Source: a virus. Taken from it: 64,000 nt of DNA. Numbering within the stretch: the first letter of the stretch is position 1; each line of letters opens with the position of its first letter. The notes beneath the pieces were generated by a model that was not told where the DNA came from, made no database searches, and saw only the letters and a program-made list of their open reading frames with translations. Below are positions 1 to 64,000 of the stretch, one piece after another. The DNA is taken from the IMG/VR virus record IMGVR_UViG_3300045125_000119, positions 82,165 through 146,164 of that record, one strand, 5' to 3'. The position numbers were made by a program, and so were the translations under genes.

Positions 1-927
1 GCGGAAGCGGCCTCATGTCCTTGATGCGGGTCACGGCTTCAGCGTAGGGAACTTTACGACGCTCCCAAACGGCTTGGAATTGCGGATCGCCTTCACGCCA
101 GTTGGAGAAAACGTCCCACTCCCCGGTGTACCCGCCGTGCCATTCGTCGGCACAAAGGGGCGGATCGACTTCTTGGCAGTCGTCGCAAAATGCCAAGTAA
201 ATGTCAGTTTCCTTGGCGGTCTTGAACCGTTCACGCCGTTCGTCAAAAATAGCCAGCCGCCGCTGTGTCGCTTCGTCGGTGGGGATGTCGGGCAACTCGT
301 CCTTGAAATCCATGAAATCTTCGATGGCTTCTTTCAAGCCTTGGATTTCTTTCCAACATTCTTCCGCAGTGGCCCCACGTTTAACACTGAACGTCTGAAT
401 GGGACCGTCGGCAAGGCCACACTCGGCCGTGACGTAATCGAGTCCGAGATAAGCGTAGGTGTCGTCTTCTTGGCCCAAAGCAGCGAAGTAATCCTGTTGT
501 AGCGGCGAAAGCGGCTGAAATTCGTCCGGCATCACAGTTTCTCCGGCAGGGTGACTTCGGTCCAGCGTGTTTTACCTTCAACAATCCGTGGATTCAACAT
601 GATGCGAATCTTCGGATGAACCAAGATCGACTCCACAAATTCCTGACCGTCTGTGATTTTTTTGATCTTGTACGGGCATTCCTTTGGAGTAGTCAATGTT
701 GACAACCGGGGTGCCGTCGTGTTCGGAATGAGTGACGTAATTTCCAATTACAACAAACGCCGTCTGTTTGTGTAGAGCCTCTTCGTTGTCAAATACTGAA
801 ATGAAGTAGGCATCGACGCCGGGGATTTGGGTCATAACCGGTTGCTCGGTGTCCTTCCAAACGGGCATCAAGCAACCGGTAATATTGATCCCACGAAAAT
901 CCCCCAATACTCGCTCTGGAGTATCCA

Positions 928-1501
928 TTACTTCTCCGGGGTGTAATGTGAGGCGAGAACATCGAAGGTCACGTTCGGAACGTAGCGGGCGAGCATCCGC
1001 TGAATCGCTTCGAGCGGAACACAGTGAGTTTCCTCACTCTTCTTCGCCAAGAAAATCGCCGCCAAATTGAGTTTATCCCTGTACTTTTCCTTGTCGGTCA
1101 GGTACGGGGCGATGTCGTTCACCCACCACGGGCTGGTCGGTTCTTCGATGCGAACCTTGTACCCGTACTGATACGCCATAGCGAAGTACGGCATCATTTC
1201 CTTGACCATCGTGTTCGTGTTGTCCACGATCACGAGCGGTGTCATGAGCCTGCATCGCCTTGCGGACGTTGTCCTGACAAGAAGCGTGGGCGTACCCGAT
1301 CTTGGACGGGTTCCAGTTCTTGACGTACTCTTCCTTTGTTCGGCCGTAAAAATGGTCGGCCGAACAAATCAGGGATTCGTCGCCACCGGCCAGTTCTTTA
1401 GCCCGGTAGCTCTTTCCCGAAGACGGGATGCCACGCATGATTACCAGCGTGAGCGGGTTGTCCGGGTGTACCATCCAATCGAAGTTCACTACGTTTGTCA
1501 T
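928..1501 (-). CDS. P-loop kinase, AAA_33/N4BP2-like (polynucleotide kinase-like); frameshifted
   Basis: LVIMRGIPSSGKS Walker A, ICSADHF and VIVDNTN motifs, spread over ORFs 1073..1501 and 928..1245. Confidence 0.8.
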
Positions 1502-1687
1502 GTTCTTCAGCCTTTTTGGTAACTTCCATCATGCACCAGCCCGCTCCGAACCCGCAAGACAAAGCGGCCAAAGCGAGCAAAATGGCAGCACCTTCGTCTC
1601 GGTCTTTGTGTTTCAAAGCCAAGAGGGTGAACAGAGCAACTCCTACACAACAGACGAGGGCGGCACCGCTTAGTACAACAATTAGGG

Positions 1688-2412
1688 TCATTTCGTCACC
1701 TTATTTCGTCGGATTTCTTCACCCAACAAGCTACCCTGTCTGAAACCTTCTCGCACCATCTTGAACCGGCCGGTGACGTACTTACCGTCACTTACCTTGA
1801 CGTACAAACCTTCAGGTTTTTCGTGACCGGAAAAGGGCGACGTTACGCCGTTGACCAGTTCTTCCAGTTGTTCGTATTTGGTCAGCTTGCCCGGCTCCAC
1901 CGGAAACATCGGAGGAACAACGAATCCGGCGTCCAGTAGAGCCTTCGTTGCCGTTTTGGGATCAATGTACCGTCCGATTCCCCAATCGTAAACGTCAAAA
2001 GCAATGAACCAGTCGGGAAGGTAGTTGTAAACCATGCCGTGCTGCTGAACCATCCACTCGCCGTAAACGCTCACGTCGCCAAGATCGGCGTTCAGCACCT
2101 CAAACTTGTCCTTGTTTTGTAGAACCACGAGTACACAGAAGAAAACTGAGCGAGTGACGGATTGGCTTTGCCGGTAACACGCCCTTTGCCGATGAATTTG
2201 GTGCGACTGCGTATGATGGGGTTGCCGTCGAACAGACACATGCCGCAATTAGCCCCGTCAACTTTCTCCGATACGGTGACGTGCGGCGACTCGAATATAA
2301 TTCGAGCCTCGGAATTCGAGGCGATGCGGTCGCCGTTCGTATTGGGTTTCCACGGCAAGTGCAGAGTCGCCGGATATTCCGGCAACAACTCACCCGGTCT
2401 TATCTTCTTCAT
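1688..2412 (-). CDS. RNA ligase family nucleotidyltransferase; frameshifted
   Basis: YPATLHLPW, motif I SEKVDGAN, VYGEW, FIAFDVYD, EGLYVK, RFKMVREGF. Confidence 0.8.
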
Positions 2413-2642
2413 CGAAGAAATGCACGCCCACTGGCGCACCCTCAGATTCGCCTTCGATACCAACGCCGTCCACGACGCCGCCGGTAATTTCCTTCATCTT
2501 GTCCATGAGTTCCAAACCCAACTGTTGGGCCGGGGACAAGGTTTGATCTTCGGCAGCAGGACCGGGCCACCCCGGTTCGCACTCGAATTAACGCCAACGT
2601 CCGTGCCGCCAACATCGGACAAAGTAATGGTTACTGTAGGCA

Positions 2643-3065
2643 TTATTTCTCTTCTTTCTTGTTTTCGCCCTTCAAGCCGTCTTTCACGCCGGTAACGGCA
2701 CCTTTGAACAGACCGTGGGTAAGAGACTCGGCCCCCTTATCCACGCTTTTGCTCAAAGGTTCAGGTTGCGTGTGACGGAAAGATCGGTAAACAGTAATGT
2801 CATCGCTGTTGGACGGTAAACCGTCCGGCCCGGAAGAACTCAAAGTCAAATGAGTGTCGTACTTGCTGTTCGTGACCTTTACGTTCAGCGGGTTGCCGTA
2901 AGCGTCCACGGCGGTCGGCTTGAAATCAAGCTCGCCCTTCCACGAATCGGCTTGAACGTTCAAGACGGACTTGGTTTGTTCCCTAAGTTCTTTGGGAGTC
3001 GGACCTTGCGGGCCACAACCAGTGAAGCCAAACGCCAGAGCCAGAAGCAAGATGTACTTTTTCAT
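2643..3065 (-). CDS. Lipoprotein with GspG-C-like motif
   Basis: Lipobox signal MKKYILLLALAFGFTG-C; DAYGNPL...SSSGPDG...DDI. Upstream TTTACA-N17-TACTGT-N6-ATG suggests a leaderless sigma70-type promoter. Confidence 0.6.
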   Translation of the reverse strand: MKKYILLLALAFGFTGCGPQGPTPKELREQTKSVLNVQADSWKGELDFKPTAVDAYGNPLNVKVTNSKYDTHLTLSSSGPDGLPSNSDDITVYRSFRHTQPEPLSKSVDKGAESLTHGLFKGAVTGVKDGLKGENKKEEK

Positions 3066-3108
3066 GCTTGCACAGTACCACGATTTCGTGAAGTTGTAAA
3101 GCGGGCGA

Positions 3109-3888
3109 TCAATCCAGATATTCTAGCCCGTCTTGCAGACTCAGTTTGACTTTGCGAATGGTCAGATTTTCACAGTCACGAAGACGGCGGAAGTCTTTTA
3201 CGTTTCGCTCGGCAGTTTTCAGGTCTGCATACACTTCGACGCCGGTTGCAAACTCAACAACCTGTCCGTCACGACACAGGGCGTATCCATCGACGCTTTT
3301 GCCGCCGAAAAATTCGTCAAGGGACTTGTAAAGGGTGCGAATGGCCGGAGCAATTCGCATGAACTCCCAATATTGGGCGACCTCTTGACGGAACATAGTT
3401 TCTGGTCCGGCGTTGATGTAGTTCCACGACAGCTTGCCGCACGCCGTAGTTACCATTTCGATGGCGTCTTGCAAATCGTTGGGGTCAGTAGGATATGCGT
3501 CCAGACGACCACATGCGTCTTCTTTGATGCACTCCCACAGCAACTTGAGTTTACTCGCCGGGCCGTGCGTACCGTGACCGTGATTTTCAAGTTGATGAAC
3601 GGCCCGACACAGGTCGGGGCACTCGATCTTCTTGCCCTCACGAACGGCACCGAACAGAATGTCTCGAACCTCGCTCACCGCTGCACAACAGACACCGAGA
3701 TACGGACCTTCTTTATTGAGCATCCCGACCCACTCTTCGTCAGAGTAGTCGAGATAGACTTCTTGGATCGCCAACGGTTCCCAATTCGTGGTTTTGATGC
3801 GGATTCCCCGACCGTTCATCGGGTTCAGCATACCGGCGTACTTGTCAACTAAAGCTTGGGCGGCTTTCGGATCAACTCGGTTTGGCAT
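3109..3888 (-). CDS. Hypothetical protein
   Basis: 259-aa ORF with GGAGGG Shine-Dalgarno, in a minus-strand gene run. Confidence 0.6.
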   Translation of the reverse strand: MPNRVDPKAAQALVDKYAGMLNPMNGRGIRIKTTNWEPLAIQEVYLDYSDEEWVGMLNKEGPYLGVCCAAVSEVRDILFGAVREGKKIECPDLCRAVHQLENHGHGTHGPASKLKLLWECIKEDACGRLDAYPTDPNDLQDAIEMVTTACGKLSWNYINAGPETMFRQEVAQYWEFMRIAPAIRTLYKSLDEFFGGKSVDGYALCRDGQVVEFATGVEVYADLKTAERNVKDFRRLRDCENLTIRKVKLSLQDGLEYLD

Positions 3889-3908
3889 TGGACCCTCCGG
3901 CCCGCATC

Positions 3909-4555
3909 CTACCCCGATTGTTGGGGGTTGTAAACCAAAGTGACCAAATGGTGCGGCTCAATGAACCACATCCCCCGCCCTTTCAGTCCGGCGAACTCGA
4001 CAACTTCCTTCATGGTAAGGGCATCAAAAACGTGATGATGAAGGCACCGGTTTTGGAAGTTGTTGAGCGACCGTGCGTGAAACTCTTCGTAGGTTCCGGC
4101 ACCCTTGTCCATTTCTAAATCGTGAAGTTCGAGAATTTCCGAAAGATGCGAGAGGTCGTCTTCGCCGGTGTTTTTGTTGTAATCTTCCAAAGGTGGTCGA
4201 AAGGTGTTGCTTCCCGATTGTGGTCGAAAGTGCGTTCCTTGACCGGGGTGACAATAACTATGTGACCGCCGGGACTGACTCGTTTCCATTCCAAAACGGC
4301 TTTAAGTGGGTTGGCGATATGTTCGAGAACGTGAGAGGCCATTACCAGATCGTAGGGGCCATCGACTTTAAGATCGGTGGCCTCCGAGACGATGACGCTT
4401 CGTGATTTGGGGTGCCATATTGACGAGTCCGAGAAATCAACTATGTCCAGATGTTCTATTTTGTCGTACACCCGGAAAACAGTAGAAAATATCTCGGACG
4501 GCCCGCCGATTTCGAGGGCCGTCTTAGCTGTAATTAGAACCGAATCGTCAGGCAC
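3909..4555 (-). CDS. Class I SAM-dependent methyltransferase (type 11-like); frameshifted
   Basis: ALEIGGPS, YDLVMASHVLEHIANP, PGG. Confidence 0.75.
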
Positions 4556-5322
4556 TTGCAGGCACCGCCAGCTTTAATGAACTCCCCCATCGGAGTCTGG
4601 CGGGCATTATATCCGGCCTTGTCCAATTTTTCAGCAGTGACGGGACAATCGGCAGGAATCACAACGTTTCTATCGACGCAAACCGCATTACAGGCAAAAC
4701 GGTGAGCCTCGTCTTCCGGTACGTCGATCAGGTCGAAGAAACTCGAAAGCATTTGAAATGCCATGCGATCAAATGCCGGAGGGTAAACTAAAGCGTGCCT
4801 GTCTTGAAGCGGACAGAAGCAGGTGTCCAAGTGATAGAAGTGAGGATCGACCAACAACAGGGGCCGTATCGCAACCGAAAATACGTCTCGGACTGCGTAG
4901 TGGGCGGCAAGATCACTTCTGAACCCGTACCCGCACCAAAGAACTCCGTCGGAATCGAACAGGGCGTCCCCGGCACCTTCGTAGCTCAGTTCGTCGGGAA
5001 GCTCGTGAACCTCGAACCCTAGTTGTTCAAACTGACGCCCGTAGAAAGGTTTCTCGCCCTGTCGTTCCGGGTATTTGAAATTGGAGAGTACGACTTGGTT
5101 TTTCCAAACGGTTCCGGCGTTGGCGGTAAAAACGATGTCCGGCAAGTTTGGCTCGCCGGACATTTCGTGAAGTTCAATATTTAGAGATTTGAATAATTGC
5201 ATCAAATCGGCCCACTGGTAATGGGCCAACATGCGATCCGTCGCTTTAGAAGGGTCCATCCAAGGATTTATTTTGTAAAACACCCCGTAGTGGGCGGGGT
5301 TACAGACCAGCAGCCTGTTCAT
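4534..5322 (-). CDS. Amidinotransferase / dimethylargininase-like (pentein superfamily)
   Basis: INPWM, LPDIVFTANAG, YEGAGD, FYHLDTCFCPL, GGACKCLT. Confidence 0.9.
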   Translation of the reverse strand: MNRLLVCNPAHYGVFYKINPWMDPSKATDRMLAHYQWADLMQLFKSLNIELHEMSGEPNLPDIVFTANAGTVWKNQVVLSNFKYPERQGEKPFYGRQFEQLGFEVHELPDELSYEGAGDALFDSDGVLWCGYGFRSDLAAHYAVRDVFSVAIRPLLLVDPHFYHLDTCFCPLQDRHALVYPPAFDRMAFQMLSSFFDLIDVPEDEAHRFACNAVCVDRNVVIPADCPVTAEKLDKAGYNARQTPMGEFIKAGGACKCLTIRF

Positions 5323-5325
5323 ATA

Positions 5326-5601
5326 TCACATCCTGGGTTCCCCGGCTATTTGCCTAACGAGGTCGCCGACGGTGCCGGATTGAGGGCCGTCAATAAAAGC
5401 CAGGACACGGTTCTGTACTTCGGGTGGTAGCTTGGCGAACTCGCCTAGAGACTGTAGCTTCTGCTTGAAATTGTTCTTGTCCAGTGTGTCAATGGTCTGG
5501 GAGAGGCCGTTGTTGCGGTCCAAATTGAAATAACCCAAGATGATATCTTTCCACTTGGCGTAATCATTTTCAACCAGTTCTAGCCACACTTTGAATTTCA
5601 T
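5326..5601 (-). CDS. Small putative head-internal protein (capsid-targeting-like N-terminus)
   Basis: Starts MKFKVWLELVE, preceded by CTACATA-N5-ATG. Confidence 0.55.
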   Translation of the reverse strand: MKFKVWLELVENDYAKWKDIILGYFNLDRNNGLSQTIDTLDKNNFKQKLQSLGEFAKLPPEVQNRVLAFIDGPQSGTVGDLVRQIAGEPRM

Positions 5602-5713
5602 CCTAGTATGTAGAATATCTGAATCTTTTTCGCACCAATCCCATCTGATATTGTAAGCGATACGGAGAGTTTCCGGTCGCCAAACTTTATGCAAAGCAAA
5701 AGTGAGGTAAAAA

Positions 5714-6232
5714 ATGTCTAACATTGTAAAACAATTCAACAATTCCTTGTTTCCTGAGCTTGTGTTCCCGTCAAGGGACGATCTGTTTTATCCGTTCCAG
5801 TCGTTGTTTGACGACATTTACAACAAAATGACTTCGCAAGTGGCTGGGGATTCGATGAAATCGAGGAATTATCCTCGCTGGGACATCTACGAAACTCCGG
5901 GATTTTATGCGGTAGAAGTGTCAATGCCGGGATTGACGCCAGATGACACAAAGGTAGAAATCTTGCCGGATCATGGTGGTGGCAGAATGTTGAAAGTTTC
6001 TGGGCGAATGAATAGAGAATACCAGCACGGGGATAGCACCAAACACCACGTCCGTGAACTTCGTCGTTCGTCTTTTGAACGATACCACCGACTCCCGAAT
6101 TACGTCCAAGGCGATCCAACCGCCGAGATGAAAGACGGGTTACTTACACTAAAGTGGAACGTAGAAAATACCGCCCCGAAACCAAAGTCGATCCCTATTC
6201 AGGGACAAAAAATTATCGACTCAGACCAGTAA
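5714..6232 (+). CDS. Small heat shock protein Hsp20
   Basis: YPRWDIYE, VEVSMPG, RELRRSSFER, AEMKDGLLTL (alpha-crystallin domain). Confidence 0.9.
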   Translation: MSNIVKQFNNSLFPELVFPSRDDLFYPFQSLFDDIYNKMTSQVAGDSMKSRNYPRWDIYETPGFYAVEVSMPGLTPDDTKVEILPDHGGGRMLKVSGRMNREYQHGDSTKHHVRELRRSSFERYHRLPNYVQGDPTAEMKDGLLTLKWNVENTAPKPKSIPIQGQKIIDSDQ

Positions 6233-6234
6233 AA

Positions 6235-6264
6235 GAAAATGCCGGGATTCTTCCCGGCATTTTC
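6235..6264. terminator. Intrinsic terminator
   Basis: GAAAATGCCGGGA-ttct-TCCCGGCATTTTC inverted repeat right after the Hsp20 stop. Confidence 0.75.
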
Positions 6265-6272
6265 ACTAAATA
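6265..6272 (+). promoter_or_regulatory. Putative phage late promoter (ACTAAATA), leaderless
   Basis: 5 nt before ATG 6278; same motif and spacing at 49225, 5607-5614(-) and 7497-7504(-). Confidence 0.65.
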
Positions 6273-6277
6273 AGAAC

Positions 6278-7086
6278 ATGAAGAAACTGGTGAGATTTGG
6301 GGAATACGTCCAACTTCGTGAATGGGCCAAATACGGGTTCGAGAATCCGTCTGCGAGTAAACCCACCGGCGGCACGCAAATTCCCGACGACGCAACGCCA
6401 ATCGACCCGATCAATTGTGAGACGATCATGAAAGAACTCTCACGTTTGCCGTTGGGTACGTTCAAGCCCCGTTGGTCGTGGCAGGACATTATGGAATGGG
6501 GGATCAAGCGGGGGCGATCAAAATTGACGTGTCGCCACTCGGCTCCTACAAGATCATCGCCCGCAGGAAAATCAAAGACATCCAAGGCGAAGACACTTGG
6601 GTGTGTAAGAAGGTTTTTCCGCTTGATGAGAACGAACACAACAACAACGAAATACCTTTGGCCCACAGTATTTACGACGATCTTGTGGAGATAAACAAGA
6701 CTTTACTGGAAGGTCCGAAGCGTGAGTTCCCCGAATTTGAACGTCTGGTTGAGAAACTGACTTCGGCGGTTCGGCAAAATTACCCCTCGTACTGCATGTT
6801 CCCCAAGGGACTCAAGAAAATGAACGAGGATTACTTCAAAATATATTTCGAGTTCAAAGGGCACGGGGTCGAAGCTCCGACCCGTGGGCGTGCCGAACAG
6901 TTTGACATTGACGTTTTGTGGGATCGGAACAAAGGGCTAGTCAGAATATGGGGTTACGATATTGACAGCAAAGTTCGGCAGCACACATGGAACGTGCAGC
7001 CGAGTGAATTTGACGAATGGTTCAGTCCAAGTCAGCCTCCAGAAGAGATTATCGAAGCGGTTGTCAGTATGTTTATGACTTACTGA
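6278..7086 (+). CDS. Hypothetical late protein; frameshifted
   Basis: MKKLVRFGEYVQLRE start joined to ORF 6472..7086. Confidence 0.6.
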
Positions 7087-7491
7087 TTGAACGGTTCGAT
7101 CTTCAGGATCATATCACCGATCCCGTTGTCGATGAGCAGCCCAGCTTTTTTGAGGGCCGAAACCTCGTCCATCGTCAAGCCCCACTTGTTGATGAGGGTG
7201 AGCGACCCGCCAATAATGTTGTTGTCGCCGATCTTCAGCGGGTTGCTTTTGATTACGCTTTTCTGGTTGTTCGTAAAGACCTGACGAATTTTGTTCGTGG
7301 CACTGTACAGGAAAGGATTTTCCTGTTTCATTGCCATTTTCTTGCCGAGCATAGAAGCTCCGACGCTCGGCGGCTGTTGAAGCTACATTACCCTTTCCGG
7401 GCAAGGGTGGCGGGGTCGGCCTCTTGGGGTCGGCAATTGGAAACCCGGTGTTTGGGTCGATATCTTCTAGAAATTCCGTGAACGTCCTCAT
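7080..7491 (-). CDS. Putative head-internal protein; frameshifted
   Basis: Starts MRTFTEFLED, preceded by GCTACATA-N5-ATG. Confidence 0.55.
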
Positions 7492-8133
7492 GCAGCTATG
7501 TAGCGAAACACTGCGCCATTTCCGCTCAATCCGATAAAATCTAACTTGTCGGCGAGAGTGTCTTTCACGGCTTTGTAGACCCCGAATATTCCGCTCTCGT
7601 TTCTCAGGTCTTGGAAATCGTGGAAAAACAGATATGCACCTTCTTGCAGAACGGACGGGAGTTCCACGCACGCCCGGTAAACGGAGTCGTACCCGTGGTC
7701 GTGGTCTACGAAAACGAAGGCAAACTTTTTACCTTCTTTGGCAAGCTGCTTGATTCCGGCGGCGGCGTCGGCGTGAATGATCGTGGGCTTAACGTTGTGA
7801 CGTTTGAAATTGGCCCGTGCCGCTTCAATGGCTTCCATGCTGATGTCTATTGTGGTGACGTTTCGATTGGCCCGATACAAAACGATGGTACTCGCCCCTT
7901 GGAGACAGCCGAGTTCGAGGACCGGTCCTTTTGCAAAAAAGCCAATTCGTGCAAAGTTAAAGCTTCCGCTTGCCATATCTTGCCTTTCAAGTCGAACAAT
8001 TTTCGGCTAAAATTCTGGTCGTCCTTCTGTTGTAAATAGATCGTGAAGTCGCCGCCCGGAACTTCGGAGTAAGATCAGGGAAGTAAGCCGAGGCGTCGTG
8101 TCTCAGGTCTTCGTAATTTGGGTAGTTTGACAT
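7488..8133 (-). CDS. Class I methyltransferase (Methyltransf_24-like); start uncertain
   Basis: VLELGCLQGAS, FAFVFVDHDHGY, LFFHD. Confidence 0.75.
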
Positions 8134-8161
8134 AGCCGTATTTACCATTTGAGAGGCAAAA

Positions 8162-8597
8162 ATGAACCGCAATTTGATTTGGGTAGTAGCCGCTTTGGGC
8201 CTGTTGGTCGGAATCGTGTTCTTCGTCCGTCACCAAAAACCGGCTCCCGCCCCACTTTAACGGGTGAACGGGAGTTTGACACGAACAAGCCGCCGAAGAC
8301 CTACAAGGACGCACTCGAAACTCAGAAAGTCACCAAGCAGAAAATCTTGGTCGTGTTCGGGGCCGAGTGGTGTGGCCCCTGCAAAAAGTTGCACAATGAA
8401 ACTTTGGCAGACCCGGAAATTAAAGAACTGCTAGTTTCATATATCTTTATATACATTGACTCGGACGCCAATAAGGAACTAGCTCATTCATTTAATGTCG
8501 AGGCTTTGCCGTCCTATTATGTTATAGATAACGGCAAGATATCAAAAGAAGGCAGTGGATATAAATCCACGCCGGAATTCAGAAGTGGCTTCATTAG
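8162..8597 (+). CDS. Membrane-anchored thioredoxin-like protein; frameshifted
   Basis: Hydrophobic N-terminus, FGAEWCGPCKK, ALPSY. Confidence 0.8.
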
Positions 8598-8605
8598 GAA
8601 ACATT

Positions 8606-9306
8606 TTATTGAACAGAGTTTCGATTTCCGAGGGATATCATGCCCCGGAAAACGTCCAAATCCATTGCCAGTCCCGTGATCCCTTCGGGGAACAATTTCT
8701 TCACAAATGGCGACAAAACCAGATAATATGGGCTGATTTTGCCCATATTGATCCATCGGTAGAAGTTCTTGTTGGCGACGGCGAGTTGCAAGTCCTCGAA
8801 CTTGGCCTCGGTAAAAGTCTTGACCAGAAACTCTTTGGTCGTAGTGAGCGCCGACGCCACTTTCATCAAGTTTGCGGGCACAACAGAGCTAGTCTCGTTA
8901 ACCTTTAGACACACTATCATATTTGCAGCTCCACATCTTCCAACGAATCCAAGCTTTGTCCCCACATAGACAATTTGGACCGATCAAACAGTGATTAGAA
9001 GGACGGTGCGTCGATATCTACTTTAAGATTTCCAACTGTGCCCGGACGTAGAGTGGATAATCTCTTTCTTCCAATATTCCCTGTGTTTCCCGAACGAGTT
9101 TGTAGCACTGTTTGAATATAAGTGACTTTCGGGGATCGCCTTTGGCGCGCCATTTTTGCATGTTTGTATTCCAGGAGACGCTTTTCGGCTCCAGATCGAG
9201 CCACAGTAGCGTGAGTTTGTACGCCCGGCTCTCAAGTTCGGTCATGTCGTAATCGACAATGGCATCGAAGTCTCATGTCTTTCTCGCTCGGTGACTGGTC
9301 GGGCAT
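8606..9306 (-). CDS. Hypothetical protein; frameshifted
   Basis: Continuous protein-like fragments (KGDPRKSLIFKQCYKL...KISPYYLVLSPF) with an upstream GGAG. Confidence 0.55.
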
Positions 9307-9395
9307 AGGATATCTCCGTTTCGGAATTGCGCCCAAGAGGAATATTTGGTCATTTCGGCTTGCCTTGTTCGGCGACTTCGGGTAAAAGTGTGTTT

Positions 9396-9965
9396 GTCAC
9401 GACTGCTCCTTGCGGGTTTGTGACCGGAAATATCCGTCCGCACCTACAGTCCGACGAAAGCAATTAGGGTCGGTGCAAACCTGCCAAGATTGCCGAACTA
9501 CTTGGACTATGAGAATTAGTTAGTTTGGATATTGCTTCCACTTTGAACACTGGCACGGACACGCGACAGAGATAACACGCCTAAGATCGTGACGTATTCG
9601 AGGGGAGAGTTCACCGCCCTCCTTTGCCGTGGGACCGGGTTGCGCCTGTAAGCCCCATACCGGATGAGATTAAATTCTTCTGTGTCTCACAAGGACACAC
9701 ACAGGAAGCCACAGGTAGTTAGCGGCTCCCTAACTTCAATTCACCTAACGGACACAAACGTGTCTGTGGACTAGCGTCACTGACACTGGGTTAGTGACAA
9801 GAAATGCTTGTGCACCGAAGCTCCCAAATAAAAGTAGGAGTGAGGTGGAAGGGTTCTGATCCTCCTCAGAGTTTGGTGTGTTTTTTTCCCTCTACTAAAC
9901 CACATAGATTCTAAATCTCTTGTATTTAGGCTAGGACACAACATCATCGTCCCGGGAGCGGTGCT
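9396..9965 (+). ncRNA. Candidate large structured ncRNA or origin element (~570 nt)
   Basis: No credible ORF. TTGCCT-N17-TAAAAG promoter at 9360. More than 10 stems, including GTCACGA/TTGTGAC, GTCCG/CGGAC, TGCCA/TGGCA, CTTCTGTGT/ACACAGGAAG and GTCACTGAC/GTTAGTGAC. Confidence 0.55.
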
Positions 9966-10069
9966 ATGCGGCAAATCATATCTGGAATAATTGACGCAAG
10001 TCTCTTGCTGTGTCCGACTGCAGGCAGTATCATTTAGCTGAACAAAGAGAAATCCCTTTTGGTCGGCGC

Positions 10070-11432
10070 ATGGACTCCGTCAAAACTAACCCGTGTGTTG
10101 GCAGATGCCGTTACAGCCGGGCAGAATGTGTATGTGCCACTTCGCCGGAGATGTTGGACTTCACCGATCCGTCGTTCCGGGCGAGTTGACGATTTTCGGT
10201 CAGGGCGGGAACGTGGTGACGGTTTCGTTGAACAGTATTTCTGGAAACTGTTGTTGGCGTATTGAGAGAAGTTTCCAGTGTTCTCCAAGAACATGAAGGT
10301 ATTGTAGTTGTTGGAACTGGAAGAGTGGCCTGTAAGTTACATCAAGAACCGAACCGGAAGAGGATTTCTCCGTCGATGCCGCAATCATTGACTTGAAAGT
10401 GATCGAGTCTTTTGCGGGGTTTGGGCGGAAAAAGCCGCGAAATCTCTCGCCGACGGGTTGAACAGAGTCAAGGCGCGGGTGTCGTCGGGCGTCTGGAAGG
10501 AGGTTCAACCGGTTTACCAGAAGGTTCATTTGCCCTTGGTCACGGAAGTGGTCCCGGCGTGCTTAGAGACAGTCGGCGTTTTGAACGCGTGTTGGGCAAG
10601 CGAGTTTGCCCGCTTGTTACGAGGTTTGTGGTCAGGTGAACGGGCGACTGAACAGTGGGTCAGAATTTCCTCGAAGGGTTCCACCCGCACGGTTTGAAGC
10701 GAGGACGTAAAAAAGCGACTGAAGCCCAACGCTTTGGACGAAATGTTTATGTATTTCGACTTTAAGAACATGGAAGTGTCAATGTTGCAGTGGTTGTCAA
10801 AAGACGAGCAACTCGCACGGGCAATGGAAATGCCGGACGTGTATTGTTGGAAATTTACAGGTTGGTGACGGGAATCGAGTCGAAAGAAAAAGATGACCGA
10901 AATAAGGCGTAAAAAAAATGTTTCTGCCGGTTATATACGGTCAGTCAGCCCAGGCATTGGGTCATCGACTAAAGGTTGCCCTTCCCACCGCTGAGAAGAT
11001 CGTCACCCGGATTCGTGAGTTGTTCCCGACGGCATTGGCCTATACCAGAGCCGTACACAGAACAAGCAAAGGCTTCCGGGTCCGCAAAAAGACATCTTCG
11101 GCGAAAGCCGGCGTCAATTCTCGCAGGGGGAGGAGTACGACGCTCTCGGCTTTTCTGTCCAGGCACCTGCGTCTACTGTTTGCTTGGAAAAAGAAAACTT
11201 GTCCGGGTCCCATTCCGCTGTAAAAGGCATCACGTCGCTGGCGTACAGCGTACACGACGGGTGTTGCGTTTACGCCCACAAGGAAAACTGGAAGAAAGTT
11301 TACAGGTTGGGCTACGACGTACTGACGGGGGAAAGTTCCCTTTGTCCGGGTCTTCGGTTGAAGGTCACTTGTCACGCCGGGCGGAATCTAGATTCGTTGA
11401 AATCCGTTGGAACAACCAAGGAGTCTAAATGA
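10070..11432 (+). CDS. polA: Minimal family-A DNA polymerase (~450 aa); multiply frameshifted
   Basis: NGRL, motif A MYFDFKNMEV (~10750), motif B RNKA-KKMFLPVIYG, VQAPAS, motif C SVHDG. Confidence 0.75.
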
Positions 11433-11992
11433 AAGACATCTGCTTGAAGTATCGGGTCACTGAGGAAGAGTACCTGGAATTGAACAAGGAATACGGCCGT
11501 TTGTGTTGGAAGGCCGCTCACGAGTTGAAGAGGAAGAATTCCCGCAACAATTACACCGACGACGCCGAGGACATTTACCAAAAGTCTCGTTGAGGCGATG
11601 TTGCGTGCGGGTTCGTATTACAAGCGTCAAATATGCATAGAAAAATGTCTGGCGCTCGCATAAGGAATACGCCCAAGATGATTTTGTGGGTTGGGTGGTC
11701 AAAGAGCTAAACAGTTTGTGGGAGAATCGCACCCGCCACGGTGCGAACCGGCGAAGTTCGGCCCATTTCAAGAAAAGCTGCTCGACCGCATAATTCGCCC
11801 GTCTGGTCCCCGCCCGTTACAGACCACGTCGCACGGAACCACTCAAGATCGACTCGAAGTTCGGCACATATTGCAAGGCAATTGTGTGGAACAGCCAGAA
11901 GAAGTATGGGCAAACGAATTACTCGTGAAAAGTCTATTCGCTGCGGACAGGTGAGTTTGTCCGAATTCGATCACGTTACGGCCGGAATCTGA
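11429..11992 (+). CDS. Hypothetical protein, possibly sigma-factor-like; frameshifted
   Basis: YGRLCWKAAHEL...DDAEDIYQ resembles sigma region 2; translationally coupled to polA. Confidence 0.35.
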
Positions 11993-12018
11993 CATCGACT
12001 TTTAGCTCAAATAGTTTA

Positions 12019-12047
12019 GAATACGGCGGGATAAGCCCGCCGTATTC
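12019..12047. terminator. Hairpin/terminator
   Basis: GAATACGGCGGG-ataag-CCCGCCGTATTC. Confidence 0.6.
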
Positions 12048-12063
12048 CATATCTGGAGTCACA

Positions 12064-12586
12064 ATGAAAGAATATGTCATTAATTCACACCCGGCTGATT
12101 GACGCCGATGGTCCCAAGGATCGTGTCCCTATTGATTCACAAAGAAACCCGCTTGGCAGGCCGGAGCGGCTCAACCTTCTCGGCGGGAAAGTCGAAGAGG
12201 GCGAGGATACGATTGCCTGTGCCATTCGGGAACTAAAGAAGAGTCGGGATTACAGCCCGACCGATGCACCGACGCCGTATTGCTTTGCGGTTCAATCGTG
12301 GGAAACCAGTCGCTAGTACATTGCGTGCGTATTGACGTGTGTTCTTATGACGCCGTTCTGAAACCGGGGGCAGACGAAATCGAGAAGGTTGAATGGTTCA
12401 ATATGGCCGACGCTATTGTTGACGAGCGTCTGATGCCTAACCTTCAGATCATTATCCCTTTGATGCACATGGGTGTGGTCGGTTGGCAGGTGATTGACCA
12501 GAAATCGTCCTCGATCTACCGGGGTTCATGACGTGACTGTTCACCTGCCCATCCGTAAACCTTTTGAGAATGAGGCCGGAAAGTAA
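12064..12586 (+). CDS. Nudix hydrolase; frameshifted
   Basis: GGKVEEGEDTIACAIRELKEE Nudix box. Confidence 0.85.
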
Positions 12587-14135
12587 TGCGTGAACTGACA
12601 CCAGAAGAACAGGCAAAACTCGAAGCGTTGAGCGGGGACGGGACCAAGGTCAAGTTCTCTTGGGACGACACGTTCCAGCGCAGAATTGATGGGGATGTTG
12701 TTGACCGACCGGGCCATGCTCACGCAGAGCATGGACAAAATAGACCCGGATATTTCTCGAACGAAGTCCACGTCATGGCGTGCAAGATTTTGTTCGAGTA
12801 TTTCACCTAACAGCGTTCGTTGCCGAAATTTGGGTGATGAAGCAGAAATGTCTGACCGCCTGAAGGACCGAGACAAGGCTATCCAGATTCACTTTATGGG
12901 CGAACTGGAAAGTCTCTACACCTATTACGTTCCGGGTCTGGACACCCGTGAATATCTTCTCGAAAGGTGGTGAATTTCGCCAAGGTTCAGGCCGTCAAGG
13001 TGGCCTTCCACCGGTGCGTTGACAAAATGACGGAAGCCCCAGAGGGCGAAGAAACTTGGAGTTTCGTGTACGACCAGATCACGAAAAGCGATGACGGTCG
13101 AAAGGGAACGGGCCAAAGGGTCTTGAGTATTTCATGAACATTGACGAAATGTTCAAGCGGATGAAAGAAAAGATGTCCGGCAAGGACCGGTTCACGACCG
13201 CCTTTGAGAGCATCGACAACGCCTTGACCGGCGGCGGTCTGTTCCCCGGAGAGATTGCAGCTTGGATCGCCCTGCCGGGCGTCGGCAAATCCCTCGCCAT
13301 GTGTAAGGCCGCTGTCGCCAACGTCTTGTTGGGCCACAAGGTTCTTTACTTGACGATGGAAATGGACGAAGTCGGCGTCGGCCAGCGGTTCACGTCGCAA
13401 ATGTTCAAATACGACGTGAACAATTTGTTGGGGATGGAAGCCGAGATTAAGGGGCCATTTCCGACTTCAAAGCAGAGCAAAGCCGACCCGAACCAGTTGA
13501 TGATTACTCAGTTCCCCGGCGGCGTTTTGGACGTGAACGGGATTCGGGCCTACTACAACCAGTTGTCGCTCCGGGGTTGGAAGCCGAACCTGTTGATTAT
13601 TGACTACGTCGGCGAAATGAAATTCAACACCGGGAAACACAAACAGAAGTACGAAGCCGCTTACGAAATTTTGCGCGACTTGAGAGCGTTCGGCATCGAG
13701 GAACAGCACTGCGCGACCACCGCTTTGCAGCCCAGCGCCGGTGCCGCCCGGCTGGAGATTCGCCAGTACATTGACGAATCGAATATCGGCACGGCGTTCG
13801 ACCAGTTCAAGCCTCTTGACGCTTTCTGGAGCATTAACCAGCAGAGTTGTTGAGAAGGACGCCGAAGTCGGGCGTGGGTTCGTGATTAAGCACCGCAACG
13901 GCCGGTCCCGGTTCCCGTTCAGAATGGGCTTCGATTACAAACTAGGTACTCTTGACATTTTCGAGATAAGCAGGATGAAGTATCGGGGAGAGTCGATGAA
14001 TATGATGCAAGATAAGAAGTCCGGTGAGATTCGAATCTGACGCCGTGCCCGGCGAGGCAGAAACAAAAGTCCAAGCGTGGATTTAAGCCCAGCGCAGCCA
14101 TCGAACCTTCCGAAGAGGAATTGCGGGGTGAATGA
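12586..14135 (+). CDS. DnaB/gp41-like replicative helicase; frameshifted
   Basis: IDNALTGGGLFPGE, ALPGVGKS, VLYLTMEM, LLIIDY, KHRNG. Confidence 0.85.
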
Positions 14136-14187
14136 TGAGATACTTGACCAAAGGCGAAAATAATTGCGAAATATCAGCGAAGCCCTA

Positions 14188-14326
14188 GCCTTTGCTATGC
14201 CGATCCGACCTGTTGGCGGGGCAACCCGCATGTGCGGGCGTGCGATCAAGGTCGCATTGACTGTTCAGACGCTGTGTTTGAATAACGGCGAAGTAGCTCG
14301 TCAGGCGTTGCAAGGTCGGCGAAGGC
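14188..14326 (+). ncRNA. Candidate structured leader or ncRNA
   Basis: GCCTTTGC/GCGAAGGC and CCGACCT/AGGTCGG close a multiloop containing GCGGG-GCAA-CCCGC, TGCGATC/GGTCGCA and TTCAGAC/GTTTGAA. Confidence 0.5.
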
Positions 14327-14351
14327 ACTCACATTAACGAACGAGGAACCA

Positions 14352-14923
14352 ATGCCTGAAGCACCAGAAGAGAAAATTATCGTCGCTGTTCGTGGTCGTG
14401 AAGTCGTTCTCGATGACCCGACCAACATGAGAGTTGGTAGCAAGCGCACTTTTGTCTCGGTATTTCGAGTACGAGTACGGTTGGATCGACTATTTCGGCA
14501 AGCAAGAAGAAATGGCCCGGCGTGAAATGCTCGACGCCGAAATTGACGCCGAAGCTTTGTACAGCCAGAAGTACCTCGAGTGCAAAGACGAAGGCAACAC
14601 GGACAGGTACGCCGAAAGCTAAAGCCACCGCCGACCCGGAAGTGATCGCCGCTCGCAAGAAATATACTGAGCGGCGTGAAACTGTCGGTTTGCTCTCGCA
14701 GCACATCAGGCTTGGAGCAAGAACCACAGAAAACGGCGGGAACCGGGGCAACACTCTTCGGGCCGAGTTCAGCGCCCAGAGTCGGGAACCAGTCATCGAG
14801 ACGGACCAGCCGTATACTCCTATGCCCGATGAGGGCACCCCTGTGGCTTTGTCGAGGACGTATTCAAATGACCGACTCCGGCAACAACCCCGGATACGAG
14901 AAAGCTTAGGTCCGATCCGTTGA
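14352..14923 (+). CDS. UvsY-like recombination mediator; frameshifted
   Basis: Helical protein with LYSQKY, ADPEV and NRGNTLRAE; follows the helicase gene. Confidence 0.55.
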
Positions 14924-15161
14924 TGGAAGGCCTTCGAGGATCGGACGATTAAGATCGACGCTCCCGTGATGACACGCTCCCGCCATTCCCGCCACTTGAC
15001 GATTCTGATCCGTTCAAGGGCATTCTCGCCGATTTGACTCCGGTCAAACCAAAGAAGTACAATATAGTTCAAAATATGTTTGGCTAAGGTGCGAAAGAGA
15101 AAATTCAGGAGCATTGGGCAGAGCCGGTGGGAATTCCACTAACTGTAAAGCCAAGCGGAAC

Positions 15162-16077
15162 GATGGGGACGTTGGCGGAACCCACAGGCGGTCACCCGAT
15201 ATTTTGTCCCTATGTCCCTTTGGGCTCAAACCCCTGTGGTGCTGGACCCGGAAACGTTTTCCCGGACGTTCACCGAAATCAAGGTCAAGCCCAGACGGTA
15301 CAGAAGCATTGACGATCCTTGGGAGCCTTCACAGCAGTTTGCTCCGCATCGACGCCCGCGACGCCAAGTACGACCGCATCGCCGAAATATCCGATCCGAA
15401 CCGGGTCAATATTGCAATCGGCACTGGCATCGACTTTATCAGGTACAGTTTCGGCGTCGGTTCTTTGGAGCCAAAAGGCAGGCAGCCTAATTGGGGCCGA
15501 TTTCAGGGACTGGTGAACACTTACCCGATTACGATTGGATTTTCTATCTCGATACTGACGCCATTTTCACAAATATGTCCCGTGACGTGCGTCAGTATGT
15601 CTGACGAAGAAATTACGATCTAATTGTGCCTGAAAACCCGAGAGGGGCACTTGTCCACCGGCGGGATGTTGGTCAGAAATACTCCGTGGACAATGGCATT
15701 TATTCACGATTTATTGGAACCAAACTCCAGTTCATTACCGAGGGGTATACTGGCACTCTCTCAGGAGGCGACGGCCGAATGTATTTTGAGCAGTCGTCGT
15801 TTCACTACCTTTACGACACTAGAGAAGATTATCGCTAAGCGGATCAAAGGTGGTCGAGCGAAAGCTGTTCGCCTCCACCATGTTCGACCACCAGCCGGAT
15901 CATTTGCTTGTGCATTTCCCAGGTCGGGCGCACAAGCGAGAAATGATGATCTGCTACCTGAACGGCGACTACGAAAGACCCAAGCAATTGTACGAATACG
16001 AGATGTCGGTCATGGACATTTATCGCAAATCTAAAGCGGTTAAAAAGGTCAAACTCATTGGGAAGCCATTGTTGTGA
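15162..16077 (+). CDS. Glycosyltransferase (GT34/MNN10-like); frameshifted
   Basis: YDWIFYLDTDAIFTN (DxD motif), LSTGGMLVRNTPW, HFPG. Confidence 0.65.
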
Positions 16078-16291
16078 TAATCCGCTCGATACGCAAAGAG
16101 TCGATGTATCTGAATCTTTCGACCAGTTTGTGTTTTCACATGCGACCGGGGAGACACGAACCCTGCCCGACGACACGCCGCATTTTGACGTTTTGATGAA
16201 CTATGTGTCCCTCGGTCTGATCAGAAATGATCGCCGAAGGGACCGCAAAGGTGAAGAAACGAAGAACCATAGACGATCCTTGGGAACCGTC

Positions 16292-16882
16292 ATGATCGAC
16301 CCGACCAACATTACGGACTACAGTCAGAACGAACGACAACTCGAAGAAGTTTTGCTTTGGTGGGTGTGCGCCGCCGGAAAGAACGGCGTCACCATCGCCA
16401 AGTGTCTGGAAAACCTCTTGCAGACTTTCCGTCATTTTTGCAAATCGGCCAACCCGACGCCGTTCGAGATAATTTCTGCCATACCGCTTCTGCCCGAACA
16501 GATGCGGAATCACGGCATCGGTTGCTACAACAGCAAGGCCCGGACGTTCAAAGCCCTGATATCGGCCAAGCTGGATTTGAAAACTTGCACCGTTGACGAT
16601 CTTGAAGCGATTCCCGGTATCGGCCCCAAAACGGCCCGATGTTTTTTGATTCACAGTCGCCCGAACCAACGACTGGCGGGCGTTGACACCCATTTGTTGA
16701 AGTTCCTTTACGACATGGGCTACGACGTTCCCAAGGGACGCCGGGCAAGAAGAGGTACAAGGAACTTGAGGCTGATTTATTTGTATTTGTGCGATGTCGC
16801 CGAAATGAAACTCGGCCGATTTGGATTTGAAGATTTGGAACGCATACTCGAAAAATGTCGGCAAACCAGAAGACGTGCTGAT
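16292..16882 (+). CDS. HhH-GPD DNA glycosylase-like protein
   Basis: LEAIPGIGPKTARCFL, VDTHLLKFL. Confidence 0.8.
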
Positions 16883-16912
16883 GATTTTCAACATTCCAAA
16901 AAGGAGAGGGGC

Positions 16913-17372
16913 ATGAAGAAGTACAAGGTGAAGATCATCGAAGTTTGGGGCGGGAATTATGACTATGATGAAGATATGCGACGTTGGATCGTCAAGGGCA
17001 TTACCGAATGGACCGAAGTGACGGCCGAGGAATATCAAGTTCTTCAAGGCTATGTTAACAATTACGGTTTTCATGAACGGCAGCGGGGCAACTATGACAC
17101 TTTGCCTCAATTGCTATTGTTGCACGACAACGAAGACCACATGCCGGTTAACGTCCTCGACCAAGTACCTCGAAGACGCCCGAAAGGTAAAGGCTGAGGG
17201 CGAGGCACGTCTTGCAAAGGAAAAGGAAAAGCAACGGAAGAACGAGGAAAAGCGTAGACAGAAGGTCGAAGCCAAGGAGAAGGCTCTGTTGGAAGAACTC
17301 AGGCAAAAGTACGAAGGTCAGCCGCCGATGGTTTGGGAAGACACTCACTCTGAAGATGGAACCCCGAAGTAA
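16913..17372 (+). CDS. Hypothetical coiled-coil protein; frameshifted
   Basis: AGGAG Shine-Dalgarno; K/E-rich C-terminus. Confidence 0.55.
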
Positions 17373-19010
17373 ATGGAACCGTTTAACCTCAAGGTTTGGA
17401 AGTGCCACAAAATTCTTGCCGTGTTGAGTCTGCCGAGCGAACTCTGAAGGGAACCGCTCACGAAGGTGGACTCAAATTTTGCGGCCCTATACACTACGCC
17501 AACAAGTCGGGATTTTGGATGTACCCGGCTGTTGACGTTGATATTTGTTGGCACTGGCGGCAGCAATTTCGAGGTCAAACTTCACCAAGAATTTGACCAA
17601 CTCCGACGCCGCCACTGTTGCGATCACTTTTGACCCCGACCGACGACGTACACCCGGACGTTTGGTGCCCGGCGGAACAGGGCGGAACAAGTTCTCTTGG
17701 GGCACGGTTGACGAGGGCGTAGTTCAGTTCTGGACCGGTAACATATTTGAGACGCCGCCGGGATGGAGCCTGCACATCCGCAGTCCCATCAATTTTCCGA
17801 CAAAGCCCTGTCACGTCATGGAGGGCATCCTCGAAACCGACTGGATGCAACAAGACATATGGGCCAATGTCGTATTTGATCGCAAGGACGAATGGGTCCA
17901 ATTTCGCACCGACACCCCATTTGCTCAACTGGTTCCGGTTCGCCGTGAGAGCTATGCGGAAAAGTGGCAGTTGAGCGAAGAAATCATCAACAGGGACACA
18001 CCGGAGGCGAACCGGGTGTTCGAGTATTGGACTCAGTTCAACGAAAGAAGTTCGCACACGGCGGCAAGCAGGTGTACGCCCCTGATCGGACCAAAGACGC
18101 AACGACGTATTACAAAGAAAAACAAAGGATGTGCGCCGGGCAGATAGAGCCGAAACCCGAAATGCTCAAGTGCCCGTTCCACAAACCGAACCGAACGGTC
18201 GTTTACGTCCTTAACGACACTCGCCCCCGTCATCCGGTAGACGACTGGCCCAAGCACGATTACGTCGAAATGGGTTTGACCAGCTTGAGGATGTTGCGGG
18301 AACACAACAAGAATATTCCTGTAAAGATCATTTTGATTAACAGTCAATATCGGGAAGTGGACGAACGGTTCCAGGCACTTGGGGCGACCATTATTCACAA
18401 GACGAATCATCCCTCCGACCGGTCGTATTTTCCGATGAACAAGTGCTGGGTCGGTGAACTCGAAGAGGATCAGGTTCTATATCTTGACGTGGACACGTTG
18501 TGTGAACGGAGATGTGGCTGATTTATTTTCCAAATACGATTTCGATTACACTGCGGCCGAAAGTGAGTGGATACACCAAAAGGGCTGGAAAATGGAATTC
18601 CTCCCCGGCAGTTATCACCCACAAAATTCCGGGGTGCAATTGTTCAAAAAGGGTTTCCACAAGATCATGTTTTCTAGGCTCCCGGAAGCTCTTGCACGAC
18701 TGAACCCGTTGGACTTTGGTGTTTACCACCCAAATCGAGAATATCCAAGTCCTTTGGCCGAGTGGGTGTGGAGTTATGCGAACGGTTGGACCCGTGAAGA
18801 AGTGGCTGCGTCTTTGGTTGCGGCCGAGCGGCATAAAGGCCGGGTATTTCTGGAAGCAGGACGTGTATAACATTCAGAGGCCCGACGATGTGAACCGGTG
18901 CCGGGAGTCACTGATTTTCCACAGCTACAGCGAGCAATGGAAAATGGTCAACAAATGGCTGGCAAATCGCCGCAAGATGGTATGGCCCGGAAATACGATT
19001 TGTGATAAAC
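17373..19010 (+). CDS. DUF6065-like domain plus GT-A glycosyltransferase (possibly fused); frameshifted
   Basis: FCGP..ANKSGFW, FETPPGWSLHIRSPIN, EGILETDW; then VLYLDVDT and NSGVQLF. Confidence 0.55.
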
Positions 19011-19037
19011 AAGAGTATTCTCAAAAGGGAGTGTCCG

Positions 19038-19540
19038 ATGAAAATCCCGGCGATCCGTCCGCTCAACTTCAACAAGAACTCCCGCTCGATCCTCAAGATT
19101 GAGTTCGACTGCTATACCGATCCTTGGGACGAAGAGACGTTTCGGGACTGCTTCAAACAGAAGCACACTAGGGGCTTGACCGTTGACTTGGACGGAGAAA
19201 TTGTTGGGTTTATCATCTATCAAATTAACAAGAACAGCATTACACTTGTCAACGTGGCCGTGGATAAGGCCCACCGGCGAAAGGGCTATGCGAAAGAACT
19301 GGTTAATTCGGTCAAAAAGTCTTTTGAAGAAAAAGGGCGATCAAATTGGACACCGTTGTGTCTGACATTTGTCTCGAATCTCATCTGTTCCTGAAGTCGC
19401 AAAAGTTTGTGGCGGAACGAGTTGAACGCAAATATTTCAAGGTTGGTGACTCTTATGAAGACGGGTATCGCTTCGTTTTTACCCGGCAAGAGGCGACCAT
19501 GACGCCTGATGAGTTCGAGGAACTGGTTTGTCGAAAATGA
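19038..19540 (+). CDS. RimI-like GNAT acetyltransferase; frameshifted
   Basis: PWDEETF, IVGFIIY, VAVDKAHRRKGYAKEL. Confidence 0.8.
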
Positions 19541-19625
19541 CTGATGACCAAATGGTAGCCGCTACTGTTTTGGCTATGTTTTTGGTTAGTGTAATCCATG
19601 ATGTTAGTTTGCAACTGAGGATTCA

Positions 19626-20249
19626 ATGAAACTAATTCTGCGTGACCGTAACCAGGGTATGGTTGATGCCTGGAATTCTCAATTCCGAGGCGTTCCCGAA
19701 ATGTCGAAATCGGGTGCGGGGATATTTTTGACGTTAAAGCCGATGCCATTGTGTCTCCGGCCAATTCGTTCGGGTTCATGAACGGCGGGATCGACCTTGC
19801 TTATTCCAAGCGGTTCGGCTGGGGGCTTCAGGCAAAACTCCAGAAGCACCTTTTCGATTTATACGACGGTGAACTGCCCGTAGGGGATGCCGTTTGCATT
19901 CTCATTGACAACGATCCCGATTTTAAGTATCTGATTTCGGCCCCGACGATGCGAGTGCCGATGAACATCGTCGGGACTGTGAACGCCTATCTCGCCATGC
20001 GTGCGGTTCCTTCGTATTGTTCGGGGAATGAACGGCGTCGGCATCAATTCGGTGTTGTGTCCGGGGTTGGGAACGGCTATTGGTCAAATGTCTTACGACG
20101 TGGCCGCATTCCAGATGCGAGAAGCTTATCGTGTTGTGATGGAAAACCAGCCTTTGGATTTCCGTGACATTGCCGGATCGTTTTGTTACCACGATGCCAT
20201 GCGTCGTGGCCTTTTCTACTGTGAACCCGAAGCGAACGAGGGCAAATAA
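19626..20249 (+). CDS. Macro domain (ADP-ribose processing) protein; frameshifted
   Basis: ADAIVSPANSFGFMNGGID, ISAPTMRVP, CPGLGT. Confidence 0.9.
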
Positions 20250-20654
20250 ATGGGAGTGGAACATAAGCATTTAATTGTTCGTTGTAATGTCAGCAAGCCT
20301 TTTACCGACGTAGAAAAAACAAAAGATTGGCTTCGCAGACTCGTCAACGCTATTGGAATGAAGTTGTGTAAGAGTGGCGGGCCTCACGTTGATTATGTGG
20401 AAGCCGAAGGGAACAACGGAATAGCTGGCATAGCGATGATCGAAACGTCGCACGTTTCTATCCATTGTTGGGACAAACAAGAACCTCCGTTGGCCCAATT
20501 GGACGTGTACTCTTGTGCAAAGTTCGATCCAGAAACCGTAATGGCTTACGTTCTGGAAATGGAACCCACAAACGTTGAATGCCTGATCGTTGATAGGAAG
20601 GACAGAATCACTTTGGACTTTTTGGGATCACCGGCACACTGGTTCGAGATTTGA
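20250..20654 (+). CDS. speD: S-adenosylmethionine decarboxylase proenzyme
   Basis: HKHLIV, IETSHVSIHCW, LDVYSCAKF. Confidence 0.85.
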   Translation: MGVEHKHLIVRCNVSKPFTDVEKTKDWLRRLVNAIGMKLCKSGGPHVDYVEAEGNNGIAGIAMIETSHVSIHCWDKQEPPLAQLDVYSCAKFDPETVMAYVLEMEPTNVECLIVDRKDRITLDFLGSPAHWFEI

Positions 20655-20677
20655 TTAACATGGGTTGGGAGGGATTT

Positions 20678-20905
20678 GTGAAAAAATATATCCATGTGAG
20701 CCAACACAAAATCAAAGCTAACCGGAAAAATGGCACTCGTGATCCGGTTATCACCGGTAAAATCGTATAAGGACAGCCAGTACGGGCATGAGGTCGTGAT
20801 ATACGACAAGGACGGCGTTGAAGTCGCCCGCATAGTGTACCGCCGGATTGCCCACTATCATGTGGAGCGCATGTTTGGGTAGAAACCCAAAACGAAGTGA
20901 GTAAT
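20678..20905 (+). CDS. Small conserved-type phage protein; frameshifted
   Basis: IHVSQHKIKAN...PVIT...GHEV...PLSCGAHVWVET. Confidence 0.5.
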
Positions 20906-21319
20906 TACCCATGATAAAGAAACTGTTTAGAGGTGGCGGCTGGTGCTTCCTGATCCTCGTCCTACTATTACTTTACGGTTGTTTCAGAACCGGAAGTTGC
21001 GTATTCGGGTGACATCATGGACTTTATGGACAAGTGGTGGTTTTGGGCCTTGTTTATCCCGGTGTGGATCGCCGGAGCCATTTGGTGGTGTTACAAGGTA
21101 ATGACCGCCGCTGAAGACGATCACTGGAGAGATTACTGATGACCAAGTTTCTCGCTTGGTTTTGGTTGGCTCTTATTTTTTCGGCATGTTGGGCCTGATG
21201 GTTTGGGCTTACGGTTTGGAATTTACCCTTATTGTTTGGGCGATAACGTTCGCTTGTGCGGCGTTTATGTTTCTGACGGTGAAAGCCATAGACATTGCAT
21301 CACGACCATAAGGTGAAAG

Positions 21320-21951
21320 ATGATTTCCGACAAGTTCGTGGGCAAGTACATGAGACTTGCCAAGCTGGTGGGCGAAGACAAGAACCCTTGCTACAGCCGT
21401 AAAATCGGCGTGGTAGTGGTTCGGGCCTACGACGACGGTTCTGGCAGAGTGTTGGGTTCGGGTTACAACGGCCCGCCCCGCAAGACGCCGCACTGCGACG
21501 AACCCGAATACCTCCGTGACGTGTTTTGGCCGCAGTTGACGATGCTCGAAAAGAGAAGGTTCTCAAAGCTACTGAAATTGCCGACTGTTGGGACAAATCC
21601 GACTCCGAACAGTGCCAGATGGTTTGTGACAAATTCGGCGGGAGTAAGACCTGCCCCCGCAAAATCATTGGGGCGGCATCCGGCACTCGCCTCGAACTGT
21701 GTAGCTGTGTCCACGCCGAAACGAACGCAATCGTCAACAGTTCGGACGACCTGCACGGGTGCTGCCTCTTTTGTTGGTGTGGGGTTCCCTGTGTCGAATG
21801 CACTAAACTCATCATTAACGCCGGGATCAAGCGGGTGTACGTCATTGATTGGGGAGCCGATTACAGCCACGGTTCCCGGTGGCTGTTCCACAAGGCCGGT
21901 ATCCCCATTGAGGAGCATCCACCCGAATACTACCTAAATTTGGGGGAATAG
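21320..21951 (+). CDS. dCMP deaminase; frameshifted
   Basis: SGYNGPP, VHAETNAI, PCVECTKLIINAGIKRV. Confidence 0.9.
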
Positions 21952-21998
21952 TTGCAGAATTGTTCTGTGAACACTCCATTTATCCAAGGAGGATAATT

Positions 21999-22553
21999 AT
22001 GGAGTGTTTCATAGGGCAAAGATTTGGTCGTCTTGTTATTGTCGGAAGACGTGGGAAAATCAAACACAGTTGGAAATGCCAGTGCGACTGCGGCAAATCA
22101 CTGTGGATTCCACCGTCAAGGTTGACGAAGAAGAATGGACTGAAGTCTTGCGGCTGCAACAGATTCCCATCTGGGGAAAAATGCAGTCGTCGAAAAGGAT
22201 ACAAGGACGTATCTGGTAGCATGATCTACAAGATTAAACGAGACGCCGAGCGGCGAGACATTAGTTTTGACGTTGAGGCGAAATACCTGTACGAATTGTT
22301 CGAGTTTCAACAGGGATTGTGTGCGTTGACAGGCACACCTATAACGCTGCCAAAATGTAACGATGACGATAGACATTACAACTACACGGCCTCACTTGAC
22401 AGAATAGACAGCAAGAAGCCATATGTGGCTGGAAACGTGCAATGGATTCACAAAACGCTTCAATGGATGAAGTGGGATAAACCAGAGTCGGAATTCGTAG
22501 AATGGTGTCGCAAGGTCGCTGTTTATCATGAGCAACAAAGCACGCCGAGCTAA
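21999..22553 (+). CDS. Free-standing His-Me finger/HNH-type homing endonuclease
   Basis: GQRFGRL..WKCQCDCG, KSCGC, CALTG, ASLDRIDSKKPYVAGNVQW. Confidence 0.8.
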   Translation: MECFIGQRFGRLVIVGRRGKIKHSWKCQCDCGKSLWIPPSRLTKKNGLKSCGCNRFPSGEKCSRRKGYKDVSGSMIYKIKRDAERRDISFDVEAKYLYELFEFQQGLCALTGTPITLPKCNDDDRHYNYTASLDRIDSKKPYVAGNVQWIHKTLQWMKWDKPESEFVEWCRKVAVYHEQQSTPS

Positions 22554-23209
22554 ACGTCGAGCCGATGGCCTTTGCAGTGAGTGCAATGAGCCGCTTTGCC
22601 GTTTCTTTCTCGTTGTCAAAAGCACTACGATCTCCATAAAGCCTATATGGGGTCTGAAGAATATAAACAAAAACAAAAAGAAACCGTCCTCAAAAGGAGG
22701 ATGGAAAGGATTTGTGCGTTTATTGCGGCGAACCAGCCTCTCCTGGTATGACACGATGCGAATTTCACTACAAACAACATAAAGAACAAGGGCAACAGAG
22801 AGCCGACGCACGATTGCGAGACGGGCTGTGTAGAAAATGTGGCAAATTACCTCACTGCAAAGATCGACAACAGTGCGAAGTTTGTCTTTTGAAACAAACT
22901 GCTACCACACTCTGGGGCGATCAAAAACGATGGCCGGAGTTGAAGCAGTTGTTGGAAAATCAGCGATATATTTGTGTTTATACGGGCCGAGATGTAAGAC
23001 TAGGAGCAAATGCTTCTATTGACCACATCTTGCCCAGAGCCAGAAATGGCAGCAACGATATTTCTAATTTGCAATGGGTCGATATTGCTGTCAATTGTTT
23101 CAAGCTTAATCAGCTTGGCGAGGAAGTTCTTCAGTTGGCGTTCGAGATTGCCCGTTATAATTACAATGAATTCAAAGCATTCATGGAGGGGCGATGGCCG
23201 TCAGTCTGA
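22528..23209 (+). CDS. HNH endonuclease with CxxC repeats; frameshifted
   Basis: GLCSEC/CVYC/GLCRKC repeats; SIDHILPRARNGSNDISNLQW. Confidence 0.75.
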
Positions 23210-24325
23210 ACGTCATCAAAGCCGGTGGTTGCGACAAGCACAAAGAGTTGTCCGAGTTGTACACGACTTGGGGAACCTCCAAACTGCTTCAGCACACCGA
23301 CCTTTTGTACTCGATGCAGAAGGACCGGAAGTTCTTCCCAGTCCAGGTTCAAATCTGCCCCACGGAGGTTTGTGACAGCGATTGCCCGTTCTGTGCGGTC
23401 GGCTACCGTCCGTACAAGAGTTCGATGCCGTGGTCGATGATCGAGAAGTGCATAACAGACTTCAAGTCGCTCGGAGCCAAGAGCATTGAGATAACCGGGC
23501 GGCGGCAATCCGATGCTGTATAAGTGCAAAGAAACCGGCAAGAATATCAACGACATCATCCGGTTCGCCGCCGATCTGAAACTCGACATCGGGATCATTA
23601 CCAACAGTGAAAAGTTGACCCGGCTCGACCCGATTTTGTACGACAAAATCAACTGGCTCAGGGTGAGTCTCATCAAGTTGGACGAGGGGAAACGGCCAGA
23701 AGACTACGACTTCAACGGGTTCCCTTACGAGAAGTTGGGTTTCAGCTACATCATCTATGACGGTGCGAAAGGTTGTCGGACGGGACGGGACTACGAGGGA
23801 ACCGACCCACAGACCATTGAGAAAATTGCGAGTTTGGTAGAATTGCATCCGGGGATCAAGTTCGTTCGGATCGCCGGGAACTCCCTCATTACCGGATACA
23901 ACGATCAGAGCAGCAAAAAGTTCAAGAGCGTGATCGACGCAGTTGACCGGCACAAAAAGTTCTTCGTAAAAGACGTGGGTCTGAACGATTTCCCGTTCGA
24001 TCACGGCTGTTACGTCGGCATGATCCGGCCATTTGTGGCGGCGTCACCCAAGGGTGACGGCAAGTATTACGCCTACATCTGCAACAGCCATGTGTTGTTT
24101 TCGGAGCAAACATACGATCCCGACTTTGCTCTGTGCGAGGTTCAGGATATAGTGGATGCTTATTCTCGATTGAACAAGCACTACCAAGAACATGGTTATC
24201 CTTACGCCGTCAAGGGGAACTGTGGTCGTGGCTGGAAGGAAACTTGTAAGCTATGTTTTTACCAACCGAACAACGAACTCCTACACGCAGTAGTGACGGA
24301 AATTCCCGACAAGAATTTCCCGTAA
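23194..24325 (+). CDS. Radical SAM protein; frameshifted
   Basis: CDSDCPFC (CxxxCxxC), EITGG(G)NP, C-terminal SPASM-like cysteines. Confidence 0.85.
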
Positions 24326-24940
24326 ATTATCCTTCCGCCTACTACCAGTCCGGCAATTACAAGGATTACCTTTCCAGAGCGGTCAAGTACGACAAGCTGG
24401 CTCTGGATTTGCACGAAAATTTCCTCCGGTTCATGCCCGGCTCGGCCCCGCTTCTCGATTTCGGGTGCGGGGTCGGATTCTTGGTCAAGTCCCTGCAAAA
24501 TCTGAAATATTTCACCTACGGGTACGATCCGTCACCTTGGCCGGTCGAACACGGTAGTTCCGTTCTGGGAATAGAACACCTCACGACCGATTACAATAAG
24601 GCCATCGGGCCGTGGGAGTGGTACGAGGCCGTTACCGCCCTTGACGTGTTTGAACACATGAAGCCGGACGACGTGAGGCACTTTTTGCGAAACGTCAAGA
24701 CCCGGTATCTGATCGTTCGGATTCCCGTGTGTTTGCGGGACGGTGAAGATTTCTTTTGCAAGTTTCCCGAAACGACCCCACGCACATTACCTGCATGACG
24801 AAAATTGCGTGGGAAACGTTGTTCGCCGAGTGTCGGTTCTATTCCGTGTCTCAGTTGCACCTCCCGACGATTTACGACACTCCGGGGTGCTGTGTGCCAT
24901 TTACCACCAAGACAAATGAAAAAGATCATCAGTTACGTCC
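24322..24940 (+). CDS. Class I methyltransferase; frameshifted
   Basis: LLDFGCGVG, ALDVFEHM, DPTHI. Confidence 0.8.
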
Positions 24941-25646
24941 TGTGGGGCGACGACCCAATTTACAACGTCGGCATCTGTGAGAACGTCAAGAACGCCGCCC
25001 GCTTCTACCCGGACTGGAAAGTGCGGGTGTATTGCGAACAGGCGTGCCCGGCCCATTCGATCTGGCGTTCATGGACGACATTTGTGAGGTCGTACCGTTT
25101 GCCCCGACGAAGATCGGCTCGACTTACTGTTGGTCAAACCTTTTGCAGAGGTATCGGCCGTTGTACGAAGACAACGAAGCCGTAATTTTCGTGACGCAGA
25201 CTCTCGTTTGAGCGACAAAGAAGCCAAGGCGGTGGGCGAGTGGTTGGATTCCGGCAAATCTCTGCACGTCATGCACGACGATGTGACGCACTGGCGGTTC
25301 CCTATATGTAGCGGCATGTGGGCGTTCGGGGCCGGAAATGGCTGCCGGGTCTGTACGAGATGTTCGAGCGGTGGATGGATTTCCGTGGTCACAAAGACGC
25401 CGTCCGAAAGGAACTGGCGGTTGACGAACATTTTTGGCGGAAGTAGTGTGGCCGATGTTCCGGTGTGGGAACTACATCGGTCACGGCATCAGGACCGAAG
25501 GCGAACCGTGGGGAAAGAACGATAAACCTTACCCGCCCCACGAACCTTTGGAATACGGACGATATATTGGTGAGAAAATCTGGGTATCTGAGCCGCCCAA
25601 ACTGCCGAAGTTTTTCTACTACAGGTCAGCGAATAACGGGCAGTGA
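24916..25646 (+). CDS. Putative glycosyltransferase-like protein; frameshifted
   Basis: IISYVLWGDDPIY..FYPDWKVRVY..FRDADSRL..GMW. Confidence 0.55.
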
Positions 25647-26637
25647 GTAGGCGAACGGTTTGCTTTTGTTTTTAACTAGCAAGTCGAAGGCGTTCATTAT
25701 TTCGTTGGCTTTTGTTTCTGCCACGCACGGCTTCGGATGGTGCAGCGGGACTTTCGGACACATTTGCCAGTTGTTGCACGGCCCGCACCAGTCGGGGTCA
25801 CAGTCTTTGTGTTTCTGTACCAGCATGAAGTCGTAGTGTTTTCCGTACACTTTGCCGTTAGTCCAACTGAATATGCCGATCAGCGGTTTTTTCATTCCGC
25901 CCGCCAAGTGAAAAGCCGCTGTGTCGATAGAAATGACGTAATCGACGGCGGCGATTACCGATTTCCACGTCATCAGATCGGCAGTCACGATAGATTGGCA
26001 ATTGAGCAATTGAAACAGAGGCGGCGGATCGGTGTGCATAACGACTACATTGAATCCCCTGTTTTGAAGGCCGATAACCACATCAACAACTGTATTGTCA
26101 AACAGATTTTTTCAGTTCCGTTGTTCGTAAACGGAACGAATAACACCGACGGTTTGTCGCCGATTAGCTTTCTGGCTTCTAACAAATAAGGTGTCGGCAC
26201 TTTCAGGTGCATATCGTGTTTCTGAAGTTCTACGCCGCAACTTCCGGCCCAGATGTCGCTTCTGTTGACGCTACAGTTTATTCCCGTCGAAGCCTCGTAT
26301 ACTCGACACCGGGTTGTGGTGTCATAAACTATGCCATAGTCTTCATTTTTGGAATAGAGGTAGTCGTAGCAATCGTGCAGGAATGGGTGATCCTTGACGA
26401 TTTGAAGGTATTCCTGCGGGCAACAAAAAGTGAGTTCGATTTCCGGCATTATCCGATGGAAGTCCTCGAAGATCATCCTGTGCATGATGATGTCGCCGAG
26501 GCCACCCACACGCCGCCGAGACCAACACTTTGTTGCGACGTTCCCAGAATTGCCGTAAAGATACAGGTTTTTTCCCACGCTTTTTTACCAGACACTTGAA
26601 TAACGTGTTCTTGCCAGCTTTGTTTTTCTTTTCGCAT
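25626..26637 (-). CDS. GT9 (heptosyltransferase-like) glycosyltransferase; frameshifted
   Basis: GGLGDII, VISIDTAAFHLAGGMKKPLIGIF. Confidence 0.8.
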
Positions 26638-26650
26638 TGATACATATAGT

Positions 26651-26815
26651 GTCCTTGAGCGATCCAAGCTGTCTTCAGCCACGGGGAGTTCGACGTTCGG
26701 TCTGTCTGTGAGGATGACCGATCTTCGCCCGGTGGAGGGAACGAGCCATCACAGGGCTGGGATGGTTTTAGCCACCGGCCAGCATCGCCCACCTTGGTAA
26801 AAACCAGTCAAGGGC
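26651..26815 (+). ncRNA. ssrS: Probable 6S RNA homolog
   Basis: Closing stem GTCCTTGA/TCAAGGGC; 5' purine run CCACGGGGAG; 3' CCCACCTTG...TCAAGGG resembling conserved 6S segments; own promoter and terminator. Confidence 0.6.
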
Positions 26816-26850
26816 AAGGAAGGCCAGACTCGTTGTCTGGCCTTCCTTTT
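26816..26850 (+). terminator. Intrinsic terminator
   Basis: AAGGAAGGCCAGAC-tcgtt-GTCTGGCCTTCCTT followed by TT. Confidence 0.8.
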
Positions 26851-26892
26851 CCAGATTGACCACAAAAAGACCGGCCATACTACTGTAGTTGT

Positions 26893-27695
26893 ATGACCAA
26901 AGAATTTCCCGTTTTAACCACTTGGCAATCAGATTTGATTGCTGGATCGTTGCTCGGCGACGGCTGCCTTCACAGTGGGCCGAGTGGCAATGCCCGATTT
27001 TTGAAAAATCAAGCAATTGTCAAAAGGGAATATTTGCAGTGGATGTACGAGCAATTGCTTCCGTACAGTAGCAATATTTTCGACAAAGAAACTTCTGGAA
27101 TTAGTTTTGTCAGCGGAAAAATCGTAAGTGATGTGACTAAGCCTAAGTTGCAGTCTTGTTGGATGTACACTTCTCGTCATCCATATTTCACTGCTTTGAA
27201 AAGTATCTGGTACAAAAATGGGGTGAAAGTCATTCCTTCTGGATTTGTTTTGACGCCGCCGATTATAGCCATTTGGTTTTTCGATGATGGTCACATTGAT
27301 GTGAGCCGTCATCGAGCCGGATTTTGCACCAACGGTTTCACCTTAGATGAATGTCGGTATTTGTCAGATCAATTAAGGTTATTTGATATTGAAGCTAAAG
27401 TTAGTGTTGAAAAAACAGCAACGGTAATCATCAGCCTAGATTGAGAGTTTACAAAAACCGGTCTTTTTTGGCTTTAACTGAGATGGTTAAGCCGTATGCA
27501 ATTTGGGATTGCTTGGCGTATAAAGTTGATTTGAAAAATTACGTCGCCCCAAATGATAAACCCGGTCCAAAACCGACTGTTACAGATGAGATTAAGGAGC
27601 AAATCAGGAAATTATCACCTTATTTATCACAGAGAAAAATTGCAGCGAAGGTAGGAATCAGTCAGGCTTCAGTTTGGAAGGTGCTAAATGGGTGA
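26893..27695 (+). CDS. LAGLIDADG homing endonuclease with C-terminal HTH; frameshifted
   Basis: IAGSLLGDG, IAIWFFDDG, CTNGFT; LSQRKIAAKVGISQASV HTH. Confidence 0.85.
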
Positions 27696-28317
27696 ATTTG
27701 ACTTAGTTGAACTTAAAAAATATGTAGATGACTGTCTTGATAAGTCGATACTTAGCAGCAGAATTTTGCTTGATCGAATGCGTGTGTTGGATGAGTCTTC
27801 TCGCAAGACTGCCGCTTATGCTGATCCGAAGTATGTTATGTTCTACTACCATTTGGGCAAATTCCTGAAAGCGGAATCAATGGTAGAAGTGGGGTTCAAT
27901 CTCGGCCTGCTTAGTGCTTGCTTCCTGAAATCCTGTAAAACGTTAAAGAAGTATGTCGGGTTCCAAGAACGCCGACAAGAATACTATTCTCCCCGACTCG
28001 GAACGCTTAACGTCAAAGCCAACTACAAAGGCGAGTTCCATATCCACGTCGGCAACTTCACGGATACCGAATTCACGGAAAAAATATCACCAAATTCATT
28101 AGATTTGGTCATACTTAATGACGAGGTTGGTTTCGACAAGCATTTGACCTATCTGGATTTTTTCTGGGATCATTTATCCGCCAACGGCATTATTGTGGCG
28201 GAATACATTGTCCGGCACACACCGGCCAGAGATGCGTTCAGAGCTTTTTGTGAAAGCAAGAGTCGAGAGCCGACGGTGTTTGAAACCCGTTACGGGACCG
28301 GCCTCGTTCAAAAGTAA
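27688..28317 (+). CDS. Methyltransferase-fold protein
   Basis: MVEVGFNLGL, LDLVIL, LSANGIIV. Confidence 0.55.
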   Translation: MGEFDLVELKKYVDDCLDKSILSSRILLDRMRVLDESSRKTAAYADPKYVMFYYHLGKFLKAESMVEVGFNLGLLSACFLKSCKTLKKYVGFQERRQEYYSPRLGTLNVKANYKGEFHIHVGNFTDTEFTEKISPNSLDLVILNDEVGFDKHLTYLDFFWDHLSANGIIVAEYIVRHTPARDAFRAFCESKSREPTVFETRYGTGLVQK

Positions 28318-28384
28318 AGGATGAGAGGATGAAAAAGACGAACTAAAGGAGTACCTGCTGCGTGATGCGGCGAGTCTCCGATCA

Positions 28385-29383
28385 TTGAGTTTCAGCGAGA
28401 ATTACATTAAAGAATCTCTCGCCAACACCGAAAAGTGGGCCAAGACCGGTCTTTTGGGCGGAATATCCGACCCGTATATCGGTCGCCAGCTATCTCGCCT
28501 GATGCAGAATCAGTTGGAGTTTAACGAAGACGGATGGCAAGAGCCGAAGGTTTCGGAAGGAATGCCGGAACCCGATTACAGCACCGCCCAGATGAGGCGG
28601 ATAAGTATCCCCGTGGTACGGCGTGTTTTTGGCAGTTTCTTGCCCCATGCTTTTGGTATCGGTTCAGGTGATTTCGAGGCCAGAGGATCGGTTCTACTAC
28701 ACTGGTTTGGACGAGCGTCAAAACAGTTTGGTAATTACTGCCAAGACGAGATGGGTTGGGACGGACTGGTTGAATATGAACCGGCTGGACGAAGAAGGAC
28801 AATTTAGTCTGGACCGGGAAGCCGAAGAGGTTGCCCGGTTCTGTGAGACTTATTCTTACGATTGCGAGTCCGAAGTCATTCGTGATTTGACCAACAATGC
28901 CGGGAGTTCGGCCAAAGCCGAGTACAAAGACCCGGAGGATTTGGCGAATCTGATCGAAGGCATGGAGCTGCATATATCGGTGCCAAAATCAAAGGTCGTG
29001 AGGCGAACTGGATCGTGGTTTCTCCAAAAGTGGCAGAACTGCTTCGCCCATCTCTCAGCGAATGGGCCGACGGTCCATACCGTGGGATGTTGAGGGAAAA
29101 ATGGAAAGTATTTGAGTCCCGATATCCCGCCGAAGGTTCGATTTTGATGGGCCACAAGGACAATAGGCAGCACTATCTCGCAGGATATTTTTACTGTCCA
29201 TATGTACCGTTTTCGGTTCAGCTTGATTGGGACGACAAGAAACAGCAGTGGCACAACATTTTGTGGTTACGTTACGGGAAGAAGCTGATTGATTCAAATT
29301 TCTACGGGGTCATCGACATATCTAACTTGCCGAAGACTCAGACCGAGGAACCGGCACCCGAAGCGGCGGAAGAGGTGCAATAA
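28385..29383 (+). CDS. Shortened T4 gp23-like major capsid protein paralog; frameshifted
   Basis: KWAKTGLL, LMQNQ, RRISIPVVRRVF, VSPKVA, AGYFYCPYVP, RYGKKL..NFY. Confidence 0.7.
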
Positions 29384-30131
29384 TGGGATACGAAATTACA
29401 TACAGTTATCACGAAAAAGCAGACGAGGGCTACAACAAAGAAGAAACTAAGAGCAAGAAGAAGAAGGTGGGCGATCCTTTCGAGGACGTGCCGCTCGAAA
29501 AACTTGCGTCGGAAATCATTAAATTGATGGCCCGGCGGGACATTTTCGTGGTCGGTTTTGAGATATTTGAACTCGCCAAGAAGGAAGTCACTTTCCGTGA
29601 AACCAGCTGGCGGAATCGTCCTCAAGAACCGCAAGTTTCTTTTCGATGACGACGATCCCGTAACGGTCAGTGAAGCGATTCAGCCGACTCTTCCACGAAA
29701 TTCCGCAGCACGCCCAACAGATTCCGCAGCACATGACTGTATCGGCAGAAGCGCCTCCGGTTCAGCCGGGTCTTCAGCCTCACAATCGTGGTCAACTTCG
29801 AGTGGTGAAATACATGATTTTCGCCCCGAATTGCAGATGATGCCGGAAGTAAAACAAAAGGGTTTGCGGTTTACGCCCGACAAGAAGTACCCTCGTCTTC
29901 CAGATTCAGCCGCACCCGACTGGTATCGGCGAGGTTTTCAAAATGGTGGACGATACCGGTCGAGAACAACTGGTATCGGACAAGTATTTTGTTCCCGGCG
30001 ATCCTGTATTGTTTGCAGATAGGGAACTTGGTTTCTCAGAAAGTCCTTCTCAGAGGGACGGCGGTAAGCCATATTGGGGTAATGCCGCCCAAGAACCCGA
30101 TATGCCCAACTTGCGGTCTGGACGACGATAA
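29383..30131 (+). CDS. Hypothetical protein; frameshifted
   Basis: Coupled ORF fragments in a co-directional run. Confidence 0.5.
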
Positions 30132-30299
30132 TGGAACTGCCAGATCGTATCGTTGTGGAAAATATTCCCTCGGTGATTGATGGGCCATTTTTCTCGCCAA
30201 TCTATCCCGGCGAACCCATTTCTGTTACAATTGATTTAACATTGCCCGTCGATATTGGCGGGCAGTGCGTTGTGATAATTCCCGAAAGGCGTAAGTCAG

Positions 30300-30824
30300 A
30301 TGAACAACGAAAGAAAATTCAAAAAGAAAAAGGAACGGGAAAGAAGGTCAAGGAGAAGATGGCCGTTCGACGTGCAGCCCTGCACGAACACCGTAAAGAG
30401 CAACGGGCCGAAGAACTGCGTCTTCAGGCCGAATTTGAACTCAAAAACGGCAAACCCGAACCTATTCTGAATGACCCGGAAGCTATTCTGCGTCGTGAGG
30501 AAAAAGAAAAAGGCCAATGTCGAAGACCGCCTCAAGAGGAACCTTGCTATATTGGAGGCTCTCGAAGCGGAATACGATCAGGAGCAAACTCTGCGACAGA
30601 AAGTTAACGAGAAGCTCGAAGAAGAGGGGCACACCACAATAAAGGCCAAACTCGACGCCATGCACAAGAAGGCCAAAGAAATACAGCAAATCATGAGCGG
30701 TGTATCTAAGGTCGGGCAAGGATCGACTCCGGCCGAACTCACCCCAGAAGAAATGAGCTTGGCGTCCAAAGTCGAAGAGGAAATTGTGGTGGCCGAAAAT
30801 ATTTCCCAGGAATCTGAAAAATAA
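30300..30824 (+). CDS. Coiled-coil hypothetical protein; frameshifted
   Basis: K/E/R-rich ORF fragments. Confidence 0.5.
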
Positions 30825-30932
30825 ACTAAAGTCCTCTGGCACTTTCAGCGATATAGGGTACAACAGAGGCGTCGGACTGACCGACACCGCAGACAACCTT
30901 CAGCAACCTTCAGTAACTACGGAGAACAACTA

Positions 30933-31916
30933 ATGGCACTGGAATTTGAACCCCTCGATATGGCGGAAGTCGCAACCGAATCTGAACGGGTAAATACCGA
31001 GCAGGGAGCGGGCGACGGCTTCCTCGACAAGTTTGTAAAGCTGCCGGAACGTAACGGCTACGTCATGATGCGTATTCTGCCCCGGAAGAAGGGCCAGAAG
31101 CTTTACTGCGCCACCCGCACCCACCGTCTCACCAATCCGACGACTGGTCAAAGCAAGAGCCTCCACTGCCCGAAGGAACTGGTCATGACTGACCGGGGTC
31201 CGAGGTGGCAGGGTGAGTGCATCATCTGCAAATACTACAGCGACCTGTGGCAGAAGTCGGAAAAGCTTAACGGTAAGGCTCAAGAAGACCTTCAACAGAA
31301 GGCTCGTGAAATCAAGCCGGTTGAGCGGTATTACTACAACGTGATTGTCCGTCAGGAGAAGGACAAGAACGGGGCGGTTCACACGAACGTCGGCCCGAAG
31401 ATTTACTCCTGCGGCAAGACCGTACACGCCAAGATCATGCGTGCCATTGTCGGCGATCAGTCGATGGGCGAAAAGCCTCTCGGCGACATCACCAATCCGA
31501 CCAACGGCCGTGACTTCCGCTTGGTGAAAGCCGTTGTCAAGTCTGGCGGCAACGAGTACCCGAACTACGACAACTCGAAGTTCGAGGAACCGTCCCCGTT
31601 GGGCGAGATGGACGAAATGGAAGGTTGGATCGAGAACCTCAACGACCTTTCGGCTCTGCGAGTCCTCAAGGACGAAGAAGTCCTGAAGCACGAGTTGAAG
31701 GTTCACCTTGGACTCGTGAAAGAAGAGGGTGCCAAGGACGATCTGGCCGAGTTCCGTTCCGCTCCGTCGGCCGCATCGAGTGCATCGCCGTCTGACGCCG
31801 AAGAAACTGTGCGTGAAGAACTCACTTCTAAGCCTGCGGCCAAGGCCGAGGCCAAGAAGCAAGAAGAAGACGTTCTGGCCGACGACGATTTCATGAAAGA
31901 ATTGGGCGAAATGTAA
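30933..31916 (+). CDS. gp32-like single-stranded DNA-binding protein
   Basis: MRILP, CP..CIIC zinc site, RYYYNVIVR, GRDFRLVK, YPNYDNSKF, acidic tail. Confidence 0.85.
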   Translation: MALEFEPLDMAEVATESERVNTEQGAGDGFLDKFVKLPERNGYVMMRILPRKKGQKLYCATRTHRLTNPTTGQSKSLHCPKELVMTDRGPRWQGECIICKYYSDLWQKSEKLNGKAQEDLQQKAREIKPVERYYYNVIVRQEKDKNGAVHTNVGPKIYSCGKTVHAKIMRAIVGDQSMGEKPLGDITNPTNGRDFRLVKAVVKSGGNEYPNYDNSKFEEPSPLGEMDEMEGWIENLNDLSALRVLKDEEVLKHELKVHLGLVKEEGAKDDLAEFRSAPSAASSASPSDAEETVREELTSKPAAKAEAKKQEEDVLADDDFMKELGEM

Positions 31917-31919
31917 TCA

Positions 31920-31998
31920 CAACGGGAGAGCTACTTGGCTCCTACATCTAGGTGGCTCTCCCGTTGGGCCGTGTAGTTAAATCTACACGGCCTTTTTT
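31920..31998 (+). terminator. Tandem hairpins; the second is an intrinsic terminator
   Basis: CAACGGGAGAG...CTCTCCCGTTG, then GGCCGTGTAG..CTACACGGCC followed by a T run. Confidence 0.7.
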
Positions 31999-32028
31999 AT
32001 GTGCATATACAACCACAAGGAGATAGAG

Positions 32029-33276
32029 ATGGCTAAGAAGAAGGCAGCCTCGACCGAAATTGATGATGAGTATTTCAAAGAATTGGCAGAAGCGACCGGC
32101 GGTTCGGTTATAGACGACATCGACAGCGTGAGCTATTTCGTTGACACGGGCAACTTGGCGGTCAACTATATTTGCAGCGGTTTGTTCATTAAAGGTGGTG
32201 TCCCCGGCGGCAAAGTCACCGAGATTTTTGGTCCGTCTTCTTCGAGCAAATCGCTTTTCGGCAACAACATTCTGTTCGGCTGTCAGAAGATCAAAGGCAT
32301 CGCCATATTGATCGACGCCGAAAACTCGGCCAACAAAGAGTTCATCAAGAAGGCGTCTCACGCCGACCTCAAGAAGATGCTCCGTTACCAGCCGCCGACA
32401 CTGGAAAAGGTGTTCGCAAAGGTGTACGAAGTGGTTCGGGCCATTCGTGCGAAGAAAGGCCCGAACGTTCCCATTGTAATCGTTTACGACTCGATCACCG
32501 TCTCGCCATGTGAGCGGGAACTGCGGGAAGTACAACTCCCAGAAAACTACACCCAAGCCGACTTCAAGCGAATCGTCGGTGCAAAAAGTCAGCCCGGCGA
32601 ACGGGCCAAGGTGTGCAGTACCGAGTTCCGCAAGCTCGGATCGTTCATGGAAGAGAACAACGTCACGTTCATCGTCTTGAACCAGACCCGATCCAAGATC
32701 GGCGTGATGTACGGCAACCCGGAAACGACCGGCGGCGGCGGCACCTCTCTGGAGTTTTACGCTTCGTGTCGGTTGCGGCCTCAGACGTATGCGAAGATCG
32801 AAGAGAAGTTGACTTCCAAGAAAAAGATCATTCGTGGAATCAACGTCAAAATGGTGAACAAGAAGAACAAGACTCACCGGCCTTATGTCGAGTCGGACGG
32901 AATCCAACTCACCTTCGACAAAGGCATCAATCCTCTCGGCGGCTTGCTGTCGTGTTTGCTGGACTCAGGCCGCATTGAGAAGGCTGGTACGGGCTATTTC
33001 TTGGTGAAAGAGCCGTGGGCCGGTGGGTCTGAAGTCAAATTCCGTGGCAGTCTCGATAGCGGTAACAGCGTGCCGATGGACGTGCTGTTGAAGTGCCCCC
33101 GGCTGATCGACGCCGAAACGGAAGATGAGGTCAAAGCTTACCTCGAACCGTTCCGGGATGCGATGAACTACAAGATCGAGGGCGACATCGAGCAAACCGA
33201 AGTCGGCGACGGCGACAACGAAGACATTGATTCCGGTATTGACGAGGCGATTGACGCCGAACTGTCTGGCGAGTGA
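32029..33276 (+). CDS. recA: RecA/UvsX recombinase
   Basis: EIFGPSSSSKS, IDAEN, VYDS, LNQTR, GVMYGNPETTGGG.SLEFYAS. Confidence 0.92.
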   Translation: MAKKKAASTEIDDEYFKELAEATGGSVIDDIDSVSYFVDTGNLAVNYICSGLFIKGGVPGGKVTEIFGPSSSSKSLFGNNILFGCQKIKGIAILIDAENSANKEFIKKASHADLKKMLRYQPPTLEKVFAKVYEVVRAIRAKKGPNVPIVIVYDSITVSPCERELREVQLPENYTQADFKRIVGAKSQPGERAKVCSTEFRKLGSFMEENNVTFIVLNQTRSKIGVMYGNPETTGGGGTSLEFYASCRLRPQTYAKIEEKLTSKKKIIRGINVKMVNKKNKTHRPYVESDGIQLTFDKGINPLGGLLSCLLDSGRIEKAGTGYFLVKEPWAGGSEVKFRGSLDSGNSVPMDVLLKCPRLIDAETEDEVKAYLEPFRDAMNYKIEGDIEQTEVGDGDNEDIDSGIDEAIDAELSGE

Positions 33277-33285
33277 CGTGATCGG

Positions 33286-33358
33286 TGTCGTGATTCGAGA
33301 TTTTCGTCCGAACGGACCCTCGAATCACGACATTTTGTCGTGATTCATGTCGTGATTC
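33286..33358. repeat. Four copies of TGTCGTGATTC (orientations +,-,+,+)
   Basis: Copies at 33286, 33322 (inverted), 33336 and 33348, between convergent genes. Confidence 0.85.
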
Positions 33359-33821
33359 GTTTCTCTACGAAGTATTTGCCCCCACCGACTTTGATCGGAC
33401 TGAATCCCATCTTTTGGAGCATTTCGAGCGACCGCCGCAAGTGATTGCAGAAACAGGCGGTCGTCAATTTGTGCTTCGAGAATTTTTCTCGCAAGTCTCC
33501 CAGAGTTACCACCTTCCCGTTCATCAGTTGCTTGATGATGTAGTCACGGATGGCGTCGGCATTTTTCAAGATTGTCGGTCGGTCCCGTCTTTCTTTGGTG
33601 ATTTTGGTTTCTAGTACCTCGAACTCGATTTGAGGGTTCTGGTAGTTCGGATCGCAGATCGCAGGTGCCAGTTCAGCCAAGTCCATTACTTTGCCACGAT
33701 TCAATTTGACTATGGACATCTCCACGTCGAACGTTTTTGAGAACTCGATTAGTTGCGGATAATTTTCTTCGTGCGTGAAAAATCTACGCCCGCCTTTTGC
33801 TTCGATCATTAGACAATTCAT
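33345..33821 (-). CDS. Hypothetical protein, possible C-terminal wHTH
   Basis: 158-aa ORF with GGAGG Shine-Dalgarno. Confidence 0.6.
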   Translation of the reverse strand: MNCLMIEAKGGRRFFTHEENYPQLIEFSKTFDVEMSIVKLNRGKVMDLAELAPAICDPNYQNPQIEFEVLETKITKERRDRPTILKNADAIRDYIIKQLMNGKVVTLGDLREKFSKHKLTTACFCNHLRRSLEMLQKMGFSPIKVGGGKYFVEKRITT

Positions 33822-33917
33822 ATGAGCCTCCCTACGGCACAGGAATTATACTCTGTACCAGGGAAATACGCAATTTTACTCGATTTAACTGGACATATAA
33901 TGGAAGGGGAAAACACA

Positions 33918-34934
33918 ATGGAAGACAAAAAACCTTATATTGATTGTTCTTATGTTCGTCGGTTCGGAGCGGAAATCGAAATAAATGCCTTGGACGGGCG
34001 AAGCAAGCCGGTTTTGAAGGCGCACTACCAGACGGCATACACTTCGTCGGAAACCTAGTGCGTAAAACGACTTCCGAGAAAGTGATCGTTCACAAATGGG
34101 GCCACGACCACAACAACGACTCGTGGGTGGTAAAGCCCGACGGCAGTTGCGGGATGGAAGTGTGCAGTCCGGTTTGCAAAGGTTGGCACGGACTGAAGCG
34201 GGTTTGCAAGGTTATTGAAGCTTTTTCCAATGAGCCGAAGATAAGTGCCGATCACCGGTGTTCGTTGCACGTTCACATAGACGTTAGTGATCTGTCGATT
34301 GAGCAGTTGTGTTCTGTGATTGCGTGGTGGGTGAAGTGTGAGCCTGTTTTCCTCGATTCGGTGCCTCCCAGCAGGAAAAAGAACCGGTACTGTCAGTTCA
34401 TCGGCTTGTGGGATTTGTTCGAGGAAAACTCGACTTTAAGCATGGATCAGCTTATCAAAAAGTTCGGCAACTCCAAGTACGGCTCACTGAACACATACCA
34501 TCTGAAAATGGGTAAGCGGCAGACAATTGAGTTCCGTATTATGGAGGGTGATTGCTGCAAAAATCCCTATATGGCTAAAAATTGGCTGCGACTGCTGGTG
34601 CATTTTGTCGAGCCGCACCTGCAAGCTGCCGCCCCCGGCCGAATACCGAGAAGGTGATTCTATGAGCGGGTGGTGTTGGCTCGATCCGCACGACGTTTTC
34701 AAGGTTCTGGGACTCGGCGGCGATTACGAGTTGTCTCCCGGACTGATACAGGTTAGAAATTGGTTTTTGAGCCGTTTGTTGCACAATTGCACTTCGGGAT
34801 CAGAAGGATCGGTTTTGAGCGAAAAAGCCCGACAATTTGCCTATTCTCAGTACAAAGAGATGTACCTAAATTTCGGATTAAATATCATGCCTCCGAACGA
34901 TCTGGAGGTACGCTTTGTACGACGATATCTTTAG
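33918..34934 (+). CDS. Putative amidoligase (COOH-NH2 ligase family); frameshifted
   Basis: RRFGAEIE, WVVKPDGS.GMEVCSP, CSLHVHID, TIEFR. Confidence 0.8.
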
Positions 34935-34966
34935 AAATTGAGACTATATACTAAGGAGAGGCAAAT

Positions 34967-35409
34967 ATGCAACATATCAGTTTGGACGAGACGATTGAGC
35001 AAATGCGGGCGATGGGAGAGCAGTTGGTGCCTTTCAACAGCCCGACCAGTGAGACTGATTTGCACGTCATAAAGACACGGGATGTGACTGTCGAAGGGTA
35101 CGATTTGGTTTTGTACTATACCAAAAACAAGCACGAAACTCATCGTACCGAGATTTTGCAAATATACGGCAAGACGGCTCCTTTCTTGCCCTTCTTTCTG
35201 ATCTGTAAGCTTGCGAAGAAGTTCTTGGGCGAAGCCGAACTGAGTTTGGTCGAATTGTTCCGGGGAATCGAAAAGTCTACTGTTGGACGGTCAGCCTAGA
35301 CGACGATGGCAAGCCGATCCCTTCACCCTACGATGCCGAAGCCGAAGATTGTACTTACGAAGGTTTTCGATACTCGTACTTGCAGCCGAGTCAGGTTAAT
35401 TTTTATTGA
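34967..35409 (+). CDS. Hypothetical protein; frameshifted
   Basis: ACTATATA motif and AAGGAG Shine-Dalgarno upstream. Confidence 0.5.
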
Positions 35410-35443
35410 TGTCGGAGTACCATATATAAATTAAAGGAGTAAC

Positions 35444-35875
35444 ATGGGAGCGTCATCAGTAACAGGGGTTGGTCAGACATCGGCACGCAAGAGAATTGCG
35501 TACAGAGATGAAGAATCTGTTTCTAACGTAGACTTAAATCCAAAGGTGGTGGCGGCTGGCCTACTGACATTGGACGGCTCAGGGGCAGGGTCCGTACCTT
35601 TTGTTGATTTTTACGGTACTCTCGTAGCATCTTGTGATTCTGGAGGCTGTTCTTGGAATGCGACTGTAGAAATAGCTGTGGGCACTTCCTATCAAACAGG
35701 CGATGCTGATTATGCTGCAATAAGATGGCAAGTTTTGTGCGACGATCCAGTATTTTCTCGTTCCCAACTTTTAAGTGGCACCGCTCAAAAACCAGCGTGC
35801 TTAATTTCATTCAGTGGCGAACCAAATGCAACAATAAGTTACATCGTATCCACCACGGGCAATAGACATTCTTAA
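35444..35875 (+). CDS. Putative small virion protein
   Basis: MGASSVTGVG start, beta-rich sequence, CATATATA motif and AAGGAG Shine-Dalgarno. Confidence 0.5.
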   Translation: MGASSVTGVGQTSARKRIAYRDEESVSNVDLNPKVVAAGLLTLDGSGAGSVPFVDFYGTLVASCDSGGCSWNATVEIAVGTSYQTGDADYAAIRWQVLCDDPVFSRSQLLSGTAQKPACLISFSGEPNATISYIVSTTGNRHS

Positions 35876-35889
35876 AAAACCACCCCCGC

Positions 35890-36310
35890 TTACTGGCGGG
35901 GGTGTTCTTTGGTATTTCCAATTGTGCTGTGGAAGCATTTGGCAAAACCTTCGGGCGGCAAGGTGTACGGGCTGTTGACCGGCAATCCGAGTTCCAGCCG
36001 TATTTCTTCCAGTCTCTTGCTGAAGCAGTTCAACCACCAGTAAGTCGCACTGTGGTGAATCACGTTGTCGTAGGCGAAATCGACCTCTTCGCCCTCGTAT
36101 TTCCCCCAAAACTCCACGTTCGGAGGGACTTCCTTGCGAACCACCGAAATGTGAGGTGCGTACATCTGCTTGTTCAGTTGAACCATACCGAGCGGGATCA
36201 GCCCGGTAGTATTCACTGATTCCGGGGTCAATATCGACAACCAGCCGGTAGCCGACGTTTTCGCCCGGCTGGTTGTATTTCAATATTCCCTTCGACCAAT
36301 ATAGTGTCAT
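35890..36310 (-). CDS. 2H phosphoesterase; frameshifted
   Basis: Two HxS/T motifs: PHISV and FHSTI. Confidence 0.65.
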
Positions 36311-37530
36311 TGGCCCCTCCGAAAGTTCTCGTTTTCAACTTGGGCCATTGCATCGGCGATGGCTTTTCCGCTCAGGTGTAAGAAGTCTTGCGCCCGTGCG
36401 ACCGGCTGGTACTGTAAGAAGTATTCGACGCCCATTCCGGCGATCTGTCCGAAATCACGAACGTCTTGCTCCATTTCAGCCTTTGCCGATTCCGCCCCTT
36501 CTTTGAGTTGCTTGTAAAGGTCACGAAGTTTCAGAAGCGGAACGACGTTGCCCCCTTGAGCAGCTTCACGAGGAAGTTCACACGGTCGGACACATCGTTG
36601 GCGTACTTCAGATCGTTCAACTTCTTGCGGATGTCTTCGTTGCCCTTGAGCAACCACGCCAATACCGCTTTGGGATTTCGGCAATTCCCAAGGCATTCTA
36701 CATCATGAAGATCGACCTTCAACTTCGGAAACACCGCTGGCATCAGACCGAGTGCTTCGTAGTTTTTGACGTAAGCAATGGGACTCATCGCTTTCGACAA
36801 CCCTGCGGAAAACTCGTTCACGATGCGTTCGGCCGACACACCTTTCAGGTCACGGAACTTCCGAACCGCTTCTACGGTTTGAGCATCGAGCGATTCGAGA
36901 ACGCTCCCGGAACTGAATCGGGAGTGGAACCGAACAAGTCGTGGGATGCGTAACTTGTCCTCACGAAATCTGAGGGCGGCGTCTCCGACCGGTCGAACCA
37001 CGAGGTTCTTGATGTCGTCAAAGCCCTGACCACGTCCCTCTGCGTTAAGGTTGTAGTCCCGGATTTCCTTCGCCTTCAAACTGTAGAACAGAGCGTTGAA
37101 AGTCAGGTCACGCCGAGCGGCATCCCAACCCGGACTGCTGTAAACAACTTTGGTCGGGTGCCGTCCGTCGCCCTTGTCCGGGTCGTAGTATTCGTCCCGG
37201 AAGGTGGCGATTTCGTACTCTTTGCCGTCCATCACGGCAGAAATCACTCCGAAAGACTCGCCCTTCGGGAAGCACTTGATCCCCAGACTTTGTGCTTCCG
37301 GCGAACGAAAGAACTTGGTTCACTTCGTAGGGGAGCGCCTCGGTCGCAAGGTCAACGTCTTTCGGGTCGAACTTGCTGCCGTGATGGAGACTGTGCATGA
37401 AGTCACGCACGACCCCGCCGACGGCGAACAATTCGTGCCCATGTTTCTCAAACAGTTGACTAAGGGTCACAACTGCTTGTGGCATGGGGACTTCGGTCTT
37501 GAGCGAATCGTAAGTGTACTTTGGGGTCAT
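36307..37530 (-). CDS. cca: CCA tRNA nucleotidyltransferase / poly(A) polymerase family; frameshifted
   Basis: AVGGVVRD, KDVDLAT, EIATFR, DAARRDLTFNALFY, RFREDKLRIPRLVRF, VSAERI. Confidence 0.88.
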
Positions 37531-37667
37531 TTTTGGTTCTCCTTCTCTGGAATAGACGGGGAAATCGCTGCTAGGTTCAACATCTTCTGGCGATTTCCTT
37601 GCTCTGGTTGGATACATACTTGGACGACCGGCTGCGGTCGGTCGCATCCTTTTTGAGAGGGTCCAAC

Positions 37668-37970
37668 ATGAGCAGCAAGAGCAAAATCCAATCACTTCTC
37701 GTCACCCACCTGATGAAGCACGGCCAGATCGAGATTAAATTGCCAGACGGCGTTGTGCTAGAAATAGGCGTAACGCAAGAGGGCAAGGACGGCGAGTTGG
37801 AAGTCAAGGATAATTACTGTTGGGTTATCGCCAGTCGAGAAAAACGTTCTGCCTGTATGGATTCTTATAATATGGGGTTGCGTTTCGAGGACAACGCCGA
37901 TATATTTGTATTTGAAGACCGGTTCACAGACGCTTCGGGCGAAGCGGTTCGCCGACTAGACGTGGTCTGA
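37668..37970 (+). CDS. Hypothetical protein
   Basis: ORF with GAGG Shine-Dalgarno and GATACATA upstream. Confidence 0.5.
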   Translation: MSSKSKIQSLLVTHLMKHGQIEIKLPDGVVLEIGVTQEGKDGELEVKDNYCWVIASREKRSACMDSYNMGLRFEDNADIFVFEDRFTDASGEAVRRLDVV

Positions 37971-38309
37971 TCGGCAATATAAATTGCCCAAAGTGGATAT
38001 GTGAGACAGTTCGCCCTTGTTCGAGAGATATAATTCACAGGTGCCCACGGCAGTATTGTTGTCGATGGGCACCGCAAACTCGGCCCACAGGATAAAGCCT
38101 TCGGGAACGATGTGGAATCTGGACACTGTAATTTGTGTGCCCTTGTGTTTCACTTCGCTATCAGAAAGTATGGCAAACGAGTTGATCCGATCACGGACGG
38201 TTTGCAAGGTGAACGCCATGAATTTCGACCGGTCGAGGAACTTCGTCCAGTTTGCGATCAACAATTCTTCCAATTTTCCCTCTTCGAGAACGTCTCTCAT
38301 TGTTTCCAT
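37956..38309 (-). CDS. Hypothetical protein
   Basis: 117-aa ORF. Confidence 0.5.
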   Translation of the reverse strand: METMRDVLEEGKLEELLIANWTKFLDRSKFMAFTLQTVRDRINSFAILSDSEVKHKGTQITVSRFHIVPEGFILWAEFAVPIDNNTAVGTCELYLSNKGELSHISTLGNLYCRSDHV

Positions 38310-38320
38310 AAGGATGCACC

Positions 38321-38575
38321 ATGAAAAAGCCTGATACCCTTCTAAGGGAGTATGTCCAGCGTCTTTCTGACGACAACCTGAAGTGGGTCACGGGTCGTTT
38401 GACCCAAAGACTTACTGGAGACATCCCAGAGGCATTGGATTTCTTTTCCGCTGCCCACGACGTAGACCGCTGGTTCGCCTCGGCCAAGTCGTGCTGGGAA
38501 CTGTTTGACATGGTTGATTTGATGCAACGCTATACCGACAAAGAATACGCCAAACGATTCGGCGAAGCGGCGTAA
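38321..38575 (+). CDS. Hypothetical protein
   Basis: 84-aa helical ORF with AAGGA Shine-Dalgarno. Confidence 0.55.
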   Translation: MKKPDTLLREYVQRLSDDNLKWVTGRLTQRLTGDIPEALDFFSAAHDVDRWFASAKSCWELFDMVDLMQRYTDKEYAKRFGEAA

Positions 38576-38617
38576 TCAAGCTTGCAATTTGTTTATTTTT
38601 AGCTACCCTGGAGGCTA

Positions 38618-40670
38618 ATGACCAAACCCAAGGAAAGTGAAATGCCGCCGATCATCAAACTGGAAGATCAGCCCGTTTGTGTTGCGACGAGCGAATACCC
38701 TTATGCGAAGTGGAAGTACGAAAAGTTCAACCCTCCTCAAAGTCAGGTGTTCGAGCGTTACGACAAAGACAACAACGGGCTGATTGCCGCCATGACATCG
38801 GCTGGCAAGACCACTATTGCCGAGATGTTCTTGAGTCACGAAATCCGTGTCCGTGGCGGCAAAGGCATGTTCCTTGCGCCGCTCCGGGCACTCGCTCAAG
38901 AAAAGATTGATGAGTGGACCGACAAGGACTACCATTTTGCCGACAGGAAAATCTCAATTTGCACGGGCGACTACCGTCTCACCAAAGACCGTGCAAAAGA
39001 ATTGAAGCGAAGCCGACCTCATCATTATGAGTACGGAAATGCTCAATCACCGTAGTCGCAATTACAAGGCCGAACAGAACGAGTGGCTCAAGGACGTTGG
39101 CACACTCGTCATTGACGAAAGTCACCTGCTCACCGTTCCCGGTCGGGGCGATCACCTCGAAGTCGGGCTGATGAAGTTCACCGAAATCAACCCCAACGCT
39201 CGTCTCGTGTTGCTCAGTGCCACGATGCCGAACGTCGAGGAAATTGCCGAGTGGGTTTCTTACGCCTTGACCAAAAAAGACACCTTCTGTCTCAGAAGTA
39301 AATATCGGCCGTGCCCGCTCAACACCCACTACGAGTCGTATTACGACGGGTATCGCAAATACGACGATATCGAGGGTGAAAAGGTGTCCAAGGCTTTGGA
39401 TATCATCGAATATTACGATCAGGACAAATTCCTCGTATTTGCTCATACCAAGCGAACCGGGGAACTGATGAAGCAGGCTTGTAAACTTGCCGGGATTCCG
39501 TGCGAGTTTCACAACGCCAACTTGGAGAAGAAAGACCGCATCGCACTCGAACAGAAGTTCCGTACAGACCCCAAACTTCGGGTCATTGTGGCTACGCCGA
39601 CGTTGGCTTGGGGGCTTAACATGCCCCGCCCGCCGGGTCATCATCCTCGGAGTCCACCGTGGACTTGAGGAAGTCGAAACCTACAACATCACTCAGATGA
39701 TCGGTCGCTCCGGGCGGGTCGGCCTGGACCCGCAGGGCGATGCGTATATCCTCTTGCCTGAGAGCAAGATGGACATTCACAAGAATCGCCTGAAAGTCCC
39801 ACCAAGGATCGAGAGCCAGTTGCTTTCAAAAGAGGCGATCACCACAAGGTCTTGGCCTTCCATTTGGTCAGCGAGATTCACCACGGATACATCAAGACCA
39901 ACGACGACGTTCACAACTGGTACAAGCGGTCCTTGGCCTCGTTCCAAAACAAGGCTCTGGACGATACTGTTGTTGACAAGAACGATGGACTTGTTGAAGA
40001 AGGTGGGGGCCATTTGGGAAGAAAACAGCGAGTACAGTGCCACCACGGTCGGGCAAGTAGCCAGCATGTTCTATTTCAGTCCGTTTGATGTGAGTGATTT
40101 GAAGAAGAACTTCAACGACTTGTTCGCCAACAAGAATCAAGACAACGATTACTGGCTTTCGATGGCCCTCGGTAATATCGACGGTCAGCGTATGAACATC
40201 GTGTCTAAAGCGGAAAAGGACGAGATGTCCATGTACCACACGAAGGTGCGTGAACTTCTCGGCACGAGGTTCTACAACGATGCGGCCGTCAAAGCGGGTT
40301 TCTGTTATTTCCAACTTTTGAACGGGAACAACAGCGGCGTCCTTTCCGCCATGCAGAGAAACCTTCCAGTTCGATTACAACCGGTTGTCTCAGGTTCTAA
40401 TTGCGTTGGATTCAATGGGCTGTAAGTGGAATAAGTCTGCGTGGTTCAGAGGCATCGAGCAGAGAATCGCTCACGGCGTTCCGATGTATTTGATCGACCT
40501 GTGTCGAGTCGGAAATATTGGAAAGGCTCGTGCCAGGAAACTCTACGACAACGACATCAAAACGGTGTCCGAGTTGGCCGATCTGGACCCGGCGAAGGCG
40601 AAGAAGCTGCTCAACATGAAAGACGATGCTGTAAACGCTATTCTGTCCGAAGCGAAGCAGCTTGATTTAG
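38618..40670 (+). CDS. Ski2/Hel308-like SF2 helicase; frameshifted
   Basis: TSAGKT, APLRALA, IDESH, LSAT, ATPTLAWGLN, QMIGRSGR, C-terminal HhH (NIGKARARKL). Confidence 0.9.
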
Positions 40671-41482
40671 CTTGGATAAGTGCCTGCCTGATTTGTGCAG
40701 TTTTGGCACTGGTTGCAGTTGGTGCCGGGCGGTTGGCGAAAAGTGGCTTCGCCGTCGGTGAGGTAGATGTCCGAATACCCAGCCGCCTGATTAGCCATCC
40801 ATTTTTCTGGGACGTAAATCTGGTGCATGGGCTGGAGTCCGGCCCATGCCTTGTCAATGTGTTCGTTGCTACTTTTGAATATATCGTAAAGTGTCTTGAT
40901 GTAGCTGCCACGCACCCAATAAGCGTGGGTGCGGTGACAGTTTGTGGCTTTGAACACTTCTCCGACCGGAACCGGCTGGCTCATATGTTGCCCGCCCAAG
41001 AACAGAGCGTGCCAGTTCTGCGGCACAGCGGATAGGAACTTCTCAAGGCGTTTTTTGAAGTCGTTCGGGAACACGCAATCGTCTTCGTAAACGCCCACAC
41101 ATTTCACCCCGTTTTGTATGCACTCTTCGAGGACTTTCATGTGGCTCAACTTGCACCCGTATGCGCCTGGGCCACCGTTGAATGATGCCGGAACCTCGAT
41201 ATTTTTGCCCTCAACGGCCTGAAATACGTTGATTCTGAATCCCGTTTTCTTCGCCTCTTTGACGAACTCTTTTAGCCGATCCGTCCGACGTTTCAAGTTG
41301 ATGACGTAGTGTCGTTCCGGCCTAGTCGGGGCGTCTGTTTCGCTTTGAAGAACGGACGCCATTTGTGAGTACGCTTCCGTTCTCTCGGAATCCTCGACCC
41401 AGAGAGTTTTGTACCTCTCGTCGTTGTGCCAAAGCCAACACAGTCTGCAATTTTCGGTATCGCACTCACACGGTCTTGGCAT
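40667..41482 (-). CDS. GT25 glycosyltransferase with Cys-rich N-terminus
   Basis: YVINLKRRTDR, GAYGCKLSH, YEDDC, THAY. Confidence 0.85.
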   Translation of the reverse strand: MPRPCECDTENCRLCWLWHNDERYKTLWVEDSERTEAYSQMASVLQSETDAPTRPERHYVINLKRRTDRLKEFVKEAKKTGFRINVFQAVEGKNIEVPASFNGGPGAYGCKLSHMKVLEECIQNGVKCVGVYEDDCVFPNDFKKRLEKFLSAVPQNWHALFLGGQHMSQPVPVGEVFKATNCHRTHAYWVRGSYIKTLYDIFKSSNEHIDKAWAGLQPMHQIYVPEKWMANQAAGYSDIYLTDGEATFRQPPGTNCNQCQNCTNQAGTYPS

Positions 41483-41483
41483 G

Positions 41484-42108
41484 TTACTCCGTTATCAGGA
41501 ATTTCGAGTTGCTGTAAGCGGCCGATATCAGATTGCCCATCATGAAAAACGGCTCTGTGTTCGCCGGAACGCCTTTTGTTTTAGTTACTGATCCAAGCCG
41601 GTTTTCTTCGAGAACCCAAGTTTCCAGGCCGTTCTCTTTGTAAAGTCTGAAGAAGCATGTGCCGTCGTCCACGCTTTGCCAAAAGCCCCGCTCCATATGA
41701 GCGGAACTGTTTTTATCGGGTAATTGGTGAGGCTCAGGTACAAACCTTTCATTTTCTTTACCTCTCCCGTCTCGACAATCTTTTTTCAACGAGGAGGAAG
41801 GATGTAGCACAAATGGTTATCGCTACATCCCCAGGATTGCCAACTCCGTCGGGGTAAGTGCAAGCACAAACTCCTGTGCAGTCATCTGAGACTAAATGCC
41901 AACTGCCGAGTTTGCCGTCCCAAGAATAAGTGCAACTTCCACAACCCCTCCACCACCGCCGCCACCACTACTGCTGCAACAATTGCAACAATTCGCCCAA
42001 CAGTCAGTTCCACCGGCTGCGAGCGCACTGACCATTTGCGATTTAGTTTGTTTTAGCCTTTGACGCACTCGTGCTGCGAGTACGTCACGATTGACTTTTA
42101 CGATTGGC
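41484..42108 (-). CDS. Cys/Gly-rich hypothetical protein; frameshifted
   Basis: NCCNCCSSSGGGGGGG and further cysteine clusters. Confidence 0.4.
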
Positions 42109-42440
42109 ATTATCGGTTAGTCTCATCCCCAAAGAATCCTTCCGGGTATTCTATCTTTACATTCCCTTTGGCGGCGGGTTTGCCCTTTTCGTCTTCGACC
42201 CACCACCGTACTTGTTGAACTTCAATACCCAACTCGTCCATGTGACATCGGTCGTTCGGGAACACCGGAAGGTGATATTCCTTCCTTCGACCAGTACGGC
42301 CACTTTGCACTGACCACGGGTATGGTCGTAAAGCAGACAGTTTTTGCACAGCGGTTCGATATCTTTCTTTTTCATTTCGTATTTCCTTCACAGTATTCTA
42401 CCGGTATAATCATACCCATTCTCCCTTTTAGGAGTTTCCG

Positions 42441-43067
42441 ATGCAGGTTATCGGTATCGCCGGACAATTGGGTAATGGCAAAGACGTGCTGGCCGACTAT
42501 TTGGTCGAACGACTAAATTCGGTCGATCCCGGCTGGAATCGCAGTGCTTTTGCGAACGCCGTTAAGGATATATTCTGTAGTTCTTTTGGCGTGGACCGCC
42601 AGTTCATCGAAGATTGGAAACGCAATCCAGAACCCCCAGAAGGGTTCTTGAAAAATATTCGCCAAAGCCTTCAGTTCATTGGCGACGGGTTCCGGCAGAT
42701 CAGGGGCAACATCTGGATCGAAATTGCCCTAAGAGATGAATCCAAAAAGCTTATCATTTCCGATTCGAGGTACATTAACGAAGCCAAGGCGGTCAGAGCC
42801 AAAGGCGGGGTGATGGTCGTGCTGTATCGGCCGGGTTTCATGAACGACGATCCGAACCCTTCCGAAGCTCAAATCAAGCCGATTGTCGAGTGGTGCAATA
42901 ATCACCTTGAGGATGGGCCGATTTTTTCTCAAGTCGGGTCCGATTTTCCAAGCGATTTGCAATATTACGACCTGTTTATCAGGAACGACGGCACCATCGA
43001 ACAAATGTACGAAAAGATCGACAGGATCGTGGTGCCGTATTTGAAAGAGAAGTTCAGTCGGGTTTGA
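42441..43067 (+). CDS. Deoxynucleoside monophosphate kinase (T4 gp1-like)
   Basis: IGIAGQLGNGKD, FANAVK, RQSLQFIG, ISDSRYINEA. Confidence 0.85.
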   Translation: MQVIGIAGQLGNGKDVLADYLVERLNSVDPGWNRSAFANAVKDIFCSSFGVDRQFIEDWKRNPEPPEGFLKNIRQSLQFIGDGFRQIRGNIWIEIALRDESKKLIISDSRYINEAKAVRAKGGVMVVLYRPGFMNDDPNPSEAQIKPIVEWCNNHLEDGPIFSQVGSDFPSDLQYYDLFIRNDGTIEQMYEKIDRIVVPYLKEKFSRV

Positions 43068-43234
43068 TTTCAATTACGATGGTCGGCCGGATTACTGATA
43101 TTTCCATGACCGTTTCTTTTCCGGCCAATCCCCAAGTAAGTTGGCCCAGGTCCGGGTGCCAGCCCCGGACCCATCGCCGAACGAATCGGTAGCAGCCTTT
43201 TTCGCTTATAATATGCTCGTCAAGAATTTCGATG

Positions 43235-43916
43235 TCATTCGGCTTGTCCATTAAAGCCTCGAACTCTTTGCTTGAGTTTTCCAATTCCGACCTCAGTTAT
43301 CACCACAAAATCCCAACCACGGGCTTCGCAGTGTTGTTGGCACGCCGTCCATTTGGCCTGATTAACTGCCAGATGAGTTTGGTTTGCCGGTTTAATCTCC
43401 CAAATTTCAACATGGCCGTCATCAAATACTATGCTCAGGTCCGGGTTGTATTCGTGTACGTCGCCGTTAATCGAGTATTTTATAGCAAATGGCTCGACAT
43501 CATATTTAATCACTTCCGGCATCTGTTCCAGACACTCGTAAACCTCGCACTCTTTTCCAGAGCGGTAGTGCATTTCTCTGCCGCCATTTTTGTTTGACAC
43601 CAAATATCCTTCACGGAATTTCGGTCGTCTAGCTTTTAGCTTGCCGTCCTTCCCCGACTGATCCTTCCAGATCATTGCTTTCATTTGGCCGCACTTCGGC
43701 ACCGTTTCAGAGGGGTGCTTGGCCTTGAAGTGCATACGAATGTCCCGAACGGGGGCACCGCAGCGGGCGAGGGGGACAAATGACGAATTCTCGACCTTCG
43801 TCGTGCGTTTCGACTATGTGAGTTTTGAACTCCTCGAATTCGGTAAATTGAACCCCGCAGACGAAGCACTGAAACTTCTGCTTGCCGTCGTCTTTGGGAA
43901 ATGGAAAGTTACTCAT
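43235..43916 (-). CDS. C2H2 zinc finger fused to TnsA/gp4-like PD-(D/E)xK nuclease; frameshifted
   Basis: CFVC-x12-HIVETH; YRSGKE, YNPDL, EIKP. Confidence 0.75.
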
Positions 43917-44300
43917 TTGTTTTTCTTCTTCTTGGTCGGCTTTTTCTTCCTCTTCATCAATTCATCGACCGCCATATCACGGTCGAGTAATTCAAGACCC
44001 GGTAAGTCCTTGGAGCCGAACATAGTTTCGATACGCTGTCCTAGCAGCGATTGCATGAGGTTGAGGGCAACTGAACTTGGCGTCGTCTTTCCAGTTCGGG
44101 TGCATGTCGTCGTCGTTGCTCTTGAGTTTGGCAAAGACAAGACGGCTCTCTTCGGGGGCACCGAAGAGTTCGTCCCCACGTCGAAAGAACATAATGCACT
44201 GGTTCCCGTCCAAGTGGTCCCCGATGGAGTTCCGTTCGTCTTCCAAGGCGACGTACTGGTCCCATCTGTCCATAAGTAGCCGGAAGCTGCTGAAGCCGGG
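43913..44300 (-). CDS. Hypothetical protein; frameshifted
   Basis: Overlapping minus-strand ORFs. Confidence 0.45.
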
Positions 44301-44350
44301 TGAAATCATTTGGCTCCTAAATATCATTGTCCGATGTTTATATACGTCAT

Positions 44351-44846
44351 ATGCGGGCTAATTTATCAGGCTTCAAACGGTTCGTATTTGAAGAAATGGA
44401 CCCTTCTATGGATAAGAAGGTGAGCGGTTCTTCTGCGCCCACCGATGCGGGCAAAATGGATTATTTCGGTGGCCTCGGCGACGAGATGGGAATGGAGTGG
44501 CAAGACATCGTTACGGCTCTCGAAGGCGAGCCGTGGGTTTCTACCCATTTCGGACTCGGCGAGACGCTTTACAAACGATCCGCTTGGAAGATCGTCCCCG
44601 GAACGCTCACCAAGAACGGTGCCGCAATTCGGCTGGTGCCACAGGCCGGGGATCGAAGCTACAAAGGGACGAAGGACGGGACGATGCTCAATAAGGGCAA
44701 ACCCGACAGTCGTCAGTATTGGCTGGACCGCCAAGGACTTATTGATTTCCTCACCAAAGGTTGGACCCCGGCCGTGCAAGCGGCTCAGGGCGGCGGTGCG
44801 GCCGGAGCAGCAGGAGGAGGCGCGGGAGCGCACGCCGATGATGTGA
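44351..44846 (+). CDS. Putative head-internal protein
   Basis: TTTATATA-N6-ATG; starts MRANLSGFKRFVFEE. Confidence 0.55.
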
Positions 44847-45050
44847 TGAATTTCAAGGAATGGCTAAAAATACAAGAGGTCGGGACCCGGAACAAACGCA
44901 ATAGCCGTATTTTCTCGGCGTTTGTTCGATGAACCCGTTCGACGTGCAACTCACGACGAGTTTATCCTTGGCGGTCAAATTCAAAACAAAAAAGACAAAA
45001 AGGCCAGTCGCAGGCAACGATTGGGAAGGGCAGATAGTTTCTTGACTTGA
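44846..45050 (+). CDS. Small putative head-internal protein; frameshifted
   Basis: Starts MNFKEWLKIQE. Confidence 0.5.
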
Positions 45051-45314
45051 CCCCGATATTTGATTTCTTTACTATACTCCTGTGTTGAACAGGAGTTTTT
45101 TCGTGTACAACCCGTGGGTCGTTCGTGGTCAAATGAGGCGTATAGCCCAATTCTTGGGGCGGTTCATCGGTTTGGATTACCGTGAATACGTCAGGACTCT
45201 GTGCGAGGAAGTGTGCAAGCACCCAGATTGGCGGCACGATTATTTTGTCATCTTGATCGACAACGACAGTCAGAGTTTGATACGGAAAATAGAAATCAGA
45301 GAGCAAGAACTATA

Positions 45315-46190
45315 ATGCACGACGTACTTCTGAACCTGCCGAACAAGACCATTACCTGTCTCGACAAGGGCTTCGTCACTCTTGTCGATTCGATGCCACG
45401 TCTTGTGCCAGACGCTACAGCGGACTTTGCAATCGTTCAGGCCGCACGAGTTTCCTACGGCGACGGCACCAAAACTGTCAACGAAGACAAGGGGCTGATT
45501 CGCTATTTGATGCGACACCAGCACACTACGCCATTTGAAATGGTCGAGTTCAAATTCCATTGTAAAATGCCGATCTTTGTGGCCCGGCAGTGGATCAGAC
45601 ACCGTACCGCCAACGTCAACGAATTGTCGGCCCGGTACTCGGTGGTAAAAGACGATTTTTATCTGCCCGACACCGACAACATTCGCAAGCAGTCCAAGTC
45701 GAACAAACAGGGCGGCGACCAACAAATCGACCAGTTCACGGCCCAGGAGTTTCTTGCTTATTTGGACGAGTTGGCCGACTCTACATACGCTGAGTATCTC
45801 GACGCCATCGAGAAGGGCGTTACCAGAGAGCAGGCACGCATGGCCCTTCCGGTCAATTTGTACACGGAATGGTACTGGAAAATTGACTTGCACAACCTGT
45901 TGCACTTCTTGGGCCTGCGGTGCGACAGTCACGCACAATACGAAATTCGTGTTTTTGCTGACGCAATGTTGGATTTGATCCGCCCCATCGTTCCGGTCGC
46001 AATTGACGCATGGGAGGACTACGACCACATGCGTGGGGCTATCAAACTGACCCGACTGGAGATCGAATCGCTGTTGGGTGCCATCAGTGCGATCCCGGAA
46101 TTTACCGTTCCGGCTCTGAAAAGTGACAACAAACGTGAGCAAGCCGAGTGGGTCGAAAAGGCCGCAAAACTCGGCCTCAAGGTGCAGTGA
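45315..46190 (+). CDS. thyX: Flavin-dependent thymidylate synthase
   Basis: AARVSY, HTTPFE, PIFVARQWIRHRTANVNELSARY, HAQYEIR. Confidence 0.95.
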   Translation: MHDVLLNLPNKTITCLDKGFVTLVDSMPRLVPDATADFAIVQAARVSYGDGTKTVNEDKGLIRYLMRHQHTTPFEMVEFKFHCKMPIFVARQWIRHRTANVNELSARYSVVKDDFYLPDTDNIRKQSKSNKQGGDQQIDQFTAQEFLAYLDELADSTYAEYLDAIEKGVTREQARMALPVNLYTEWYWKIDLHNLLHFLGLRCDSHAQYEIRVFADAMLDLIRPIVPVAIDAWEDYDHMRGAIKLTRLEIESLLGAISAIPEFTVPALKSDNKREQAEWVEKAAKLGLKVQ

Positions 46191-46572
46191 TGACCAAACT
46201 CGATGATGCCTATTTTGACTGGTCGCAAGACGACACCTACAAAGAAAGATGGAGTCCTTCTACACCTTGCTTCACAAGTTGGAAAGCAAGTTTCAGAAGG
46301 ACGGCAAGAAGTTTTCTTTGACCGGACGCCACCACGATGATGACACCGATCCGGCGTCCGTATTTGACCTTTTTAGATATTGTGACCCCTATTTTTCCCC
46401 GTCGTTTGTTACACTGTACGTTTCGGCCCACATTAAGTTCGTCGGCCACAACAAGCGATGGGATATGTGGGACGATCAGTTTATGCCTTTCGATCAGGTC
46501 ACTTTCTCCAAAGGAGATGAATACATAACGGTGTACATCAGCAATATGAATTGACGGGGGAACATGGGGATA

Positions 46573-47261
46573 ATGTACTATTTCACCGAATATATGTTCG
46601 GTGACACGTTGCCGAGCGAGCAAAGCATTTTCATTCATTTGAAGCTGGATTTGCCCATTTGGTTGGATCGCATCACAAAGAAGAATACTACACTGATGTC
46701 ACTGTCGGGAACGTTTCTGCTGAAACTGTAATCTCGAACGGCGGCACGACAACTCAGACTTACACTTTGACTTATTCGACCGTGTACCCTGCTTCTTTGA
46801 CCGGTTCGATATACAAGCAACTCGGCGGCAGTCCGAATATTGGAACGGACACGCAAATTCAAACGTTCACCACCTCGGACGGTAGCGTGCTGTCTTTGTC
46901 CGACGTGGGATCGCCGTCTCCGAAAGTGTCTTCCGGTTCGATCAACATAGCGACTTCTTTGGTGACTGTTACTTTCAATGGAACACCGGCTTCTCCGTAT
47001 TATCTTTCTGTAAACTATTCTCACTCGTCCGGTTCCGGTGGGATAGATTCATTTGTCTCGGCACTTTTTGATCTTCCGGGTGTGATGGAACTTTCCATAA
47101 AGGCCAACCGTGTTTGGTTCATGAAGTCGCCCACATACGATTGGGACGATGTGTTGCCAAACGTGTTAGAAGTAATTCGACTTCAGTTGGGCCAAAGCAG
47201 CATTTCCGAACTGTCCGGCTCCGGCAACGTTGTGCTTGAAGATCAGCGTCGGACGCTATAA
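46573..47261 (+). CDS. Nfu/NifU N-terminal-like domain with Ser/Thr-rich beta insert; frameshifted
   Basis: FVSALFDLPGV...KSPTYDWDDVLPNV. Confidence 0.5.
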
Positions 47262-47268
47262 TTCTTGC

Positions 47269-48660
47269 ATGAGTCTAATCAGTGAATTCCTCGCACGAAA
47301 CGAGATGAAAAACATTCGCATCGCCATTGTGGGCGATGCGATGGTTGACAGAATACTACTACGTTTCGGTCAAACGTGTCTCGCCGGAATTCCCTATTCC
47401 GGTAATGCTCGCAGACAGTTTGTACCCAGATTACGCACTGCCGGGTGGGGCGGCAAATGTTGCCTACCAACTCAGGCACTTCAACGCTTCGGTTTCACTC
47501 AATTCTTTGATGGACCCGCAATCAGCGAAAATCTTCCAAACCGCCGGTCTGGACGTTCGTTCCGGGGTGGAAATGGCTGCGGGTTACGGACACGTTCCCC
47601 GCAAGCGGCGATTTTATAGCAAGGATTTTCCGCTTGTTAGATGGGACATCGAACTGCCTCAGTACGGAGTTGACGGCAGTCACTTGGAAGACTATCTCGC
47701 CAAGTTGATGGGACGAAAATTTGACGAAGATGTGGTGATTCTTTCGGACTACGACAAAGGTTTATTTTCTTTGGATTTTCAGTGCAACATTTTGAAGTCC
47801 GGTGCCATTACCGTCGTTGACCCCAAGAGCAAAAACATTGACAAGTGGCACGGCTGTTCTATTTTCAAGCCGAACTCGGTCGAGGCAGTAGCCCTCAGCG
47901 GTGAAACCCGTTGGGAGTTTCAGTGTGAATATTTCCGCAAAAGGCTGAACTGTGGTGCGGTAGTCATTACCCAAGAAGGTGACGGAGTTGTCGGTTGGTC
48001 CGACGGAAAAATGTTCGAGTACCGTCCCAAGGGGCGTGGCGTTCGGGCCGAAAGCGTCATTGGTGCCGGTGATTGTTTCGTCGCCATTATGAGTTTGGCG
48101 GTCGGTTTGGGGTTCTCTGTGCGGGAAGCGGCTGAGATTGCGTTCGAGGCCGGTTCCCTTTATGTCCGTCGCAAGCACAACGAACCAGTGACCCTCGTCA
48201 ACTGCGGCACAAGGACGACCCCGTGCAAGCCAAATTCGTTACCCCTCGTGAATTAAAGGGCAGTCCCGGCAAATTGGTGTTCACGAACGGTTGTTTTGAC
48301 ATTCTGCACGCCGGACACCTCAGCACGCTGAATTTTGCTAAGTCTAAAGGCGACCGTCTTGTAGTGGCCGTTAACAGTGATGCCAGCGTCAGTCGCCTCA
48401 AACCGGGGCGTCCGTTTACTGCTTTGGAAGATCGAATGAGGTTGCTCGCCTCGTTGGAAATAGTGGATTATGTCGTTTCGTTTGAAGAGGACAATCCGAA
48501 ACGATTGATCGAAGAGGTGCAACCCGATGTGTTGGTCAAAGGCGGCGATTACGTTCCGCAAGACATCATCGGGTCCGATTTAGTTGAAGAGGTTTACGCC
48601 GCTCCGTTGGTGGCAGATTTGTCTACCACCAACTTGGTCGAGCGGATCAAGAACAGTTGA
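47269..48660 (+). CDS. hldE: Bifunctional ADP-heptose synthase (PfkB kinase plus adenylyltransferase); frameshifted
   Basis: [37 protein letters not shown]; [20 protein letters not shown]. Confidence 0.9.
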
Positions 48661-48876
48661 TTACTTGCAGCACTTGACGCACTTGCAACCGTCGCAGCAC
48701 TTTTTGTCTGCCACACACTTGCAGTCTTCACACTTGCAGTCCGGGCAACAAACGCACTTCTTGACAGGGCAGCAGGCTCCACACTTCTTTGCAGCCGGGC
48801 AGAAGAAGTGGAAAGCGCCTACGACGAGGGCGAGGGCCAGAACGCAGCCGACGAAACATTTAGCGATACACCACAT
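48661..48876 (-). CDS. Metallothionein-like Cys-rich small membrane or secreted protein
   Basis: 20 Cys in 71 aa; hydrophobic N-terminus; GCTAAATA motif and AAGGAG Shine-Dalgarno. Confidence 0.6.
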   Translation of the reverse strand: MWCIAKCFVGCVLALALVVGAFHFFCPAAKKCGACCPVKKCVCCPDCKCEDCKCVADKKCCDGCKCVKCCK

Positions 48877-48942
48877 AATATTGCTCCTTGTTCCAGATAT
48901 TTAGCGTCTGGATACGCATTGCAACTATATGTATGATAGCGT

Positions 48943-49229
48943 ATGGCAAAAAAACGTTACACAAAAAAGCAATGTCGCAAGAGATTTGACGGGAAGTGCT
49001 TTTTCTGTGGTGTTTCCGAGTACGAATTGCTTGACGGACCACCGCATTTTCGAGGGTCAGGACGGTGGCACTTACGACTGGAACAACATTTTGACAACCT
49101 GTGCTTTGTGTCACAGAAAGTGTCACACCGGTATCATCAAAGATTTTGGGCAAGCACCCTTCTTCTTCCGGCCGGTGGATGGTTCATTACATTGACGAAA
49201 ACGGCGAAGAAAAGTGGGTCGCCAACTAA
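48943..49229 (+). CDS. Small HNH protein; frameshifted
   Basis: CFFC, HRI..G.DGGTY..NN...CALCHRKCH. Confidence 0.7.
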
Positions 49230-49237
49230 ATATTCCC

Positions 49238-49432
49238 ATGAAGACGTTCGCTCAGTTTCTCGCCGAAAAAGAGAAGATATTCACCACGTTCTCTGGGCAG
49301 TCGCCGGGCAAGGCGATGGCTTCCGTGGTTCGTCCCGCCCGCCCGGTGAAACCTTTCTCTGGAATCAACGTTGCCAAAATCTTCTCGAAAGATGGTCCGG
49401 CCCGACAATCTCCTGGCGTTATGGGAAAGTGA
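49238..49432 (+). CDS. Small putative head-internal protein
   Basis: ACTAAATA-N5-ATG; starts MKTFAQFLAE. Confidence 0.6.
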   Translation: MKTFAQFLAEKEKIFTTFSGQSPGKAMASVVRPARPVKPFSGINVAKIFSKDGPARQSPGVMGK

Positions 49433-49447
49433 TTACTCCGTTAAAGC

Positions 49448-50011
49448 ATGACCAATACCGGCGACGGCCTTTCCGTTCTGATTCTTTGCGATTACATCCC
49501 AATCCACAATTGGATGACTTTTGCCTGTTGGTACAGTCTGTCCAAAATCTTACCGGACTCCAAGATCGGCATTATGTGTAACCGACGGCCGGTCACTTGG
49601 CAAATGTTCGACTGGACACGCAGGTTGCGGGTGAACATGCAAATTCACGCTCCTTTGACGAAAGAGCAGAATATTTCCAAAGCATTGGCGGGTTCTTTTT
49701 ATTCCAAACCGCTTTTGGTTCTTGAGCCAAATATCTTGGCAATTCGTGATCTGGAAAACCTAGAAGGCGTTCAAGAGGTTACTGACGTTGCTTCTTCCGA
49801 TTTATGTTCTGACGTGCGTGGTGATAAAATGTCGCCATTCGTGAGCTATAGTGATGGGTGGGGAAACTTTGTTGTGTCGTCGTGGATAAATAGGGCGGGT
49901 TCTCCTTTTCGACACAAGTTTGGGCGGGAGAACATGACGGTTAACGAGGTCCGGGTCGAAAGATTATGGGGCCAGTTGGCAACTGTTTTTCAAACTGTAT
50001 CGAGAGGATAA
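49448..50011 (+). CDS. Hypothetical protein
   Basis: 187-aa ORF. Confidence 0.55.
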   Translation: MTNTGDGLSVLILCDYIPIHNWMTFACWYSLSKILPDSKIGIMCNRRPVTWQMFDWTRRLRVNMQIHAPLTKEQNISKALAGSFYSKPLLVLEPNILAIRDLENLEGVQEVTDVASSDLCSDVRGDKMSPFVSYSDGWGNFVVSSWINRAGSPFRHKFGRENMTVNEVRVERLWGQLATVFQTVSRG

Positions 50012-50012
50012 C

Positions 50013-50321
50013 ATGAGAAGATTCGATTACGACGATAACGAAGAACATCGGGAAGAGGTTGACCGGTTTTTCGGCGGCGAGCCGGAAGACGACGCCGAAT
50101 TCCTCACTCCAGAAGAGTACAAGTCGTTCATTGACGAAAACCGTGAACTTCAGCGTGCTTCTTTCGATCTGGCCGTCCGGGATGTTGAGGACCGATTTCT
50201 GTTCCGCATCGTAAAAATGCTTGAGCGTAGTTTCTGGTGGCGATTTTATTCTCACGAAACTCGCATGAAGATGATCGAAAAGACCTACAAACGAATGAAA
50301 AGAATTTCCGAAAAAGGGTGA
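50013..50321 (+). CDS. Hypothetical protein
   Basis: 102-aa ORF with GAGG Shine-Dalgarno. Confidence 0.55.
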   Translation: MRRFDYDDNEEHREEVDRFFGGEPEDDAEFLTPEEYKSFIDENRELQRASFDLAVRDVEDRFLFRIVKMLERSFWWRFYSHETRMKMIEKTYKRMKRISEKG

Positions 50322-50324
50322 ATA

Positions 50325-50666
50325 ATGCCAAGTTACGATTTTCAATGCAAGAAGTGTGACAACACCTACGAGGTGTTTTTGTCGCTGAAAGAGTGTGACA
50401 ACACGAAGGGCATTAAGTGCCCTTCGTGCAAGTCCAAGTCGAAGGTCCGGCTGTTTGGCGTCCCGAACATAAAGTTTGCCAACCCAAGGGAAAGCAGTAG
50501 GTGGGACAATTTCTCCTACCGAGCGGGCAAAACAATGGAAGAGGCCCAAGAGTGCCGCCGGAATGCCGAAGAAAAATCCCACGTCGGGCCTAATCCGTAT
50601 GGCGATTACAACGCCCAGGTCGCCGCCGACATCAACAACGACGCCAATTGGGGCGAGGTCAAATAG
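50325..50666 (+). CDS. FmdB-family zinc-ribbon protein
   Basis: MPSYDFQCKKC...CPSC. Confidence 0.85.
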   Translation: MPSYDFQCKKCDNTYEVFLSLKECDNTKGIKCPSCKSKSKVRLFGVPNIKFANPRESSRWDNFSYRAGKTMEEAQECRRNAEEKSHVGPNPYGDYNAQVAADINNDANWGEVK

Positions 50667-51456
50667 TATCGGTTGGATCGGATTCAGTTTCGATGGTGCG
50701 GCCTTTGGGCGTAGGGAAAAGGTCGCACTCCATTTCTTGGCTCCACCCCTCGGCCCCTAAAGCTTCTTTCAACGCCTTGACATATTCAGGGTTTTGGTGG
50801 TCCGGGTGTTCCTTATAATTGCTCTCGAAAACGTGGAAGCAGTTCTGGTTCCTCATCGCCCCAATAAACAATTCTGTAAACCACAACCCGACCCCGCCGT
50901 GATTGACGGTCGAGGTTATGTAACATTTTCCAGTTGACCCCAAACACGGCCACAAGACCTTCCAGTGCCATTCCATCCTGGGGATGAAAGCCGCTTCGTC
51001 AATTACCATGTGAGTGCATGGGTGACTGCGACAGCCTTCGGGGTTGGTGAAAATAATGTGACTTTTTGTTCCTGCAAATTCTTTGTGCCGCCGATTGTTT
51101 GTGGGTCATTCTTGGCTGCATCCATTCGGGCAGCATTTTCAACAAAAGGCTGAACGTTTCGGACCACCATTCTGATTCGTGTTTCGTTTTGCTCACCCAG
51201 AGAATTTTCTTCTGTTCGTGGAACAAACACTGCCAAACACAGTAGTTCATGTGGGTGGTAGACAGCCGCTGCTCTCCATTTTTTCGATATCACGAACCTG
51301 TTGTCATTGAGTTCTTCAACAAGTCGCTTCTGCCACGGCTGCAACGTGAGACGGAACGTACCCCTTCAAAGGGTGCAGCAATTTAATGTAGTTCGCACAA
51401 AAATAATCAAAACTTTCGCAGCACTTGATGACTTCTTCTGCTTGAGTTCTCAACAT
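50659..51456 (-). CDS. Stand-alone T4 gp17-like terminase ATPase domain; frameshifted
   Basis: YFCANYIKLLHP, PWQ, KWR, LPEWM, VIDEAAFI, ITSTVN, WSQEMEC.F, then a stop. Confidence 0.75.
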
Positions 51457-51609
51457 ATAATTCCTTCCAATTAAGCAGCCGCCCAATTGCGGCCATCGTA
51501 TTGATGTAGTTGGGCAAAAATATTTGCAGAATATTTTAAGGCTGCTCTTGAACGAGAATATTTGGAAGGGTATATTGCCGCTCACGTCGGTCCAAATAAA
51601 AGGAACCAT

Positions 51610-53702
51610 ATGGAATCCGTCACCGAGGGGAAGATGAATCAACTCAAGAGAATCACCAGTCTTTTTGACCGGAACAAGTTCCGTTCGTTGAATTCCGAGA
51701 TGAGCATGGCCGAGTACATCGACCTGTGCTTGAAGCAGCCCAAGCTGGGTCGCAACTCGTGGCAGATGATTTACGACATGATTATGGAGAAGGGTTACTC
51801 CACGTTCGAGGAGTATCGTAAAACTTACACCCACTACAACTTCTTCGATGACGAGGAAATCCCCATCGTCGGCCTCTCCGAGATGAAGGACTCTTTGGTC
51901 AAATTCATCAAGGGTGCCGCCGGTCACTACGGTACGGAAAAACGTGTGCTGTTGCTGCACGGGCCGGTGGGTAGCGCCAAGTCCACAACCTGCCGCTTGT
52001 TGAAGCGTGGTTTGGAGCGGTACAGCCACACGGACAGTGGGGCGTGGTACACGTTCAAGTGGGTCGGCCTGCCGACCGGACAGGACGGCATTTACACCAG
52101 CGACGAGTGCGAATCTCCTTTGCACGAGAACCCGCTGAAGCTGTTGCCGAACGAACTGCGTCAGCAGGTTTTGGCGGAAATGAATGCCGCCATGATCGAG
52201 CAGACCCCAGAAGAAAAGCGGGCGGAACTTTACACCTCAAGTGCGACGGCGATTTGAACCCCGCTGCAAGTTCTTCATGAACGAACTGCTGCGTCGGTAC
52301 AACGGCGACCTTGAACGGGTTCTAGAAAAGCACATCAAGGTCGTTCGGAAGACTTACAGCGAAGCCGACCGGGTTGGCATCGCCACTTTCCAGCCGAAGG
52401 ACGAGAAGAACCAAGACTCGACGGAGTTGACTGGCGACATCAACTTCCGACAGATCGCAAACTTCGGTTCGGACAGCGACCCTCGTGCGCTTCAACTTCG
52501 ACGGCGAGTTCTGCGTCGGCAACCGGGGCATGATCGAGTTCATCGAAGCCCTCAAGTTGGAAGTGGCTTTCTTGTACGACCTGTTGGGTGCCTCGCAGGA
52601 ACAGTGCATCAAGCCGAAGAAGTTCGCTCAGGTCATGATTGATGAGGCGATCTTCGCACACACCAACACGGCCGAATACGAGAAGCTAAAGAGCAACCAG
52701 TATATGGAGGCTCTGCGTGACCGCACGGTGAAGATCAACGTTCCTTACACCCTCAAGTGGCAAGAGGAAATTGAGATTCTTGAAAAGGACTACGGTCCCG
52801 ACAAGGTGCGTCAGCACGTCGCCCCTCACACGCTGGAAATTGCGGCCCTTTGGTCGGTCCTCACCCGCTTGCAGGACGACAAGGACGGCAAGTTGTCTCT
52901 CGTGGAGAAGGCCGAGCTTTATAACGGCAAGTTGCTCGCCGGGTGGACCGAAGACTCGGTGAAGGAGTTGAAGGACAAGTACCCCGAAGAGGGGATGGCT
53001 GCGGGCGTGTCGGTGCGATACGTTCAGGACAAGATTTCCAACTGTCTCTCGAACAACCACGAATATGTGAATATGTTCATGGTTTTGAACGAGTTGCGTG
53101 ACGGCCTGTACGACTCTTCCTTGCTCGACAAGGAAAAGATCGGTCGGTACACGACCTGCATCGACTTGGCCCTCAAGAAGCTGACGGAAATTCTCAAGCA
53201 CGAGGTTCAGAAGGCGTTGGTCGGCGACGAAGACGCAATCATCCGGCTCTGCACCAACTACATCGACAACGTGATGGCTTACATCAACAAGTCGAAGGTG
53301 AAGAACAAGATCACCGGACAGGATCAGAAGCCCGACGAACGTCTCATGCGTGCCGTCGAAGAGAAGATCGAAATCCCCGAACAGGGGAGCGACGACTTCC
53401 GCCGTCAGATCGCCGCCTTCATCGGCGACTTGGCCCACAAGAAGAAGGAATTCAAGTGGGACAGCAACCCGAAGCTGAAGAAGGCTTTGGAAATGAAGCT
53501 GTTCGAGGACGTGAAGGACACGATCAAGTTGAGTGCCCTCAACGTCAGCGGGGCCAGCGTGGTGGACAAGGACATTCAGGAGAAGATCGACGCCCTGAAG
53601 TCCCGACTCATCAAGCAGTACGGTTACAACGAACGTTCGGCCACCGACGTTCTCGACTTCGTGGGCGGCATCTTCGCCCGTGGCGATCTTGCCGACGAGT
53701 AA
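51610..53702 (+). CDS. prkA: PrkA/YeaG AAA+ protein; frameshifted
   Basis: LLLHGPVGSAKST, DEKNQDSTELTG, GSDSDPRA, FDGEF..GNRG.IEF, HTN, EALRDR. Confidence 0.92.
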
Positions 53703-53758
53703 TCTTGTTTCAACGGGCGACGGAATTGGCCGTCGCCCGATTTCCAACCACTAACCAC

Positions 53759-54499
53759 ATGACCACATATACACTACCTAAAACCAAACTTTGTAAAGAC
53801 GCCTGCGGACTTGTGAAGCTTTGGGAAGAGTTCAATTGTTCAAGAGGCTACGACGGCAAGCACAAATATTGCGTAGTTTGCCATAGATTGCGACACCAAT
53901 CTCTGTGCTTGGCCGCTAAAGAGAAGGTTATTCTGGTCGAGAAGCTTGGCGAAAAGCTGTGCCGAAGGCGATACGGATGCCGATTGTCGAAGCCGTCTTC
54001 AGGGAATTGGTAGATGAATATCTTGTATCAATTGGCCTGCCAAAGAGATTCAACCAGATTCCCCACAAAAAGTCTGTCGGAAAAAGGTTGTCGCAAAAAC
54101 CAGACCGGCTCCGATTTTAAGTTTTGATTTGATTTCAAATGAGTCGAAAGCGAAGTTGTCTGAAGTCAAGGTAAAAGCATCGAGAAGAGTTGAGCCAACT
54201 GGACAACAAGCAATGCACGTTGAAAGAGGGATTTGTTTCATGTGATAAGCAACCCAGCGGCCGAAAGCGTTGAAAATAGGTGGAACACTCGATTACGAGA
54301 ACAGAACAAACACCTATCAGACCTATGACCCTTACCGGCAATATAAGATCGAAGCCGCATGGTATTTCCCCGACAGGAAGAAGTCTGAACAGGATATTCA
54401 GTATTTGCTAGACAGTAAAAGGATATACGACGAAGGGAATGGTTCGAGATATCCTTGCAAGAAGCAACATTAGTTGTCGAACAATATAATCGGAGCCAA
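53759..54499 (+). CDS. T5orf172/MUG113-like GIY-YIG protein with N-terminal zinc ribbon; frameshifted
   Basis: CKDACG..CVVC; KIGGT..YQTYDP.R.Y..E..EWF. Confidence 0.6.
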
Positions 54500-55721
54500 A
54501 TGCCACGCAGAATTGAAGAAGACCACAAGGACTTTCGTGACGTTGTTTCCGGTCGTATTCGGAAAGCGTTGAAAAAGTTCATCAAATCCGGCCAGATCGT
54601 TCGTGGTCGTGGGAAGAACGGAAAGATATCCATTTCCATCCCCAAGATCGACATCCCCCACATCGTTTACGGCGACAAAGAAGACGGTGTGGGCCGTGGG
54701 CCGGGTAAGGACGGCGACGTAATCGGCAAAGACCCGCAAGGGGGTCAAGGCAACGGTGCCGGGCAAGGAGAATCCGAGGGCATTACCATCACCCTCGATC
54801 TTGATGAAGTGTTGAAGTTTATGCAGGACGAACTGGCCCTGCCGAACCTCAAGCCGAAACCGAACGAGACGTTTGAAGACGTAAAAATCAAGTACAACAA
54901 TATCAGCCTGATCGGGCCGGAGTCGCTTCGCCACAACCGGCGAACGTTCCTTCAGGCCATCAAGCGACAGGCGAGCATGGGCACGCTCAACGACTTGCAC
55001 GTTGTACCCGGCAGCAAAGACCCGCAGCGCATCATTACCCCGTGGGACGTGGACAAGCGATACCGTCCAGTACAACGAAATTCGCATCCCTTCCAGTAAC
55101 GCCCTTATCGTTTACGCCCGTGACGGTTCGGGGTCTATGGACGCCACGAAATGCGACATCGTTTCGGACATGGCGTGGTGGATCGACGTGTGGATTCGTC
55201 GTTTCTACAAGCGGACGGAACGCATGTACGTTTGGCACGACACCGCCGCAATGGAAGTGGACGAGGAAAAATTCTACAAGTACCGGTTCGGCGGCGGCAC
55301 TACCTGTAGCACCGCCCTCAAGTTCATCGAGAAGCAGTTCGAGAATCGGTTCCCGCCGGACAAGTGGAACGTTTACATTTTCTACTTCTCGGACGGAGAA
55401 AACTGGAACGACGACAATCAGGTGTTCATCGACACGCTGAAAAATGCGTTCCCGGCCCACGTCGTCAACTTTACCGGAATCACGCAGATCATGGCGTATT
55501 CCTACGAAGGCAGTTTGAAACAAATTGTCGATGTTGCCATCAAGGACGGCAAGCTCGACAAGGAACTTGTCCGAACCGTTAGTGTCGGCAACGAATCGCC
55601 AGCCGCACCGGGCAGTTGGAGCGTGCCGACGTTGAGCGAAGAACAGAGAAACGAACAGATTTTGAAGGCCATTAAGGTGCTGCTGGGAGCCAAGCCGTCT
55701 GACAAAAAGGAGTCCGAGTAA
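54500..55721 (+). CDS. yeaH: YeaH/YhbH (DUF444) vWA-like protein; frameshifted
   Basis: IPKIDIPHI.YG, ELALPNL, DGSGSM, GGGTTCS, WNVYIFYFSDGEN. Confidence 0.88.
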
Positions 55722-57312
55722 TGAGCAGTAAGTTCATGCACGGGTCGAGTATCCTGCTCGGCGACAACACGGTTCCCGGCGTACAACTGTCGCCGGAATT
55801 GAAAGAGCATATCCCCACCATCCTGAAAGCGTGTCGGGATTGGGGGCTGGATTTCTACCCGACCGTTGTTCAAGTTTTGACCTACGACGAAATCTCCGAA
55901 AATTGCCGCTTACGGCGGCTTTCAGTCAGAATATCCCCACTGGCAATGGGGCATGGAGTACGAAGAACTCCAGCGTGGGTACAGTACGGGATGCACAAAA
56001 TCTACGAGATGGTGATTAACACCAACCCGTGCTATATTTGGAATTTGTCGTCAAACAGCTTGTTGGATCACTTGACGGTCGTTGCCCACGCCACGGGGCA
56101 CAACGACTTTTTCAAGAACAACATCCACTTCAGTGCGACCGATACCAACATGCTCAACAAGATGGCGAATCACGGCACTCGTATTCGCCGCTATATGACA
56201 CGTTGGGGCAAAGAGCGGGTGATCGAGTTCATCGACCACGTTCTTCGCATCGAAACGTTGATCGACGGGTCCAAAGCTTGGAACCAGAAGATCATCCGGG
56301 ACCGCACCCTTGTTGACCAGCGTAAGTACCGGCAGCCTCGGCGGTTGAAGGTCGAGCGCCAGCGGCTCTACATGGAGCCGTTCATTAACACCAAGCAGTT
56401 CCGTCAGGAAGAGAACGAGCGGATCGCCAAGGCTGACACTGGCGGATGAAATCGGTCTGTTCTCGGAACCCACGAAAGACATCATGGGGTTCATTCGTGA
56501 CAACGCACCTTTGAAACCGTGGCAGGCCGATATAGTCTCGATGCTTTACGAGGAAAGTCTGTACTTCTTCCCCAGCGACAGACGAAGGTCATGAACGAGG
56601 GTGGGCGAGCCTGACTGACCACGAAATCATGGCCCGCCAAGGCTACGTCGGGCTTGGTCAAAGAGCCACGACTGCGGCATCGTAGAGTATGCGGCTCACA
56701 AGATGGGGGTCTTGGGCGGTAAGTACAGCATGAACCCTTACAAGCTTGGGTTCTATTTGTTCCTCGATATCGAAGAACGGTGGAACAAGGGTCAGTTCGG
56801 TACGGAATGGGACGAATGCACCGATATCAGGAAGAAAGAAGCGTGGGACACTGGTGCGAAGCTCGGAAGAAGATTTTTTGAGGTCTGCAAATACTATGAT
56901 GACCTCACATTCCTGAACGAGTTTTTCACCGAGGATTTCTGCCGCCAGCAGGAGTATTTCCACTGGAAGCATTATCCCAATGGTGAATATCGTATCGAAA
57001 GTCGGGATTTCAAGAAGATTAAAGAAGGGTTGATGAGACGGCACCTTAACGGTGGCCTCCCGGACATCAAGTTGACGGAGCCGAACTACCGTGGCAAGGG
57101 CTATCTCATGCTGCAACACGATCACGACGGTCGGCCGATATGACGACCCTTATGTGAAAGACGTTCTTGCATCTCTCAGGTTCCTGTGGGGGAACGACGT
57201 GTATTTGGCTACCAAGACCCAAGATGGCGAAGAGGCCATTTACGGGTGCTACGGTCCAGGCCCGGACGATGTGGAATGTGTTAACCGAAAGAACACATTA
57301 GAACACTGGTAA
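55721..57312 (+). CDS. spoVR: SpoVR/YcgB family protein; frameshifted
   Basis: GLDFYP, KIYEMVINTNPC, VVAHATGHNDFFKNN, NPYKLG, L.L.H.HDG. Confidence 0.9.
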
Positions 57313-57539
57313 GAAAATGGAAGAGTTCGAGATTACTTTGTACTCGGCGAAAGTTGCCGGAGTTCGTTATGCAGTTAAGTTTCGTGCTAATGGAGCTTGG
57401 CGTCAAAATCAATCTGAAGGAGATTCACGACGATTTTGTGAGTTTCGCAGTAAAACCCGCCGAGCCGCTCGACGGGAAAGACAAAAAATAGCGTTGCGTA
57501 TATCACGCAACGAGTTTATAAAGATAGTGGGAGTGTACC

Positions 57540-58150
57540 ATGCAGACGTACAACAAAACCGGTCACATTCACGGCCGATTCAATTCAGGTCGGCACGGAA
57601 AATATGACGCTTTAGGAAGGAAGAACGCCACCGATTTCTTTGAAAGCATGGGCTGGTCGGTCGGGGACAACGACAAAAATTCCCAAGGCGAAACGATATT
57701 CAACGAACCGGACCTCAAGGCCACCAAATCGGGAAAAGCCGACGTGTTTGTGGAAGCCGCCGTGAAGCGATCCAAACTGTTGGAAATACCTAAAGGAAGG
57801 CGTCGATATCGAGACACGGAAGTGAAGTATTTCAAGGACGGCAAGTTGTCATACGTCGGCATGAGCAGCGAAGAGGGCACTGAGTTTATTCTTATCCCAA
57901 TGGACTGCTTGAACAAGGCCCAGCTAGATTGCGGGGCGGAATATAAGGGGCAAGGAGTTTCTTCGTCTTCTGGTTTCAATATGCCCGCACGGCTGTCACA
58001 GGGTCCGCAAGGTCTGCTCAAAAGGATTCAACCAGAGTGGAACCACAGAAGATTTTTACCGAATACCTTACGAATATTGCCCGCACTATCGGCAAGGACG
58101 AAAGCGGTAAGTGGGTTCAGCAAAACAAACTACAAATGGTGAAACTTCCA
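57540..58150 (+). CDS. PD-(D/E)xK-like hypothetical protein; frameshifted
   Basis: PDL..VFVEAAVK. Confidence 0.4.
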
Positions 58151-58416
58151 TGAACGTTGAGACACTTTTGAGCGACGGATTCGATGAGTTCGCTCGCCAA
58201 TTGGCAGTTCTTCGCAACAGGAAGAAGCTGCTCAAGCAGGAACTCAAGGGGCACTACGACCGCATTTCTGCTGAAATGGCGGAAATTGATGCCGCTGCCG
58301 CAAAACTGGCCTCCGAATTCGAGGATAATGACGGCTCCCTCGGCGTATTGTCGCAGGCGGTGCCGGAGGGAGAAAAGATGGAAATGCTGAATAAGCGTCA
58401 ACCGAATGATAATTGA
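58150..58416 (+). CDS. Coiled-coil hypothetical protein
   Basis: Helical heptad-pattern ORF. Confidence 0.5.
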   Translation: MNVETLLSDGFDEFARQLAVLRNRKKLLKQELKGHYDRISAEMAEIDAAAAKLASEFEDNDGSLGVLSQAVPEGEKMEMLNKRQPNDN

Positions 58417-59259
58417 ATCCATTGTCAGCGGTAAACTCGAAACTATTGACATGGTCACAGGGGCGATTGCTCGGCTACTGACGCAATCGAGGCGGCAGCA
58501 AAGTTTGAGTGCCTACAACACCCAGATCAAGCACTGCGCTCACGCTTGACGAAGTTGCAGCCCGTTTGAAAATTGTCATGGAAGCCCTCGAATGGGACTT
58601 GAACGGGAAGCGAGCTTGGGAGTTGGAACACGGTCGAAAATTCGATCCAGAACTTCAATGTGGTGACGGATGAACGTCCTTGTTTTGATTTGGATCATTT
58701 GTTTTCCGATCAATCTTGGATTTACCGCATGGGACGCCCATAAAGAAGGACACAATTGGTCTATTTGGACTTTTTTTGCACACGTTTTTTGGTGTGCAAT
58801 TATGGGTCCAGTTATGACCATTTGATTCCAATACATTTGGCATTTTATACCTATCCCAAACCTGACGAACCCGATTTGCCCCTGGTTGGATGAGGATTCT
58901 TCGTGGTGAAAAAAGTATCGCAGCATAGACGATCCTTGGGGCGAAGACGCCCCAGAGAAAGAAGCCCGTTCCCTATTTGGAGCGGGCCTCCGTATTTGAT
59001 TGAAGAATACAAGGGCACATTTAGCGCGCTCAAATGTCCTTCATGCGGCGAGGTTTTACTCATACGGGGACGCCCGATACTCATTCATGATGCCGGTGTG
59101 ATCGCCGGGAGTATTGGAAAAATAAAGCAAAACAGTTGCCATGTTCGTCGGAATCACAGTCGGCATTTTCGGGCTGCTCTGCATGGGCCATCGAGTATTT
59201 TGATGTTGACCCCCTAATTCCTGCACGTAGTATAAGAGGCGTATCAATTAGGAGTGATT

Positions 59260-60686
59260 ATGATCGACTTTGTACCTGAGATTACGGACTTGAACACCTC
59301 CACTTGCACACCGATTTCTCCCTTCTTGACGGCTACGGAATGGTCGAGAATACGCTATACGGGCACCCTCCATCAATCAGAAGTTTTTGACGGTAAGCGA
59401 TCACGGCATGATGGGGGTCATCCCCCGTCAGATCAAAGCGTGTGATAAAATTAACGAAAAGAAAGGGAAGGACACCCTTAATCCGATATTCGCCTGCGAA
59501 CTCTACGTCAACCACCTGCAACCAGAATGCAGTGGACTTGACGACATGCAGCGGTTCGTCAAAGGTCTTGACGAGCATGGCGCTAAATGATATCAAGCCG
59601 AGTTCTCACCTGCTTGCTATTGCCTACAACGAAATCGGATATAAAAACCTCGTCGCTCTTAGTTCGTGGGGCTGGACGAAGGGTTTCTATCGCCGCCCCG
59701 TGTTAATTACGATCAACTTCTGAAGCACAAAGAGGACCGATTTTCACGAGTTGTTGCTACGCCAGTGAAGTCGGCAAAGCGTTCGACCGTGGCCTACGGA
59801 CCAGCCAAGAAGCGGCCGAAGAAGCCGGGTTCGCCATGATCGAGCGGTACATCGAGATGTTCGGCAAGGAGCATTACTATCTCGAAATGATGATGTTGGA
59901 TTTCGTCAAACAGAAACCTTACAACGCATTTATTGTCAAAGCGGCCGAGAAATTCGGCCTCAAGGTTATTGTGACGAACGACTGCCACTACTGCCAACAA
60001 GAAGACTCGCACTTTCAACGGCTGATGCTGATGGTGCAAACCGGCAAGACCATCCAAGACATCCAGAAAGCAATGGCCGAAGACGCCATGCAGGATTTTT
60101 TCGAGTTGCAGGATGCTAATTTGTGGATGAAGTCCGAAGAGAAATTAACGACAAATGGAAACGTGACTATAGCGACGTGGTGCCGTATGAACTGTTTTGT
60201 GAGGCCAAGCGAAACACGGTCTGCATTTGCAACAAAGCCAAAGGCGTGAAACTCGACCGCAGTCTAAAACTCCCGGTCCTTCCAGATGCGGACGAAAAAC
60301 TCAAAGAAGAGGTGATGAAGGGATTCATCCGGCGGGGTCTGCCCAAAAATCGCAAATACCTTGATCGCATTAAAAGAAGAGGTCGGACTGATTACCCGTA
60401 AAGGCTTTTCCAGTTATTTCTTGCTTCAGAAAATGATGACCGACGAGGCCCGCCGCATCTCGCCCAAATTGTTGGGATGGGGCGACGGCACCGAAGCGGT
60501 GGGGCCGGGTCGTGGCAGTGCGGTCGGCGTCTCACCTGTTACTGTTTGGGCGTGACCGACGTGGACCCGGTTTTCGAGGGGCTTCTGTTCTCTCGTTTCA
60601 TGTCCGAAGCCCGTGGCGGTCGTTCGATTGTCCTCGAATTCCGCAACATGGACCCGTTGCCTCCCGAAGAAGCTTTTGCCGAGTAG
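59260..60686 (+). CDS. dnaE: DNA polymerase III alpha N-terminal fragment (PHP domain plus start of palm); frameshifted
   Basis: HLH(L)HTD, VSDHG, PIFACELY, HLLAIA, TNDCHY, GFSSYFL, VGPGRGSA, GVTDVDP..LLFSRF; ends before PDID. Confidence 0.85.
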
Positions 60687-60709
60687 TTTACAACTATCGA
60701 CAGTTAAAT

Positions 60710-60739
60710 AGAAAAGGCCCGGAAGTCCGGGCCTTTTTC
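60710..60739. terminator. Bidirectional terminator
   Basis: AAAAGGCCCGGA-ag-TCCGGGCCTTTTT between convergent genes. Confidence 0.75.
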
Positions 60740-60755
60740 GTTACATTCCATCGAA

Positions 60756-61860
60756 CTACTTCCGCCCGGCCCCATTCCCATTCCGCCCATATCTCCAGCC
60801 ATTGCCGGGTGATCTTTCATGGCGTTCATCAGGTGATGGTGAGCGTGCTTCTTTCTTGGCAGGCATTATTTTGCTATGTGGTGCAATATCGGAAGATGGA
60901 TCGCCGCCGGGACCGTGAGGGCTTCCACCCATATCATCGTTGCCCATACCCATGCCCATGTCGTCGTCCATTCCGGCGTCGTCACCCATGCCCATGTCGT
61001 CACCATCGCCCATGCCCATGTCGTCGTCCATTCCGGCGTCGTCACCCATGCCCATGTCGTCACCATCGCCCATGTCCATATCGCCGCTGCCGCCCATATC
61101 GTCGTCACCCATGTCGTCACCTTCCATGTCTGCCGGGTGCGGCGGCTTGCCGTCTTCGTCTTCCATGTCGTCTTGGTGAGCGGGCGGGGCAACAATTTCG
61201 TTCATGGCACGAGCCAAGCGTCGGGCGTACCGTTCGTCGCCTTCCATGAAGCGAGCCAGAACGCCGTAAGTTTCGTCGTGCCGGAGCATTTCGGCCACAA
61301 GTCTGCCGAAAGTTTTATTCCGTTTCATTTCTCGCACAAGGGCCGCAACCGCACCACGGTTGACTTTAACGAGGTCGGCAGTTTGTTTGACCACTTCCAT
61401 AGGGATGACGCCCTGGCAGGCACACTCGTCCAGTTTGTCCATACCTTCGGTTGTGGCCTTCTGCATTGCCTTTGTGAATTCGGCGAGCGAAAGGCTCTTG
61501 GTCCGGTCGATCCATTCCTGAGTTTTGACCTTCGGCCACGTTTTTACGTTGTTGCCGCCGGGAACGCCACTGGCAGCCCTTGCTCAGTTTTTCTTTGCCG
61601 GGCTTGTAGGACAAAGCCTTGTCGCCTTTGCCAGCAAATCCGTCGGTGAGTTTACCCTTATTCGGGTCTTTGGCGTTGGTGCCACCGGCGTAAGGCTTCG
61701 GATCGCCGACTTGCCCTTTGCCACCAGCGTCTTTGTGTTTATCTTCCTTGCCGGGCTTGGAGTGCTGTGGGCCGTTGTAGTCGGCTACCTGTTGCACTTT
61801 GCCGGTATTTTGCAGCTTTTTCTTGTGATCCAAGTATTCCTGAAATGTCTTGTGTGCCAT
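60756..61860 (-). CDS. Prohead core/internal-type protein with acidic D/G/M tail; frameshifted
   Basis: Starts MAHKTFQEYLD; MGDDDMG-type low complexity. Confidence 0.55.
60949..61074. repeat. 60-bp tandem duplication encoding MGDGDDMGMGDDAGMDDDMG
   Basis: Sequence from 60961 recurs identically from 61021. Confidence 0.9.
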
Positions 61861-62156
61861 TTGCTTCTCCATTTCCTGTAGTTATTCCTCGGACCCCATT
61901 ATTGCCCACAAAATCCCGCATAGATAATTGGGCTGAAGCCGAATGCGAAAACGCCGACGAGGAACAAAAATCGGATGAAAGCCGAATTCAATCCGGTTTC
62001 TTTGGCGACTCCCCCCGCAGAACGCCCCCAAGCACCCGGTCGCTATTAGATCGTTTTCATTTTGCCCTCCCGTCGGATATGTATTCATTTACTGCCAAGA
62101 AATATGAAGGGTGTACTGTCTAAATAGATCAAGCGTATTTTGTGGCCGGAGAACAC

Positions 62157-62439
62157 ATGGAATTCAAAAGCTTTGCCCAATTTCTGAAAGAACGGGGGTT
62201 GAACGAGGACGCCCATGCCAACAAGAGAGGCTATGGAGTTCGACTCTTGCATGCAGATGATTCGGAACCGGTTCGGCGACATGCCGGTTGACCAGCAAGA
62301 AAAAATCGTCCGAATTTCGGCCGGGTACGGGAGCAACACTTACAGCTTGCTCACGCTCTCAAGCGTGACCCAAACGTGTGGCGGGGATCGGGATTCCTGG
62401 GCAGGAGAACTACGTTGGGCAGAAAAACCGGATGTTTAG
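62157..62439 (+). CDS. Small putative head-internal protein; frameshifted
   Basis: CTAAATA motif and GGAG Shine-Dalgarno; starts MEFKSFAQFLKE. Confidence 0.5.
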
Positions 62440-62484
62440 TTGACAACCGGCGGTTTCAAGTAGTATGGTCGGTGTCAGCCTCAC

Positions 62485-62838
62485 GGGGGTGACGGGTTTC
62501 GACGGATTGTGTCTGAGTTTGGGTGGCACGCACTGGAGCATGATCGTCGAAGGCCAGTATAAAAGTCGATCACGCCTTAACCGGCGGGAACGTTCTCTCG
62601 CAATGGCGGCTTGACCGCCAAGGTTACGGCAGCGACGTGGGTAGCGTCTGTGGCTACGCCTACATATCCCGCTGGCTCCAAGTTCTTGCAGCCACGACTT
62701 GAGTGAGAAATGATGCTGTATGCCGAAGTCAACCTTTTTCCGATGTGGTTGATTAGGCGAGATTGGAACAACGGAATAAGCGTGTAGAGGCTCATTCTTT
62801 GAGCGGTTCGGACGAGGGTTCAGTTCCCTCCACCTCCA
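62485..62838 (+). ncRNA. ssrA: tmRNA
   Basis: 5' GGGGGTGACGGGTTTCGAC; 3' GAGGG-TTCAGTT-CCCTC-CACCTCC-A with a G3-U pair; tag ...ERSLAMAA* (62588-62614); TTGACA promoter at 62440. Confidence 0.93.
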
Positions 62839-62895
62839 CATTTCGTCCCAGCGTGCGATTGACGTGGGTGGTGCCTTTCTGGAGACTTCTGGCGT

Positions 62896-63069
62896 TGCTT
62901 TTACACCATGTTCGAAGCTCCCCGGAAGGGAGTTGCGCGAGGTCCGAGTACGGCGATTTGAAGTTTCACGGTTCCCGCTCAGGCCGCACCTGCGTCTTTT
63001 CCGAGTTGGTAAAGACGGCGTTCGGTCGCTTTGCGGCCGCTTCCGACCGAACGCCTCGACTGTAAAGCA
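62896..63069. ncRNA. Candidate structured RNA downstream of tmRNA
   Basis: TGCTTT(T)ACA/TGTAAAGCA closes a multiloop containing GCTCCC/GGGAGT, CGTCTTT/AAAGACG and GGCGTTCGGTCG/CGACCGAACGCC. Confidence 0.45.
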
Positions 63070-64000
63070 GATTCTTTGCCCGGCGAGTTAACCGAAGACG
63101 TATATGTGGGAATGCGATATTTCCGTTACGCCGGATATCAATTCCCATTAAGGAAGATGGGCGAGTTCGGTTGGGTCTGGATTATTTGCTGACTCAGGCG
63201 CGTGGAAGAGAGCCGAAAAACAGCAGGCAAGCCGCCAAAGCACGGTGCAGAGCCGCTCACCATTGATTATCAAGAGTTGGAATTAGACTTACCGTGACCT
63301 GTTCAGGTATGCAGAACGTCTGGTTGATATATTCCGAAGCTAACGACACTTCAATGTCATATAAAAGTGGTCTGGCCGCATCACAAGTGGCTGGACCGGG
63401 GCCATCAAATTCTCACCAACATTTCACCTCCGGATACGGGCGTCCAAATACGGCGTCACTATCAGTGGCTTTCTGGCACCAGCTATACGGGACGATTTAC
63501 GAGAGAATGCCGGTGTAATCTCGTCCCAAATAATAGCCACATCTGATATTCCCTTTAATGAACATTTTCTTTGGTATAAAATCCCTTCACCACTGGAGGG
63601 AACGTATGTCCTGCCGAAGAAGATCGCCAAATTGAACGAGATTCTGACCGCCAAGCCAAGATATACCAAAGTGCGGGGCAGCGGTATGGACGAAGCTCTT
63701 GCCGTTGAGGGAAATGTCCTTCAACTGACGATGCGTCCGTCAGAAAGAGTTGAGGACTTGTTCAATGGACTACCAACACTGACGGCAAGCGGTTCGTCCC
63801 GGCCAGTCAAACCGCAGAGAAAATCACGCCGGGCGTGTATGAAATTCAGATGTCGCAGTCCATCGGCAATAACTTTTTCGAGAAGGGTGCCGGTTCTCCT
63901 CAGGGTTGCAGTTCCCCCAGACGAACTCCGAAAAAGGTGTTCAGAAATTCAAAAGTTCTGGGAAAAGGAAGACATTTTCCGTGGTACGGTCTGACCCACA

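Follow-up and report, generated by a model that had tools for sequence, protein, structure and literature searches.

We propose that a folded, non-coding element lying upstream of a thumbless family-A DNA polymerase gene (PolA) in a family of very large phages is a replication origin, at which the predicted RNA would prime the adjacent polymerase in a ColE1-like manner; we give this reading a probability of roughly two in three. The window, the whole stretch of 64,000 nt that was analyzed, spans positions 82,165-146,164 of the virus record IMGVR_UViG_3300045125_000119, and across the phage family the element measures 400-600 bases. The origin reading is supported because the element covaries among homologues, lies, for most of the genomes compared, at the GC-skew minimum, carries an internal segment repeated at its 3′ site, and is replaced in some loci by a primase-like gene. 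An earlier sequence-only reading had offered two alternatives: an RNA-primed origin with a dedicated polymerase, which these four lines support indirectly, and a PolA templated or guided by an RNA, in the manner of retrons or DRTs, a less likely system that gained no positive support.

In the proposed model, transcription of the element by RNA polymerase would begin at the 9360-9388 promoter. The folded RNA would then grip the 3′ target block, as its own 3′ end or as the top DNA strand, by means of a hairpin loop and helix P, and an internal segment of 4-5 nt, identical to the 3′ site, would pair with the template strand and nucleate a persistent hybrid. An RNA 3′ end arising from cleavage or termination would be extended briefly by a PolA of low processivity, giving a D-loop, with DnaB loading and then takeover by the DnaE of phage or host.

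Table 1. Features of the locus, in window coordinates (nt).
Feature	Position	Strand	Remarks
Divergent conserved gene, ~237 aa	8606-9300	-	broken frames, start approximate
Predicted sigma70-type promoter of element	9360-9388	+	TTGCCT-17-TAAAAG, by eye
Folded non-coding element, predicted to be the origin and to encode the primer RNA	9395-9970	+	profile match
Core domain	9552-9628	+	compensatory letters among window, L110 and L032, by eye
Inner helix of core domain	9552-9555/9625-9628	+	by eye
Helix A	9560-9566/9587-9591	+	encloses invariant loop 9572-9585
Core-domain hairpin	9603-9607/9619-9623	+	by eye
Hairpin loop CACCGC(C)	9612-9618	+	complementary to 3′ target 9957-9963
Helix P, 5′ strand CCGGATGA	9660-9667	+	long-range; partner ~9944-9956
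3′ target block	9940-9970	+	repeat, P strand, pseudoknot target
Predicted separate PolA-operon promoter	10005-10033	+	TTGCTG-17-TATCAT, by eye
PolA, thumbless family-A DNA polymerase without exonuclease carboxylates	10070-11432	+	~440 aa, frameshifted by contig errors
Conserved ~187-aa protein, weakly sigma70 region 2-like	11429-11992	+	overlaps PolA stop
DnaB-like replicative helicase	12586-14040	+	broken frames, ends approximate
Phage DnaE, N-terminal part	60300-60674	+	split gene in relatives

The structured non-coding element that had been noticed upstream of PolA is real, as comparison of homologues confirms. The motifs lie where the sequence-only reading had placed them: TTGCCT at 9360 and TAAAAG at 9383, GTCACGA at 9396 with TTGTGAC at 9418, GTCCG at 9436 and 9449 with CGGAC at 9556, TGCCA at 9482 with TGGCA at 9551, CCGAACT at 9493 with AGTTTGG at 9522, and GTCACTGAC at 9776 with GTTAGTGAC at 9790. 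Of the nested stems drawn from them, several do not belong to the conserved set. Over 9444-10009 a single ORF of at least 50 aa is listed, a 65-aa frame on the minus strand (9777-9974). The folding energy of the element is slightly better than that of shuffles (z -1.45 on the plus strand and -1.61 on the minus strand; -3.2 for the best 120-nt segment), so stems in a single sequence prove little and the proof is comparative.

The window contig is rich in errors. Illumina contigs from runs X1 and X2 cover the element with 20 differing letters and 29 gap letters per 800, and the promoter and pairings are sharper in these contigs than in the window. The promoter boxes proposed earlier are present, but a consensus promoter scan of the window does not list them (on the minus strand it listed none) and the -10 box differs: contigs from four runs lack one copy of the A at 9384, so that the box reads TAAAGT instead of TAAAAG. 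G9436 is altered in the X1 and X2 contigs, with the loss of one of the two GTCCG copies. The loop at 9612-9618 forms 6 bp with 9957-9963 in the window and 7 bp given A9957G of X1/X2, a pairing predicted to be either a pseudoknot or a contact with the top DNA strand. Helix P, also found in L110 and L032, is strengthened by G9949A in X1/X2/X3. The 3′ target block lies 85-130 nt ahead of the PolA start in the different element types, and we infer that it is the site of hybrid formation and priming. Boxes like those of the predicted PolA-operon promoter also precede PolA in homologues. Two further runs, X6 and X7, are labelled RNA-Seq and are probably DNA; no reads of X16 aligned.

An element profile matches 98 of the 140 loci with sufficient upstream DNA; 37 of the 140 have neither an element match nor a primase-like gene. 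The gap upstream of PolA is at least 350 nt in 114 of the 142 loci where the upstream ORF could be placed, and a hidden protein gene was rejected, since the homologous intervals are ORF-free and conserved for pairing. Alignment of these upstream regions revealed structural conservation in the commonest (big) type, in which 97.2% of 650 cells are paired and 21 of 33 pairs show double changes, the long-range pseudoknot included; none of 500 shuffles scored equally high, and slid controls gave 34-42%. Three Watson-Crick pairs, two of them within the long-range pseudoknot, reach E ≤ 0.1 under a tree-aware null. Both helix P and the equivalent of the loop-to-3′-target pairing covary in this type.

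The strongest covariation signal is one of identity rather than complementarity, between an internal 5-mer and a 3′ 5-mer. The two are the same in 28 of 28 big-type rows (shuffle mean 6.3, maximum 14), a set that leaves out six rows of the L015 group, which lack the identity; eight different words occur, with at least seven changes on the tree. The best site for a partner of both repeats inside the RNA is found in just 13 of the 28 rows, so no fixed partner explains the identity. By eye, the c10 type shows an internal-to-3′ identity of 2-5 nt, and the window's type an imperfect repeat (4/5 in L110 and L032, about 3/5 in the window), the mismatched words differing as U versus C.

The window's element type comprises three sequences (window, L110 and L032). 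A profile built from L110 and L032 alone gives one significant match in the 146-kb genome, the element itself (window 9519-9731, E 7e-10). The covariance model R1, made from other types, matches L096 (E 0.0025), reaches only a weak match in L037 (E 0.43), and gives no element match in the window, L110, L032 or the c3 loci. By eye, the window's type may share with the big and c10 types its slot and helix order (outer, inner, A, pseudoknot hairpin, P, 3′ target), an order for which a single-sequence architecture descriptor did no better than shuffles. Two pattern scans for further members returned only L032 (1 of 10 and 1 of 104 loci). All five genomes with a profile match carry a single element. 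The sequence-only reading had called for a comparison with ROOL, GOLLD, OLE, HEARO and introns; Rfam returned no match, whether for the element of the window or across 11 clean loci, and no score attained the gathering threshold for these families, group I and II introns included, or for RNase P and 6S. A blastn search against GenBank phages gave no matches, and the literature searched holds no description of the element; the supplements of PMC11348598 and PMC10201439 may list these proteins.

The position of the element was further compared with GC skew, as had been suggested earlier. Of 10 genomes or genome parts, 7 have their cumulative minimum no more than 1 kb from the element slot (G001, G002, G003, G004, LR756511, G010 and the first 100 kb of G006), five of these matches depending on detrending, with the raw minimum matching in G001 and G003 only. 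In G001 the minimum, at 512,997, lies inside the element (512,694-513,203). It is not at the slot in G005 (complete, 527 kb) and G007, and in the window's genome it lies 5.4 kb away with a flat bottom. When genes are split by genome and orientation, third-position skew climbs across the locus in 19 of the 20 resulting sets. Weighing against the origin reading, gene orientation also flips at this block.

At six loci, none of which has an element match, the PolA start is adjoined instead by a ~390-aa family with the motifs GRVH, DIxNSQ, RxxxK and IHD, in which R182, D209, R281/K285 and D364 are invariant (five sequences). By its motifs this protein is predicted to be primase-like with a family-A palm, and its nearest Atlas cluster, an auto-named family-A palm protein (score 0.98, TM 0.86), supports the assignment; it has no Pfam or PDB match, and its hhalign probability against the PolA profile is only 1%. 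A Prim-Pol lies upstream of PolA in L051 and has homologues elsewhere in three element-bearing genomes, so it is weak evidence.

The PolA start, previously set near 9966, is corrected to 10070, the frames of the window being broken. A pseudogene was rejected: the extra letters are missing from Illumina contigs, and intact relatives exist, such as the 440-aa P0001, 88% identical over the piece searched. Motifs A, B and C are kept, as had been read from the window, and align to Bst Pol I. In 67 sequences the catalytic aspartates and the steric-gate glutamate are present, with D224, E229, K274, G283 and D385 invariant, R270, Y282 and H384 at ≥90%, and HDG as motif C. Given the invariant E229, PolA is unlikely to be an RNA polymerase. 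The P0001 model (pLDDT 95.7) has a Klenow-like fold (Taq large fragment: Z 32.4, rmsd 2.5, 386 aligned; Bst: 409 aligned). Its 3′-5′ exonuclease domain aligns structurally despite the absent carboxylates; at the positions that we take, by eye and from known motifs, to be Exo I, II and III, the consensus has no conserved acid, in agreement with the earlier view that clear proofreading motifs are lacking. The thumb is absent: the PF00476 match begins no earlier than profile position 105 of 381, and in the model a short hairpin lies within the 26-residue span E161-R187. Neither the missing thumb nor the likeness to the published divPolA1 had been remarked on in the sequence-only reading.

Among 162 loci, the divergent ~237-aa family (pieces 8606-8965 and 9018-9245 in the window; no Pfam or PHROG matches) occurs in 121, the ~187-aa family in 151 and the DnaB-like helicase (DnaB_C E 1e-8; phrog_19) in 123. 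The sigma-like character ascribed to the ~187-aa ORF holds weakly, with Sigma70_r2 at E 0.08 in one homologue and an Atlas Sigma70_r2 set at 0.95. A phage DnaE is present in the window, as had been noticed, and in 7 of 9 records searched; the complete genome G001 has no DnaE or PolB match. RNase H was found in two of five genomes only.

Beyond priming, the RNA might act as a guided initiator: it would open the origin through pairing to the two DNA strands of a single site, in the style of a bridge RNA, provide the primer and stand in for the polymerase's thumb; a protein primase could take its place, and altering a few bases would re-target it. We hold this extension to be rather unlikely. Less likely still, the RNA could be a stable PolA subunit that replaces the thumb, which the whole PolA family lacks, and guides the enzyme to the origin, possibly in trans, its loop and helix P pairing with the top strand and its repeat with the bottom strand. 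The three pairing arms indeed converge within about 15 nt of one target, and three c3-type loci have a terminator-like hairpin and U run upstream of the 3′ target, in which case the target would be DNA. However, just 3 of 45 loci have such a site on the plus strand, and 2 have one on the minus strand; element types do not track the PolA tree (a quick tree), which argues against tight co-evolution; and where inserted genes displace PolA (L147, L153) the element remains beside the divergent gene.

Covariation and skew cannot separate RNA from single-stranded DNA, and hairpin origins are known, so that the element could instead be a folded ssDNA origin or primosome-assembly signal, read by the divergent protein or by the 187-aa one, and no transcript would have a function. 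We judge this improbable: G-U pairs are retained at several positions of the big type, promoter-like boxes precede both the element and PolA (by eye), and a 400-nt, multi-helix, pseudoknotted fold is large for a DNA signal. It is very doubtful that the RNA is a template of the kind used by DRT2 or telomerase-like systems, with PolA copying the stretch between the direct repeats, jumping between them and so making cDNA in repeated units. The repeats enclose about 270 nt and would be drawn together by the pseudoknot, and some family-A enzymes copy RNA, but the interval keeps its structure while its sequence and length vary, the locus belongs to the core replication block and lies at the skew minimum, the slot is also taken by a primase-like gene, and contigs show no repeat joints (a weak test). 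A structured RNA of some other kind, regulatory or not (leader, sponge, ribozyme), at the origin by chance between divergent operons, would suit the flanking divergent promoters, the nearby sigma-like gene and the frequency of origins at such switches, but is just as implausible, leaving the identity covariation and the primase-like exchange unexplained; PolA, moreover, is preceded by a promoter-like box of its own that follows the element.

How replication starts in phages of 350-600 kb is largely unknown, and if the origin reading holds, this locus pins a candidate origin down to a few hundred bases, the element represents an undescribed family of large structured RNAs (predicted), and the puzzling thumbless PolAs gain a proposed role as starter polymerases. 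One slot shows a natural swap between a predicted RNA and a primase-like protein, and the covarying repeat offers a direct mutate-and-rescue test. Should the RNA pair with the two strands of the DNA, origins would here be opened under RNA guidance in a new way, and a programmable or orthogonal replicon might be built on it.

The geometry may recall the target loop of the IS110 bridge RNA, one arm reading the bottom strand on the left and the others the top strand on the right; unlike that system, no recombinase is present here, the arms measure 4-8 nt and the target is possibly the RNA's own 3′ end. Whereas ColE1 starts from an RNA, ColE2 uses a Rep primase, a pair mirrored by the element and the primase-like gene. 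In ColE1, where DnaB and Pol III follow Pol I, the G-run of RNA II pairs with a C-run of the template, and the element's internal segment, equal in the big type to a segment near the 3′ site, may parallel that G-run. Rfam shows no homology of ColE1 RNAs to the window element or the 11 clean loci, and the present system differs in its genomes of 340-600 kb, its phage-encoded, thumbless polymerase and its varying repeat word. No counterpart of the antisense RNA I or of Rop was identified, the consensus scan of the window listing no promoter on the minus strand. Passages on ColE1 in PMC5043065 describe a 550-nt RNA II that stays in a persistent hybrid, of which 4-5 residual nucleotides serve Pol I for extension, and helicase loading at a D-loop; the locus resembles this in its folded non-coding RNA of about 500 nt (here predicted) with its own promoter, a family-A starter polymerase and a later helicase. 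The divPolA1 of Immutovirus and relatives, published by Yutin et al. 2024, is likewise, in the sections of PMC11348598 that treat it, about 440 aa long with a truncated thumb and an exonuclease that is inactive; replication genes lie downstream and the genome encodes a second polymerase elsewhere. Those sections make no mention of an RNA. It differs from PolA in sequence (19% identity to immuto35A_1; hhalign probability 89%, E 2e-6; no Flavobacterium phages among 42 tblastn records), in its neighbours (SSB, RecA and a 5′-3′ exonuclease) and in a gap of only 56 nt upstream of a thumbless Immutovirus PolA (MW353176), a case that weighs against the origin reading. Family-A primases offer a last comparison, with CCPol-MP (in part of PMC10201439) and TV-Pol: the ~390-aa slot gene, whose primase role is predicted from motifs and which differs in matching neither Pfam nor PDB, has in its six loci the hairpin arginine, two aspartates and RxxxK listed for TV-Pol in the relevant part of Iyer et al. 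2008 (PMC2579912).

The element occupies a conserved place in a gene block. Across the 162 PolA-bearing loci that we fetched (from 183 viral and 107 metagenomic matches, the best 80 of each, with many near-duplicates), the order is a divergent 237-aa gene (121 loci), the gap, PolA (162), a 187-aa protein (151) and DnaB (123), and the gap reaches at least 350 nt in 114 of 142 measurable loci. Gap sequences fall into the types big (77 loci, 39 distinct), c10, c3, c2 and the window's type (the window, L110 and L032). Element profiles match 110 of 163 loci, training members counted; among loci that have 1.5 kb or more of upstream sequence, the figure is 98 of 140. When built from just L110 and L032, a profile picks out the window element and nothing else of significance in the genome (E 7e-10). 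At L147 and L153, the element is still beside the divergent gene, with other genes intervening before PolA. In a quick PolA tree, P0001, an intact 440-aa relative, clusters with c3-type loci, apart from L032 and L110, which suggests exchange of the module. The c2 type (L004, L006, L007, L088), which lies 760 nt upstream of PolA and contains an internal inverted repeat, is a separate element type, and the PolA of these phages nests among big-type PolAs. We also observed a ~45-nt tandem duplication within the L087 element (~4650-4790, flanks intact), a 760-aa TnpB/Cas12-like gene immediately upstream of the gap (L061, 2794-5073), and an HNH-helicase-like gene (L072, 3622-5880) or a Prim-Pol gene (L051, 2632-3357) in the position upstream of PolA. 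The L164 block comes from a bin labelled Chloracidobacterium sp., where it probably sits on a phage contig.

The window closes a 146-kb virus record (34% complete), of which it forms the final 64 kb. Its ORFs are shattered, and the breaks are contig errors, since many of its single letters are missing from Illumina contigs. Contigs from two sequencing runs (X1 and X2) cover the whole element; with their letters, the -10 box becomes TAAAGT and two long-range pairings grow longer. Every motif listed by the sequence-only reading is present. Rfam has no match to the element in the window or in 11 clean loci; nor did searches of a mostly open-access literature turn up a description. The sole Rfam match in the window is a tmRNA at 62485-62841 (+) (RF00023, 86 bits), missed by ARAGORN, probably owing to contig errors. 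The window also carries a putative NUDIX-like gene at 12074-12531, between the 187-aa gene and DnaB, and, upstream, thioredoxin-like (8149-8679) and Hsp20 (5714-6232) genes.

Folded alone, window 9393-9965 is unremarkable (z -1.45 and -1.61). RNAalifold on 20 big-type sequences gave 31 pairs, 20 showing double changes. With the pseudoknot included, 97.2% of 650 cells are paired and double changes occur in 21 of 33 pairs, against 0 of 500 shuffles matching this pairing and 34-42% in slid controls; some of the structure so tested comes from these very sequences. In an unbiased scan of 34 rows (five near-duplicate or partial rows dropped), four column pairs survive a tree-aware null. Three of these are Watson-Crick pairs; one belongs to the outer helix, and the other two join a hairpin loop to a block ~90-110 nt before the PolA start. 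By eye, c10 has the same loop-target pairing and the same long-range helix P, in different letters. The same helix order is visible in the window's type, where the three members have CACGA/UCGUG (X1 letters), UGCGA/UCGCA and UGCCA/UGGCA as helix A, the window loop CACCGC is complementary to GCGGUG at 9958-9963, and the block before that target is the partner of CCGGAUGA. A covariance model of big and c10 cores (R1) matched L096 and, weakly, L037, with no match to the window's type or c3, and a single-sequence architecture descriptor did no better than on shuffles. We thus infer the kinship of the window's type with the big type from slot and architecture, not from score.

A search with a 117-aa piece of PolA retrieved P0001, whose match fixes the window PolA start at 10070; P0001 in turn retrieved 111 proteins, nearly all of 420-460 aa. 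D224, E229, K274 and D385 are invariant in 67 aligned members, and the P0001 model (pLDDT 95.7) aligns along its entire length with the large fragments of Taq and Bst (Z 32.4, rmsd 2.5, 386 aligned). Since the Pfam DNA_pol_A alignment starts as late as profile position 105 and E161 and R187 are only 26 residues apart, the thumb is missing. The consensus also lacks carboxylates at the exonuclease motif positions. Such an architecture is named divPolA1 by Yutin et al. (PMC11348598), and the enzyme here is divPolA1-like, a resemblance and not an assigned membership. The 441-aa PolA of MW353176 (19% identity, probability 89%) has no upstream gap. DnaE is found in 7 of 9 records searched, with neither a DnaE nor a PolB match in G001 (the L009 record), where the thumbless PolA is the sole polymerase found by these searches. 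Relatives (G002-G005) carry DnaE as two genes 5-16 kb apart, an N-terminal one (~470 aa) and a C-terminal one (~900-980 aa); window 60300-60674 is the N-terminal part of the phage DnaE.

The sequence-only reading had raised a phage origin here. The cumulative GC-skew minimum, computed in 10 genomes or parts, falls at or near the slot in seven of them, lies 5.4 kb off in the window's genome and misses the slot in G005 and G007. As genes diverge at the locus, third-position skew was compared separately for the two gene orientations: of 20 sets, 19 show a rise across the locus and one shows no change. Pooled skew over 45 loci, which is confounded by gene direction, stays below zero in every bin upstream of -500 and above zero in the bins from -500 onward.

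Cumulative GC-skew minima relative to the element or its slot
Genome	Extent or treatment	Minimum	Relation to element or slot
G001	533 kb, complete	512,997	inside element
G003		79,861	vs 78,573-78,981
G002	detrended	70,884	vs 70,204-70,588
G010	detrended	148,220	vs 148,693-149,162
G004	detrended	43,432	adjoins divergent gene; no element detected
LR756511	595 kb, detrended	395,633	within slot
G006	first 100 kb, detrended	30,800	within gap
Window's genome		86,175	5.4 kb off

One ~390-aa family fills the slot in six loci (L062, L119, L122, L125, L130, L176), which have no element match, and no homologue was found in element-bearing genomes. Its invariant R182, D209, R281/K285 and D364 correspond to features listed for TV-Pol (PMC2579912), and Q stands where the steric-gate E is expected. 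The nearest Atlas cluster is named family-A palm protein; Pfam and PDB gave no match, and hhalign against the PolA profile gave 1%. We take this protein to be a likely primase-initiator. Neither element match nor ~390-aa gene is present in 37 of 140 loci, many of which keep a 430-1000-nt gap adjoining the divergent gene.

The strongest covariation signal is identity, not pairing. Columns 144 and 420 carry the same letter in all 34 rows. An internal 5-mer equals a 3' 5-mer in 28 of 28 rows when one column of slack is allowed, and in 21 of 28 when none is; the six rows of the L015 group, where flanking hairpin and identity are both absent, were excluded. The 5-mer takes 8 words and has changed at least 7 times on the tree, and no shuffle goes beyond 14 matching rows. 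A complement within the RNA at a fixed place occurs in at most 13 of 28 rows; on the simplest reading, the internal copy would pair with the DNA strand that is the complement of the 3' copy. The G-run of ColE1 RNA II behaves likewise. In the window's type the repeat matches at 4/5 or about 3/5 positions, and the mismatches, U against C, would amount to wobble pairs with the template strand.

What is observed is conservation, covariation, position and replacement; every step of the proposed mechanism is modeled on ColE1 as described in PMC5043065, and we assign a probability of about two in three to a ColE1-like start of replication at the element. The element would be transcribed and fold, the repeat would nucleate a persistent hybrid, and the thumbless PolA would briefly extend the primer into a D-loop, after which DnaB and then DnaE would take over. 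Of possible sources of the 3' end, RNase H was found in 2 of 5 genomes, and terminator-like sites precede the 3' target in 3 of 45 loci. It is unlikely that the RNA instead acts on both strands as a subunit or a guide, and quite improbable that a folded origin works as DNA only; a template RNA and an unrelated regulatory RNA both have very little probability. We consider it rather doubtful that the element represents a new kind of RNA-guided initiation. Compared with the ColE1 origin, it would work similarly, yet it is not a member of the ColE1 family.

Follow-up and report, generated by a model that had tools for sequence, protein, structure and literature searches.

The stretch of DNA analyzed here (the window, 64,000 nucleotides) covers positions 82165-146164 of a linear virus record, 146 kb long and with an estimated completeness of 34%. 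It encodes gp23-, gp32-, UvsX-, DnaB- and terminase-like proteins together with a tmRNA, which identifies its source as a huge T4-like phage, and the genes of this assembly contain many one-base errors. The RNA gene studied here lies between a divergent glycosyltransferase gene, in which sequencing run X1 shows a one-base insertion at 26106, and a LAGLIDADG homing endonuclease gene (Table 1). The endonuclease insertion (26893-27695, + strand) has a probable frameshifted helix-turn-helix (HTH) tail. It falls outside the conserved RNA unit, other loci having a different downstream neighbor, and an X1 contig departs from the window sequence at 26850, directly 3′ of the terminator.

Downstream of the methyltransferase-like gene, which served as the synteny anchor, the replication module contains a short gp23-like gene with a major capsid fold (28385-29383, +), whose relatives are ~320-400 aa long and which was found in 16 neighborhoods and was missing from others. 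It is followed by c1 (29383-30022, +; L446:14553-15296 in a relative), a conserved protein of ~250 aa for which two small domains rich in beta structure are predicted, one of them (the second) SH3/Tudor-like, and for which a fold search gave no match at E ≤ 0.001. Another conserved protein, c3, is weakly UvsY-like. The tmRNA (62485-62841, +; Rfam, 86.4 bits) was missed by ARAGORN, which found one in 7 of 7 scanned relatives, and its tag frame seems disrupted by a one-base assembly error. At 52241-56446 (+) lies a probable PrkA/YeaH/SpoVR-like cluster (PHROG "sporulation protein" match), ~57% identical to cellular copies. The best cellular matches of the PrkA-like protein are a mixture of Myxococcota and Planctomycetota, and the IF3 of a related phage shares 35-49% identity with Planctomycetota versus 36-46% with others.

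Table 1 Features of the RNA gene and its surroundings (window coordinates).
Feature	Position	Strand	Details
Glycosyltransferase family 9 gene	25626..26578	-	Divergent; frameshifted in the assembly; Pfam PF01075
Putative late-type (T4 gp55-like) promoter motif	26639..26646	+	Degenerate form upstream of homologs
Non-coding RNA, ~167 nt, new family	26649..26815	+	Putative 5′ end; 105.7 bits with model R1, whose training set included this sequence
P1 closing stem, 5′ strand	26651..26658	+	Pairs with 26808-26815; 87% of cells paired, double changes in 6/7 pairs
Conserved pyrimidine-rich single-stranded element	26671..26677	+	Central C in 38/46, U in 43/46
Arm A	26679..26735	+	P2 26679-26686 / 26728-26735 (variable); hinge bulge; P3 26695-26702 / 26716-26723; apical loop 26703-26715
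Kissing helix, loop side	26706..26711	+	Pairs with 26749-26754; 98.1% of cells paired, double changes in 6/6 pairs
Arm B	26742..26787	+	P5; 7-nt bulge 26748-26754 with kissing strand; P4 26755-26766 / 26771-26780; bulged A 26762
Small variable hairpin P6	26794..26807	+	Predicted by single-sequence folding; varies across the family
Intrinsic terminator	26816..26850	+	14 perfect pairs (26816-26848) and T run
LAGLIDADG homing endonuclease gene	26893..27444	+	Behind the terminator; Pfam PF03161
Methyltransferase-like gene	27688..28317	+	Conserved; synteny anchor
gp32-like SSB and UvsX-like recombinase genes	30933..33276	+	Core module containing the RNA

The description in the first-pass annotation, a non-coding RNA gene that stands alone behind a late-type promoter motif and has its own terminator, is supported: the 8-bp closing stem starts 4 nt 3′ of an 8-mer, and the unit is followed by a perfect 14-pair hairpin with Ts after it, all as claimed. 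The further claim that the 8-mer is a recurring phage motif held in part. Its exact form occurs only twice in the window (0.52 expected by chance), a count reached by 11 of 100 shuffles, whereas a degenerate form lies immediately upstream of 43 of 51 family members, the other eight mostly carrying a one-base variant of it (by inspection). T-run hairpins likewise follow most homologs, again by inspection. Folding of the region, terminator counted in, beats 200 of 200 shuffles (z = -4.3). Model R1 (see below) finds the gene once in the genome record, and a close strain in run X1 shows just two differences across 26617-26850, at 26648 and 26817; hence the RNA sequence is no assembly artefact.

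A phage RNA family with a loop-bulge kissing fold

Loci were collected through neighboring proteins, gp32 and an alignment of the methyltransferase-like gene, and homologs of the RNA sit at the syntenic position in related huge T4-like phages. A covariance model (R1) built from 38 sequences matched 27 of 71 and 28 of 63 sources in two overlapping sets, counts that cover part of the fetched loci and leave out obvious duplicates and very short loci. The final alignment, A4, comprises 46 distinct sequences of 125-208 nt with pairwise identities of 29-94% (median 45%). Divergent copies were recovered by inspection or by searches run without filters (L411, L174, L194/L195, L196, L300 and L248; E from 1e-12 to 1.5e-3), and two weak ones (L217 and L199; E 2-4.5) were accepted on position, promoter, terminator and kissing complementarity. 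At many other loci no copy was seen near the anchor gene. As the RNA of one genome (G005) lies ~13 kb away from that gene, such loci do not demonstrate absence; another genome (G001) scored 0 in the genome-level model search, yet yielded copy L195 once the filters were off, which means that searches of this kind miss divergent copies and that absence is not claimable for any record. One syntenic promoter-terminator unit (L182:2340-2610), which does not score with model R2, may contain a reduced or replaced RNA.

No cellular copy was detected by R1 in any of 151 Planctomycetota genomes under strict filters, with 18 candidates scored per genome, a setting that weak copies could escape. Three matches came from metagenome-assembled genomes (MAGs): a contig with the phage anchor gene (G023), a 546-kb phage contig (G022) and a weak match (G024, E 0.04). 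The 546-kb contig (G022:C90, L441-L468), found inside a bacterial MAG, carries 55 tRNAs, a tmRNA, IF3 and sigma factors in addition to the kissing-loop RNA, and the G023 MAG holds other phage contigs of the same clade.

Blastn against annotated phages gave nothing meaningful. At gathering score, Rfam reported only the tmRNA in the window, and E-value scans of the region and of 15 loci returned terminator-type noise only, with no family match; models for tRNA, SRP and Y RNA gave no score. A bacterial Y RNA was considered and rejected, as TROVE genes are present in 2 of 5 genomes, distant from the RNA, and no Rfam match was found. The TROVE (Ro60-like) genes of two related phage records are at G001:C1:153323-154177 and G017:C1:127931-128089. 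No description of this RNA was found in the literature searched, although a fragment may figure among the ~10,000 candidate viral RNAs of PMC10690425, of which a part was available. On sequence evidence, the RNA is a new, uncatalogued family among the stand-alone structured phage RNAs.

From 5′ to 3′, the fold consists of P1, a single strand with the pyrimidine-rich element, arm A, arm B, an A-rich stretch and the variable hairpin P6. In an unbiased all-pairs covariation scan, the predicted pairs ranked top and P5 was revealed. In A4, 87.6% of the cells pair, compared to 62.5% after shuffling and 34-42% with slid partners; this alignment was fitted to the nested structure, the kissing helix lying outside that model. 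A MAFFT alignment (A3) gave 84.2% paired overall and 98.7% for the kissing helix.

The kissing helix, 6 bp long, joins the tip loop of arm A to the bulge of arm B. In this helix, 26 Watson-Crick double changes fell on single branches of a tree from which the kissing columns had been left out, against an average of 0.55 and at most 6 in 2000 null draws. The kissing 6-mer comes in 19 types among 45 members with pairing retained. The alignments fit kissing within one molecule and between molecules alike. The surrounding geometry is nearly fixed: the apical loop of arm A has 13 nt in 43/46 members, the arm B bulge has 7 nt in 45/46, and the A-rich stretch begins 12 nt 3′ of P4 in 38/46. P3 (82% paired) shows double changes in 8/8 pairs, and P4 is 96.5% paired, its bulged A and the next U-A pair being invariant (46/46); by inspection, the most divergent members (L199, L217 and L248) seem to lack this motif. 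A U-U mismatch is conserved as well, and a non-canonical pair within the loop covaries; the best-conserved bases lie in the tertiary core and not in the junction. P1 is weak or absent in the shortest members (125-127 nt), and the pyrimidine-rich element varies in length by one base. Two members (L275:899-1106 and L300:2300-2496) have a long additional hairpin inserted at the P4 tip, and the P4 loop is hence not essential.

Neighboring genes and probable late transcription

In 18 of 50 loci, the gene next downstream is oriented convergently and mostly encodes UDP-galactopyranose mutase; elsewhere it varies. With a convergent next gene at these loci, the RNA must act in trans. Its independence from neighboring genes, like the gene unit, the family and the loop-bulge kissing fold, can be accepted with little reservation.

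Across 8 phage sequences, the promoter motif was found in sense orientation in 79 of 1237 gene-upstream windows, versus 41 in antisense and ~40 after shuffling, an enrichment of about twofold; in the present record (G000), only 1 of 130 such windows contains it. The genes it leads are mostly unannotated and only a few are structural, with matches to a head-tail adaptor, a tail sheath stabiliser, a terminase and a Clp-like head protease among them. A gp55-like late sigma factor is encoded by G016 (phrog_234, E 6.6e-8), with homologs at 55-62% in G022:C90 and G018, and none was found in this 34%-complete record, in G001 or in G002. Small sigma70-region-2 genes are present in 4 of 5 phage records, one to four in each. 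A search for an RNA polymerase beta gene was negative for all 4 phage records examined and for the 546-kb phage contig. Judging from gene content, the phage clade appears to rely on the host RNA polymerase, and late transcription of the RNA by a gp55-like sigma factor is quite likely.

Candidate roles of the RNA

The pyrimidine-rich element showed no preference for its own over swapped partners when tested against its own terminator and the start regions of three neighboring genes. As the folded core is conserved and no antisense partner survived the swap controls, the RNA more likely acts through its shape, on a protein or a ribonucleoprotein, and we consider it probable that a protein, and not base pairing, mediates its effect. 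Host RNA polymerase comes first among the targets on account of the apparent dependence on it, the phage's own sigma factors, the lack of a detectable 6S RNA and a junction that is loosely bubble-like. Our tentative main reading, to which we assign a probability of roughly 28%, is that this stand-alone folded RNA may be a shape-based decoy of a protein machine, with host RNA polymerase as the most plausible one, by analogy with 6S, Ms1 or CoRP RNA but with a different fold. The proposal in the first-pass annotation that it sequesters the sigma70 holoenzyme as an early-to-late switch is conceivable.

In such a mechanism, the open junction, with its pyrimidine-rich 5′ strand and its A-rich 3′ strand carrying a small hairpin, would mimic the bubble of an open promoter, the upstream duplex would have its counterpart in arm B with the kissing helix as a brace, and holding the housekeeping holoenzyme would favor the phage's own sigma factors. 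This mechanism is the most speculative part of the explanation. The fixed spacing between P4 and the A-rich stretch speaks for the decoy reading. The available part of PMC8876501 reports that a bubble between two short helices is enough for basic 6S function, that short-armed 6S variants still work in vitro and that Bacillus subtilis 6S-1 has a hairpin within its 3′ bubble, and the available part of PMC11077062 describes Ms1 and CoRP as RNA polymerase-binding RNAs beyond the 6S family. On the other hand, the strands flanking the junction are not paired together upstream, unlike those of a promoter, and no continuous upstream duplex exists; the closing stem is short, and weak or missing in the 125-127 nt members, the best-conserved bases fall outside the junction, and there is no -7U equivalent.

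An RNA for virion assembly, in which intermolecular loop-bulge pairing builds a dimer or ring and the stem with the bulged A is a capsid or motor site, is unlikely, though several features suit it. The phi29 prohead RNA (pRNA) reportedly forms a dimer or ring via intermolecular pairing and uses the same pair of elements, a hairpin loop and a bulge loop. The late-type promoter motif, the variability of the kissing 6-mer (19 types in 45 members) under retained pairing and the gp23-like gene just downstream in 16 loci also fit. However, the RNA lies among replication and recombination genes, the P2/P3 hinge bulge and the tolerated loss of P2 suit a single-molecule fold, and T4-type terminase motors are not known to require RNA.

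We consider just as unlikely a ligand of the translation machinery: a compact RNA that binds ribosomes or resembles a tRNA, or else one whose pyrimidine-rich strand acts as an anti-Shine-Dalgarno decoy. The clade has a tmRNA, many tRNAs, IF3 and peptide deformylase, and the 5′ element could pair with purine-rich ribosome-binding sites, but the start regions of the three neighboring genes gave no own-over-swapped pairing (p = 0.95, 0.90 and 0.29), the element varies in length by one base and the tRNA, SRP and Y RNA models do not score.

The conserved place of the RNA, between the DnaB gene / a UvsY-like gene and the methyltransferase-c1-c2-gp32-UvsX block, might instead reflect a regulator or scaffold of the replication-recombination module, for example by titrating gp32 or binding the neighboring conserved proteins. 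According to the available part of PMC10690425, a pseudoknot in the leader of T4 gp32 is bound by gp32 itself, and a small domain of SH3/Tudor-like type is predicted in c1 (again with no match at E ≤ 0.001). We regard this candidate role as slightly less likely still: synteny was the search criterion, which partly builds in the linkage, and the RNA of G005 is ~13 kb from the anchor.

A new ribozyme or aptamer class is improbable. The rigid core, fixed loop sizes, invariant bulged A, U-U mismatch and covarying non-canonical loop pair would be in keeping with catalysis or ligand binding, but no Rfam ribozyme model scores, no substrate is evident and the P4 motif is seemingly lost in L199, L217 and L248. 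We see an equally slim chance for a small RNA that base-pairs with phage or host mRNAs. Its 5′ segment is single-stranded, and in 5 of 8 genomes the start regions of c1 came among the 25 best-ranked; the c1 signal, however, was gone in the swap control (own -12.65 versus swapped -12.51 kcal/mol), and the longest exact matches in the own phage genome are no longer than those in other genomes.

The first-pass annotation had identified the RNA as a probable phage-encoded 6S RNA. With 6S defined as in the available part of PMC8876501, this identity does not stand, there being no score with the 6S model (RF00013), a different fold backed by covariation, a closing stem of ~9 bp and no conserved -7U equivalent. 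Cmsearch with RF00013 found no match at E ≤ 10, neither in the 701-base region nor over the whole record, and none on 15 loci at E ≤ 1 or E ≤ 10. Covariation shows a multi-arm structure with a kissing helix in place of the rod with a central bubble. As a control, RF00013 matched 56 of 121 Planctomycetota genomes, 33 of them above the cut-off, and the model is thus able to see 6S RNA in one candidate host phylum. Some planctomycetes may nevertheless have undetected 6S forms, since 6S was not found in Pirellula, Rhodopirellula and Thermogutta according to the available part of PMC5673643, which thus has it absent from some Pirellulales.

Direct comparisons pointed the same way. The phage family and 25 planctomycete 6S RNAs did not find one another in profile searches, and R1 scored none of the 20 of them that were compared with it. 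In single-sequence folds, the closing stem measures 6-11 bp in 40/46 phage RNAs versus at least 18 bp in 24/25 6S RNAs, and single hairpins were predicted for 1/46 versus 16/25. No conserved U lies 4 nt past the conserved A, hence no -11A/-7U pattern. The 3′ segment put forward as a 6S motif (26788-26795) does resemble the 3′ bubble motif of planctomycete 6S RNAs, but it is peculiar to this copy, the family being A-rich there. A search pattern made from the two claimed motifs matched 130 viral loci, and by inspection none was a homolog. Canonical 6S RNA was not found in 20 of 20 phage records, and 6S RNA is not mentioned in the available part of PMC7162821 or in that of the main text of PMC10690425. 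Size, end pairing and the planctomycete-like 3′ segment of this one copy would favor a truly diverged 6S family member, the strict form of the earlier claim; given the missing RF00013 score, the lack of profile similarity and the topology backed by covariation, we find this very improbable.

A riboswitch or attenuator of the downstream gene, which the order promoter-folded RNA-terminator and a kinked arm with a loop pseudoknot (evoking the SAM-I and c-di-GMP-II folds) would bring to mind, is excluded for practical purposes, because the downstream gene is convergent in 18/50 loci and otherwise variable, leaving no consistent leader position, and because the 5′ element shows no own-over-swapped antiterminator pairing with its own terminator (p = 0.90).

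Significance and comparison with known RNAs

The fold persists in huge phages whose genome GC ranges over 37-56% and in which the neighboring protein has drifted to ~35-65% identity, and hence the RNA probably does something important. Were binding to RNA polymerase true, the RNA would amount to a switch of host transcription encoded by a phage, of which we found no earlier report in the literature searched; were either polymerase binding or ring formation true, the RNA would be categorically new. That it is a core gene of the whole huge T4-like clade and founds a new RNA class, as a non-6S polymerase decoy or as a pRNA-like ring in a terminase phage, is a prospect to which we give well under even odds. 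Irrespective of its target, the RNA offers a natural case of loop-bulge kissing that is small and well defined.

The phage RNA shares with 6S RNA (RF00013) a stand-alone gene, a length class of ~170-200 nt and paired 5′ and 3′ ends, and with B. subtilis 6S-1, as far as the available part of PMC8876501 describes it, a central region that is open and holds a small hairpin on its 3′ side. It differs in that the 6S model gives no score, the rod is replaced by three arms and a loop-bulge kissing helix, the closing stem is short and the carrier is a phage genome. Ms1 and CoRP (PMC11077062, in its available part) set a precedent for polymerase binding outside 6S, which would extend to the phage RNA by analogy; they are longer (~300 nt and ~516 nt, respectively) and both actinobacterial, and the phage RNA has no Rfam match. 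T4 RNAs C and D, as well as GOLLD and ROOL (10.1101/2024.12.08.627333), are similar in being structured non-coding RNAs of phages or prophages without a known job. No similarity to any of these four was detected, and the RNA described here does not lie in a tRNA cluster. GOLLD and ROOL are also much larger.

The phi29 prohead RNA is likewise a phage RNA of ~170 nt whose hairpin loop pairs with a bulge loop. Its arm order is reversed relative to the RNA described here, and it forms a podovirus ring between molecules. It also differs in that its Rfam model gives no score here and in that the genome carrying the present RNA is that of a T4-like phage with a terminase. The branched kissing loop of RNA nanotechnology is also a six-pair interaction between a hairpin loop and a bulge; that motif was engineered, whereas the loop-bulge kissing of the phage RNA is natural and evolutionarily conserved.
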